Shown here: positions 1 to 26,281 of the stretch, piece by piece
Layout: every line of letters begins with the position of its first letter
Position numbering within the stretch: the first letter of the stretch is position 1
From: an uncultured Candidatus Saccharibacteria bacterium
Lineage (GTDB): Bacteria > Patescibacteriota > Minisyncoccia > Sungbacterales > JACQCQ01
NCBI GenBank assembly: GCA_964579195.1
Contig: CAZOFN010000001.1
Location: 1 to 26,281, forward strand
Length of the DNA stretch: 26,281 nt
Reading direction: 5' to 3'
Made by a program: the position numbers and the translations under genes
The notes under the pieces: generated by a model
Database searches by the model: none
Told to the model about the DNA's origin: nothing
The model's input: the letters and a program-made list of their open reading frames with translations, nothing else

Positions 1-2270
1 TTTCCGGAAGGGTCAGCTATAAACGTTCACTCGTTAATCCTGCCTTTCTTCTTCTTTTGGTTGCACTCTTTTTATCAACATTGTTTTCTTCACAGGCCTT
101 CCGCGGCATTCTTTCGAGTGACAATGCCGGTGAGGAATTCATCAGCTTTTTGGTGTTCTCCTTGGTTTACTTCATTGCAGGGAGCATTCTCCGGGGGAGA
201 GACGAATCGAACAGGCTCATTGGGTGGGTTATCGCAGGAGGATTTTTACTGTCCCTCTTTTCCCTTGTTCAGTTTTTTGCGCCTCCCTGGGTACCATTTT
301 CCTCACTGGCGCGCGCCGACGTAAACACCGTCGGGACAACCAATGCGCTTGCGGTCCTTCTTGGTTTTTACTTTGTCATGGCACTTGGCATCTTCACGCA
401 CACGAGCGCCGACTTGGGAAAGTGGGTGAGGATTCTCCTCGGTATCTTCCTTGTTTCCTTGTTCCTGAACCTCATCATCATCAACTTTCGGTCGGTATGG
501 ATTGCTATAGCTGTTGCGCTCATGGTGCTTCTTGGTTTTAAGATTGGTTTTTCCCATTGGGGTCACGCGAGAGGCCGTGTCGGGCTTCGCGAGGGCAGCT
601 TCTCACTGCTTTTCCTCGTGCTCGCCGTGTGCACCTTCCTTATTCTTTCCAGAGTATCGCTTATCACCATTCCATCCATTCCAGCTGAAATTAGCCCCTC
701 CTATCAAGCCACCGTTGATATCGCAAGAAAGACACTCACGGATTCTCTATGGCTTGGTTCTGGGCCGGGTACATTCGGCATGGACTACAGTCTCTATCGC
801 GATCCCTCCATTAATCAGACAAACTTCTGGGGGGTGCGATTTAATAGCGGAGCTGCGTTTCTTCCTACAGCACTCGCAACCACAGGGGTCCTTGGAGTGC
901 TCTTTCTTCTTCTGCTTTCGCTCACTGCGGTTTTTTCCTTTTTAAGACAGGTTGCCCGGGAGGGGACGCACGACGCAATCTTGCTTGGAGGAACAGCGGC
1001 TGTCGTTTTCGGGTTTTTGCTCTGGTGGCTTTATACGGGCACTTTTGCGTTCCAGGCAGTTCTCTTTCTTGTTTTGGGGGCGATGGCGGCACGCGTGAAC
1101 GAAAAGGCGCCAGGTGACGGGACTCCTTCAGTATCAAGAGTCTCGAATCGCACGTTTACGTTCTCAACACCCTGGGCAACATTCGCTGCCTCTCTTGGGG
1201 TGATTTTCCTCATGGTTGCGGGCATTTCTCTCCTTTACTATAACATTCAGCACTATATTTCGGCTGTCGCCTTTACGCGCGGGGTGGAAAGCTTCTCTCG
1301 TGGAGATGTTGATAATGCGGTTGCTAACATTGTTCGTGCCGCTAGTCTCAACACGAACAACGACCAGTACTATCGCGCCCTTGCGGAGGTTATGCTTGCC
1401 CGCGTGCAAAATGTCTTAAATCGTGCGGCCACTTCTCAGGACCCCAACCTGCGAAACGAATTTCAGGCGAATGTCTCGGATGCAATTTCGGCTGCCCAGC
1501 GTGCAACAGTTGTGAATCCCAATGATTCTTTGAATTGGGTGACGTTGGGTCTCGTCTATCAGGCACTGGTGCCATTTTTGCAGGGAGCTGAGGGGCTAGC
1601 CATTCAGGCCTATGACAAGGCTCTCCAATATGAGCCGCAGAACCCCTCGTACCAATACAGCAAGGCAGGTACTCATGTTGCACTGGCCGACAGGGTCCAG
1701 ACTTTGATGAACCAGGGAGGGCAGTCCGAGGAGGCACAGGCAGCACTCGAGACCCAGTACACTGATGCGCTCGTCAAAGCCAGGGAAAGTCTCGAAAAGT
1801 CCCTCGGGCTTAAATCTGATTATGCGCAAGCTAATTATTTGCTTGCGCAAGTCCTGCTTCGCGAGGGAGATGTCGCGCGTGCTATTGGCCAAGTGGAGGC
1901 GGTCAAGCAGCTGGCACCACTCGATATCGGTGTCGCGTTTCAGCTCGGTGTTCTCTACTACCAGTCAAATGAGCTCGCAAAAGCCCAGGCTGAATTCTCT
2001 CGCGCAGTTGCCATGAATGAAAATTACTCGAACGCACGTTACTTCTTGGGGCTCATTTACGACCGGCGGGGCGAAAAGGAAAAGGCCATTACTGAATTCG
2101 AAAGGATTCAGACATTAAACCCTGATAATCAGGAGGTAAAAACAATTCTTACAAATCTTCGGGTGGGCAAGGCGGCCCTTCAAGGCATCTCGCCTCCTGC
2201 TCCAGCGCCGGATCGCCGGTCGGAACCGCCTGTGAAAGATGAAGGGCAGCCAGAAGGTCAGCTTCCCTAG
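1..2270 (+). CDS. Polytopic membrane protein (O-antigen ligase/Wzy_C-like) with C-terminal TPR repeats; 5' end lies outside the window
   Basis: The frame is open from position 3 (SGRVSYKRSLVNPAFLLLL...). It has many hydrophobic segments, a periplasmic-loop motif LGSGPGTF typical of O-antigen ligase-like proteins, and C-terminal TPR-like helices (AYDKALQYEPQN, YFLGLIYDRRGEKEKAITEF). Confidence 0.72.
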   Translation, partial: SGRVSYKRSLVNPAFLLLLVALFLSTLFSSQAFRGILSSDNAGEEFISFLVFSLVYFIAGSILRGRDESNRLIGWVIAGGFLLSLFSLVQFFAPPWVPFSSLARADVNTVGTTNALAVLLGFYFVMALGIFTHTSADLGKWVRILLGIFLVSLFLNLIIINFRSVWIAIAVALMVLLGFKIGFSHWGHARGRVGLREGSFSLLFLVLAVCTFLILSRVSLITIPSIPAEISPSYQATVDIARKTLTDSLWLGSGPGTFGMDYSLYRDPSINQTNFWGVRFNSGAAFLPTALATTGVLGVLFLLLLSLTAVFSFLRQVAREGTHDAILLGGTAAVVFGFLLWWLYTGTFAFQAVLFLVLGAMAARVNEKAPGDGTPSVSRVSNRTFTFSTPWATFAASLGVIFLMVAGISLLYYNIQHYISAVAFTRGVESFSRGDVDNAVANIVRAASLNTNNDQYYRALAEVMLARVQNVLNRAATSQDPNLRNEFQANVSDAISAAQRATVVNPNDSLNWVTLGLVYQALVPFLQGAEGLAIQAYDKALQYEPQNPSYQYSKAGTHVALADRVQTLMNQGGQSEEAQAALETQYTDALVKARESLEKSLGLKSDYAQANYLLAQVLLREGDVARAIGQVEAVKQLAPLDIGVAFQLGVLYYQSNELAKAQAEFSRAVAMNENYSNARYFLGLIYDRRGEKEKAITEFERIQTLNPDNQEVKTILTNLRVGKAALQGISPPAPAPDRRSEPPVKDEGQPEGQLP

Positions 2271-2368
2271 ATGGTCCCGTTGGCGACCCACACTGGACGC
2301 TGTGGCGCCGAGAAGCAGGCCGAAATATATTTAGAGCAACCGCAAATCGCGTGAGCTAGTTTCCGGAA

Positions 2369-4105
2369 ATGCTTTTTAAAGCATTTCGGGTTTCTAACGG
2401 GATGGTATTTGGACTACTGCGAAAAGAGATTCCCTCGATGCATGCGGCGGCCTTCCTCGTGGGGGCCGCCGGCCTTTTATCGCGTCTGCTTGGTCTCTTT
2501 CGCGATCGGTTGCTCGCGGCAGAGTTTGGAGCGTCTCGCACGCTTGACCTCTATTACGCCTCATTTCAACTGCCCGACTTCTTCTTTACGCTGTTTCTTC
2601 TGGGCGCTGCGACGCCTGCCATTCTCCCGGTGTTTATCGAACTCTGGGAAAAAGATTCTGAAAAGGCGCGTGAGTTCATCCGGGGTCTTGTTTTCTTCTT
2701 TTCAGTTTTTGCTCTCTTTATTGGCATCGTTGTGGTTATACTGGCGCCATACCTTGTGGTTCTTGTGGCACCCGGTTTTGACGAAACTTTGCGGGGCACC
2801 ATGGTAACGCTTGTGCGTATCATGATGCTCTCGCCAATATTTCTTGGTGTCTCAAATATCTTTTCCTCGATTGTTCAGGCACGGCGTCGCTTCTTTCTTT
2901 TTTCGCTTACTTCAATTGTTTACAATCTTGGCATCATACTCGGCATTCTTCTGTTTTTGCCAATGTTTGGCGTCGAGGGGCTGGCAGTGGGTGTGGTATT
3001 CGGGGCCTTCCTTCACATGGCAGTTCAGCTTCCCGGTATCAAGGACGCTTTCATCCCCATGCATGTTTCGCTGCCGCCGCTCGGGAGCTTTGTTCGTGTA
3101 TTGACGCTTTCATTCCCGCGTGTAATAGCGTCGTCACTGAATCAAGTGGTGGCTGTATTTCTCGTGGCAGTAGGTTCATTTCTTTCTGCGGGGAGCATCA
3201 CCGTATTTCAGTTTGCCAACAATCTTCGGTACCTGCCTGTGGGAATTTTTGGTATTTCCTATGCGATTGCAGCGTTCCCCAAGCTGACGGAGGCAGCACT
3301 GAAAAAAGATTCAAGTTCGTTTTACAGCGACTTGTATGCCATGGTCGAGAGTATTCTCTTTTGGGTGACGCCCCTCGCCTTCCTTATGGTTATTTTGCGA
3401 GCTCATATTGTCCGCTTGATTCTGGGGACGGGGTACTTTAGCTGGACAGACACAAGATTGACGGCTGCCGCGCTTGCGGTTCTTTCCGTTGCGGTCATTG
3501 CAGAGGGGCTGTCACCGTTACTCCTCCGCGCCTTTTATGCGATTGGCAATACGCGCCTACCGCTTGCAATTACGGGGCTTGCAGCCCTCCTCACTGCGGG
3601 GGTTGCGCCATTTTTTGTCGCATTTTTTAGTTCTGGCCGTGCGAGCGCGGAGCTTGTCGCAAGACTCCTTAAGGTCGGGGATATCCCTGATGTTGGTGTC
3701 TTGGGTCTCGTGGCGGCGTTTTCACTGGGTGCGGTGATTCACGTGATTGGCCTCTGGATCGCATTACTCTCTCAAATGAATTCGTACTTTGGTGCTACTT
3801 TTAAAAACGGCATTGTGCTGGCTATCGCGCGCATTGCTACATCCTCGTTTTTTGCTGCATGCCTCGGATACGGAGCACTGTATTTAGTGTCATTCTTTAT
3901 CTCACTTGATACGTTTTGGGGCGTCTTTGCTCAAGCATTTATTGCGTTTTCAGCATCAGCGATCTTTTACGGAGCCAGCATGTATGCTATGGGGAGCGAG
4001 GAGATGCGCTCAATGATTGATGCGTTCAGGAGCCGCCTCTGGAAGAGGCCGCCGGCGGTGTTGCCCCAGGAGTTGGACGATGTAACTAAGCAACCTCTTA
4101 GGTAG
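2369..4105 (+). CDS. murJ: Lipid II flippase MurJ (MviN); real start may be ATG 2402
   Basis: SRLLGLFRDRLLAAEFGAS, YYASFQLPD and FQFANNLRYLPVGIFG motifs with many TM segments. Confidence 0.92.
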   Translation: MLFKAFRVSNGMVFGLLRKEIPSMHAAAFLVGAAGLLSRLLGLFRDRLLAAEFGASRTLDLYYASFQLPDFFFTLFLLGAATPAILPVFIELWEKDSEKAREFIRGLVFFFSVFALFIGIVVVILAPYLVVLVAPGFDETLRGTMVTLVRIMMLSPIFLGVSNIFSSIVQARRRFFLFSLTSIVYNLGIILGILLFLPMFGVEGLAVGVVFGAFLHMAVQLPGIKDAFIPMHVSLPPLGSFVRVLTLSFPRVIASSLNQVVAVFLVAVGSFLSAGSITVFQFANNLRYLPVGIFGISYAIAAFPKLTEAALKKDSSSFYSDLYAMVESILFWVTPLAFLMVILRAHIVRLILGTGYFSWTDTRLTAAALAVLSVAVIAEGLSPLLLRAFYAIGNTRLPLAITGLAALLTAGVAPFFVAFFSSGRASAELVARLLKVGDIPDVGVLGLVAAFSLGAVIHVIGLWIALLSQMNSYFGATFKNGIVLAIARIATSSFFAACLGYGALYLVSFFISLDTFWGVFAQAFIAFSASAIFYGASMYAMGSEEMRSMIDAFRSRLWKRPPAVLPQELDDVTKQPLR

Positions 4106-4110
4106 ATGGT

Positions 4111-5895
4111 ATGCAAATCAGAAACTTCTGCATTATTGCTCATATTGATCATGGCAAGTCGACACTCGCAGACCGACTTTTGGAAATAACAAAAACGATC
4201 GAGGCAAGGAAGATGCGGGCCCAAGTTCTCGACCAAATGGATTTGGAGCGCGAGCGCGGTATTACCATCAAAATGCAGCCAGTGCGGATGAAATACACCC
4301 ACCGGGGCGAGGAGTACGCGCTGAACCTGATTGATACACCGGGGCATGCCGACTTTTCTTATGAGGTTTCGCGAGCACTGGCCGCAGTCGAGGGAGCGGT
4401 TCTTTTGGTGGATATAACCCAAGGAATCCAAGCACAAACAATCGCCAATCTTCACCTTGCTAAACGCCAGGGATTGAGGCTCATTCCTGCGGTCAATAAA
4501 ATTGATGTTATCGGCGTTGACAAGGAGCGTGCGATTCGAGAAGTTGCGGATCTTCTTGATGTTCCTCAGTCGGAGGTTCTCTCAGTTTCCGGAAAAACGG
4601 GAGAAGGAGTTGAGAAACTCCTTGAATGGATAGTGGAACGTATCCCCGGGCCGTCACAGGAAAATGAGGCACCACTTCGCGCGCTGATTTTTGACTCCCA
4701 ATTTGATGCGTACAAGGGGGTGATTGCCCATGTCAGGGTTGTCTCCGGCAGTGTCGCGAAAGGGACAAAAATTCGCTTTCAGCAAAGTAAAAAGGCCGGT
4801 GAGGTTCTTGAGCTTGGTTATTTTTACCCCGACTTGCGCCCCGGTGAGCGGATTTTGGCAGGCGAGATTGGCTATATCGCTACCGGCACGAAGGAAACGG
4901 GGCTTCGTGTTGGGGATACGATTTTCCGGGAATCGGGTGGGAGCGCGGCACCTCTTCCGGGATATGAGGAACCGCAGCCAGTGGTGTTCGCCTCGGTGTA
5001 TCCAACCGATGCTGATAGCTTCCCCGCGCTCCATGATGCTATCCTGAAGCTGAAGTTAAATGATGCGAGCCTTACCTACGAGGTTGAGTCCTCTGAAGCG
5101 TTGGGACGGGGTTTTCGTATGGGGTTTCTCGGCATGCTTCACCTTGAAATCGTAACAGAACGTTTAAAGCGCGAATTCGGCATCGAAATTGTGGTGTCAA
5201 CTCCTTCTGTGGCATATCGCCTGCAGCTGAAAAACGGCGGGGAAGTCTTTGCATATAGTGCTGCCGATATACCTGATTCCCACGAAGTCAGCGAGCTTTC
5301 CGAGCCCTGGGTGCTTCTTGAGGTGATTGTGCCTGCCGAGTATCTTGGCCGTATCGTGAAGCTCTTTGAAACTCTAAGAGCGCGTTTCAAGGAGACAAAG
5401 TATCTTTCTGAGACTCGGGTACTTATTACCTATGCGGTCCCGTTGAAAGAAGTCATCGTGGATTTGTACGACCGACTAAAGAGCGTTACCTCGGGGTATG
5501 CCTCTATGGGGTATGAATTCATCGGGTACGAGAGGGGCGACCTGGTGCGCCTGGATATCTTGATTGCAGGTCGCCGCGAGCGGGCATTCTCCACCGTGGT
5601 GGCCAGTCATGATGCCTACGACGAAGGAAAACGCCTTGTCGCAAAGTTAAAGGAGCTGCTGCCTTCGCAGGTTTTTGCTGTTCCGATTCAGGCGGCGATT
5701 GAGGGTCGCATTATTGCTCGTGAGACATTGCGGGCCATGTCAAAGGACGTGACGGGGTATCTCTACGGTGGCGATAGGACAAGGAAGATGAAGCTCTGGA
5801 AAAAGCAAAAGAAAGGGAAAGAGCGTCTGAAGGAGCAGGGAATGGGAAAAGTGGAAATTCCGCCGGATGTGTTTCTGAAAATGCTCAAGCGCTAG
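4111..5895 (+). CDS. lepA: Translation elongation factor 4 (LepA)
   Basis: IRNFCIIAHIDHGKSTLADR, LIDTPGHADF, GFRMGFLGMLHLEI and C-terminal YGGDRTRKMKL. Confidence 0.98.
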   Translation: MQIRNFCIIAHIDHGKSTLADRLLEITKTIEARKMRAQVLDQMDLERERGITIKMQPVRMKYTHRGEEYALNLIDTPGHADFSYEVSRALAAVEGAVLLVDITQGIQAQTIANLHLAKRQGLRLIPAVNKIDVIGVDKERAIREVADLLDVPQSEVLSVSGKTGEGVEKLLEWIVERIPGPSQENEAPLRALIFDSQFDAYKGVIAHVRVVSGSVAKGTKIRFQQSKKAGEVLELGYFYPDLRPGERILAGEIGYIATGTKETGLRVGDTIFRESGGSAAPLPGYEEPQPVVFASVYPTDADSFPALHDAILKLKLNDASLTYEVESSEALGRGFRMGFLGMLHLEIVTERLKREFGIEIVVSTPSVAYRLQLKNGGEVFAYSAADIPDSHEVSELSEPWVLLEVIVPAEYLGRIVKLFETLRARFKETKYLSETRVLITYAVPLKEVIVDLYDRLKSVTSGYASMGYEFIGYERGDLVRLDILIAGRRERAFSTVVASHDAYDEGKRLVAKLKELLPSQVFAVPIQAAIEGRIIARETLRAMSKDVTGYLYGGDRTRKMKLWKKQKKGKERLKEQGMGKVEIPPDVFLKMLKR

Positions 5896-5929
5896 CTTGA
5901 TGCAAGCTACCAGCCGCAATCTACAAAAC

Positions 5930-6040
5930 CTACAAGCTTGTTAGAATGGGAAGGGCCGTGAAGGCCACCATTGAGAGAACGGCGATGAGCGAGATGACAA
6001 TCCAAAGCGTATTGGCTCGTTTTTGGTGCTTCTTGTCCAT
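5930..6040 (-). CDS. Small single-pass membrane protein (36 aa), below the ORF-track cutoff
   Basis: Hand translation gives MDKKHQKRANTLWIVISLIAVLSMVAFTALPILTSL*: a basic N-terminus plus one hydrophobic helix. It converges on the lepA stop. Confidence 0.55.
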   Translation of the reverse strand: MDKKHQKRANTLWIVISLIAVLSMVAFTALPILTSL

Positions 6041-6089
6041 AGAGATAAATTGATAAGACGCTTTTATGTATCTTTATCCGCCGCCGCAG

Positions 6090-6248
6090 AAGACCTCGGG
6101 CGTAAGCCTGAGGATGAATGTGAAAAAGAGACAAATGCCCTCTCTGGAGTCGAAGGGTAGATGATACGTGCGATCCCGCCGATCTCGCAAGAGTTCGCCC
6201 CGCGGGGTGAAATGCGAGATACCACGGCCGTACGGCCGTGGAGCTTCA
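6090..6248 (+). mobile_element. Probable non-autonomous IS200/IS605-type miniature element (two subterminal hairpins, no ORF)
   Basis: Left hairpin CCTCGGGC-GTAA-GCCTGAGG (6094-6113) followed by ATGAATG. Right perfect palindrome CCACGGCCGTACGGCCGTGG (6222-6241) followed by AGCTTCA. Internal nested stem ATCTCGCA/TGCGAGAT (6182-6189/6213-6220). Family assignment is from end style only. Confidence 0.5.
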
Positions 6249-6304
6249 TTTTGCGTCAGCCTCCTCGACTATAACGGGCTTTTGCTTTATGTTCAAGATA
6301 CTCT

Positions 6305-6664
6305 ATGTCGAAGTTTCTATCCTCGCCGATTGCGTTAGTTCTTGTTCTTCTGATTCTGGGGGTGTCAGCGGTCAAGCTCTTTAGAACCGTTTCTCTTTAT
6401 CTTGACGTAAGACATGCCAGAGGAAAGTTGCAGGCAGAGTTAGCCTATCTTGAGGCGGAAAATCCAAAAATTAGTGATGAGCTTCGTATTGCAGACACTC
6501 CGGAAGCGATTGAGCGGGACGCAAAAGGACGATTGAACTTGAAAATGCCTGACGAGGAGGTAGTTGTGGTTGTGCCAAATAGCGAAAAATACACAGCCAC
6601 CACGACCGAGGACAGCCCATGGCGGCACTTTACAGACCTGCTTAAGTCGTTCCTCCCATTCTAA
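6305..6664 (+). CDS. Septum formation initiator family protein (FtsB/DivIC-like)
   Basis: N-terminal TM helix, coiled coil, then IERDAKGRLNLKMPDEEVVVV. Confidence 0.75.
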   Translation: MSKFLSSPIALVLVLLILGVSAVKLFRTVSLYLDVRHARGKLQAELAYLEAENPKISDELRIADTPEAIERDAKGRLNLKMPDEEVVVVVPNSEKYTATTTEDSPWRHFTDLLKSFLPF

Positions 6665-7547
6665 GGAATGTTCGCACTAATCTTTCGGCTTCTCGCTCCG
6701 TCTTTATCCAGTGAATGTCGGAATATCGCTTGAACCACCGTTGTTGGCGTTTGGCGTAATCCCAGTTTGCCGCCTCAAGTTTGTCCCTAAGGTCGGGCTT
6801 TGAAATACTCCCAAACGGCAGGGATGCTGCAATGTTATAGTCAAGTCCAAGCTCTCTAAGCCGTTTTCTTGGAATGCCGCTTTGCAGCAGTTTTTTTGTT
6901 TCTTGTAAAAGTCCTCTCTGGATTCTTGTTTCGACTGCGCGCTTAATTCGCTTTCGGAGTTCTTGGGGGGAGCGGAAGGGTCCAAGAAATAGAGCGTGAT
7001 ACAGCCGCCTCCGGACAGGCGGTGGGACTGGGGCCATTGTTGCCTTTACGATTTCAATCGCGCGAATGAGACGTCTCGGGTTCTGAGCGTCAACGGCCCT
7101 TGCTCGAACGGAATCTAACTGCGCAAGCATTTTGAACAATTCTGTTGCTGATTTCTTTGCTAGCGTTCTGCGCAACGTTGGGTTTGGTTGGACTTCAGGG
7201 AAGGTGAAGCCCCGTGCAACAGCATCAATATAGAGTCCCGTGCCCCCGACAAGAAACGGGATAGCGTCGCGCTTAATGATATTACGGATAGCAGTGTTGG
7301 CCTTTTTTCTGAATTCAGCAACAGAAAGTTGCTTCTTGGGGCTTGCAAAACTGAGAAGGTGGTGGGGAATACCTCGCATTTCACGCTTTGTTATCTTTCC
7401 CGTGCCGATATCGAGGCCGCGATAGATCTGGCGCGAGTCTGCCGAAATCACTTCACCGCCAAATCTTTTCGCTAGATAGACGGCTAACGTCGATTTTCCC
7501 GAGGCCGTTGGGCCGACAATGGTAACGAGGAGAGACATTTTCCGCAT
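6642..7547 (-). CDS. miaA: tRNA dimethylallyltransferase
   Basis: IVGPTASGKS, ISADSRQIYRGLDIGTGK, LVGGTGLY and YAKRQQRWF. Confidence 0.97.
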   Translation of the reverse strand: MRKMSLLVTIVGPTASGKSTLAVYLAKRFGGEVISADSRQIYRGLDIGTGKITKREMRGIPHHLLSFASPKKQLSVAEFRKKANTAIRNIIKRDAIPFLVGGTGLYIDAVARGFTFPEVQPNPTLRRTLAKKSATELFKMLAQLDSVRARAVDAQNPRRLIRAIEIVKATMAPVPPPVRRRLYHALFLGPFRSPQELRKRIKRAVETRIQRGLLQETKKLLQSGIPRKRLRELGLDYNIAASLPFGSISKPDLRDKLEAANWDYAKRQQRWFKRYSDIHWIKTEREAERLVRTFLRMGGTT

Positions 7548-7618
7548 GGAAACTAACCTAACAAGTTTTTTCTTCTGGTAGAAATAAATTTACGCCGTCA
7601 CGTATATTATGTACAACG

Positions 7619-7650
7619 AAATGTGTCAAATGCCGGCATTTGACACATTT
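7619..7650. repeat. 32-bp perfect loop-less palindrome
   Basis: AAATGTGTCAAATGCC|GGCATTTGACACATTT, intergenic between the upstream gene's stop and the miaA start. Confidence 0.9.
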
Positions 7651-7697
7651 GTGTCTTTTAGATGCAAGGTTTTGAATTGTCTTATCGCTTCGGTTTG

Positions 7698-8828
7698 CTA
7701 TTCGACGATGATGGTGCCGCGCATAAATGGGTGCGGCTCACAGAAGTAGGGAAACGAGCCCGCACTTTTGAAGATGAAAGAGAATGATCCATCGGTGGGA
7801 AGTAAATTACTTCGAAATACGCCCGTATCACTGGTTACGGTGTGACCGACGCCATCGGTGTTCGTCCAGCGAATCGTGTCGCCGGTCCTGATGCGTATCT
7901 CCTTGTCAAAAGCAAAGTTGGCAATTTTCGCGTCGACGATTTTCGAAGCGGTAGTCGGTGTACTCGGAGGCGTTACCGCTTGAGGAGGTTCAGGATTGGT
8001 CTTTTCGGACACATTGGCGGGAGCATGCGGCTTTGTGGATGAGCGCCGCTCCGGCACACACTCGCCTGTATGTTGTATCGCTACGTTCGCTAGCCTGGCA
8101 AAACAGCTGTTGGCATAGGTTTTCCCGTCAATGCCGCATACAGGATCGTAGACTTGAATACAAGCAGCGGGCTCTTCGGCTGTCGGCGGCTTCGACCTGA
8201 TCCTCTCTTCGTAGAGATCCTCAAGTTCCTTTAAAAGAATTTCAACCGTGGTAGTAGACTCTTTTTGTTTCTCTTTTTCCCAGAGTAACTTGAAAGCTTT
8301 CTTAGCTTTGTCTTTATTGATCCGCATGGCTTCTTTGGCGACTTGGCTGAGCGCCATTTCGGTTGCCTCTCGGGCTTCGCGACTTTCCCTTCCTGTTCGC
8401 TCGCGCACCTCCTCAAACACAAGGAAGTGCTTTTCGGCGATGTCGCCGAGTTTTTCGATCAACTGCTCGGCATTCTTATTTTTCTCCGAGAGTGAAGCAA
8501 AGTGTTTCTGCATAGTTTCAAAGTGGATTCTATACCGTGCTTCGGCACGCTCGAGCGTCTCAGCCGCTTCCGTGTCTTCTTCAACCAATTTTTTGATCTC
8601 GGCCAGTCGCTCCTTCGCAATTTTTAGCTCCACCGCAATCTTTTGCTCCGCGCCGGATGCCAGTGCGCGGTTAATGGTGCGCCGTATTTCTTTTAGGGGA
8701 TAAAGCGGATGCGAGGGAATAATTACCGGCTCACCGCCGAGATCTTTATAGGTAATGTGGTCGCCCTCATGAGCGAGGGTCGGTGTAAAGACTAAAAATG
8801 CGAGAAGGGCAAGTGTAAAAGATTTCAT
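7698..8828 (-). CDS. Exported multidomain protein: signal peptide, helical DUF5667-like domain, Kazal-type domain, C-terminal cupredoxin (plastocyanin-like) domain
   Basis: Signal MKSFTLALLAFLVFTPTLA; PSHPLYPLKEIRRTI...ERLAEI (DUF5667-like); CIQVYDPVCGIDGKTYANSCFA...GEC (Kazal); HTVTS...YFCEPHPFMRG (type-1 Cu ligands H, C, H, M). Confidence 0.75.
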   Translation of the reverse strand: MKSFTLALLAFLVFTPTLAHEGDHITYKDLGGEPVIIPSHPLYPLKEIRRTINRALASGAEQKIAVELKIAKERLAEIKKLVEEDTEAAETLERAEARYRIHFETMQKHFASLSEKNKNAEQLIEKLGDIAEKHFLVFEEVRERTGRESREAREATEMALSQVAKEAMRINKDKAKKAFKLLWEKEKQKESTTTVEILLKELEDLYEERIRSKPPTAEEPAACIQVYDPVCGIDGKTYANSCFARLANVAIQHTGECVPERRSSTKPHAPANVSEKTNPEPPQAVTPPSTPTTASKIVDAKIANFAFDKEIRIRTGDTIRWTNTDGVGHTVTSDTGVFRSNLLPTDGSFSFIFKSAGSFPYFCEPHPFMRGTIIVE

Positions 8829-10546
8829 ACGATGTTTTCTTCTTTAAATTTTTTGACGCAGTCGTCGATAGCAACACTGCCTTGGTCACCGTCGCCGCGT
8901 TTTCGCAAAGCTACCGTGCCCGCTTCGGCTTCTTTATTACCAATCACGAGAAGGTAGGGGATTTTTTGCATCTCTGCCTCACGAATCTTTTTTCCGATGG
9001 ATTCATTGCGTTCATCAATATCCAAACGGATTCCCTCCGTCTTCAATTTTGCTGCCACTGAGCTTACATATCCTTTGTTTTTGTCATTGATGGGAAGAAG
9101 CGTCGCCTGCACGGGAGCGAGCCAGAAGGGAAAGGCTCCCGCGTAATGTTCAATTAAAATGCCAATAAAGCGCTCCAGTGATCCGTAAATGACGCGGTGA
9201 ATAGCAACAGGCGTTTTCTCTTTTCCATCTTCATCAATATAGCCGAGTTTAAACCGGCGGGGCTGCTGAAAATCGAGCTGGATCGTACCCATTTGCCACT
9301 CGCGGCCAAGTGTATCCTTCATAATAATATCAATTTTGGGTCCGTAGAACGCACCATCACCCTCTTCAACTAAATACTGCTTTCCACTTTCTTCGAGTAA
9401 AGTCTTCAGTGTCGCTTCCGCAGTATCCCATGTTTCGATGTCTCCCAGGAAGCTTTCGGGCCTGGTGCCGAGTCGAAAGAAATAAGGAAGATTGAAAATC
9501 GAATAAAACCGCTCAACAATTTCAAAGATATTCTGATACTCTTCTCCAATTTGGTCTTCAGTGACAAAGCAGTGCGCGTCATCTTGGCGAAACTCGCGGA
9601 CGCGGAAAAGACCGTTGAGAGTTCCTGAAAGTTCATAACGATGAAGAGGATCGGTGTCAGAAAAGCGAAGTGGTAAATCACGATAGCTTCGGAGTTTCGA
9701 CCCGAACACAATCATAGCGTTAGGGCAATTCATGGCTTTCAGGCCGTACTCTTCTTCATCCGGAGTTTTTGAAACGAACATATTCTCCCAGTAGTGTTCG
9801 TAATGACCGGAAATTTCATAAAGCCTTCGTTTGTTTACCAGTGGTGAGACGATTTCATGGTAGTTTCGTTTTTGGTGCTCCTTGCGCCAAAACTCAATCA
9901 GCGTGTTGTAGAGAAGAACCCCTTTGGGTAACCAATACGGCATACCGGGCGCCGTCTCGTGGAACATGAAGAGATCAAGTTGGGGTCCAAGTTTTTTGTG
10001 ATCGCGTTTCTCTGCCTCTTCGAGCATTGCAAGATACTCATCCAGTTTTTGTTTAGTATCGAAAGCCACACCATAGATTCGTGTAAGTTGAGGGTTTTTC
10101 TCGCTGCCGCGCCAGTAGGCGCCCGCAAGGCGCGTGAGTTTGAAGGCGTCTGGGTCAATATCGCTGGCGTTCCCGACGTGCCCGCCGCGGCAGAGATCCA
10201 CATAATTTCCCGATTGGTAGAGTGTCAGCGTCTCTCCATTTTTTGAGAACTCGTCAATGAGTTCGAGCTTGTAAAGATTGTCGCTGAATTCCACTCGCGC
10301 TTCGTCGGCCGATATCTCAGTCCGGCGGAACTCCTTCCAGGTGAGAAGGATTTCCCCCATCTTCTTCTCGATTTTAGGAAGATCGCTCTCAGAGATTGGT
10401 TCGGCGAATTCGAAGTCATAATAAAACCCGTTCTCAATAACGGGGCCAATGGCGCGTTTGGTATTTGGCCAAAGCTCCATCACGGCCGCCGCGAGGAGAT
10501 GAGCGAGCGAGTGCCGCAAGTTTTCTAAAGGGTGTACTTTGTCCAT
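8825..10546 (-). CDS. thrS: Threonine--tRNA ligase (begins at the editing domain, no TGS domain)
   Basis: RHSLAHLLAAAV, DLCRGGH, RDHKKLG, LKAMNCP, RVREFRQDDAH, FYGPKID, TIQLDF and IHRVIYGSLERF. Confidence 0.98.
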   Translation of the reverse strand: MDKVHPLENLRHSLAHLLAAAVMELWPNTKRAIGPVIENGFYYDFEFAEPISESDLPKIEKKMGEILLTWKEFRRTEISADEARVEFSDNLYKLELIDEFSKNGETLTLYQSGNYVDLCRGGHVGNASDIDPDAFKLTRLAGAYWRGSEKNPQLTRIYGVAFDTKQKLDEYLAMLEEAEKRDHKKLGPQLDLFMFHETAPGMPYWLPKGVLLYNTLIEFWRKEHQKRNYHEIVSPLVNKRRLYEISGHYEHYWENMFVSKTPDEEEYGLKAMNCPNAMIVFGSKLRSYRDLPLRFSDTDPLHRYELSGTLNGLFRVREFRQDDAHCFVTEDQIGEEYQNIFEIVERFYSIFNLPYFFRLGTRPESFLGDIETWDTAEATLKTLLEESGKQYLVEEGDGAFYGPKIDIIMKDTLGREWQMGTIQLDFQQPRRFKLGYIDEDGKEKTPVAIHRVIYGSLERFIGILIEHYAGAFPFWLAPVQATLLPINDKNKGYVSSVAAKLKTEGIRLDIDERNESIGKKIREAEMQKIPYLLVIGNKEAEAGTVALRKRGDGDQGSVAIDDCVKKFKEENIV

Positions 10547-10638
10547 CTTTGTTACCTTACTAAGGATTTAGCTGGTAATGGAGGGGAATGAGCGGGTGAA
10601 GTCGAGCGTCTAGCCAGGCTATATCTAATAGTCCTTCT

Positions 10639-10669
10639 AAAAAACGAAGACCTCTTCTGGGGAAGAGGC
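10639..10669 (-). terminator. Attenuator terminator in the thrS leader
   Basis: Minus strand GCCTCTTC-CCCA-GAAGAGGT followed by CTTCGTTTTTT, between the leader ORF and thrS. Confidence 0.75.
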
Positions 10670-10698
10670 GGTTTCTTGTTCTCGGCTCATTCGCAAAA

Positions 10699-10758
10699 CT
10701 ACCCTTTCCTCAAAGAAAATCCCTTGGCGGTCGTGGTAGTTGTCGCGGCCATGATCAT
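10699..10758 (-). CDS. Thr-rich leader peptide of thrS (MIMAATTTTTAKGFSLRKG)
   Basis: Five consecutive Thr codons (ACA ACT ACC ACG ACC, 10743-10729), downstream of a promoter and upstream of a terminator and thrS. Confidence 0.82.
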   Translation of the reverse strand: MIMAATTTTTAKGFSLRKG

Positions 10759-10770
10759 GAGTATAGAGCC

Positions 10771-10799
10771 TTTATACTTCTCTTCGAATTCTTTGTCAA
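10771..10799 (-). promoter_or_regulatory. sigma70-type promoter of the thrS leader
   Basis: TTGACA (10799-10794), 17 nt, TATAAA (10776-10771). Confidence 0.8.
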
Positions 10800-10878
10800 T
10801 TCACAGTCGCATGAAAGTTAATGTGGGAATAATATTAGAGTATTAGGGAGAGAAGCTCTCTCAAGGAAGGAGCCAGCC

Positions 10879-11109
10879 GTGCGTATCCGAACCAAAGATA
10901 TGCGTGAGTTTTTTCGAGGACTCAGGCACGCGTTTGCGCACGAGCCGCTGCAGACGACGGGCCACACACTTCTCTTCGCTGGACTCGTTACGGGAGTGGG
11001 TATTCTGTGGATCGGCTGGCGCGCATGCCAGGTGTTGAAGCAGAGACCCGCTAAAAAAGCCGAGGCGCGCTCGGTTCAGGAAGTTCCTGCTGGCGATGAG
11101 CTGCGGTGA
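10879..11109 (+). CDS. Small hypothetical membrane protein
   Basis: One hydrophobic segment (LLFAGLVTGVGILWIGW). Fills the gap between the thrS promoter and the dnaE 3' end and is followed by a strong hairpin. Confidence 0.5.
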   Translation: MRIRTKDMREFFRGLRHAFAHEPLQTTGHTLLFAGLVTGVGILWIGWRACQVLKQRPAKKAEARSVQEVPAGDELR

Positions 11110-11110
11110 C

Positions 11111-11139
11111 GCCGCGCCTTGATTACATCAAGGCGCGGC
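11111..11139. terminator. Hairpin between convergent genes
   Basis: GCCGCGCCTTGAT-TAC-ATCAAGGCGCGGC, 13-bp perfect stem with no long U-tract. Confidence 0.6.
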
Positions 11140-11145
11140 TATCGG

Positions 11146-14100
11146 TTATATGAGTTCACTCACTTGGTCGCAGAGAATCTTCGGTTCTCCATCTTTTTCT
11201 GAGACTTTTCCGTGCACGAGGAGCAGCTTCTCCGGTTGCCAAATGGCAGGATTTTTAGCGAGCATTGAAGGAAAGACTAATACTTCAGTTTTAGCGGTCG
11301 TATCTTCAAATGTAACAAAAAGCATGGATTCGCCGCTTTTTGTCAAAATTTTCTTGATTTCTGAAACGACGCCGCCGATGGAGACCATCTGACCGCGCAC
11401 GGATTCTGCGCCAAGTCCCCGGATGGGTCTAGCGGACATGTTTTTCAAAACTGGAGTCAGTTCAGCCAGTGGATGTTCGGTAACATAGAGGCCGAGAAGC
11501 TCCTTTTCCCAAGCGAGACGTTGCTTTTTTGATGCCGCCTCGGCTTTTTGCAGAGGAAGTGAGGGGGTTGCGAGATTTGGCTGCGAGTCAAAGAGGCCGC
11601 CCTGGCTTGAGCTTGCCCTTCGTTCGCGCTCCCTGGCGTAATTTAAGAGGAGCTCCATGTTTACAAGAACCTGGTTTCGTTCGCCAATGCTGTCGAGTGC
11701 CCCGCATTTTGCATGTGACTCGAGTGATTTCCGATTAAGGTCCTTAACGGGCAGACGTTCAATAAAGTCGGCGAGAGATAGAAATTTTCCCTCAGATTTT
11801 CGCGCGGCAATGACGGACTCCACGATATTGGAGCCGACGTTCTTGATTGCCGAAAGCCCGAACCTGATTTTGGCATTTTTCTCATCAATATCGGCAACGG
11901 TAAAAGTCTCAAAACTTTCGTTGATGTCGGGTGCAAGCACTTCAATGCCCATTGACTTGGCTTCATTAATGAGAAAGGCGACGCGCTCTATTTCAAACCC
12001 CTCTGCGGTCATTAAGGCTGCCATGTACTCAGGTGCAAAGTGCGCCTTTAGATAACCCGTCTGATAGGCTACTAGTGCATAGCATGCGGCGTGTGCCCGG
12101 TTAAACCCGTACCGGGCAAAGGCTGGGAAGAGTTCCCAGATGGTTTCCGCTGTCTTCTCATGAATCCCTTTTTTCTTCATGCCCTCGATTAACTTTTCAC
12201 GTTGCTCATTAAGGAGGGATTTAATCTTCTTCCCGATAGCTTTTCGCAACGTGTCGGCTTCGGGGAGGGTATAGCCGGCGAGGTCCCGCGCAATTTGCAT
12301 CATTTGCTCCTGATAGACACCAATGCCATAGGTTGGCCCTAAAATCGGCTCGAGTTTCGGGTGAAGATACTGTACAGGCTCTCGCTTGTGTTTTCGATTG
12401 ATGTAGGAGGGGATGTATTCCATCGGGCCAGGTCGGTAAAGGGCCACCATCGCAATCAGGTCCTCAAGTTCTGTAGGTCGAAGTTCCTTCAAGTAACGTT
12501 TCATGCCGTCCGACTCAAATTGGAAGACGCCAGTGGTTCGCGCTTCCTGGAACAGCTTGTAGGTTGGCTTGTCATCGAGTGGCAGCGCATCAATATCCAT
12601 TTCAATACCGCGGAGCTTTTTTACGAGATTCACGGTCCGCTCAATAATCGAGAGGTTACGAAGGCCGAGGAAGTCCATCTTGAGAAGACCAAGTGCCTCG
12701 ACCCCTTTCATATCGTACTGAGTCACGAGAACTTGTGAGTCTTCCTCGCCAGCTCGAGTGGCATATTGCAGCGGGACAAAATTCTCGAGCGCTTCAGGAC
12801 CGATTACGACACCAGATGCATGTATTGAGGCATGCCTCGCCACGCCCTCCAATTTCCGCGCCGAATCAATCAGCCGCTTTGCCTCAGGGTTTGTTTCGTA
12901 AAGGTCACGGAGTTCAAAGACATTTTTGAGGCACTCGTCAAGCCACCCCTCCTTCATGCCCTGCGTGGGGTTGAAGGGAATCAGCTTTGCCACCTGGTCG
13001 CAGAAAGCGTATGCCATGCCGAGAGCCCGACCGGTGTCGCGGATGGCGGCCCTGGCGGCCATCGTTCCGAACGTGATGATTTGTGCTACGTGGTCGTCTC
13101 CATATTTTTTCTTCACGTACTCAATGACCTCATCGCGACTGGTATCGGCAAAGTCGAGGTCCATATCAGGCATCGAGATACGCTCCGGATTCAAGAACCG
13201 CCCACACAGTAGATTGTATTTCAAGGGGTCCAGGTTCGTAATATTTAAAAGATACGAGATGAGCGAGCCGGCGGCAGAACCTCTGCCTGGTCCGACAACA
13301 ATTCCGCTGTCTTTTGCCCAATTCACGAAGTCCTGTACAACGAGAAAGTATGAAATGAAGCCGGTTGTTTTAATAATTTCGAACTCGTAGTGGTACCGCT
13401 CACGGAGCGCCGTGATGAATGGGTCTTTGCTCATCCGCAATGTCCTTTCGTCAATACCGTAGCGCCGCTTAATTCCCCCAAGGCAACATTTCGCAAAGTA
13501 TTGTTCCTGTGTGTAACCGGCTGGCGTCAAAAACGGGGGAATCTTGTTCTTTCCTAGTTCGATCTCGACATTCGTCATGTCCGCAATGAGCGATGAATTC
13601 TCTATCGCCTCGGGAGTTGCGGGAAAGAGGGCCGCCATTTCTTCGGCGCTCCGAAGAGAGAAGTTATCTTGCCGCATGGTCAGACGGTTTTCATCTTCAA
13701 ACCGCGCGCCAGTCTGGACTGAGACGAGAATATCCTGCGCCTCCGCATCGTCAGCGCGACAGTAGTGAATGTCGTTGGTTGCCACGACCGGGGCTCCGGT
13801 TTTTTGTGAGAGTTCAATCAGTGCTTCGTTGACACCAACTTGCTCTGGAATATTGGGGTGTGCTCCGAGCTCCAGGAAAAAGTTCTCCTTTCCCAAAATT
13901 TCCTGGTATTCGTGAATGAGCGACTCTGCTTTTTCTCGCTGGTTTGTCATGATAGCGCGGGGAATCTCGCCGGTGAGGCAGCCGGAAAGTGCAATGAGAC
14001 CCTTCGCATATCGCGAAAGAATTTCACGATCCACGCGGGGCTTGTAATAAAAACCTTTGAGATGCGCTTCGGTAACGAGCTGAACAAGGTTTTGATATCC

Positions 14101-14388
14101 CTGGTTTGTTTTGGCAAGTACGGTCAGATGATAACGTTTGTCATCGAGTCCCGGCTCCTTGTCGGTGTAGCGCCGTGTGGCGACATACATTTCGCAGCCG
14201 ATGATGGGTTTTATGTCTGATTTTTTTGCCTTCTCGTAAAATTCAATTGCTCCGTATAGGCTCCCATGGTCAGTCAGAGCAATTGAGTCCATTCCAAGCT
14301 CATTTGTTCGTTCGATTAATTCGGGAATCTTAGTCAGTCCATCAAGGAGAGAGTAGTGAGAATGTGTATGTAGGTGGGTAAACCGCAT
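11146..14388 (-). CDS. dnaE: DNA polymerase III alpha subunit (start placed at MRFTHLH, 14388)
   Basis: PHP domain HLHTHSHYSLLDG, GPGRGSAAGS, RFLNPERISMPDMDLDF, KMDFLGLRNL, FNRAHAACY and a C-terminal OB fold. Confidence 0.98.
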   Translation of the reverse strand: MRFTHLHTHSHYSLLDGLTKIPELIERTNELGMDSIALTDHGSLYGAIEFYEKAKKSDIKPIIGCEMYVATRRYTDKEPGLDDKRYHLTVLAKTNQGYQNLVQLVTEAHLKGFYYKPRVDREILSRYAKGLIALSGCLTGEIPRAIMTNQREKAESLIHEYQEILGKENFFLELGAHPNIPEQVGVNEALIELSQKTGAPVVATNDIHYCRADDAEAQDILVSVQTGARFEDENRLTMRQDNFSLRSAEEMAALFPATPEAIENSSLIADMTNVEIELGKNKIPPFLTPAGYTQEQYFAKCCLGGIKRRYGIDERTLRMSKDPFITALRERYHYEFEIIKTTGFISYFLVVQDFVNWAKDSGIVVGPGRGSAAGSLISYLLNITNLDPLKYNLLCGRFLNPERISMPDMDLDFADTSRDEVIEYVKKKYGDDHVAQIITFGTMAARAAIRDTGRALGMAYAFCDQVAKLIPFNPTQGMKEGWLDECLKNVFELRDLYETNPEAKRLIDSARKLEGVARHASIHASGVVIGPEALENFVPLQYATRAGEEDSQVLVTQYDMKGVEALGLLKMDFLGLRNLSIIERTVNLVKKLRGIEMDIDALPLDDKPTYKLFQEARTTGVFQFESDGMKRYLKELRPTELEDLIAMVALYRPGPMEYIPSYINRKHKREPVQYLHPKLEPILGPTYGIGVYQEQMMQIARDLAGYTLPEADTLRKAIGKKIKSLLNEQREKLIEGMKKKGIHEKTAETIWELFPAFARYGFNRAHAACYALVAYQTGYLKAHFAPEYMAALMTAEGFEIERVAFLINEAKSMGIEVLAPDINESFETFTVADIDEKNAKIRFGLSAIKNVGSNIVESVIAARKSEGKFLSLADFIERLPVKDLNRKSLESHAKCGALDSIGERNQVLVNMELLLNYARERERRASSSQGGLFDSQPNLATPSLPLQKAEAASKKQRLAWEKELLGLYVTEHPLAELTPVLKNMSARPIRGLGAESVRGQMVSIGGVVSEIKKILTKSGESMLFVTFEDTTAKTEVLVFPSMLAKNPAIWQPEKLLLVHGKVSEKDGEPKILCDQVSELI

Positions 14389-14394
14389 GGCGAT

Positions 14395-14474
14395 TTCCAA
14401 AGGCTTCAAAGGGATCAAAGGTTCTTCATGAGTAGCCACCTTTGGTGCTTTTGATACTTTTGGTACCTTTATAG
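14395..14474. repeat. Two inverted arrays of degenerate 9-mers in the dnaE/rnhB divergent intergenic region
   Basis: TTCCAAAGG CTTCAAAGG GATCAAAGG (14395-14421), 17 nt, then CCTTTGGTG CTTTTGATA CTTTTGGTA CCTTTATAG (14439-14474). Confidence 0.75.
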
Positions 14475-14500
14475 TATAGAAGTAGCTCGGGAAGACTAAA

Positions 14501-15097
14501 GTGGATAAGCGCTGGACAAAAAGAAGCTATGTTGGCGGAATTGACGAAGCGGGGCGCGGACCGCTAGCAGGACCCGTCAGTGTCGCAATGGTAGTTGCCC
14601 CGAAGGGTTTTCGCTTCTGGCACCCAAAACTGGGGAGAATCAAGGATTCAAAGAAGCTAACCGCGAAAGGACGCCTTCTTTGGTATGTGTTTTTGACGAG
14701 CCACCCCAAGCTCTCGTGGGTACATTCATATGTCACTTGCCGCGTGATTGATAGAGTTAACGTTGCGCGCGCCATAGATAGGGGAGTGAAGCGCCTCGGC
14801 ATTCGGTGTAAGCCCGTGCCGGATTTCGTTTTTCTTGACGGCTCGCTTCACTTCACCGATGCGATTCCCCACAAGGTTGTGGTCAAGGGTGACGAGAAGA
14901 TTCCCATCGTCTCGGCTGCCTCAATTATCGCCAAAGTCCGCCGCGACCGACACATGGTAAAGATGGCGAAGAAATTTCCACAATATAGCTTTGACGTTCA
15001 TAAAGGTTACGGCACCCGAAGGCACATTGAACTGATTAAATCCTTCGGCCCTTCGCCGCTCCACCGAACTACATTTATTCGTTCATTTGTGCCGTAG
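14501..15097 (+). CDS. rnhB: Ribonuclease HII
   Basis: GIDEAGRGPLAGPV, IKDSKKLT, FLDG, KGDEKIPIVSAASIIAKVRRD and HKGYGT. Confidence 0.96.
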   Translation: MDKRWTKRSYVGGIDEAGRGPLAGPVSVAMVVAPKGFRFWHPKLGRIKDSKKLTAKGRLLWYVFLTSHPKLSWVHSYVTCRVIDRVNVARAIDRGVKRLGIRCKPVPDFVFLDGSLHFTDAIPHKVVVKGDEKIPIVSAASIIAKVRRDRHMVKMAKKFPQYSFDVHKGYGTRRHIELIKSFGPSPLHRTTFIRSFVP

Positions 15098-15191
15098 TTC
15101 GTGCTATCGCATTGGTCTCTCGTGTGTTCCGTGTTCTTCTTGCCTGAGCCGCGCATCCGGCACTTTTCCATAAATCTGAAGCGGTATGGCA

Positions 15192-15231
15192 TTTATCATT
15201 AAAATACGCTATAGCGTATTTTAATGATAAA
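15192..15231. repeat. 40-bp perfect loop-less palindrome
   Basis: TTTATCATTAAAATACGCTA|TAGCGTATTTTAATGATAAA. Confidence 0.9.
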
Positions 15232-15260
15232 AAAGATCCGCCTTTTGCATTCATCGCAGT

Positions 15261-15289
15261 TTGACCCTTCGGTACTTTTTCTCTAATAT
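15261..15289 (+). promoter_or_regulatory. sigma70-type promoter of the tRNA locus
   Basis: TTGACC, 17 nt, TAATAT, ending 14 nt before the tRNA-like 5' end at 15304. Confidence 0.7.
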
Positions 15290-15421
15290 TATTCAGTGCT
15301 TTTGGGCGTGTAGCTCAGTGGGCTTGAATACAATATCTTGTGTTCAAGTGGGAAAATAGCGTAGCTTTACCGAAGCGTCATTTCCCCGGGATTTCGCTGA
15401 GGGGAGCGAAACAGTGCGTCA

Positions 15422-15547
15422 CCCCGCACTAAAATTTGAAGATACGGGCAATTAGCTCAGTGGTAGAGCGCGTCACTGATAATGACGAGGTCGGAAGTTC
15501 GATCCTTCCATTGCCCACTACTTCAGAGGTTCAAATTTAGTGCGGGG
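15422..15547. mobile_element. MITE-like insert with ~18-bp terminal inverted repeats enclosing a tRNA
   Basis: CCCCGCACTAAAATTTGAA (15422-15440) and TTCAAATTTAGTGCGGGG (15530-15547) are reverse complements apart from one extra A. Confidence 0.55.
15446..15517 (+). tRNA. tRNA-Ile(GAT), intact, CCA not encoded
   Basis: Acceptor GGGCAAT/ATTGCCC+A; D arm GCTC/GAGC; anticodon arm CGTCA-CTGATAA-TGACG; T arm GGAAG-TTCGATC-CTTCC. Confidence 0.96.
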
Positions 15548-15590
15548 CAGGCCGATAATGACGAAGTCCCAGATCCGATCCCTGGCACGC

Positions 15591-15648
15591 TCACCAGATA
15601 AATTTTCCGAAGGTGAGATCGAAGGTTCGATTCCCTCATTCCCCGTCC
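15591..15648 (+). pseudogene. Degenerate tRNA 3' half (Arg- or Gly-like), directly preceding the accessory array
   Basis: TCACC...TTCCGAA-GGTGA-GATC-GAAGG-TTCGATT-CCCTC-ATTCCCC-G, with one T-stem mismatch and extra bases in the anticodon loop. No convincing 5' half. Confidence 0.6.
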
Positions 15649-15703
15649 CGAAAAAAACAAGCACCCAAGCACTCAATTTTTATACGGATTGCTGGACATC
15701 GAA
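15643..15703. repeat. Unit-proximal repeat B, copy 1
   Basis: Ungapped 48/61 identity with 16699-16759 (hand alignment); core AATTTTTATAC...CTGGACATCGAA. Confidence 0.85.
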
Positions 15704-15753
15704 TCTGAAACCAACTTGTGGCCTTGGCGTCTTATCTGGTATAAGATACATCC

Positions 15754-16089
15754 ATGGAAAATACGCCTCGAAAAGGAAAATATCGCTGGATTGTGTTTAA
15801 AAAGGGCGCAGAATGGGTAGCTGCTGCTTTGGAGTTTAATATTGTCCAGATTGGCGATGACCCGAATGTGGTGTATCTCGAATTGGAAGAAGCGGTGAGG
15901 GGTTACATAGAAGCGGCCCAAAAAATAACTGGATTCCGTGAGAAAGCTATTAACCCAGTTCTGAATCAAGAGCCAGACGCAGAATCTGAAAGTCTTTGGA
16001 ATCAGGCTCAATCAACGACGCGAGAACCAGCAACTCCCCTCCCCGAGAATGTGTTTAACTTCGGTACTAGGAATTTAGTAACGGCGTAG
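15754..16089 (+). CDS. HicB-like antitoxin
   Basis: YRWIVFKKGAEWVAAALEFNIVQIGDD...ELEEAVRGYIE is a HicB-type N-terminal pattern; directly upstream of hicA. Confidence 0.72.
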   Translation: MENTPRKGKYRWIVFKKGAEWVAAALEFNIVQIGDDPNVVYLELEEAVRGYIEAAQKITGFREKAINPVLNQEPDAESESLWNQAQSTTREPATPLPENVFNFGTRNLVTA

Positions 16090-16093
16090 CGAT

Positions 16094-16336
16094 ATGCCGC
16101 GCGGTATTTCGAATTGGACGTTTCGCGACATCCAAGCGTTTTTACTGCAACGTGGTTTTACACTTCACCACGTGCGGGGAAGCCATCACTATTTTAAGAG
16201 ATATACCAACGACAGATTCTTTATGACGCATGTCCAGCATCATGGATCGAGATCTATTCCTGAAGGGACAATGAACGCTATCATTCGGCAGTCTGGAATT
16301 CCTAAAGAAGAGTGGGTTAGTTGGACAGAAGAATGA
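16094..16336 (+). CDS. HicA family toxin
   Basis: 80 aa with FLLQRGF...RGSHHYF and IPEGTMNAIIRQSGI. Confidence 0.9.
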   Translation: MPRGISNWTFRDIQAFLLQRGFTLHHVRGSHHYFKRYTNDRFFMTHVQHHGSRSIPEGTMNAIIRQSGIPKEEWVSWTEE

Positions 16337-16369
16337 AATTTGGGAACTCCCTTCCGGCAAATACGTAGG

Positions 16370-16392
16370 TTCTAAAGTCGTTCAACAACCGC
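16370..16392. repeat. Unit-distal repeat A, copy 1 (putative att site)
   Basis: TTCTAAAGTCGTTCAACAACCGC, exact. Confidence 0.95.
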
Positions 16393-16400
16393 CGCACTAC

Positions 16401-16429
16401 TTGACAGACAATATAATACGTGCTAGGGT
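16401..16429 (+). promoter_or_regulatory. Possible sigma70 promoter of unit 2
   Basis: TTGACA, 17 nt, TAGGGT with an extended -10 TG. Confidence 0.5.
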
Positions 16430-16435
16430 GTTTTT

Positions 16436-16602
16436 GCTGATAGCAGAAGCTCGGCTTCTGCCAGCACCCACCCCAGGGCACTATGTGCCCCATGCGTGAC
16501 GTACCGTATTCCTAAGGGGCCTATGGCTCCGCCTCATCCTTTCGGGGAATTGAGAATGGATACGGCCACGGACATCACGTGTGAGGTGGGCTTTTTCTTT
16601 TT
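16436..16602 (+). ncRNA. Unassigned ~165-nt structured RNA
   Basis: Stems 16443-16450/16454-16461, 16467-16472/16585-16590, 16476-16481/16485-16490, 16492-16502/16572-16582, 16504-16511/16558-16565 and 16516-16521/16525-16530, plus TCCT-TTCG-GGGA. Ends in CTTTTTCTTTTT; no credible plus-strand ORF. Confidence 0.55.
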
Positions 16603-16644
16603 CTCTAAAAAGACTTGGTAATTCTTTTTTAGTATATCTATAAG

Positions 16645-16699
16645 TTCTAAAGTCGTTCCCACCACCAGGCGAGGCTCGCCCGCGGGCGGCAACAACCGC
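16645..16699. repeat. Repeat A, copy 2, split by a 32-nt GC-rich insertion
   Basis: TTCTAAAGTCGTTC (16645-16658) + insertion (16659-16690) + AACAACCGC (16691-16699). Confidence 0.9.
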
Positions 16700-22676: not shown

Positions 22677-23801
22677 ATGGAAGTGAGCTCGACTATGAAG
22701 AAAGGGGGTAAAGCAGTTTTTTTAGGAATGTCGGGAGGTGTTGACTCCTCCGTTGCCGCTGTGCTCTTGAAAAGAGAAGGCTATAACGTGAGAGGTGTTT
22801 TCATGAAAAATTGGGCCGACCCTAAGTATCCCTGCCCATGGGAAGATGACCGACGGGATGCCATGCGTGTTGCGGCAATACTCGATATTCCCTTCGAGAC
22901 GTGGAACTTCACTAAAGAGTATCGCGGCACGGTAGTGGAGTACATGATTCGCGAGTATGCAGCTGGCTGTACGCCAAACCCCGATGTCATGTGTAATCGG
23001 GAAATTAAATTTGGGTTGTTTTTGAGACGGGCCCTGAAAGAGGGTGCGGATTTTGTGGCGACCGGGCACTATGTAAAGAAAGTCCAAAGTCCAAAGTCCA
23101 AAGTCCAAAATTTGGCGATTGCAAAAGATTTAAACAAGGATCAGTCGTACTTTTTATGGACACTGACGCAAAATCAACTGCAACATAGTCTTTTTCCTAT
23201 TGGTAATTACTTGAAAAGTGAAGTTCGCCAAATCGCGCGCGAAGCCGGGTTGCCGACGGCAGAAAAGCCGGATTCGCAGGGAGTTTGTTTTGTCGGTGAA
23301 ATTGACGTGGCTGCGTTTTTGCGCGACCACATCCCAGCCAAACGAGGCTTGGTCGTTACGACAAGCGGAAAAAAAGTTGGCGAGCACGACGGCGCCATGT
23401 TTTACACTATCGGCCAGCGGCACGGGCTTGGCGTCGGCGGGGGCATTCCGTTTTACGTTGCCGCGAAGGATACGAGGACGAATACGCTCGTGGTTGCAGA
23501 GGGACCCAATGATGGAGAGCTTTTCCGTCGCGAGTTAATCGCCTCCGATTTGAATTGGATAAACGGTGAACCAAGGTTCCCGCTTCGCTGCGAGGCGCGT
23601 ATTCGCTACCGCCAGCCCCTACAAAAAGCTCGAATCATGAAGCATGAATCAGGCAGCAGGAAGCAGAAAAATTCCGTGATGCATGGTTCAAGTTTTATGA
23701 TTCATGTTGAGTTTGACAGCGAGCAGCGGGCAGTGACTCCCGGGCAGTCCGTTGTGTTTTATAAAGACGGGGTGATGCTGGGTGGCGGAATTATCTCCTA
23801 G
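22677..23801 (+). CDS. mnmA: tRNA 2-thiouridine(34) synthase MnmA (start may be 22695)
   Basis: GMSGGVDSSVAA, TPNPDVMCNREIKF, ATGHY, KDQSYFL, DSQGVCF, TIGQR and RAVTPGQ. Confidence 0.97.
   Translation: MEVSSTMKKGGKAVFLGMSGGVDSSVAAVLLKREGYNVRGVFMKNWADPKYPCPWEDDRRDAMRVAAILDIPFETWNFTKEYRGTVVEYMIREYAAGCTPNPDVMCNREIKFGLFLRRALKEGADFVATGHYVKKVQSPKSKVQNLAIAKDLNKDQSYFLWTLTQNQLQHSLFPIGNYLKSEVRQIAREAGLPTAEKPDSQGVCFVGEIDVAAFLRDHIPAKRGLVVTTSGKKVGEHDGAMFYTIGQRHGLGVGGGIPFYVAAKDTRTNTLVVAEGPNDGELFRRELIASDLNWINGEPRFPLRCEARIRYRQPLQKARIMKHESGSRKQKNSVMHGSSFMIHVEFDSEQRAVTPGQSVVFYKDGVMLGGGIIS
23079..23106 (+). repeat. Perfect (AAAGTCC)x4 heptamer repeat inside mnmA
   Basis: Encodes KVQSPKSKVQ between ATGHY and KDQSYFL. 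Confidence 0.95.
23633..23706. repeat. Degenerate inverted heptamer arrays inside mnmA
   Basis: AATCATG AAGCATG AATCAGG CAGCAGG AAGCAGA (23633-23667) and TGATGCA TGGTTCA AGTTTTA TGATTCA (23677-23704), in frame. Confidence 0.7.
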
Positions 23802-23876
23802 ATAAAGCCAGATACGGCTGGCTCCGCTACTCACAGGTTATCCATACGTTGTCCCCGAAACGGCTATTTTTGATAC

Positions 23877-23905
23877 TTGACGCGTCTTTTGCTGCGCGGT
23901 ACCTT
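23877..23905 (+). promoter_or_regulatory. sigma70 promoter of large RNA 1
   Basis: TTGACG, 17 nt, TACCTT. Confidence 0.7.
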
Positions 23906-23913
23906 TTCCCTAC

Positions 23914-24440
23914 GCAGCAGTACCTTCGATCGCTCAGTTCGCCCGGGGTAACTCGGGTGCAACAGGGCAGGAAGCAGTCGCCCAAGCAGAGTTCAGTGTT
24001 GAGAGGCTGCGAACCTCTCTCACTGAAACCTCCAGGGACGCGGTAGGTTGCCCATCTGCCGCGAGCAAACCCTGACGCACTGGGAAATGGTTCAGGCTGG
24101 GGTCAAAACCGGCCGGTTGGATTCCAGCATCGGCTGGCCAAGCCGATCAAGAACCACACCCAGGATGAATTCCCTGTCGCTCCATAAAGGTAAGAGAATG
24201 TCGCGAGATGTTCTGTGACCTTAAGTGGAGATCTCCGCAAGGAGGATACGTTCGTTCTTCGAAAGGAGAACGAAAAAAGACGAGGAGTTCGCGTATAGAG
24301 GTGAGAGACTTCCGGAATGTCTCTCGGACGGGTTAAGTGGTTGAGATAAGTGATCTGTTGAGATGTGGGGAGGCATCCACGCATTAAGATAGGTCGCGAG
24401 TCGCAACTAGCGAAACCGTAATCTGTCCCAGGGCTGCTGC
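23914..24440 (+). ncRNA. Large ornate structured RNA 1, ROOL-like
   Basis: Closed by GCAGCAG (23914-23920)/CTGCTGC (24434-24440), with more than 10 stems and GNRA loops (GTAA, GCGA, GCAA, GAAA) and no ORF. Segments CTCAGTTCGC, GGGGTCAAAA...TTGGATTCCAGC, TGTCGCTC..AAAGGT, TGTGACCTTAA, GGTTAAGTGGTTGAGA and GCGAAACCGTAATCTG match my recollection of ROOL in order; not checked by search. Confidence 0.72.
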
Positions 24441-24508
24441 TCTCCGAAACTCACTGGTCGAAGCTCGACCAGATACGTTCTAAGCCCTTCCTGGCGATGC
24501 CGGAAGGC

Positions 24509-24544
24509 CGCCTGGTGGTAACCCCGCCAGGCGTCTTCGTTTTT
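24509..24544 (+). terminator. Intrinsic terminator of RNA 1
   Basis: CGCCTGG.../...CCAGGCG stem followed by TCTTCGTTTTT. Confidence 0.7.
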
Positions 24545-24561
24545 AGGGAGACTTTTTATAC

Positions 24562-24589
24562 TTGACGGTTGTTTGTTATTTGGTACGAT
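24562..24589 (+). promoter_or_regulatory. sigma70 promoter of large RNA 2
   Basis: TTGACG, 16 nt, extended -10 TG-G-TACGAT. Shares ATACTTGACG with the RNA 1 promoter. Confidence 0.7.
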
Positions 24590-24595
24590 GCCATT

Positions 24596-25196
24596 ACTAT
24601 CGGAAGTACCGGTTTACAAAACGTCGTGTGGCCTCACGGTCACACATCAATGGTGGCGGCGGGTTAACACGCGCATGTGGCGTCAGACGCGGGCATGTGC
24701 AACGTGCGGTTCGAGCGCGTGTGCTCTACCTCCAACTCGCCGCCACCTCGTAGTTCTCTCAAAACGAATCTGACCGCGTGCCTCGGCGAAAGGTATCCCT
24801 AGTAGCCAAAGGCGCACGGCAGCAGGCAGGTAGCACGGCGTGGCGCCGTCGCGGGCCCTCGAAGAGGCGCGGGCAAGACCCCGAGTGTCCCCGCGCGTGA
24901 GAAACCGCCCCGATACCATGTTCGAAATGGGACTCACTCTGGCTAAGAGTCGCGGAGCCCATCCCTCCAGCGCGAGGGGGCGTCGCTCTCTAGACGACCC
25001 ACGTTCTCGCTCAGACGCCAGGGGTTTGGCCGAGGCTTGAGCCCTCCTCGGCACGCCAGGATGGGGGCAAGCACGACGACATCACGTCACACCGTGTTCG
25101 ACTGTACCGTTGTACCGTGTTCGTGGAGTGGGCCGTTCGCCACGCGCCCCACGTCCGGCTCTCTGCCTGCTCGTCTCTCGCCAGTACGGCTGGCAC
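24596..25196 (+). ncRNA. Large GC-rich structured RNA 2, family unassigned (weak GOLLD-like motifs)
   Basis: 14-bp stem 24652-24665/24734-24747, long-range AGCAGGCAG/CTGCCTGCT (24821-24829/25163-25171) and many nested hairpins. No credible ORF; bounded by a promoter and terminator. Confidence 0.65.
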
Positions 25197-25231
25197 CGCC
25201 CGTTCCTTCGGAACGGGCGTTCGACTTTTTT
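25197..25231 (+). terminator. Intrinsic terminator of RNA 2
   Basis: CGCCCGTTCC-TTC-GGAACGGGCG followed by TTCGACTTTTTT. Confidence 0.8.
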
Positions 25232-25270
25232 GGACAGCAAGAGAAGTTTTTGTTTGAATAACCGAGAGCC

Positions 25271-26281
25271 ATGAATGCGAATGAAATACGGAAAAAGTTT
25301 CTCGATTTTTGGGAGAAGCGCGGCCACGCCATTATTCCGTCGGCATCGCTTGTGCCGGAGGGTGATATTACTACGCTCTTTACCGGTTCCGGCATGCAGC
25401 CCCTCATCAAATATCTCTTGGGCGAGGCGCATCCAAAGGGAGTGCGTCTCGCAAATTCGCAAAAAAGTTTTCGTGCCGAGGACATTGACGAAGTGGGAGA
25501 CAACCGCCATACCACGTTTTTTGAAATGCTCGGAAACTGGTCTTTGGGAGATTACTTCAAAGAAGAGCAGCTTTCGTGGTTCTTTGAGTTTCTTACCGAC
25601 GAGGTTGGGCTTGACCCTCAAAAGCTCTACGTGACGGTATTTGCCGGAGATCCGGGGAATAACGTTCCCCGCGATGACGAGTCGGTCGCTATCTGGAAAC
25701 GGCTCTTTCAGGAGAAAGGGATAGAAGCGAAAGATGTCGAGCTGATTACCGAAGAGCGGGGAGGTGAGCTCGGCATGCAAAGCGGCCGCATTTTTTATTA
25801 TCAAAACAAAAACTGGTGGAGCCGCGCGGGGGCGCCAGCCAGCATGCCGCCGCACGAACCCGGCGGTCCGGATTCCGAAGTTTTTTATGAATTTACTGAT
25901 GTCCCGCACGATTCGAAGTTCGGCAAATTTTGCCATCCTAATTGCGACTGCGGCCGCTTTATGGAGATTGGGAACTCCGTTTTTATGGAATATGTAAAAA
26001 AAGAGGATGGCACATTTGAAAAGTTAGCGCAGCAGAATGTGGATTTTGGCGGGGGGCTTGAGCGGATCGCGGCTGCTTCTCGCGACGATCCTGATATGTT
26101 CAATATCGATCTTCTGAGACCACTTATGGAAGTATTACACTTTACTGATACCAATCGAAGGCACAAACGTATCATTGTCGACCATACCAGAGCGTCAGCA
26201 TTTCTTCTGGCCGATGGCGTACGTCCTTCTAATAAGGGAGCGGGGTATATTTTACGTCGTCTAATGCGACGCATTTTTACC
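25271..26281 (+). CDS. alaS: Alanine--tRNA ligase, N-terminal part (runs off the window, so absent from the ORF track)
   Basis: Hand translation from ATG 25271: MNANEIRKKFLDFWEKRGH...TTLFTGSGMQPL...RHTTFFEMLGNWSLGDYFK, later NVDFGGGLERI and PSNKGAGYILRRLMRR. Confidence 0.97.
   Translation, partial: MNANEIRKKFLDFWEKRGHAIIPSASLVPEGDITTLFTGSGMQPLIKYLLGEAHPKGVRLANSQKSFRAEDIDEVGDNRHTTFFEMLGNWSLGDYFKEEQLSWFFEFLTDEVGLDPQKLYVTVFAGDPGNNVPRDDESVAIWKRLFQEKGIEAKDVELITEERGGELGMQSGRIFYYQNKNWWSRAGAPASMPPHEPGGPDSEVFYEFTDVPHDSKFGKFCHPNCDCGRFMEIGNSVFMEYVKKEDGTFEKLAQQNVDFGGGLERIAAASRDDPDMFNIDLLRPLMEVLHFTDTNRRHKRIIVDHTRASAFLLADGVRPSNKGAGYILRRLMRRIFT

Follow-up and report, generated by a model that had tools for sequence, protein, structure and literature searches.

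A putative threonine-sensing transcription attenuator upstream of thrS in a Patescibacteria genome, with a patchily distributed set of related leaders

The leader of the threonine--tRNA ligase gene (thrS) encoded in the analysed stretch of 26,281 nt (hereafter, the window) is most probably a classical threonine-sensing, ribosome-mediated transcription attenuator, which would tie expression of the synthetase to the supply of charged tRNA-Thr. The basis for this reading is provided by the anatomy of the sequence, its non-random occurrence, the existence of relatives with runs of Thr codons and pairings that covary among them; ribosome stalling and the response to threonine are what we infer. The comparative evidence, namely the Thr runs, the covariation and the match of each leader to its own terminator arm, supports the original prediction, which had interpreted the thrS leader as a Thr attenuator.

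The order of elements proposed in that prediction for the minus strand, with a promoter followed by an ORF of 19 amino acids containing five Thr codons, a hairpin with a U tract, and thrS, is present in full (Table 1). The codons of the leader ORF are ATG ATC ATG GCC GCG ACA ACT ACC ACG ACC GCC AAG GGA TTT TCT TTG AGG AAA GGG TAG, and no Shine-Dalgarno sequence was found ahead of its ATG. The five Thr codons use ACA, ACU, ACC and ACG and are therefore read by all three tRNA-Thr isoacceptors (UGU, GGU and CGU) that aragorn found in the genome. The leader stop codon and the hairpin are separated by 29 nt. The terminator stem is GC-rich and comprises 8 bp, with its core located 5 nt from the U tract; in the full-length fold, GAA/UUC adds 3 bp to the stem, leaving one base between the stem and the U tract. 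A promoter scan found no consensus promoter in the 92-nt stretch between the terminator and thrS. It should be noted that the consensus scan omitted the TTGACA-17-TATAAA site of the leader because it demands T at the last position of the -10 box, which in the window ends in A. The gene located immediately 3' of thrS, with overlapping stop and start codons, encodes a protein combining domains that make an odd mixture for an ultrasmall bacterium (Table 1).

Table 1. Coordinates of the features described in the text. Positions without a locus prefix refer to the window; empty cells indicate that no value applies.
Feature	Position	Strand	Remarks
-35 box TTGACA	10799-10794	-	Sequence reading
-10 box TATAAA	10776-10771	-	17 nt past the -35 box, 12 nt ahead of the first ATG
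Alternative -10 box TATACT	10765-10760	-	7 nt 5' of the second ATG (10752)
Leader ORF, 19 codons and stop	10758-10699	-	ORF translation; encodes MIMAATTTTTAKGFSLRKG*
Five consecutive Thr codons, ACA ACT ACC ACG ACC	10743-10729	-	Putative sensing codons
Region 1 (GCGACAACUACC)	10735..10746	-	In folds without a ribosome, pairs with GGUAGUUUUGC just 3' of the stop codon
Region 2 (UUGAGGAAAGGGUAGUUUUGC)	10713-10693	-	Last four codons, stop codon and six bases; alternative partners are regions 1 and 3
Region 3 (GAAACCGCCUCUUCCCCA)	10658..10675	-	Terminator 5' arm and loop; predicted antiterminator partner of region 2
Region 4 (GAAGAGGU)	10639..10657	-	Terminator 3' arm, then CUUCG and U6
Predicted terminator hairpin GCCTCTTC-CCCA-GAAGAGGT	10669-10650	-	Followed by CTTCG and T6 at 10644-10639
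Untranslated stretch, 92 nt	10547..10638	-	From terminator to thrS start
thrS, threonine--tRNA ligase, 573 aa	10546-8825	-	Presumed regulated gene; TIGR00418, E = 7e-203, 675.6 bits against a cut-off of 383.65
Gene just 3' of thrS, 376 aa	7698-8828	-	DUF5667, Kazal-type inhibitor and C-terminal cupredoxin (amicyanin-like)
dnaE	14439-11146	-	Upstream of the leader
Terminator-like site of dnaE	11074-11060
Divergent ORF, 76 aa	10879-11109	+	Strong Shine-Dalgarno; counterpart adjoins thrS in family members too
Candidate unclassified small RNA	16400-16612	+	TTGACA-17-TAGGGT promoter-like site, then a structured stretch of ~185 nt with T-rich tail
G029 leader peptide			MPIRNSTTTTATTTSP
G032 leader peptide			MRIYRGKITTPTTTTALKASGKFA
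G053 leader peptide			MQIFGGRTTTPTTTTAQNASGRFA
G047 leader peptide			MQVFRSNIIQTTTTALTASGGFAS
G023 leader peptide			MQNFTGKTTATTTSL
G013 leader peptide			MLTRRHTTVTTTTTTRTISFGEVVVFA; at contig end
G028 leader peptide			MKISRSQTTTTTTDIRPSDSR; 1.3 kb ahead of thrS
G190 leader peptide and terminator			MVNSATTTTTTTSF; immediately 5' of thrS
G099 leader peptide and terminator	L171:1501-1632	+	MTNKQIFTTTTTTTTTTFSG, ten consecutive Thr; before an aspartokinase gene, N-terminus thrA-like
G050 attenuator copy	L134:1501-1631	+	Clearly the same RNA; Thr codons shifted out of frame by a 1-nt deletion, giving MRIFMGKMRPRRL
G152 attenuator copy	L162:1501-1638	-	20-nt terminator hairpin same as that of the window; before thrS
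Thr-rich ORF of metagenome contig Ga0155176_106	L108:2301-2475	+	GTG start, 19 aa, MESRNLILTTSTTTTPFKG
MT[E/Q/D] ORF	L017:993-1415	+	Two or more CxxC motifs
MT[E/Q/D] ORF	L119:407-757	-	Two or more CxxC motifs
MT[E/Q/D] ORF	L024:2785-2928	-	Two or more CxxC motifs
MT[E/Q/D] ORF	L134:1657-1854	+	Two or more CxxC motifs
MT[E/Q/D] ORF	L012:3311-3481	-
MT[E/Q/D] ORF	L117:1197-1418	+
MT[E/Q/D] ORF	L162:1404-1448	-

Predicted folds of the window reproduce, as snapshots, the three states of the classical attenuator model. When the ribosome is absent, the minimum-energy fold has region 1 paired with the segment just downstream of the stop codon and the terminator formed. Whichever of the five Thr codons occupies the ribosomal A site, and as long as the 3' arm has yet to be transcribed, UGAGGAAAGGGUAGUUUUGC pairs with region 3 at -13.2 kcal/mol, as compared with -10.6 kcal/mol for the terminator core. 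Finally, a ribosome that has reached the stop codon covers region 2, leaving the terminator as the only structure that can form. The pairing of UGAGGAAAGGG with CCUCUUCCCCA at 9 of 11 positions, described in the original prediction, is correct and extends further upon folding. Region 2 spans codons 16-20, including the stop codon, plus 6 nt, and starts 15 nt after the last Thr codon, a geometry that fits a device in which a ribosome at the stop codon would mask region 2 and one positioned on the Thr codons would leave it free. Taken individually, the core 9/11 duplex of the window, with two mismatches and an energy of -10.3 kcal/mol, is not more stable than those formed by shuffled purine-rich sequence (p = 0.39), and the antiterminator of the window is the weakest of the set, barely outperforming the region 2 sequences of other lineages on the same arm; for the 1:2 duplex of the window, the comparison with shuffles yielded p = 0.022. 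When applied to each instance in turn, such shuffling for the 2:3 and the 1:2 duplex gave mixed p values, because the region windows were crude, and was replaced by a permutation test across lineages (see below).

In the proposed mechanism, transcription would start at TTGACA-17-TATAAA and the 19-codon leader would be translated almost from the 5' end of the transcript. When Thr-tRNA-Thr is plentiful, the ribosome would reach the UAG codon and cover region 2, so that regions 3 and 4 would form the hairpin and the polymerase would stop at the U tract. When Thr-tRNA-Thr is scarce, the ribosome would stall on the five Thr codons, covering region 1 and freeing region 2, which would then pair with the 5' arm and loop of the terminator, and the polymerase would continue into thrS. 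If the leader is not translated, region 1 would pair with region 2 and the terminator would form.

We assessed how often comparable arrangements occur in the same genome (0.82 Mb, 51% G+C, 95% complete). Among the 6934 short ORFs (ATG-initiated, 8-40 aa, all six frames of the whole genome), a run of at least four Thr is found in a single one, the thrS leader ORF; runs of at least five identical residues are present in 14 of the 6934, mostly of S, R, P or L. A scan of all upstream regions of the genome for short ORFs combining an amino-acid run with a downstream terminator gave the thrS leader as the sole convincing candidate, and no leaders for other amino acids were found. It is very unlikely that chance alone would place a lone Thr run within the ~300-nt leader of thrS, in the right orientation and flanked by a promoter and a terminator. 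The leader is found without differences in contigs from four groundwater metagenome runs and is therefore not an assembly artefact; no variants were detected within the leader in the DNA runs, and among the RNA runs none was found to contain this DNA.

To survey relatives, a covariance model (R1) built from six instances was searched against 62 genomes of the order, and the matches were inspected one by one. R1 recovered nine of the 62 genomes, including that of the window (G000), spread over three families and eight genera; the relatives are the eight species representatives G029, G032, G053, G047, G023, G050, G013 and G028, with E values from 1e-30 to 7e-3. A looser model (R2) was applied to a class-level sample of 151 genomes, in which terminator-only matches dominated, and only those accompanied by an inspected Thr ORF were retained; this added three leaders, two located before thrS (G190 and G152) and one before an aspartokinase gene (G099). 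An in-frame Thr run is present in 10 of the 11 related leaders, the exception being G050. Apart from this exception, the leaders keep 5-10 Thr codons, and the peptides, of 14-26 aa, vary in sequence. The conservation of the Thr codons, while the rest of the peptide and its length vary, argues for a role in sensing rather than for a functional peptide. In the G152 leader, as assembled, the terminator is reached without a stop codon, and the position at which the stop would be expected is preceded by an A7 run; the disturbed frames of G050 and G152 may reflect either decay or assembly error. The ends of the G013 contigs carrying the leader and thrS do not overlap, so no link between the two is established in that genome. 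Separately, a metagenome contig (L108 in Table 1) carries a Thr-rich ORF located ~60-100 nt before a thrS with 54% identity. It is accompanied by a CCCCTTTTAAGGGG palindrome, with no clear terminator, and may represent a different kind of Thr leader.

Judged by these matches, the related leaders constitute a real but patchy family. No such element is present in G001, the nearest relative (thrS 68% identical), where the spacer between dnaE and thrS is ~60 nt, or in G002, G003 and G004, in which the divergent small ORF and thrS are ~75 nt apart and a promoter directly precedes thrS. Thus, the Thr leader was found in none of the four family members, and the genus has no further species representative. 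Among the first 29 loci of the order, considered over at most 500 nt, the Thr leader was found only in G029, with G032 and G023 being added by a wider scan. In metagenome contigs, the best thrS identity to the window is 69%. R1 gave no match at any of the 80 metagenomic thrS loci. A pattern scan of genome contigs yielded mostly chance matches in GC-rich genomes and one Patescibacteria contig. This patchiness implies frequent loss, lateral spread or both. Accordingly, the search for conserved Thr runs and a covarying terminator and antiterminator, which the original prediction had put forward as a check, gave a positive result, yet a patchy one that does not extend to the closest relatives.

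Several features are shared by the leaders that were recovered. A TTGACA-like -35 box (TTGACA, TTGACG or TTAACA) occupies the same relative place in G029, G032, G023, G047 and G053. The distance from the -10 box to the leader ATG is 6-10 nt in the relatives, and 6-12 nt over the six inspected promoter regions including that of the window; with the -10 box so near the ATG, the start site that we infer would probably make the leader ORF leaderless, or almost so. In an alignment of 11 instances fitted to the covariance model, the terminator helix has 94.7% of its cells paired, and five of its seven pairs show changes on both sides (CG to UA, UA to CG), counts that lean towards that model; when the partner columns are slid by 1-3, the pairing drops to ~50%. 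Compensatory changes in the terminator stem are also seen in an independent MAFFT alignment. The helix between regions 1 and 2 is likewise kept in relatives, with changes on both sides, and the block of Thr codons pairs with region 2 in ribosome-free folds. The segment following the Thr codons differs from lineage to lineage and in each complements its own terminator 5' arm and loop, as exemplified by the region 2 and arm pairs GGAAGAGACGAUU and AAUCGCCUCUUCC, CGUCUGGGA and UCCCAGACG, GGGGUUC and GAACCCC, and GGCUGAGGU and GACCUUAGCC. When region 2 sequences were permuted among lineages, each terminator type being represented once, the own-with-own 2:3 duplex energies gave a sum that ranked first among all 120 permutations; the same rank was obtained with each of three different choices of five lineage representatives. 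We consider this lineage-specific match between region 2 and the 5' arm of its own terminator to be evidence for the predicted antiterminator.

These comparisons bear on the possible alternatives. The Thr leader could sense threonine through ribosome stalling and have an output other than intrinsic termination, such as Rho-dependent polarity, altered mRNA stability, or occlusion of, or re-initiation at, a downstream ribosome-binding site. The weakness of the antiterminator in the window, the separation of the U tract from the core stem, and the second ORF with a strong Shine-Dalgarno sequence that closely follows the hairpin in most relatives would be compatible with such an output, as would the precedent of the S. 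lividans thrL-thrS leader, which lacks a clear terminator (PMC8079986). However, a GC-rich hairpin followed by a T-rich tract is present in every instance, its stem covaries, and in each lineage region 2 changes in step with the terminator arm, which is the design predicted by control through intrinsic termination; we thus regard a different output as unlikely. Autoregulation by ThrRS through a tRNA-Thr-like structure in the leader or in the 92-nt untranslated region, with the Thr ORF being incidental, appears highly improbable. Although E. coli ThrRS represses its own translation (cited in PMC2965389) and the 5' untranslated region of the window is more stably folded than shuffles (z = -2.84), no mimic of an anticodon arm was noticed, and the relatives retain the Thr codons and the capacity for alternative pairing rather than the untranslated region adjacent to thrS, which ranges from 92 nt to 1.3 kb and often contains another ORF. 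Finally, the ORF might have arisen by chance beside a standard terminator or insulator, or might encode a small Thr-rich peptide that functions independently. Either reading would be in line with the absence of the leader from the closest relatives and of a Shine-Dalgarno sequence from its ATG, but is very hard to reconcile with the siting in the thrS leader of the sole run of at least four Thr among the short ORFs of the genome, and with ten related leaders that have Thr runs in frame, the peptides of nine being otherwise unconserved. In addition, no same-strand upstream gene ends near the hairpin, since dnaE, which has a terminator-like site of its own, already ends at 11146.

Control of thrS by Thr-sensing attenuation would be in keeping with the physiology of the organism. 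Threonine synthase thrC (TIGR00260) and homoserine dehydrogenase (PF00742) were not found in the 95%-complete genome, whereas the same searches were positive in 14 of 14 control genomes; this fits the probable auxotrophy suggested by the original prediction. The organism, an apparent Thr auxotroph, probably imports threonine. Since it is apparently unable to make this amino acid, the device would match the level of the synthetase to imported threonine, as T-boxes do in Firmicutes. Other members of the class, such as G099, appear to make threonine and to control its synthesis as enterobacteria do.

The closest parallel to the window's leader in terms of logic is the E. coli pheM-pheST system, in which a leader peptide attenuator controls phenylalanyl-tRNA synthetase, such that low levels of charged tRNA lead to more synthetase. 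Both have a short ORF rich in cognate codons, and a terminator and antiterminator before a synthetase gene; the window's leader differs in the amino acid, in the phylum, in the lack of any sequence relation and in its ORF being seemingly leaderless or nearly so. The enterobacterial thrL controls biosynthesis genes and mixes Thr and Ile codons. The window's leader shares with thrL (Rfam Thr_leader, RF00506) sensing by a run of Thr codons and an architecture of 1:2 / 2:3 / 3:4 pairings, but precedes a synthetase gene rather than biosynthesis genes. The T-box, which controls thrS in Firmicutes, binds uncharged tRNA directly and needs no translation. The gene, the class of signal (charging of tRNA-Thr) and the output (terminator versus antiterminator) are the same in the T-box system, whereas the device proposed here would depend on translation of the leader. 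Searches of positions 10400-11000 against Rfam families, including RF00506 and the T-box family RF00230, gave no match, only noise, at E values up to 10.

Leader attenuators have also been described or predicted for synthetase genes in other bacteria. The pheST attenuator of gamma-proteobacteria is cited as a precedent in a study that predicted leader-peptide attenuators for Streptomyces trpS and leuS (PMC1262725), and RNA-seq-based re-annotation of S. lividans placed the leaders alaL, thrL, trpL2 and leuL2 before alaS, thrS, trpS and leuS, respectively (PMC8079986). The S. lividans thrL has two Thr codons, a leaderless start and no clear intrinsic terminator (PMC8079986). Like the Streptomyces leaders, the window's leader would be a synthetase-gene leader peptide outside Proteobacteria, and the leaderless start of S. 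lividans thrL corresponds to what we propose for the window; unlike thrL of S. lividans, to which it has no sequence relation, it has five consecutive Thr codons, a clear hairpin with a U tract, and comparative support. Because such attenuators are known or predicted for E. coli pheST, for Streptomyces trpS and leuS and, in a weak form, for S. lividans thrL-thrS, describing an attenuator on thrS as unusual, as the original prediction did, was an overstatement. In a limited literature search, we found no paper linking bacteria of the candidate phyla radiation (CPR) with leader peptides or attenuation.

Additional observations were made in the window and at the thrS loci of relatives. In most relatives, an ORF of 15-141 aa that starts with MT[E/Q/D] and has a strong Shine-Dalgarno sequence lies between the attenuator and thrS (Table 1); it is absent from the window. 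This ORF would be co-regulated with thrS. The CxxC motifs found in four of the loci are suggestive of a zinc ribbon, and the Cys-rich ORFs of relatives match no Pfam family. Furthermore, the ThrRS of G023, G014, G021, G026, G020 and G019 (L024, L026-L030) is a short form whose alignment to the window's enzyme begins only at about residue 175 of the latter; it lacks the N-terminal part, which in other ThrRS holds the editing domain. Elsewhere in the window, the structured stretch at 16400-16612 folds with z = -4.2 relative to shuffles and has no Rfam match even at E = 1, making it a candidate unclassified small RNA; an apparent FFFF-containing ORF at ~16590 was considered as an amino-acid leader and rejected, as it corresponds to a T-rich terminator tail.

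Gene regulation in CPR bacteria is almost unknown, because these organisms are uncultured. It is conceivable, though we advance this tentatively, that the leaders described here represent a hitherto undescribed family of Thr-sensing attenuators, characterised by leader ORFs that are leaderless, which extends across a whole class of Patescibacteria and controls thrS (in one genome, Thr biosynthesis). In most members, the attenuator would also control the small CxxC protein, potentially a new factor associated with ThrRS or related to zinc. If true, such a class-wide family would provide the first comparative evidence that ultrasmall bacteria use coupled transcription-translation for amino-acid sensing. 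The mechanism itself is textbook knowledge and synthetase genes are known to be under such control; therefore, the advance would lie in distribution rather than in principle. The diverged instances provide ready material for covariation analysis, together with a model with which leaders of this kind can be annotated in CPR genomes. A clear leader-peptide attenuator would show that sensing by coupled transcription-translation operates in CPR bacteria, and that an apparent Thr auxotroph tunes its synthetase to the pool of charged tRNA without a T-box or a protein regulator.

Follow-up and report, generated by a model that had tools for sequence, protein, structure and literature searches.

A tRNA-Ile(GAT) gene nested in the anticodon loop of another: a probable layered scar of insertions in a groundwater bacterium

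Interruption of bacterial tRNA genes is usually ascribed to group I introns alone, and their displacement to elements that bear an integrase. The locus described here raises the question of how a complete tRNA-Ile(GAT) gene came to lie, between inverted repeats, inside the anticodon loop of another tRNA-Ile(GAT). It belongs to an 822-kb genome (G000; 104 contigs, 95%-complete) that was recovered from groundwater metagenomes, and the window, that is, the whole stretch of 26,281 nucleotides that was analysed, is the first 26 kb of one of its contigs. Exact-pattern matches to one element of the window occur in MAGs labelled Candidatus Sungbacteria, Sungiibacteriota or Patescibacteria. A previous sequence-only reading of this DNA had offered two explanations, namely, a MITE-like element that inserted into a tRNA gene while carrying a replacement isoacceptor, or an unusual precursor from which the inner tRNA is cut out.

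Anatomy and integrity of the nested locus

The nested locus lies downstream of dnaE and rnhB, and it is followed by a HicA toxin gene and small ORFs. The 293-nt stretch from 15304 to 15596 folds as a tRNA within a tRNA (z = -3.8 against shuffled sequences), and our search for ORFs in this stretch found none.

The outer tRNA gene is present in three parts on the forward strand. The 5′ stub (15304-15322) consists of the acceptor 5′ strand GGGCGTG (15304-15310), followed by TA, the D-stem 5′ strand GCTC and the D-loop sequence AGTGG(G) (15311-15322). The middle part (15412-15421) contains the D-stem 3′ strand CAGT (15412-15415), which is imperfect, G26 (15416) and the anticodon-stem 5′ strand CGTCA (15417-15421). 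The 3′ part (15553-15596) begins with C-GAT-AA (15553-15558), TGACG (15559-15563) and AAGTC and proceeds through the T arm CCAGA TCCGATC CCTGG (15569-15585), which has one A.C mismatch in its stem and a C at position 55, to the acceptor 3′ strand CACGCTC (15586-15592) and an encoded ACCA (15593-15596). The outer halves meet at tRNA positions 31/32, and U33 is missing. Apparently live tRNAs of this lineage can likewise have C at position 55, and alone this base is no evidence of decay.

Neither ARAGORN nor the Rfam model RF00005 calls the outer copy in place. When its halves are joined in silico, ARAGORN recognises a tRNA-Ile(GAT) at a relaxed threshold only, and at the default threshold a call is obtained only after two hand repairs. 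The outer 5′ stub agrees at 18/18 positions with the beginning of the intact inner tRNA-Ile in a related genome (G002), and the outer 3′ part matches the 3′ part of the same gene at 35 of 40 positions (counted by eye). The outer tRNA-Ile(GAT), split twice, had been described in the sequence-only reading, and every element that it listed was found at the position given. The failure of the outer halves to align with any tRNA-Ile, which that reading had named as a result that would speak against it, was not observed. Judged by these features, the outer gene is a recognisable but degraded tRNA-Ile.

The inner tRNA-Ile(GAT) (15446-15518, forward strand) is the sole tRNA detected in the window, and it is called by both ARAGORN and Rfam. 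It scores 74 bits against RF00005 (cut-off 29), forms a full cloverleaf with the acceptor stem GGGCAAT/ATTGCCC and has no encoded CCA. No other tRNA-Ile(GAT) was detected in this 95%-complete, fragmented genome. The inner and outer genes have the same anticodon arm, whereas their acceptor stems differ at 4 of 7 pairs and their T arms also differ.

The insert that carries the inner gene, referred to below as the cassette, is 131 bp long (15422-15552), and 73 nt of it are tRNA. Its left arm (15422-15445, forward strand) consists of CCCCGCACTAAAATTTGAA (15422-15440) and the linker GATAC, which carries the pairing of the arm on to the inner acceptor stem. The right arm (15519-15552, forward strand) consists of a linker, TTCAAATTTAGTGCGGGG (15530-15547) and the 5-nt tail CAGGC; a tail of the form CA(A/G/C)G(C) recurs after the right arm of other cassettes. 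The inverted repeat (15422-15440 and 15530-15547) is complementary at 18/19 positions, so that its earlier description as a pair of repeats enclosing a complete tRNA-Ile(GAT) in the anticodon loop is accurate. No target-site duplication was found around the 131-bp insert. The inverted repeat is single-copy in the G000 genome, where a genome-wide search had been proposed as a check; CCCCGCAC was found 16 times against 12.6 expected and is not over-represented. The candidate explanation of the inverted repeat as a genome-wide repeat was accordingly rejected.

The D-loop of the outer gene is occupied by a second insert, which contains the three hairpins H1 (15323-15348), H2 (15350-15387) and H3 (15392-15411), in agreement with the earlier description of this loop. 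This three-hairpin module is ~96 nt long (15319-15414, forward strand), follows G18-G19 of the outer D-loop and scores 80.9 bits with the covariance model R1; the module model was built from six copies.

The possibility that the nest is a chimeric assembly of two tRNA loci had been named as a refutation of the earlier reading, and it was not borne out. Logan contigs from two runs span positions 15202-15469 and 15487-15800 with zero differences, and only ~17 nt are left unbridged by these contigs, namely the universally conserved anticodon-arm core of the inner tRNA. Parts of the region are also held by a run from another study. A chimeric join is also incompatible with the perfect pairing of the inner acceptor halves, of the cassette arms and of the outer acceptor halves. 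An assembly chimera is therefore ruled out by independent contigs of two runs across the junctions.

A promoter had also been placed just before the outer copy. A promoter-like site, TTGACC-17-TAATAT (15261-15289, forward strand), is indeed located 14 nt before the outer 5′ end, and it is weak: it matches 9/12 consensus positions, and a consensus scan, which was the only scan used, found 3 such sites against 1.1 expected. The site would presumably drive the whole nested transcript. In RNA runs, just 5-7% of the words of the locus are present, and these represent the conserved tRNA core.

The locus and its two inserts in other genomes

The locus was compared between G000 and three other genera of the same family (G001, G002 and G003), and rnhB lies upstream of the tRNA-Ile in all of them. 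Each genome holds a different state of the locus. The gene of G001 is a bare tRNA-Ile without stubs, and the inner tRNA of G000 is 95% identical to it. In G002 a nest is formed by a D-loop cassette of another class, CTTGCCCCGCCAC...GTGGCGGGGTGAAG; the broken outer gene is a tRNA of the family type (T arm GGAAG/CTTCC), and the live inner gene is of the GGGCGTG type. The inner and outer gene types of G000 are reversed relative to those of G002. G003 has a decayed nest in which the right arm and an outer-loop remnant are kept, and the acceptor stem of its tRNA is mismatched and apparently chimeric. That inner and outer alleles have changed places at an orthologous locus is a new observation of this study.

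Further nests show different degrees of preservation. The complete genome G026 has a 3-4-layer nest at its tRNA-Ile, and the outer tRNA is perfectly intact save for the inserts, which could reflect either recency or selection. G020 shows a stack of three 5′ stubs that lack any 3′ counterpart, and G038 has several truncated layers. Taken together, the multi-layered nests and the 5′ stubs without 3′ stubs in this group (G026, G020 and G038) show that the outer parts decay. The states of the locus, together with the swapped alleles, argue against local duplication and for the exchange of foreign alleles. This pattern among the relatives is the one predicted by repeated insertion followed by decay, and it is hard to square with a conserved functional shell or with local duplication.

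To define the cassette by its ends, public metagenome contigs were scanned with the pattern CCCCGCACTAAAA-N(80-110)-TTTAGTGCGGGG. Exact 13-nt termini around a cargo of 80-110 nt were found in 61 contigs, and the cargo is a tRNA in the same orientation in 52 of these 61. Other cargo between such repeats, which the sequence-only reading had proposed to look for, is thus abundant: the 52 tRNAs represent 15 anticodons and 10 amino acids (Pro 13, Ile(GAT) 11, Val 8, Arg 7, Glu 6, Ser 3, and Trp, Phe, Lys and Asp 1 each). In most cassettes, the sequence immediately beyond the arms is the 5′ or 3′ part of a tRNA of the type that matches the cargo. The homology on the left most commonly ends at tRNA position 35 (8 cases), followed by position 19 (3 cases), and the homology on the right most commonly starts at positions 32-36; the breakpoints are therefore mostly at anticodon positions 35/36, with the D-loop used in a minority. 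The trinucleotide TGA or TCA precedes the left arm in many, not all, cassettes, a tendency noted without statistics. The stems of the cassettes contain 620 Watson-Crick, 4 G.U and 4 A.C pairs, and the wobble pairs have no strand bias.

No consistent target duplication was found across the metagenome cassettes, no autonomous partner element was seen, viral contigs gave 0 matches to the cassette, and no true pair of filled and empty sites with identical flanks was found. In a survey of the order, 8 of 62 genomes contain these cassettes, with at most two per genome, and none of the 62 contains a cargo-less hairpin with the cassette ends. The name MITE-like suits the insert in a loose sense only: the terminal inverted repeats agree with it, and the lack of a target-site duplication, the single copy in G000 and the lack of cargo-less copies among the 62 genomes do not. 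The insertion of the cassette is well supported by the same termini around 15 types of cargo, the flanks derived from the same tRNA, the bare ortholog and the swapped alleles; its mobility is something that we infer from its distribution. A cassette class with exact termini, 15 cargos and no empty copies is newly defined here.

The module behaves differently. Of the 62 genomes of the order, 43 contain it; a single genome can have as many as 20 copies, and G000 has 8. Among 38 copies, 97.2% of cells are paired and double (compensatory) changes occur in 27 of 29 pairs; the covariation score is 0.584, compared with 0.17 for shuffles and at most 0.12 for slid-partner controls. The loops contain conserved nucleotides, and G.U pairs are commoner than A.C pairs (29 vs. 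12), with the excess on the tRNA-sense strand. With the gathering threshold, and also with E allowed up to 10, no family of Rfam 15 matched the module. Nearly all copies of the module occupy the D-loop of a 5′ stub, directly behind G18-G19, and are followed at a distance of 15-50 nt by an intact tRNA of matching type; the tRNA types at its loci include Val, Glu, Ser, Thr, Arg, Gly, Ala, Cys, Asn and Ile. At some loci, it lies instead between positions 53 and 54 in the T arm of a dead copy, and such T-loop modules occur in dead copies downstream of the live tRNA. The D-loop and the T-loop are the two loops that form the tRNA elbow.

Five copies with a short H2 in G000, from five different tRNA loci (Ile, Cys, Thr, Val and Arg), are mutual nearest relatives with 68-86% identity (0.68 for the copy C5_Arg and 0.75-0.86 for the other four), and they are closer to one another than to the copies of sister genera, which points to copying within the lineage. 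No split or ORF-bearing long versions of the module were found in G000. The three-hairpin module is located upstream of just 3 of the 52 tRNA cassettes from metagenomes, and it is a repeat family separate from the cassette. The earlier treatment of the D-loop hairpins as part of one structure must accordingly be replaced, since they constitute a conserved, multi-copy module of their own, which is recognised here as a covarying, elbow-loop-specific repeat family. The conserved loops, the G.U excess and the position in the elbow loops would also fit a function at the RNA level. The comparison of G.U and A.C pairs, which shows no bias in the cassette stems and a mild one in the module, fails to separate constraint on RNA from constraint on DNA.

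A probable history and its rivals

We consider it probable that successive DNA insertions into a resident tRNA-Ile(GAT) left the locus as a layered scar, with the inner tRNA replacing the resident gene. According to this history, a gene-less cassette of 131 bp would have landed in the anticodon loop of the resident gene in the form of a long hairpin, with the ends CCCCGCACTAAAA...TTTAGTGCGGGG, a CAGGC tail and a complete tRNA-Ile(GAT) at its tip. A separate three-hairpin element of ~96 nt would then have been placed in the D-loop of the broken outer copy, an order of events that is itself presumptive. The outer halves would now be dead waste, and the inner tRNA would be the working gene. The agreement between the type of the cargo and the type of the target would follow from the fact that breaking an essential single-copy tRNA is survivable only if the insert brings a replacement.

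The old gene's promoter would drive a nested precursor of ~300 nt. From this precursor, the inner tRNA could be freed by RNase P at its 5′ end and by 3′ trimming and CCA addition, possibly with RNase III acting on the long stem; G000 encodes RNase III and RNase P RNA. Such transcription and processing of the nest are putative. The two alternatives of the sequence-only reading, the MITE-like insert and the precursor from which the tRNA is cut out, may be regarded as two sides of the same picture, which is partly supported by our results.

The means by which the cassette moves were sought among known enzymes. No transposase, integrase or nuclease was found linked to this cassette class. The G000 genome has no match to the tyrosine recombinase family (PF00589), and integrase-mediated insertion was rejected. 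A Y1 (HUH) transposase-like ORF is present on contig C93 of G000 and in 46 of the 62 genomes, and two complete genomes with many modules, G002 and G021, lack it; the RAYT-like ORF of G000 is flanked by a palindrome unlike that of the cassette. The presence and absence of Y1 genes do not track the module, which weighs against a Y1/RAYT mobiliser. G000 also has a single reverse transcriptase, on contig C7.

More has to be said of the GIY-YIG nucleases, in view of a rival explanation in which a small GIY-YIG homing endonuclease gene once travelled with the replacement tRNA. Its product would have cleaved uninterrupted tRNA-Ile genes, break repair would have copied the element in, and the nuclease gene would since have disappeared from this locus. 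Small GIY-YIG ORFs do occur inside comparable nests, at a tRNA-Asn of G000 (contig C2), a tRNA-Ile of G031 and a tRNA-Ser of G026, and G000 has 7 small GIY-YIG matches in 822 kb. However, only 1 of the 61 contigs with these cassette termini has a GIY-YIG ORF within 600 nt, and the copy number of GIY-YIG matches does not track that of the module across the 62 genomes (rho 0.17, p 0.19); genomes with one GIY-YIG match, which is probably UvrC, still hold 3-5 modules. GIY-YIG proteins were for these reasons rejected as mobilisers of this cassette class. In addition, the inner tRNA shares the anticodon arm of the outer one and is not obviously immune to a nuclease that would cut there. We therefore regard a homing relic as unlikely, while granting it some weight. 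About the same small weight may be given to the proposal that the nest is functional, in which the tRNA-like shell of outer acceptor stem and T arm and the module stabilise the transcript, guide RNase P or RNase III, or form a two-piece non-coding RNA afterwards. This proposal is consistent with the nested fold of the whole stretch (z = -3.8), with the covariation, conserved loops and sense-strand G.U excess of the module, with the position of the module on the strand of the live tRNA and just upstream of it, with the placement of the inserts in tRNA loops where the host stems can still close, and with the outer tRNA of G026, which is intact save for its inserts. The same proposal does not account for the frequent loss or decay of outer 3′ halves, as in G020, in G003 and at the C64 locus, for the bare tRNA-Ile that suffices at the same locus in relatives, for the rarity of the module upstream of metagenome cassettes (3/52), for the cassette stems without strand bias (4 G.U vs. 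4 A.C) or for the modules in T-loops of dead copies downstream of the live tRNA.

Two further explanations appear very improbable. If both inserts were removed as RNA, in the manner of introns, the outer tRNA-Ile would also work; loops are the exact sites of both inserts, which is also the case in archaeal multi-intron tRNAs, and the outer gene encodes CCA and a full acceptor stem. However, the 95%-complete genome has no match to the tRNA splicing endonuclease EndA (PF01974) or to the RtcB ligase (PF01139), for both of which control genomes behaved as expected, and no match to a group I intron (Rfam Intron_gpI) or another ribozyme was found even at E up to 10. The anticodon-loop insert, at 131 nt including the 73 nt of tRNA, is also smaller than a group I ribozyme core, which takes about 200 nt or more. 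These results make the splicing of the outer tRNA unlikely. The junction helices, by eye, are long perfect stems and not 3-4-3 bulge-helix-bulge motifs. The missing U33, the T-stem mismatch and the imperfect D-stem 3′ strand also speak against a working outer tRNA, as does the loss of the outer halves in relatives. The remaining explanation, which was already disfavoured in the sequence-only reading and has equally little to recommend it now, is a local duplication without a mobile element, such as a template switch at a palindrome by which the resident tRNA gene received a copy of its own sequence. The inner and outer genes are indeed of the same isoacceptor and have their anticodon arm in common. 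Against such copying, the acceptor stems differ at 4/7 pairs and the T arms differ as well, the inner gene resembles the tRNA of G001 (95%) whereas the outer gene matches the inner gene of G002, with the types swapped between G000 and G002, and identical termini carry many other tRNAs in unrelated contigs.

Beyond the layered scar itself, a more far-reaching proposal can be made. The tRNA may be an obligatory working part of a new gene-less mobile element and not a mere passenger. The hairpin with its tRNA would home into the anticodon (position 35/36) or the D-loop of the gene for the same tRNA, and both its address and its movement would depend on the shape or sequence of the tRNA, whether in the form of RNA or of single-stranded DNA that has folded. 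The three-hairpin module may be a new structured nucleic-acid family that docks specifically at the two loops of the tRNA elbow. The strongest hint of a part played by the tRNA in targeting or mobility is the lack of any cargo-less cassette in the 62 genomes. We put this proposal forward tentatively, as a possibility that is rather unlikely.

Relation to known systems and significance

Phages, genomic islands and ICEs integrate into tRNA genes and make good the damage with a copy that they bring along. Williams, in 2002, reportedly distinguished anticodon-loop and T-loop sublocations for integrative elements in tRNA genes. The nest resembles the sites of such elements in that a tRNA gene is hit, frequently in its anticodon loop, a working tRNA is kept and the displaced pieces remain as stacked scars. 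However, integrative elements measure kilobases, have an integrase gene and contain no more than the 3′ part of the tRNA, whereas the cassette has 131 bp, a complete tRNA and no other gene. Integrative elements also displace the 3′ end of the gene, whereas the present locus is a nest in a genome without a detected tyrosine recombinase.

Palindromic non-autonomous repeats form a second group for comparison, including REP/REPIN sequences with their RAYT, the PATEs derived from IS200/IS605 and the Rickettsia palindromic elements. Similar to the cassette, these repeats are short, gene-less and hairpin-forming, have no target-site duplication and reside in structurally permissive places. They differ in that they have no cargo and reach high copy numbers per genome; the cassette contains a tRNA, is single-copy in G000 and has no cargo-less versions among those found. 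SegB of phage T4 is a free-standing GIY-YIG homing endonuclease in a tRNA gene cluster, and it shares with the present case the presence of selfish DNA in tRNA genes, given that some nests of G000 and its relatives contain a small GIY-YIG gene. In contrast to SegB-type systems, no nuclease gene was found near this locus or near 60 of the 61 cassettes with the same termini. The intervening sequences of bacterial rRNA are removed by RNase III without re-ligation. They resemble the cassette as long stem-forming inserts in a loop of a stable-RNA gene, and RNase III is present in G000. However, a fragmented rRNA still works, whereas a tRNA cut in its anticodon loop cannot, and this would explain why the cassette carries a replacement.

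A closer parallel is found in the archaeon Caldiarchaeum, in which a tRNA-Thr gene is disrupted by a mobile element of 1.8 kb that encodes a recombinase (Sugahara et al., 2012; PMC3293823). As described there, the population is heterogeneous, and a leftover 5′ fragment stands beside the element together with a second copy of the same tRNA, as in the locus studied here. According to the same report (PMC3293823), the archaeal tRNAs are rescued by the splicing machinery; the host in our case is a bacterium, and neither splicing machinery nor a recombinase was found in it. When the features of the nest are compared with those of the systems above, it does not show the full defining set of any of these families. 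Our full-text searches of the literature found no description of nested bacterial tRNA genes, and neither of the two insert families was found described.

These comparisons bear on annotation and on the evolution of tRNA genes. If our interpretation is true, loci of this kind would be a source of mis-annotation, in that gene finders see the inner gene only and the pseudo-halves resemble introns or att sites. Two compact and strongly structured elements would be added to those of bacteria, the tRNA cassette and the three-hairpin module, and the cassette may be viewed as a natural version of the 'tRNA scaffold' that is used for recombinant RNA expression. The essential tRNA genes of ultra-small bacteria would be repeatedly overwritten by tiny gene-less cassettes that bring a replacement and leave nested scars behind, and this would represent a new route of horizontal tRNA gene turnover.

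Surroundings of the tRNA-Ile nest and atypical tRNA-Ile genes

Two further sequence features lie on either side of the degraded outer tRNA-Ile(GAT) of the window (15304-15596). A 40-nt perfect palindrome with the centre GCTATAGC (15192-15231) lies approximately 30 nt upstream of the promoter-like site TTGACC-17-TAATAT (15261-15289). The source genome (G000) contains 10 palindromes of this kind, which range from 30 to 58 nt, and three of them are located upstream of tRNA genes: that of the window, one on contig C40 at 6621 and one on C41 at 6281. On the other side, 28 nt downstream of the outer tRNA-Ile, a 22-nt stretch (15624-15645) is an exact copy of the 3′ end, comprising the T arm and the acceptor strand, of the tRNA-Trp(CCA) gene that G000 carries on contig C16. 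This copy opens the variable region that carries HicA and small ORFs, and it looks like the attachment-site scar of another element.

Two further tRNA genes of the Ile type have unusual features. A tRNA on contig C18 (9333-9404) has the anticodon TAT (Ile-UAU type) and the T loop TCCGATT, in which position 55 is C; the same T loop occurs in the live tRNA-Ile(GAT) of G026, a complete genome from the same order, and in the outer tRNA-Ile of the window. In the same-family relative G003, the tRNA-Ile(GAT) of contig C65 (L005, 1508-1580) pairs the 5′ acceptor strand GGGCAAT with the 3′ strand GTCGCCC, which leaves two non-Watson-Crick pairs. Such a mismatch is as expected from a recombination of two tRNA-Ile alleles within the gene.

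GIY-YIG and Y1/RAYT-like ORFs and absence of tyrosine recombinase matches in the source genome

Small GIY-YIG ORFs were observed at structured-RNA loci. On contig C22 (~370-670, L032), a 20-bp inverted repeat, CCCCCCACCACTTTTGCATT / AATGCAAAAGTGGTGGGGGG, lies on both sides of such an ORF, directly 5′ of the motif GAGGAAAGTCCG, a conserved core sequence of RNase P RNA. The covariance model match to RF00010 does not begin until C22:779, downstream of the motif and at position 60 of the model. The ORF with its inverted repeat appears to interrupt a 5′ hairpin of the gene for RNase P RNA. On the minus strand of contig C2 (20990-21470, L035), a 12-bp inverted repeat clamps a tRNA-Asn(GTT) that has a small GIY-YIG ORF directly 5′ of it. 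Both are enclosed by a broken outer tRNA-Asn, the D stem and T loop of which are plugged by GC-rich hairpins.

No tyrosine recombinase (PF00589), including the Xer type, was matched in the 95%-complete source genome; matches were found in 14 of 14 control genomes. A Y1/RAYT-like ORF of 227 aa is encoded on the minus strand of contig C93 (~880-1570 in plus-strand coordinates). The palindrome CTTGGAGGCTCGGCCTCCAAG occurs twice in frame within this ORF, where it is translated as QLGGSASK, and a third copy is located just upstream.

A deep nest and tandem modules in a complete relative

Contig C1 of G026 harbors a tRNA-Ile locus with three to four nested layers (~683760-684230, L015/L026). It combines two classes of cassette, the inverted-repeat inserts that carry a complete tRNA: the first class occupies the D-loop and the second the anticodon loop. 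Downstream of the locus are two more 3′ tRNA-Ile fragments. Elsewhere on C1, at ~292600 and 410630-410870 (L150 and L151), dead copies of tRNA-Ser and tRNA-Asp carry in their T-loops at least two modules of the three-hairpin family, or pieces of them, in tandem; the pieces include separate H1-type hairpins. Therefore, the three hairpins of the module may be separable units.

Follow-up and report, generated by a model that had tools for sequence, protein, structure and literature searches.

What lies in the long gene-free stretch between mnmA and alaS in this member of the Candidate Phyla Radiation (CPR), and is it one of the giant RNAs already described from bacteria? To our knowledge, only a handful of bacterial non-coding RNAs exceed 500 nt and have a conserved complex fold, namely the rRNAs, group II introns, OLE, GOLLD, ROOL and HEARO, and each such large RNA has turned out to be biochemically unusual. 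For three of them, assembly into RNA-only structures has recently been demonstrated (PMC12286853), and the literature yielded nothing relevant on large RNAs in CPR. A sequence-only reading of the window, by which we mean the whole stretch of 26,281 nt analysed here, had placed a ROOL-like RNA in this gap. We propose a different assignment: positions 23877-24544 on the plus strand are, in our judgement, probably a stand-alone non-coding RNA gene of ~630 nt, RNA1, which founds an uncatalogued RNA family that we call class A.

The genomic setting agrees with much of that earlier reading. The source genome (G000) measures 0.82 Mb in 104 contigs, and the nearest named proteins to its MnmA by protein comparison are those of Candidatus Sungbacteria, so that the proposed CPR chromosome stands; the window stretch is identical to NCBI contig JACQMG010000019.1. 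Between the end of mnmA at 23801 and the start of alaS at 25271 (flanking genes by Pfam) there are 1,469 nt without a credible gene, and within this gap the scan, the fold and Pfam bear out a gene for a large multi-domain RNA that has a promoter-like site and a terminator of its own. The promoter-like site (23877-23905, plus strand) consists of a -35 element TTGACG at 23877-23882, a 17-nt spacer and a -10 element TACCTT at 23900-23905, which would put the start of RNA1 near 23912. This -10 element is weak, matching 3 of 6 consensus positions and falling below the threshold of the consensus promoter scan; a TTGAC(G/C) -35 element sits at the equivalent place in four homologs and in RNA2, the second RNA of the gap. 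At the other end, the consensus scan finds a 10-bp, G+C-rich terminator at 24509-24533 with a U-rich tail to 24544. None of the open reading frames within the stretch is matched by Pfam, the class A homologs conserve no reading frame, and RNA1 is without conserved coding potential. It is single-copy in the genome. The only tRNA of the window found with Rfam 15 at gathering thresholds is tRNA-Ile (15446-15518), 8.4 kb away, and the reported lack of phage genes nearby is borne out by the flanks, mnmA and alaS. Class A has no match in 50,697 GenBank phage records.

The plus strand of 23900-24545 folds with -298.4 kcal/mol against -225.7 +/- 7.9 kcal/mol for dinucleotide shuffles (z -9.25), compared with z -3.7 for the minus strand of the same region; the structure is thus strand-specific, as expected of an RNA. 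The four example stems quoted from the letters alone are all exact complements: 24129-24135/24141-24147 (ATCGGCT/AGCCGAT), the 10-bp stem 24251-24260/24265-24274 with its GAAA loop, 24303-24309/24319-24325 (GAGAGAC/GTCTCTC), and 23992-23998/24021-24027, which belongs to the hairpin that we call P2. A helix closing the RNA also exists as had been claimed, but its dimensions differ: instead of 7 bp around 527 nt, we find about 13 pairs, interrupted by two bulges, enclosing ~476 nt.

The identification with ROOL, on the other hand, does not survive. We took membership in ROOL as an RF03087 score at or above the gathering threshold of 99.1 bits. With Rfam release 15 (4227 families, ROOL included), the ROOL model run with permissive filters over 23700-25400 gave no match at E<=10, and RF03087 matched neither elsewhere in the genome nor in the homologous loci L004, L017 and L019; the same cmscan recovered the tRNA, and the control genomes were without ROOL. 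In the same interval and at the same E value there was no match to GOLLD, OLE, HEARO, raiA, T-box, RNase P, tmRNA, 6S, SRP or group I/II introns, and the two matches that did appear, Xoo1 and FsrA (E 8-10), are at chance level and lie outside the RNA body. RNA1 and ROOL are both stand-alone bacterial RNA genes of ~600 nt (ROOL averages 581 nt; PMC5737381) with many stems and multistem junctions and without an assigned function. ROOL, however, is often found in prophages or phages and near tRNA genes (PMC5737381, PMC12286853), whereas RNA1 lies between mnmA and alaS with no tRNA or prophage genes near it and without a match in phage records; ROOL hosts are Firmicutes, Fusobacteria and Tenericutes, whereas the class A host, a member of Patescibacteria, is outside this known range; and the three pseudoknots of ROOL, which forms an RNA-only homo-octameric cage (PMC12286853), are not seen in RNA1, where we find several predicted multistem junctions and one weak pseudoknot candidate. 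We therefore consider it extremely improbable that RNA1 is a divergent member of ROOL. GOLLD shares with RNA1 the character of a large, ornate RNA with variable and conserved parts, but it exceeds 800 nt and is linked to phages and tRNAs (PMC12286853), and RNA1 has no Rfam match to it. OLE (RF01071) is perhaps the closest analogy for the working mode of class A, that of a protein-binding scaffold, being a chromosomal RNA of ~600 nt at a fixed locus, vertically inherited within a narrow bacterial group; yet the two have no sequence or structure match, and no OapA/OapB-type gene adjoins the class A RNA.

If RNA1 belongs to no catalogued family, does it have a family of its own? BLASTN with RNA1 against 40 relatives found no homolog, and the mnmA loci of the relatives were therefore examined by synteny; in several of them mnmA lies beside alaS with a long gap between the two. 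Sensitive blastn and nhmmer searches of these loci gave a single short match of 25 nt, in G015 (JBBUDR010000088.1), which has the 13-nt block CCTGACGCACTGG in common with the window, and the G015 RNA aligns with RNA1 over its full length with many two-sided changes. A covariance model of the core (R1, window 24022-24166) matched L136, a Logan contig with a 71%-identical MnmA, at 13 bits, a weak score but exactly at the expected place. A second model, R2, from three sequences (window, G015 and L136), matched G001 at 37 bits (E 1.5e-6), ~360 nt downstream of mnmA, as well as L140/L141 at 23 bits, and a third, R3, from five distinct sequences, added G003, which is the same DNA as L140. Class A thus has members in five lineages, G000 (the window), G001, G003/L140, G015 and L136, all of them directly downstream of mnmA and on the same strand. 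Most true members are missed by nhmmer and blastn, L140 for example by nhmmer. Two weak class-level matches of R1, L107 and L108, were false, lying inside 700-aa reading frames.

The distribution of the family is narrow. Of 62 genomes from the order, model R3 matches 4, of which three belong to the family of the window (f1) and one to another (f4), and class A is absent from the other 58, which implies that the RNA is either dispensable or replaceable. With the same model there was no match among 150 other genomes sampled from the class, where scoring covered a part of the first-look candidates, and none among 100 other loci; these include 80 metagenome loci fetched via AlaS, in which blastn, nhmmer and R2 found no member either. 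When 185,579 species genomes were scanned for an exact pattern, the only hits were G015 and one chance match, the latter within an atpB-like reading frame of an Ottowia MAG. As far as searched, class A is confined to this Sungbacteria-type order, with a patchy occurrence inside it, and its primary sequence diverges very fast.

Compared across the members, the MFE folds keep the same order of elements, from P0 through P10 to the tail, in every one of them. RNA1 begins with P0 (23932-23968), a 5' hairpin with a GUAA loop that ends in the conserved GGGCAG and has its equivalent in G001, G015 and L136. The 5' strand of the closing helix, P1 (23970-23983), pairs with 24431-24445, the same helix being predicted in G001 and L136, and is followed in the fold by the junction AAGCAGAG (23984-23991) and by hairpin P2 (23992-24027), in which a U-A pair is replaced by C-G in G015. 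The 5' strand of P3, ACCUC (24028-24032), makes a long-range pairing with GAGGU at 24298-24302. The conserved core (24022-24166), to which models R1, R2 and R3 give 153, 149 and 122 bits, contains P4 (24033-24037 with 24070-24074), the junction ACGCAC (24075-24080), P6 (24080-24084 with 24159-24163) and P7 (24088-24093 with 24151-24156), the last two forming a three-way junction inside the core, and the hairpins P7a and P7b (24129-24147). There follow the P8 domain (24167-24293), with three hairpins in the MFE fold including the GAAA-capped 24251-24274, the 3' strand of P5 (GCG, 24291-24293), which pairs with CGC at 24076-24078, and the 3' strand of P3 leading into hairpin P9 (24303-24325), the whole of it spanning 24298-24325 and the P9 loop being the 8-nt palindrome UUCCGGAA. 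The MFE fold then gives the P10 domain (24326-24428) and the 3' strand of P1 (24431-24445). According to the scan, the fold and the helix script, the 3' tail (24443-24544) carries the conserved UCCGAAA, hairpins at 24454-24472 and 24486-24507, the terminator and the U-rich run. Several single-stranded pieces are conserved as well: GGGCAG, AAG(C/G)AGAG after the P1 5' strand, ACGCAC after P4, UCCGAAA after P1, and an A-rich linker that precedes the 3' strand of P3. The P9 loop of RNA1 may form a pseudoknot with UCCGAA (24443-24448), though support for it is weak, with p ~0.03-0.10 in three sequences and no such pairing in G015.

Over the 142 positions of the core, 95.7% of 116 cells are in standard pairs in the model-based alignment, with the reservation that the sample consists of five lineages, few and related, and that the alignments are fitted to the model; 14 of the 26 pairs have changed on both sides. 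All 500 shuffles fall short on each of the five measures, and sliding the partners by 1-3 columns lowers the paired fraction to 27-45%. A MAFFT alignment of three members was too poor for this purpose, and the model-based alignments and a script were used in its place, with P8 excluded from the helix evidence. In P3, 19 of 20 cells are paired across four sequences and three of the five pairs show compensatory changes, the variants being ACCUC/GAGGU, ACCAU/AUGGU, ACUAU/AUAGU and (U)CCAU/AUGG(U). P5 is CGC/GCG in all four sequences, and the extra pair of L136 matches the extra C of that sequence. According to the script, each of the four sequences retains P9 and the 3' tail hairpin, the tail differing in sequence in G015, and the class A order of P3, P5, P9 and UCCGAAA with the tail hairpin holds across the four. 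Because G001 and L140 stood outside the models that found them, their new compensatory pairs, UAGGG/CCCUA for CAGGG/CCCUG and CUAC/GUAG for CUGG/CCAG, offer a fair test. Compensatory change maintains the helices of class A even as the primary sequence becomes too divergent for BLAST to detect.

RNA1 is not alone in the gap. Immediately after it in tandem lies a second predicted unit, RNA2 (24562-25232, plus strand), with a promoter TTGACG-16-TACGAT (24562-24589), a 5' hairpin (24600-24612), a closing helix (24819-24834 with 25158-25172; duplex -21.7 kcal/mol) and a terminator at 25196-25219 followed by a U run; its predicted transcript of ~640 nt (24596-25232) has a GC content of 0.6 and a z of -3.3. 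The two units have the near-identical upstream motif TTTTTrATACTTGACG. BLASTN with RNA2 against 62 genomes returned nothing above noise. In G002 and G004 the same mnmA-alaS gap holds a different-looking RNA of ~520 nt, which we call class B, and in related Sungbacteria predicted class B RNAs of 400-560 nt are seen just upstream of alaS, in L004 (757-1500, minus strand), L019 (2206-2844), L137 (2430-2941) and L143 (4437-5106). The alignment of the class B sequences from L004 and L019 contains 123 predicted pairs, and the class B loci have no Rfam match. RNA2 resembles class B only at the 5' hairpin (plus UUUACAA) and at the closing helix, GCAGGCAG.../...CUCUGCCUGC. With class A, RNA2 and class B have in common the gap, the layout of promoter and terminator, and a GCAG-rich closing helix followed or formed by AAG(G/C)CAGAG; G001, a class A member, also shares with class B a P2-like hairpin whose loop reads GGGUAACC. 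The class A core of P4, ACGCAC and P6/P7, however, is not recognisable in class B, and no cross-match among class A, RNA2 and class B was obtained with nhmmer or covariance models. Classes A and B might be distant paralogs. Within one genus G003 carries class A and G004 class B, and the window holds both RNA1 and RNA2; the simplest reading is an ancestral tandem pair followed by differential loss. Going further, one may imagine that Sungbacteria-type CPR bacteria keep a "giant RNA slot" at mnmA-alaS, where RNAs of ~600 nt of classes A and B, distant paralogs or functional equivalents within a new kind of large structural RNA, alternate or stand in tandem. In 0.8-Mb genomes that seem to be without the entire SRP system, an RNA of this sort may serve an essential cellular task, and could do so as a ribozyme or by forming an RNA-only assembly; we put this forward as a tentative idea of rather low probability.

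The position of RNA1 between two tRNA-related genes on the same strand, with terminators just before alaS, raises the question of whether it could be a cis element, either a 3' UTR of mnmA or a T-box-like leader or attenuator of alaS. There is, however, no match to a T-box or any other riboswitch, RNA1 has its own promoter-like site, and alaS has one too (25230-25259, plus strand: TTGGAC, 18 nt, extended -10 TGtTTGAAT), overlapping the end of RNA2. The motif AAAATCTGnTTnAAT recurs before alaS in L004, L019, L136 and L143, and in these loci as in the window the extended -10 element comes right after the last terminator. RNA1 is moreover separated from alaS by RNA2 in the window and by a sigma-factor gene in G001, where the order is mnmA, RNA, sigma-factor gene, alaS. 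Given this intervening gene and the conserved promoter of alaS itself, RNA1 is not the alaS leader, and in most relatives the two genes are present but the RNA is missing; a cis element is in our view highly improbable. The patchy distribution, and the alternation of two large RNAs at one site within the genus of G003 and G004, might instead suggest that the RNA was left behind by a mobile or selfish element or travels with one, for instance as an intron-like RNA or as the guide RNA of a lost transposase. Against this, the RNA is single-copy and always at the same syntenic site, there are no flanking repeats and no nuclease or transposase reading frame, group I/II introns, HEARO and omega-RNA give no match, and the compensatory changes argue for selection on the RNA itself. 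A mobile origin thus seems to us quite improbable.

Could this gene then be a housekeeping RNA too divergent to be recognised, that is, SRP RNA, 6S RNA, RNase P RNA or tmRNA? Such a thought is encouraged by the fact that 6S and SRP RNA were not detected in the genome, and by a string in RNA1, GGAAGCAG, that recalls SRP helix 8. But GGAAGCAG is not conserved in the homologs, 6S RNA is an unbranched rod of ~180 nt, RNase P RNA and tmRNA are accounted for on contigs C22 and C13, and the RNA is missing from most relatives. The identity with SRP RNA was rejected on a further ground, the SRP components being undetectable in the genome: neither SRP RNA (RF00169, RF01854) nor the SRP54 M domain (PF02978) was found in G000 or in the relatives G001-G004 and G015, the SRP54/FtsY GTPase domain (PF00448) had no match above the cut-off in G000, G001 and G002 and none at E<=1e-5 in 61 genomes sampled across the class, and a six-frame motif scan of G000 showed no P-loop reading frame with DTxGR, while the controls for these searches were found in 14 of 14 cases and SecY in 5 of 5 (E ~1e-100). 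With neither an SRP54 M domain nor an SRP-type GTPase found, an SRP RNA would have no partner here. This absence may reflect either a real class-wide loss or genes that are hidden or missed. All in all there is next to no likelihood that RNA1 is one of these housekeeping RNAs. As a separate observation, the RNase P RNA of this genome (C22, 779-1452) is matched by RF00010 in pieces, at 60 bits against a cut-off of 100 bits, over model positions 60-219 and a second fragment, and probably carries large insertions.

Our consideration of what the stand-alone RNA1 does starts from its architecture. Judging from the promoter-like site and the terminator, transcription of RNA1 would start at its own promoter and stop at its own terminator, and the product would then act in trans as a compactly folded RNA. 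In the modelled fold, P1 would enclose ~476 nt comprising P2, the long-range P3 and P5, the core of P4, ACGCAC and P6/P7, the P8 and P10 domains and P9, with the 5' hairpin and the 3' tail flanking this body. A closed multi-domain body with invariant junction nucleotides is typical of compactly folded RNAs, and tertiary packing is suggested by the abundance of GNRA-type loops and A-rich junctions. By analogy, we suspect that the most probable role of RNA1 is that of a scaffold, or of a platform to which one or more proteins or other RNAs bind, following a logic of the OLE or 6S type, a mechanism suggested by architecture only; RNA1 might also be a ribozyme. Another scenario is that of an RNA-only homo-oligomer, a cage or a dimer held by kissing loops and A-minor contacts and unrelated to ROOL or GOLLD by sequence. 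RNA1 has the size and ornateness of oligomerising RNAs (PMC12286853), many GNRA loops, and a P9 loop that is the palindrome UUCCGGAA. This palindromic loop, however, is not conserved in G001, L136 and G015, the context is not one of phages or tRNA islands, and five sequences do not distinguish inter- from intramolecular covariation, and we regard self-assembly as unlikely and the scaffold as the better working model.

Whatever the mode of action, the large structured RNAs of class A form a small family that is new and evolves fast. A further family of this kind in the CPR would carry the giant-RNA class into a vast branch of bacteria, uncultured and with reduced genomes, in which devoting 1.3 kb to RNA genes is a considerable outlay. 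Structural biologists would also gain another target, one for which covariation data are already at hand. Since BLAST and nhmmer miss the fast-evolving members of class A, we suspect that many such RNAs of the CPR remain unseen.

A few minor observations from the same loci deserve mention. In the lineage of L128-L133 (for example L131, 2168-3675) the mnmA-alaS gap is ~105 nt, and a gene-free stretch of 1.5-1.9 kb lies instead between a DUF5679 gene and mnmA, with no similarity to class A or B. The structured spacers upstream of alaS in L036, L083 and L085 proved unrelated to class A; that of L085 (830 nt) has very long inverted repeats, with z -13 and the reverse strand more stable, and is probably a MITE-like insertion. 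As to alaS itself, the -10 element of the AAAATCTGnTTnAAT type ends ~8-12 nt before the start codon, and with so short a distance its mRNA may be leaderless or nearly so. Lastly, the MnmA matches of several relatives are split into two to three pieces near query residue 140 (for example G002:C5, G009:C4, G010:C24, G023:C2 and G028:C33), where a loop of the protein carries insertions of varying length across the order.

What the first reader, a model, noticed from the sequence alone, without database searches (positions are those of the whole stretch)
23877..25231. Tandem pair of giant structured RNAs with matching promoters between translation genes
Two ORF-free ~0.6-kb units sit back to back, only 17 nt from terminator 1 to the next -35 box. 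Both promoters begin ATACTTGACG, suggesting co-regulation, and both RNAs contain a GTCGCTC and a (G/C)AAA-N2-3-AATCTG segment. About 1.35 kb of non-coding DNA is costly in a streamlined genome. The pair is flanked by mnmA and alaS, with miaA, thrS, lepA and a tRNA locus nearby. If both are cage-forming RNAs (ROOL and GOLLD-like), their adjacency hints at a shared tRNA- or translation-linked role or a two-component RNA assembly. This is speculative.
Basis: partly seen in the sequence, partly recalled or inferred. Interest (0 to 1): 0.88.

Follow-up and report, generated by a model that had tools for sequence, protein, structure and literature searches.

The report
Two large structured RNA genes
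Between two translation genes of a tiny groundwater bacterium lie two separate genes of about 630 bases for highly folded non-coding RNAs: one belongs to a small new RNA family shared with two related bacteria, the other is seen only here, neither is a ROOL or GOLLD RNA, and nothing shows that they work as a pair.

Summary
Window 23877-25231 carries two ORF-free units on the + strand, each with a sigma-70-like promoter and an intrinsic terminator. Both fold far better than shuffles (z -9.3 and -5.5).

The ROOL/GOLLD reading fails. Rfam 15 gives no hit even at E<=10, and RNase P RNA and tmRNA lie on other contigs.

Unit 1 belongs to an undescribed ~600-660-nt family, which I call "type A". I found it in three Candidatus Sungbacteria lineages, always between mnmA and alaS. 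All three share the same ~16-helix nested fold. In a 139-nt subdomain, 23 of 46 pairs show compensatory changes (0/500 shuffles).

Unit 2 is an orphan with no homologue in any search. It is supported only by its own promoter, terminator and fold.

Type A occurs without unit 2 in the other two lineages. Two sister genomes carry a different ~530-nt structured RNA ("type B") at the same site. So the adjacency is unique to this genome.

The internal motifs the two units share are at chance level, and the units show no excess complementarity. The best reading is two independent, trans-acting large structured RNAs of unknown biochemical role at a variable locus.

This scan has flagged similar orphan large RNAs in other CPR genomes, but not this family.

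The parts
22677..23801 (+). mnmA (tRNA 2-thiouridylase), upstream neighbour
   Evidence: Pfam tRNA_Me_trans plus its M and C domains, E 1.5e-76.
23808..23827 (+). Small hairpin GCCAG-AUAC-GGCUGGC just after the mnmA stop. It is copy 1 of a ~20-nt direct repeat whose copy 2 lies at 25180-25199.
   Evidence: the repeat finder D2, 14/15 identical, spacing 1372. Expected about 0.06 times by chance (my estimate). Meaning unclear.
23867..23905 (+). Promoter of unit 1: T-rich stretch, ATACTTGACG (-35 at 23877-23882), 17-nt spacer, -10 TACCTT (23900-23905).
   Evidence: Sequence. The same layout is conserved in homologues: L118 TTGACG-17-TAATCT and L117 AATACTTGACC-18-TAATCC. The -10 is too weak to pass the consensus scan.
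23911..24543 (+). Unit 1 RNA (~633 nt, GC 0.555), a member of the new 'type A' family. It has a long-range closing helix (23970-23983 with 24431-24445) around five multistem junctions.
   Evidence: Fold z -9.25. nhmmer to L118 E 1.8e-11. Parallel helix lists in three sequences. Helix coordinates.
24028..24166 (+). Type A subdomain (helices H5/H6 and H8-H10) used for covariance model R2.
   Evidence: R2 finds L117 (E 5e-6) and L118 (E 0.045) at the syntenic place. 93.6% of cells are paired and 23/46 pairs have double changes, with 0/500 shuffles reaching that.
24509..24543 (+). Intrinsic terminator of unit 1: 10-bp stem with 8 G-C pairs, then a U-tract.
   Evidence: Terminator scan.
24552..24589 (+). 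Promoter of unit 2: T-rich stretch, ATACTTGACG (-35 at 24562-24567), 16-nt spacer, TG-extended -10 TACGAT (24584-24589).
   Evidence: Promoter scan, 9/12 with TG. 22-nt repeat with unit 1's promoter.
24596..25231 (+). Unit 2 RNA (~636 nt, GC 0.637), an orphan. Predicted three-way domain at 24652-24747 and a 30-bp long-range helix (24821-24854 with 25137-25171).
   Evidence: Fold z -5.46. Helix pairing probabilities 0.92-0.99. No homologue found.
25197..25231 (+). Intrinsic terminator of unit 2: 10-bp stem, UUC loop, T6.
   Evidence: Sequence. Pairing probability 0.99.
25230..25259 (+). Candidate promoter of alaS itself: TTGGAC, 18-nt spacer, TG-n-TTGAAT. It overlaps the U-tract of terminator 2. 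The ATG lies 12 nt after the -10.
   Evidence: Read from the sequence. The same TTGGAN-17-T(T)nAAT layout follows the terminator in G002 and G004. This is a consensus match only.
25271..26281 (+). alaS (alanine-tRNA ligase), downstream neighbour; it runs off the window.
   Evidence: Pfam tRNA-synt_2c, E 7.2e-78.

Best explanation
The region holds two independent RNA genes in tandem on the + strand. Each is transcribed from its own sigma-70-type promoter and ended by its own intrinsic terminator, giving RNAs of about 633 and 636 nt.

Unit 1 belongs to an undescribed, lineage-restricted family of large structured RNAs ('type A', 600-660 nt). A long-range helix closes a core of about a dozen helices with five multistem junctions and several GNRA loops.

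Unit 2 is a G+C-rich structured RNA with no detectable relative.

I infer, but have not shown, that both are stable trans-acting RNAs, acting as scaffolds of ribonucleoproteins or RNA-only assemblies or as ribozymes, in the manner of OLE, ROOL and GOLLD. I also infer that they are not leaders of alaS and do not depend on each other.

Their position reflects a permissive, variable mnmA-alaS intergenic site. In sister lineages that site holds type A alone, an unrelated ~530-nt structured RNA (type B), a ~300-nt unit, protein genes, or nothing.
For: Shown:
- Promoter and terminator for each unit.
- Strand-specific excess folding.
- No coding signal.
- No Rfam family. RNase P RNA and tmRNA lie elsewhere.

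Unit 1:
- nhmmer hit to L118/G003, E 1.8e-11, between mnmA and alaS.
- A third member in L117.
- Global alignment z 7-10 among the three.
- Independent MFE folds give the same nested helix order in all three. Each folds well (z -6.3 and -5.6).
- Covariation in the 139-nt subdomain: 93.6% of cells paired, against 75% in shuffles and 30-41% with slid partners. 23/46 pairs have changes on both sides, 0/500 shuffles.
- A sequence-only alignment still gives 54-56% canonical pairs against 30-38% with slid partners.

Independence of the two units:
- Type A stands alone upstream of alaS in G003/L118 and L117.
- Shared k-mers are at chance level.
- There is no excess complementarity.

Variable locus:
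- Type B sits in G002 and G004. Its two copies are 61% identical, with 123 consensus pairs, 10 double and 21 single changes, and none broken; z -7.95.
- Other relatives have gaps of 105-214 nt or ORFs in the gap.

An alaS promoter-like site follows the terminator in three genomes.
Against:
- Unit 2 rests on one sequence only, so its structure has no comparative support.
- Type A has only three distinct sequences. The covariation count was made on an alignment fitted to the model's structure.
- Unit 1's -10 hexamer is weak (3/6).
- Each RNA ends 40-110 nt upstream of alaS in every genome where it is the last unit, so read-through control of alaS is not excluded.
- Function is wholly inferred. 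No partner protein or target was identified.
Confidence: 0.6

Rival explanations
1. One rapidly evolving RNA gene family occupies the mnmA-alaS site. Types A, B and unit 2 are divergent, functionally interchangeable versions. This genome carries two of them after a duplication or a second acquisition, so the pair are paralogues or analogues and might even act together.
For: - Same site, strand and size class (520-670 nt), and the same overall plan: a 5' hairpin, then a purine-rich 5' strand (GGCAG...) pairing with a CU-rich 3' strand to close a multibranch core, then a small hairpin and a terminator.
- The unit lengths are nearly equal, 633 and 636 nt.
- A 22-nt promoter repeat links the two units.
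- Unit 2's 5' hairpin plus UUUACAA resembles the type B 5' end: local-alignment p 0.003 against G002 and 0.08 against G004.
Against: - Unit 2 shows no significant similarity to anything beyond that 5' end: global z <=1.8. nhmmer profiles of A and B hit neither each other nor unit 2.
- k-mers conserved in A or B are shared with unit 2 only at chance level.
- The closest relative by AlaRS (G004, 83% identity) carries a type B RNA that is unrecognisable in unit 2.
- The shared plan is generic for large RNAs.
Confidence: 0.15
2. The RNA next to alaS (unit 2 here; type A or B in the relatives) is a giant cis-acting leader. It would sense tRNA-Ala, AlaRS or a metabolite and control read-through of its terminator into alaS, working like a T-box or a protein-binding attenuator.
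For: - In every genome the last unit ends in an intrinsic terminator 40-110 nt before alaS, on the same strand.
- aaRS genes are classic targets of leader control (established for T-box systems).
Against: - No T-box or other riboswitch model matches at E<=10.
- A promoter-like site for alaS lies after the terminator in three genomes.
- Three unrelated sequences would have to perform the same sensing.
- Type A is separated from alaS by unit 2 and its promoter in this genome.
- Several relatives with 66-69% identical MnmA have only 105-214 nt before alaS.
- 500-650 nt is far beyond known leaders.
Confidence: 0.12
3. Unit 2 is not a functional RNA. It would be a G+C-rich remnant of inserted or foreign DNA, or a decayed gene, that happens to lie between a promoter copy and the original mnmA/alaS terminator.
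For: - Orphan status in every search.
- GC 0.64 against 0.51 for the genome.
- A ~20-nt direct repeat brackets the block: 23808-23827 and 25180-25199.
- Its promoter looks like a copy of unit 1's.
- The interior helices have low pairing probability, 0.2-0.5.
Against: - z -5.46 against dinucleotide-preserving shuffles, and stronger on the + strand than the - strand.
- A 30-bp long-range helix and a 14-bp junction helix with probabilities 0.92-0.98.
- No ORF with any Pfam hit.
- No similarity to phages.
- Elevated G+C is typical of structured RNA genes.
- Such DNA would be costly to keep in a 0.82-Mb genome.
Confidence: 0.1
4. The units are very divergent ROOL and/or GOLLD RNAs that Rfam's models cannot recognise.
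For: - The size of about 630 nt is close to ROOL's mean of 581 nt.
- Unit 1 has a multi-junction 'ornate' fold with five predicted multistem junctions; ROOL has six (PMC5737381).
Against: - No match to RF03087 or RF01998 at E<=10, in the window or in three homologous or neighbouring loci.
- No nearby tRNA and no prophage context.
- Nothing similar in viral contigs beyond chance pattern hits.
- GOLLD is about 800 nt.
Confidence: 0.03

Closest known systems
ROOL RNA (Rfam RF03087)
   Same: A stand-alone bacterial non-coding RNA of about 600 nt with many multistem junctions, relatively few strongly conserved nucleotides, and unknown biochemical function.
   Different: - No covariance-model match.
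- Found in Patescibacteria, not in Bacillota, Fusobacteria or Mycoplasmatota.
- Not near tRNA genes or prophages.
- Known from three sequences in one clade, not widespread.
- Pseudoknots and oligomeric state are unknown.
GOLLD RNA (Rfam RF01998)
   Same: A large ornate non-coding RNA with its own transcription signals and unknown function.
   Different: - No model match.
- About 630 nt rather than about 800 nt.
- No tRNA or prophage association.
OLE RNA (Rfam RF01071)
   Same: A ~600-nt highly structured RNA that acts in trans as part of a ribonucleoprotein. This is the working analogy for how type A may act.
   Different: - No model match.
- OLE is confined to Bacillota and is genetically linked to oap genes. 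No linked protein gene was found here.
T-box leaders of aminoacyl-tRNA synthetase genes (Rfam RF00230)
   Same: A structured RNA ending in an intrinsic terminator directly upstream of an aaRS gene, on the same strand.
   Different: - No model match.
- Two to three times longer than a T-box.
- A separate alaS promoter-like site follows the terminator.
- Non-homologous RNAs occupy the place in sister genomes.
Orphan large structured RNAs flagged by this scan in other CPR genomes (e1-793550, e1-2045571)
   Same: Self-contained promoter-to-terminator units of several hundred nt in tiny Parcubacteria-type genomes, relatively G+C-rich, with no Rfam family.
   Different: They lie in different genomes and I did not compare the sequences. 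Unlike those, unit 1 has relatives with covariation.

Membership tests
ROOL (RF03087) | Scores with the Rfam covariance model. | tested here: not met
   No hit at the gathering score or at E<=10 with lax filters on 23750-25320. None in the homologous loci L117, L118, L113 and L122.
ROOL (RF03087) | [quoted passage not shown] | tested here: inconclusive
   Length is 633 nt. Five multistem junctions are predicted for unit 1. Pseudoknots cannot be predicted with the tools used.
ROOL / GOLLD | Frequent location next to tRNA genes and/or in prophages. | tested here: not met
   The only tRNA in the window is at 15446-15517. The neighbours are mnmA and alaS. No match in 50,697 phage records. The motifs are not in IMG/VR beyond two chance hits.
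ROOL / GOLLD / OLE | Homo-oligomeric RNA assemblies seen by cryo-EM (PMC12286853). | not testable with these tools
   Needs in vitro transcription and cryo-EM or SEC-MALS.
GOLLD (RF01998) | Scores with the Rfam covariance model; about 800 nt. | tested here: not met
   No hit. The units are 633 and 636 nt.
OLE (RF01071) | Scores with the Rfam covariance model. | tested here: not met
   No hit.
T-box leader (RF00230) | Stem I specifier, T-box sequence and antiterminator, as captured by the Rfam model. | tested here: not met
   No hit at E<=10.
T-box leader (RF00230) | Lies in the 5' leader of an aaRS gene and ends in a terminator. | tested here: inconclusive
   Unit 2's terminator ends 40 nt before alaS. 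However, a promoter-like TTGGAC-18-TGtTTGAAT lies in between, and the same layout is conserved in G002 and G004.
RNase P RNA / tmRNA | The genome's single copy maps here. | tested here: not met
   RNase P RNA is at C22:779-1126 and tmRNA at C13:13707-14090.
Type A (new family proposed here): unit 1 | Significant sequence similarity among members at a syntenic site. | tested here: met
   nhmmer u1 against L118, E 1.8e-11. Global alignment z 6.9-9.6 among the three. All three lie between mnmA and alaS.
Type A (new family proposed here): unit 1 | Shared secondary structure kept by compensatory changes. | tested here: met
   Parallel helix lists from independent folds. 23/46 pairs have double changes and 93.6% of cells are paired, 0/500 shuffles. 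Caveats: three sequences, and a model-fitted alignment.
Type A or type B: unit 2 | Detectable similarity to either family. | tested here: not met
   No nhmmer profile hit. Global z <=1.8. Only the first ~25 nt resemble the type B 5' end (p 0.003 and 0.08).

The most novel reading that the evidence does not exclude
The mnmA-alaS site of this Sungbacteria clade is a dedicated slot for large RNAs that are structurally ornate and mutually replaceable: type A, type B and unit 2. They would turn over by replacement rather than by point divergence. In the one genome holding two of them, the near-identical promoters give stoichiometric co-expression of two RNAs that act together, as a hetero-assembly or as two subunits of one particle.
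Probability: 0.12. Interest if true: 0.85.

Novelty: new variant of a known kind. Interest (0 to 1): 0.55.

Why it matters
Bacterial non-coding RNAs longer than 500 nt with complex conserved folds are rare. About a dozen classes are known, and each has either revealed unusual biochemistry or remains an open puzzle (OLE, ROOL, GOLLD, raiA).

- Here a 0.82-Mb genome spends 1.35 kb on two such candidates.
- One of them defines a new family with covariation support.
- Sister genomes hold a second new family at the same site.

Together with the earlier orphan RNAs from this scan, this suggests that CPR bacteria hold a reservoir of lineage-specific large RNAs. Type A and type B are compact, well-delimited targets for structure determination and for asking what RNA-based functions ultra-small cells keep.

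Tried and rejected
- Known RNA families: Rfam at gathering score and at E<=10, on the window and on four related loci; nothing.
- Divergent RNase P RNA or tmRNA: both found elsewhere in the genome. ARAGORN found nothing in the region.
- Hidden proteins: seven ORFs of 65-123 aa have no Pfam hit at E<=1. Longer ORFs under code 25 only run antisense or out of frame into alaS.
- Phage origin: blastn 'distant' against phages found nothing. A type B 25-mer and the type A pattern in IMG/VR gave none and two chance hits.
- BLAST of the units in 60 relatives and in 400 genomes of the class: only self hits. BLAST also missed the true homologue in G003, so these negatives are weak.
- mnmA neighbourhoods of 80 GTDB species: nhmmer found nothing, and the gaps are filled by ORFs.
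- Type A pattern (CGARACCG...GCTG...CGAAAYNNNCTGG):
  - The order of 62 genomes gave only G000 and G003.
  - JGI metagenomes gave 81 hits, of which only L203 is real; it is the same population as L118.
- Single-sequence covariance models searched over the order of 62 genomes:
  - R2 (unit 1 subdomain) found no new member, but under the stricter filters it also missed G003, so it is insensitive.
  - R3 (unit 2's 5' 157 nt) found nothing in the order or in related loci.
  - R1 (L118 3' domain) found the two other members only weakly.
- Paralogy of unit 1 and unit 2: blastn, nhmmer, k-mer counts and global alignment are all at chance.
- Unit 1 to unit 2 base-pairing: duplex energy z +1.0. The longest exact complement is 8 nt, against 9.1 in shuffles.
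- Strain variation: the second assembly (L111) differs by 2 SNPs, both in coding genes, so it is uninformative.
- MAFFT alignments of full-length type A were too poor for RNAalifold.
- Literature searches found no description of these RNAs.
Full report
**Source and setting.** The window is contig C1 (bases 1-26281) of a 0.82-Mb, 104-contig genome that is about 95% complete. It equals GCA_016203635.1 contig JACQMG010000019.1 apart from two SNPs, both in coding genes. Its MnmA and AlaRS are closest to proteins named Candidatus Sungbacteria, within Parcubacteria/Patescibacteria. The best non-self MnmA is only 69-73% identical, so there are no close relatives. mnmA is at 22677-23801 and alaS starts at 25271. 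lepA, miaA, thrS, dnaE, RNase HII and one tRNA (15446-15517) lie further upstream.

**The observation.** The 1,469 nt between mnmA and alaS contain no ORF with a Pfam hit and no tRNA or tmRNA.
- Unit 1 has ATACTTGACG (-35 at 23877-23882), a 17-nt spacer, TACCTT, and an intrinsic terminator at 24509-24543.
- Unit 2 has ATACTTGACG (-35 at 24562-24567), a 16-nt spacer, a TG-extended TACGAT, and a terminator at 25197-25231.
- The two promoter regions form a 22-nt direct repeat that is 82% identical. The 10-mer occurs four times in the whole genome, and a 15-mer version is expected 0.15 times per window.
- The + strand RNAs fold much better than dinucleotide shuffles: z -9.25 and -5.46, against -3.7 and -3.2 for the reverse strand.

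So the tandem pair of structured, ORF-free units with matching promoters is real. The internal 'shared motifs' are not meaningful. The units share 29 seven-mers against 27.3 in shuffles and no 9-mer, and the AATCTG element is not kept in unit 1's relatives.

**Not a known family.**
- Rfam 15 gives only the tRNA at gathering score.
- At E<=10 on 23750-25320 it gives only two noise hits on the terminators.
- The same holds for four related loci.
- RNase P RNA and tmRNA are on other contigs.
- There is no similarity to phage genomes.

[quoted passage not shown] The model test and the context test both fail here.

**Unit 1 defines a new family (type A).**
- BLAST in relatives found nothing, and the mnmA-alaS gaps of 80 GTDB species are filled by ORFs.
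- Fetching the contigs of the closest MnmA proteins showed ORF-free gaps.
- nhmmer aligns unit 1 to the gap of L118/L119 at E 1.8e-11. That locus is a JGI groundwater metagenome, also seen as genome G003 and as L203.
- Shared motifs, and later a covariance model, identify a third member in L117, a Logan assembly.
- Global alignment z-scores among the three are 6.9-9.6, against <=1.8 for unit 2 against anything.
- Independent minimum-free-energy folds of the three sequences give the same ordered, nested list of about 16 helices. These are a 5' hairpin, a long-range closing helix, a hairpin, a domain closed by ACCUC/GAGGU (ACCAU/AUGGU in the others) that contains two nested three-way junctions and a four-way junction, two further hairpin domains anchored by CGGRUUAAG and CGARACCG, the return strand, a CUGG...CCAG hairpin, and the terminator.
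- All three fold well: z -9.3, -6.3 and -5.6.
- A single-sequence model of unit 1's subdomain 24028-24166 finds L117 (E 5e-6) and L118 (E 0.045) at the expected places.
- On that alignment 93.6% of cells are standard pairs, against 75% in shuffles and 30-41% with slid partners. 23 of 46 pairs show changes on both sides, and 0 of 500 shuffles reach this.
- The alignment is fitted to the structure and has only three rows. A purely sequence-based alignment still shows 54-56% canonical pairs against 30-38% in slid controls, and about twice as many double changes.
- The promoter layout is conserved too: TTGACG-17-TAATCT and AATACTTGACC-18-TAATCC.

**How rare is type A?**
- A strict motif pattern finds only G000 and G003 among the 62 genomes of the order.
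- In JGI metagenome contigs it finds only the L118 population.
- The covariance-model search of the order is uninformative, because under the stricter filters it misses even G003.

'Rare' therefore means 'not found at the sensitivity available'.

**Unit 2 is an orphan.**
- No hit by BLAST.
- No hit by nhmmer on all fetched loci and on its own genome.
- No hit by a covariance model of its first 157 nt over the order and the related loci.
- Its case rests on a good promoter, a strong terminator, z -5.46, G+C of 0.64 against 0.51 for the genome, and confidently predicted long helices: a 30-bp long-range helix with P 0.92 and a 14-bp junction helix with P 0.98.
- The only similarity to anything is in its first ~25 nt: a hairpin with loop AAGUA followed by UUUACAA. 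This resembles the 5' end of type B (p 0.003 against G002, 0.08 against G004). I treat it as a lead, not a finding.

**The locus varies among sister genomes.** In the family of five GTDB genomes:
- G000 has type A plus unit 2.
- G003 has type A alone.
- G002 (=L113) and G004 (=L228) have a different ~530-nt unit, type B, with its own TTGACA promoter and terminator. Its two copies are 61% identical and fold with z -7.95. They share 123 consensus pairs with 10 double and 21 single changes and none broken.
- G001 has no such gap.

Profiles of A and B hit neither each other nor unit 2. Other relatives have a ~300-nt unit (L122) or only 105-214 nt between the genes. G004's AlaRS N-terminus is 83% identical to this genome's, yet its MnmA is only about 65-68% identical and its RNA is of another type. 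That fits replacement at this site.

**Pairing and co-function.**
- Type A occurs without unit 2 in two of three lineages, and unit 2 occurs nowhere else.
- The two RNAs share nothing beyond the promoter.
- They show no excess complementarity: duplex z +1.0, and the longest complement is 8 nt against 9.1 in shuffles.
- The similar promoters may give similar expression, but that is all that can be said.

Physical interaction remains untested.

**Leader or stand-alone gene?**
- Each last unit ends 40-110 nt before alaS.
- However, a TTGGAN-17/18-T(T)nAAT promoter-like site overlapping the terminator's U-tract is present in G000, G002 and G004. Comparable sites exist in L117 and L118.
- No T-box or riboswitch model matches.
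- Type A is cut off from alaS by unit 2 in this genome.

I therefore favour stand-alone genes and give the leader idea about 0.12.

**Mechanism.**
- Shown: the transcription signals, the strand-specific folding, the conservation and covariation of unit 1, and the independence of the two units in distribution.
- Inferred: that the RNAs accumulate and act in trans as scaffolds, assemblies or catalysts, as OLE, ROOL and GOLLD do. No partner or substrate is indicated by the context.

**Verdict.** The ROOL/GOLLD and two-component readings are not supported. What is there is one new small family of large structured RNAs plus one orphan candidate, at a variable site that holds a second new family in sister genomes. 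The earlier scan notes e1-793550 and e1-2045571 describe similar orphan RNAs in other CPR genomes, so this looks like a wider pattern and not a singular oddity. I score interest at 0.55, as a new variant of a known kind.

Noticed in passing
L113:6284-6797 (=G002, L128:963-1476); L126:3159-2619 minus strand (=G004, L228:3110-3650): A second undescribed structured RNA family ('type B', ~520-550 nt) sits between mnmA and alaS in two sister genomes. It has its own TTGACA promoter and terminator. The two copies are 61% identical, fold with z -7.95, and share 123 consensus pairs with 10 double and 21 single compensatory changes. No Rfam hit.
   Followed up: partly
L122:2430-2941: Another relative (MnmA 67% identical) has a ~300-nt ORF-free unit in the same gap, with TTGACA-17-TAGATT and a terminator. 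It is unrelated by nhmmer to types A and B or to unit 2. Its only Rfam hit is a chance-level ctRNA match on the terminator.
   Followed up: no
window 23808-23827 and 25180-25199: A ~20-nt direct repeat, GCCAG(A)TACGGCTGGC(T/A)CCGC, which is a small hairpin. One copy lies just after the mnmA stop and the other just before unit 2's terminator, 1,372 nt apart. It could bracket an inserted block of unit 1 plus unit 2, or be coincidence (about 0.06 expected).
   Followed up: partly
window ~23838-23856; also L118, L117, G002, G004, L120 and L122, just after the mnmA stop: A TCCACA-type element followed by a T-rich, CC-containing stretch is conserved downstream of mnmA, whichever RNA type (or none) follows. 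In the window it reads TTATCCATA, resembling the DnaA-box consensus TTATCCACA. It may be a protein-binding site.
   Followed up: no
window 25230-25270; G002 and G004 equivalents: alaS appears to have its own promoter, whose -35 (TTGGAN) overlaps the U-tract of the upstream terminator. In the window, G002 and L118 the -10 lies only 6-12 nt before the ATG, suggesting a leaderless or nearly leaderless alaS mRNA.
   Followed up: no
G000:C60:1-1400 (L221): The 16S rRNA 3' region is interrupted. SSU rRNA matches lie at 1-279 and 1280-1397. Between them is a group-II-D1D4-3 hit at 426-590 (30.9 bits, gathering score 32, E 0.004). This is probably a ~1-kb intron or insert in 16S rRNA.
   Followed up: no
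G000:C54:1-656, C73:477-1264, C55:1085-1777, C4:17370-17978, C16:3919-4496, C57:4595-5093, C96:2148-2760: Further ORF-poor stretches of this genome fold well above shuffles (rough z -5 to -10 from 8 shuffles) and have no Rfam hit at E<=0.01. They may be more unannotated structured RNAs or rRNA inserts. C4:17272-17395 gave a weak nhmmer hit to unit 1 (E 0.028).
   Followed up: partly
L114:3038-4961 (also L115, L116): A relative with only 105 nt between mnmA and alaS instead has a 1.9-kb stretch without called genes upstream of mnmA. It contains a DUF5679-like small ORF and several long hairpins.
   Followed up: no
G004 (L126) against the window: AlaRS (N-terminal 337 aa) is 83% identical between G004 and this genome, but the adjacent MnmA is only about 65-68% identical and the intervening RNA is of a different type. 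This jump in similarity across the gap suggests recombination or replacement at this site.
   Followed up: partly
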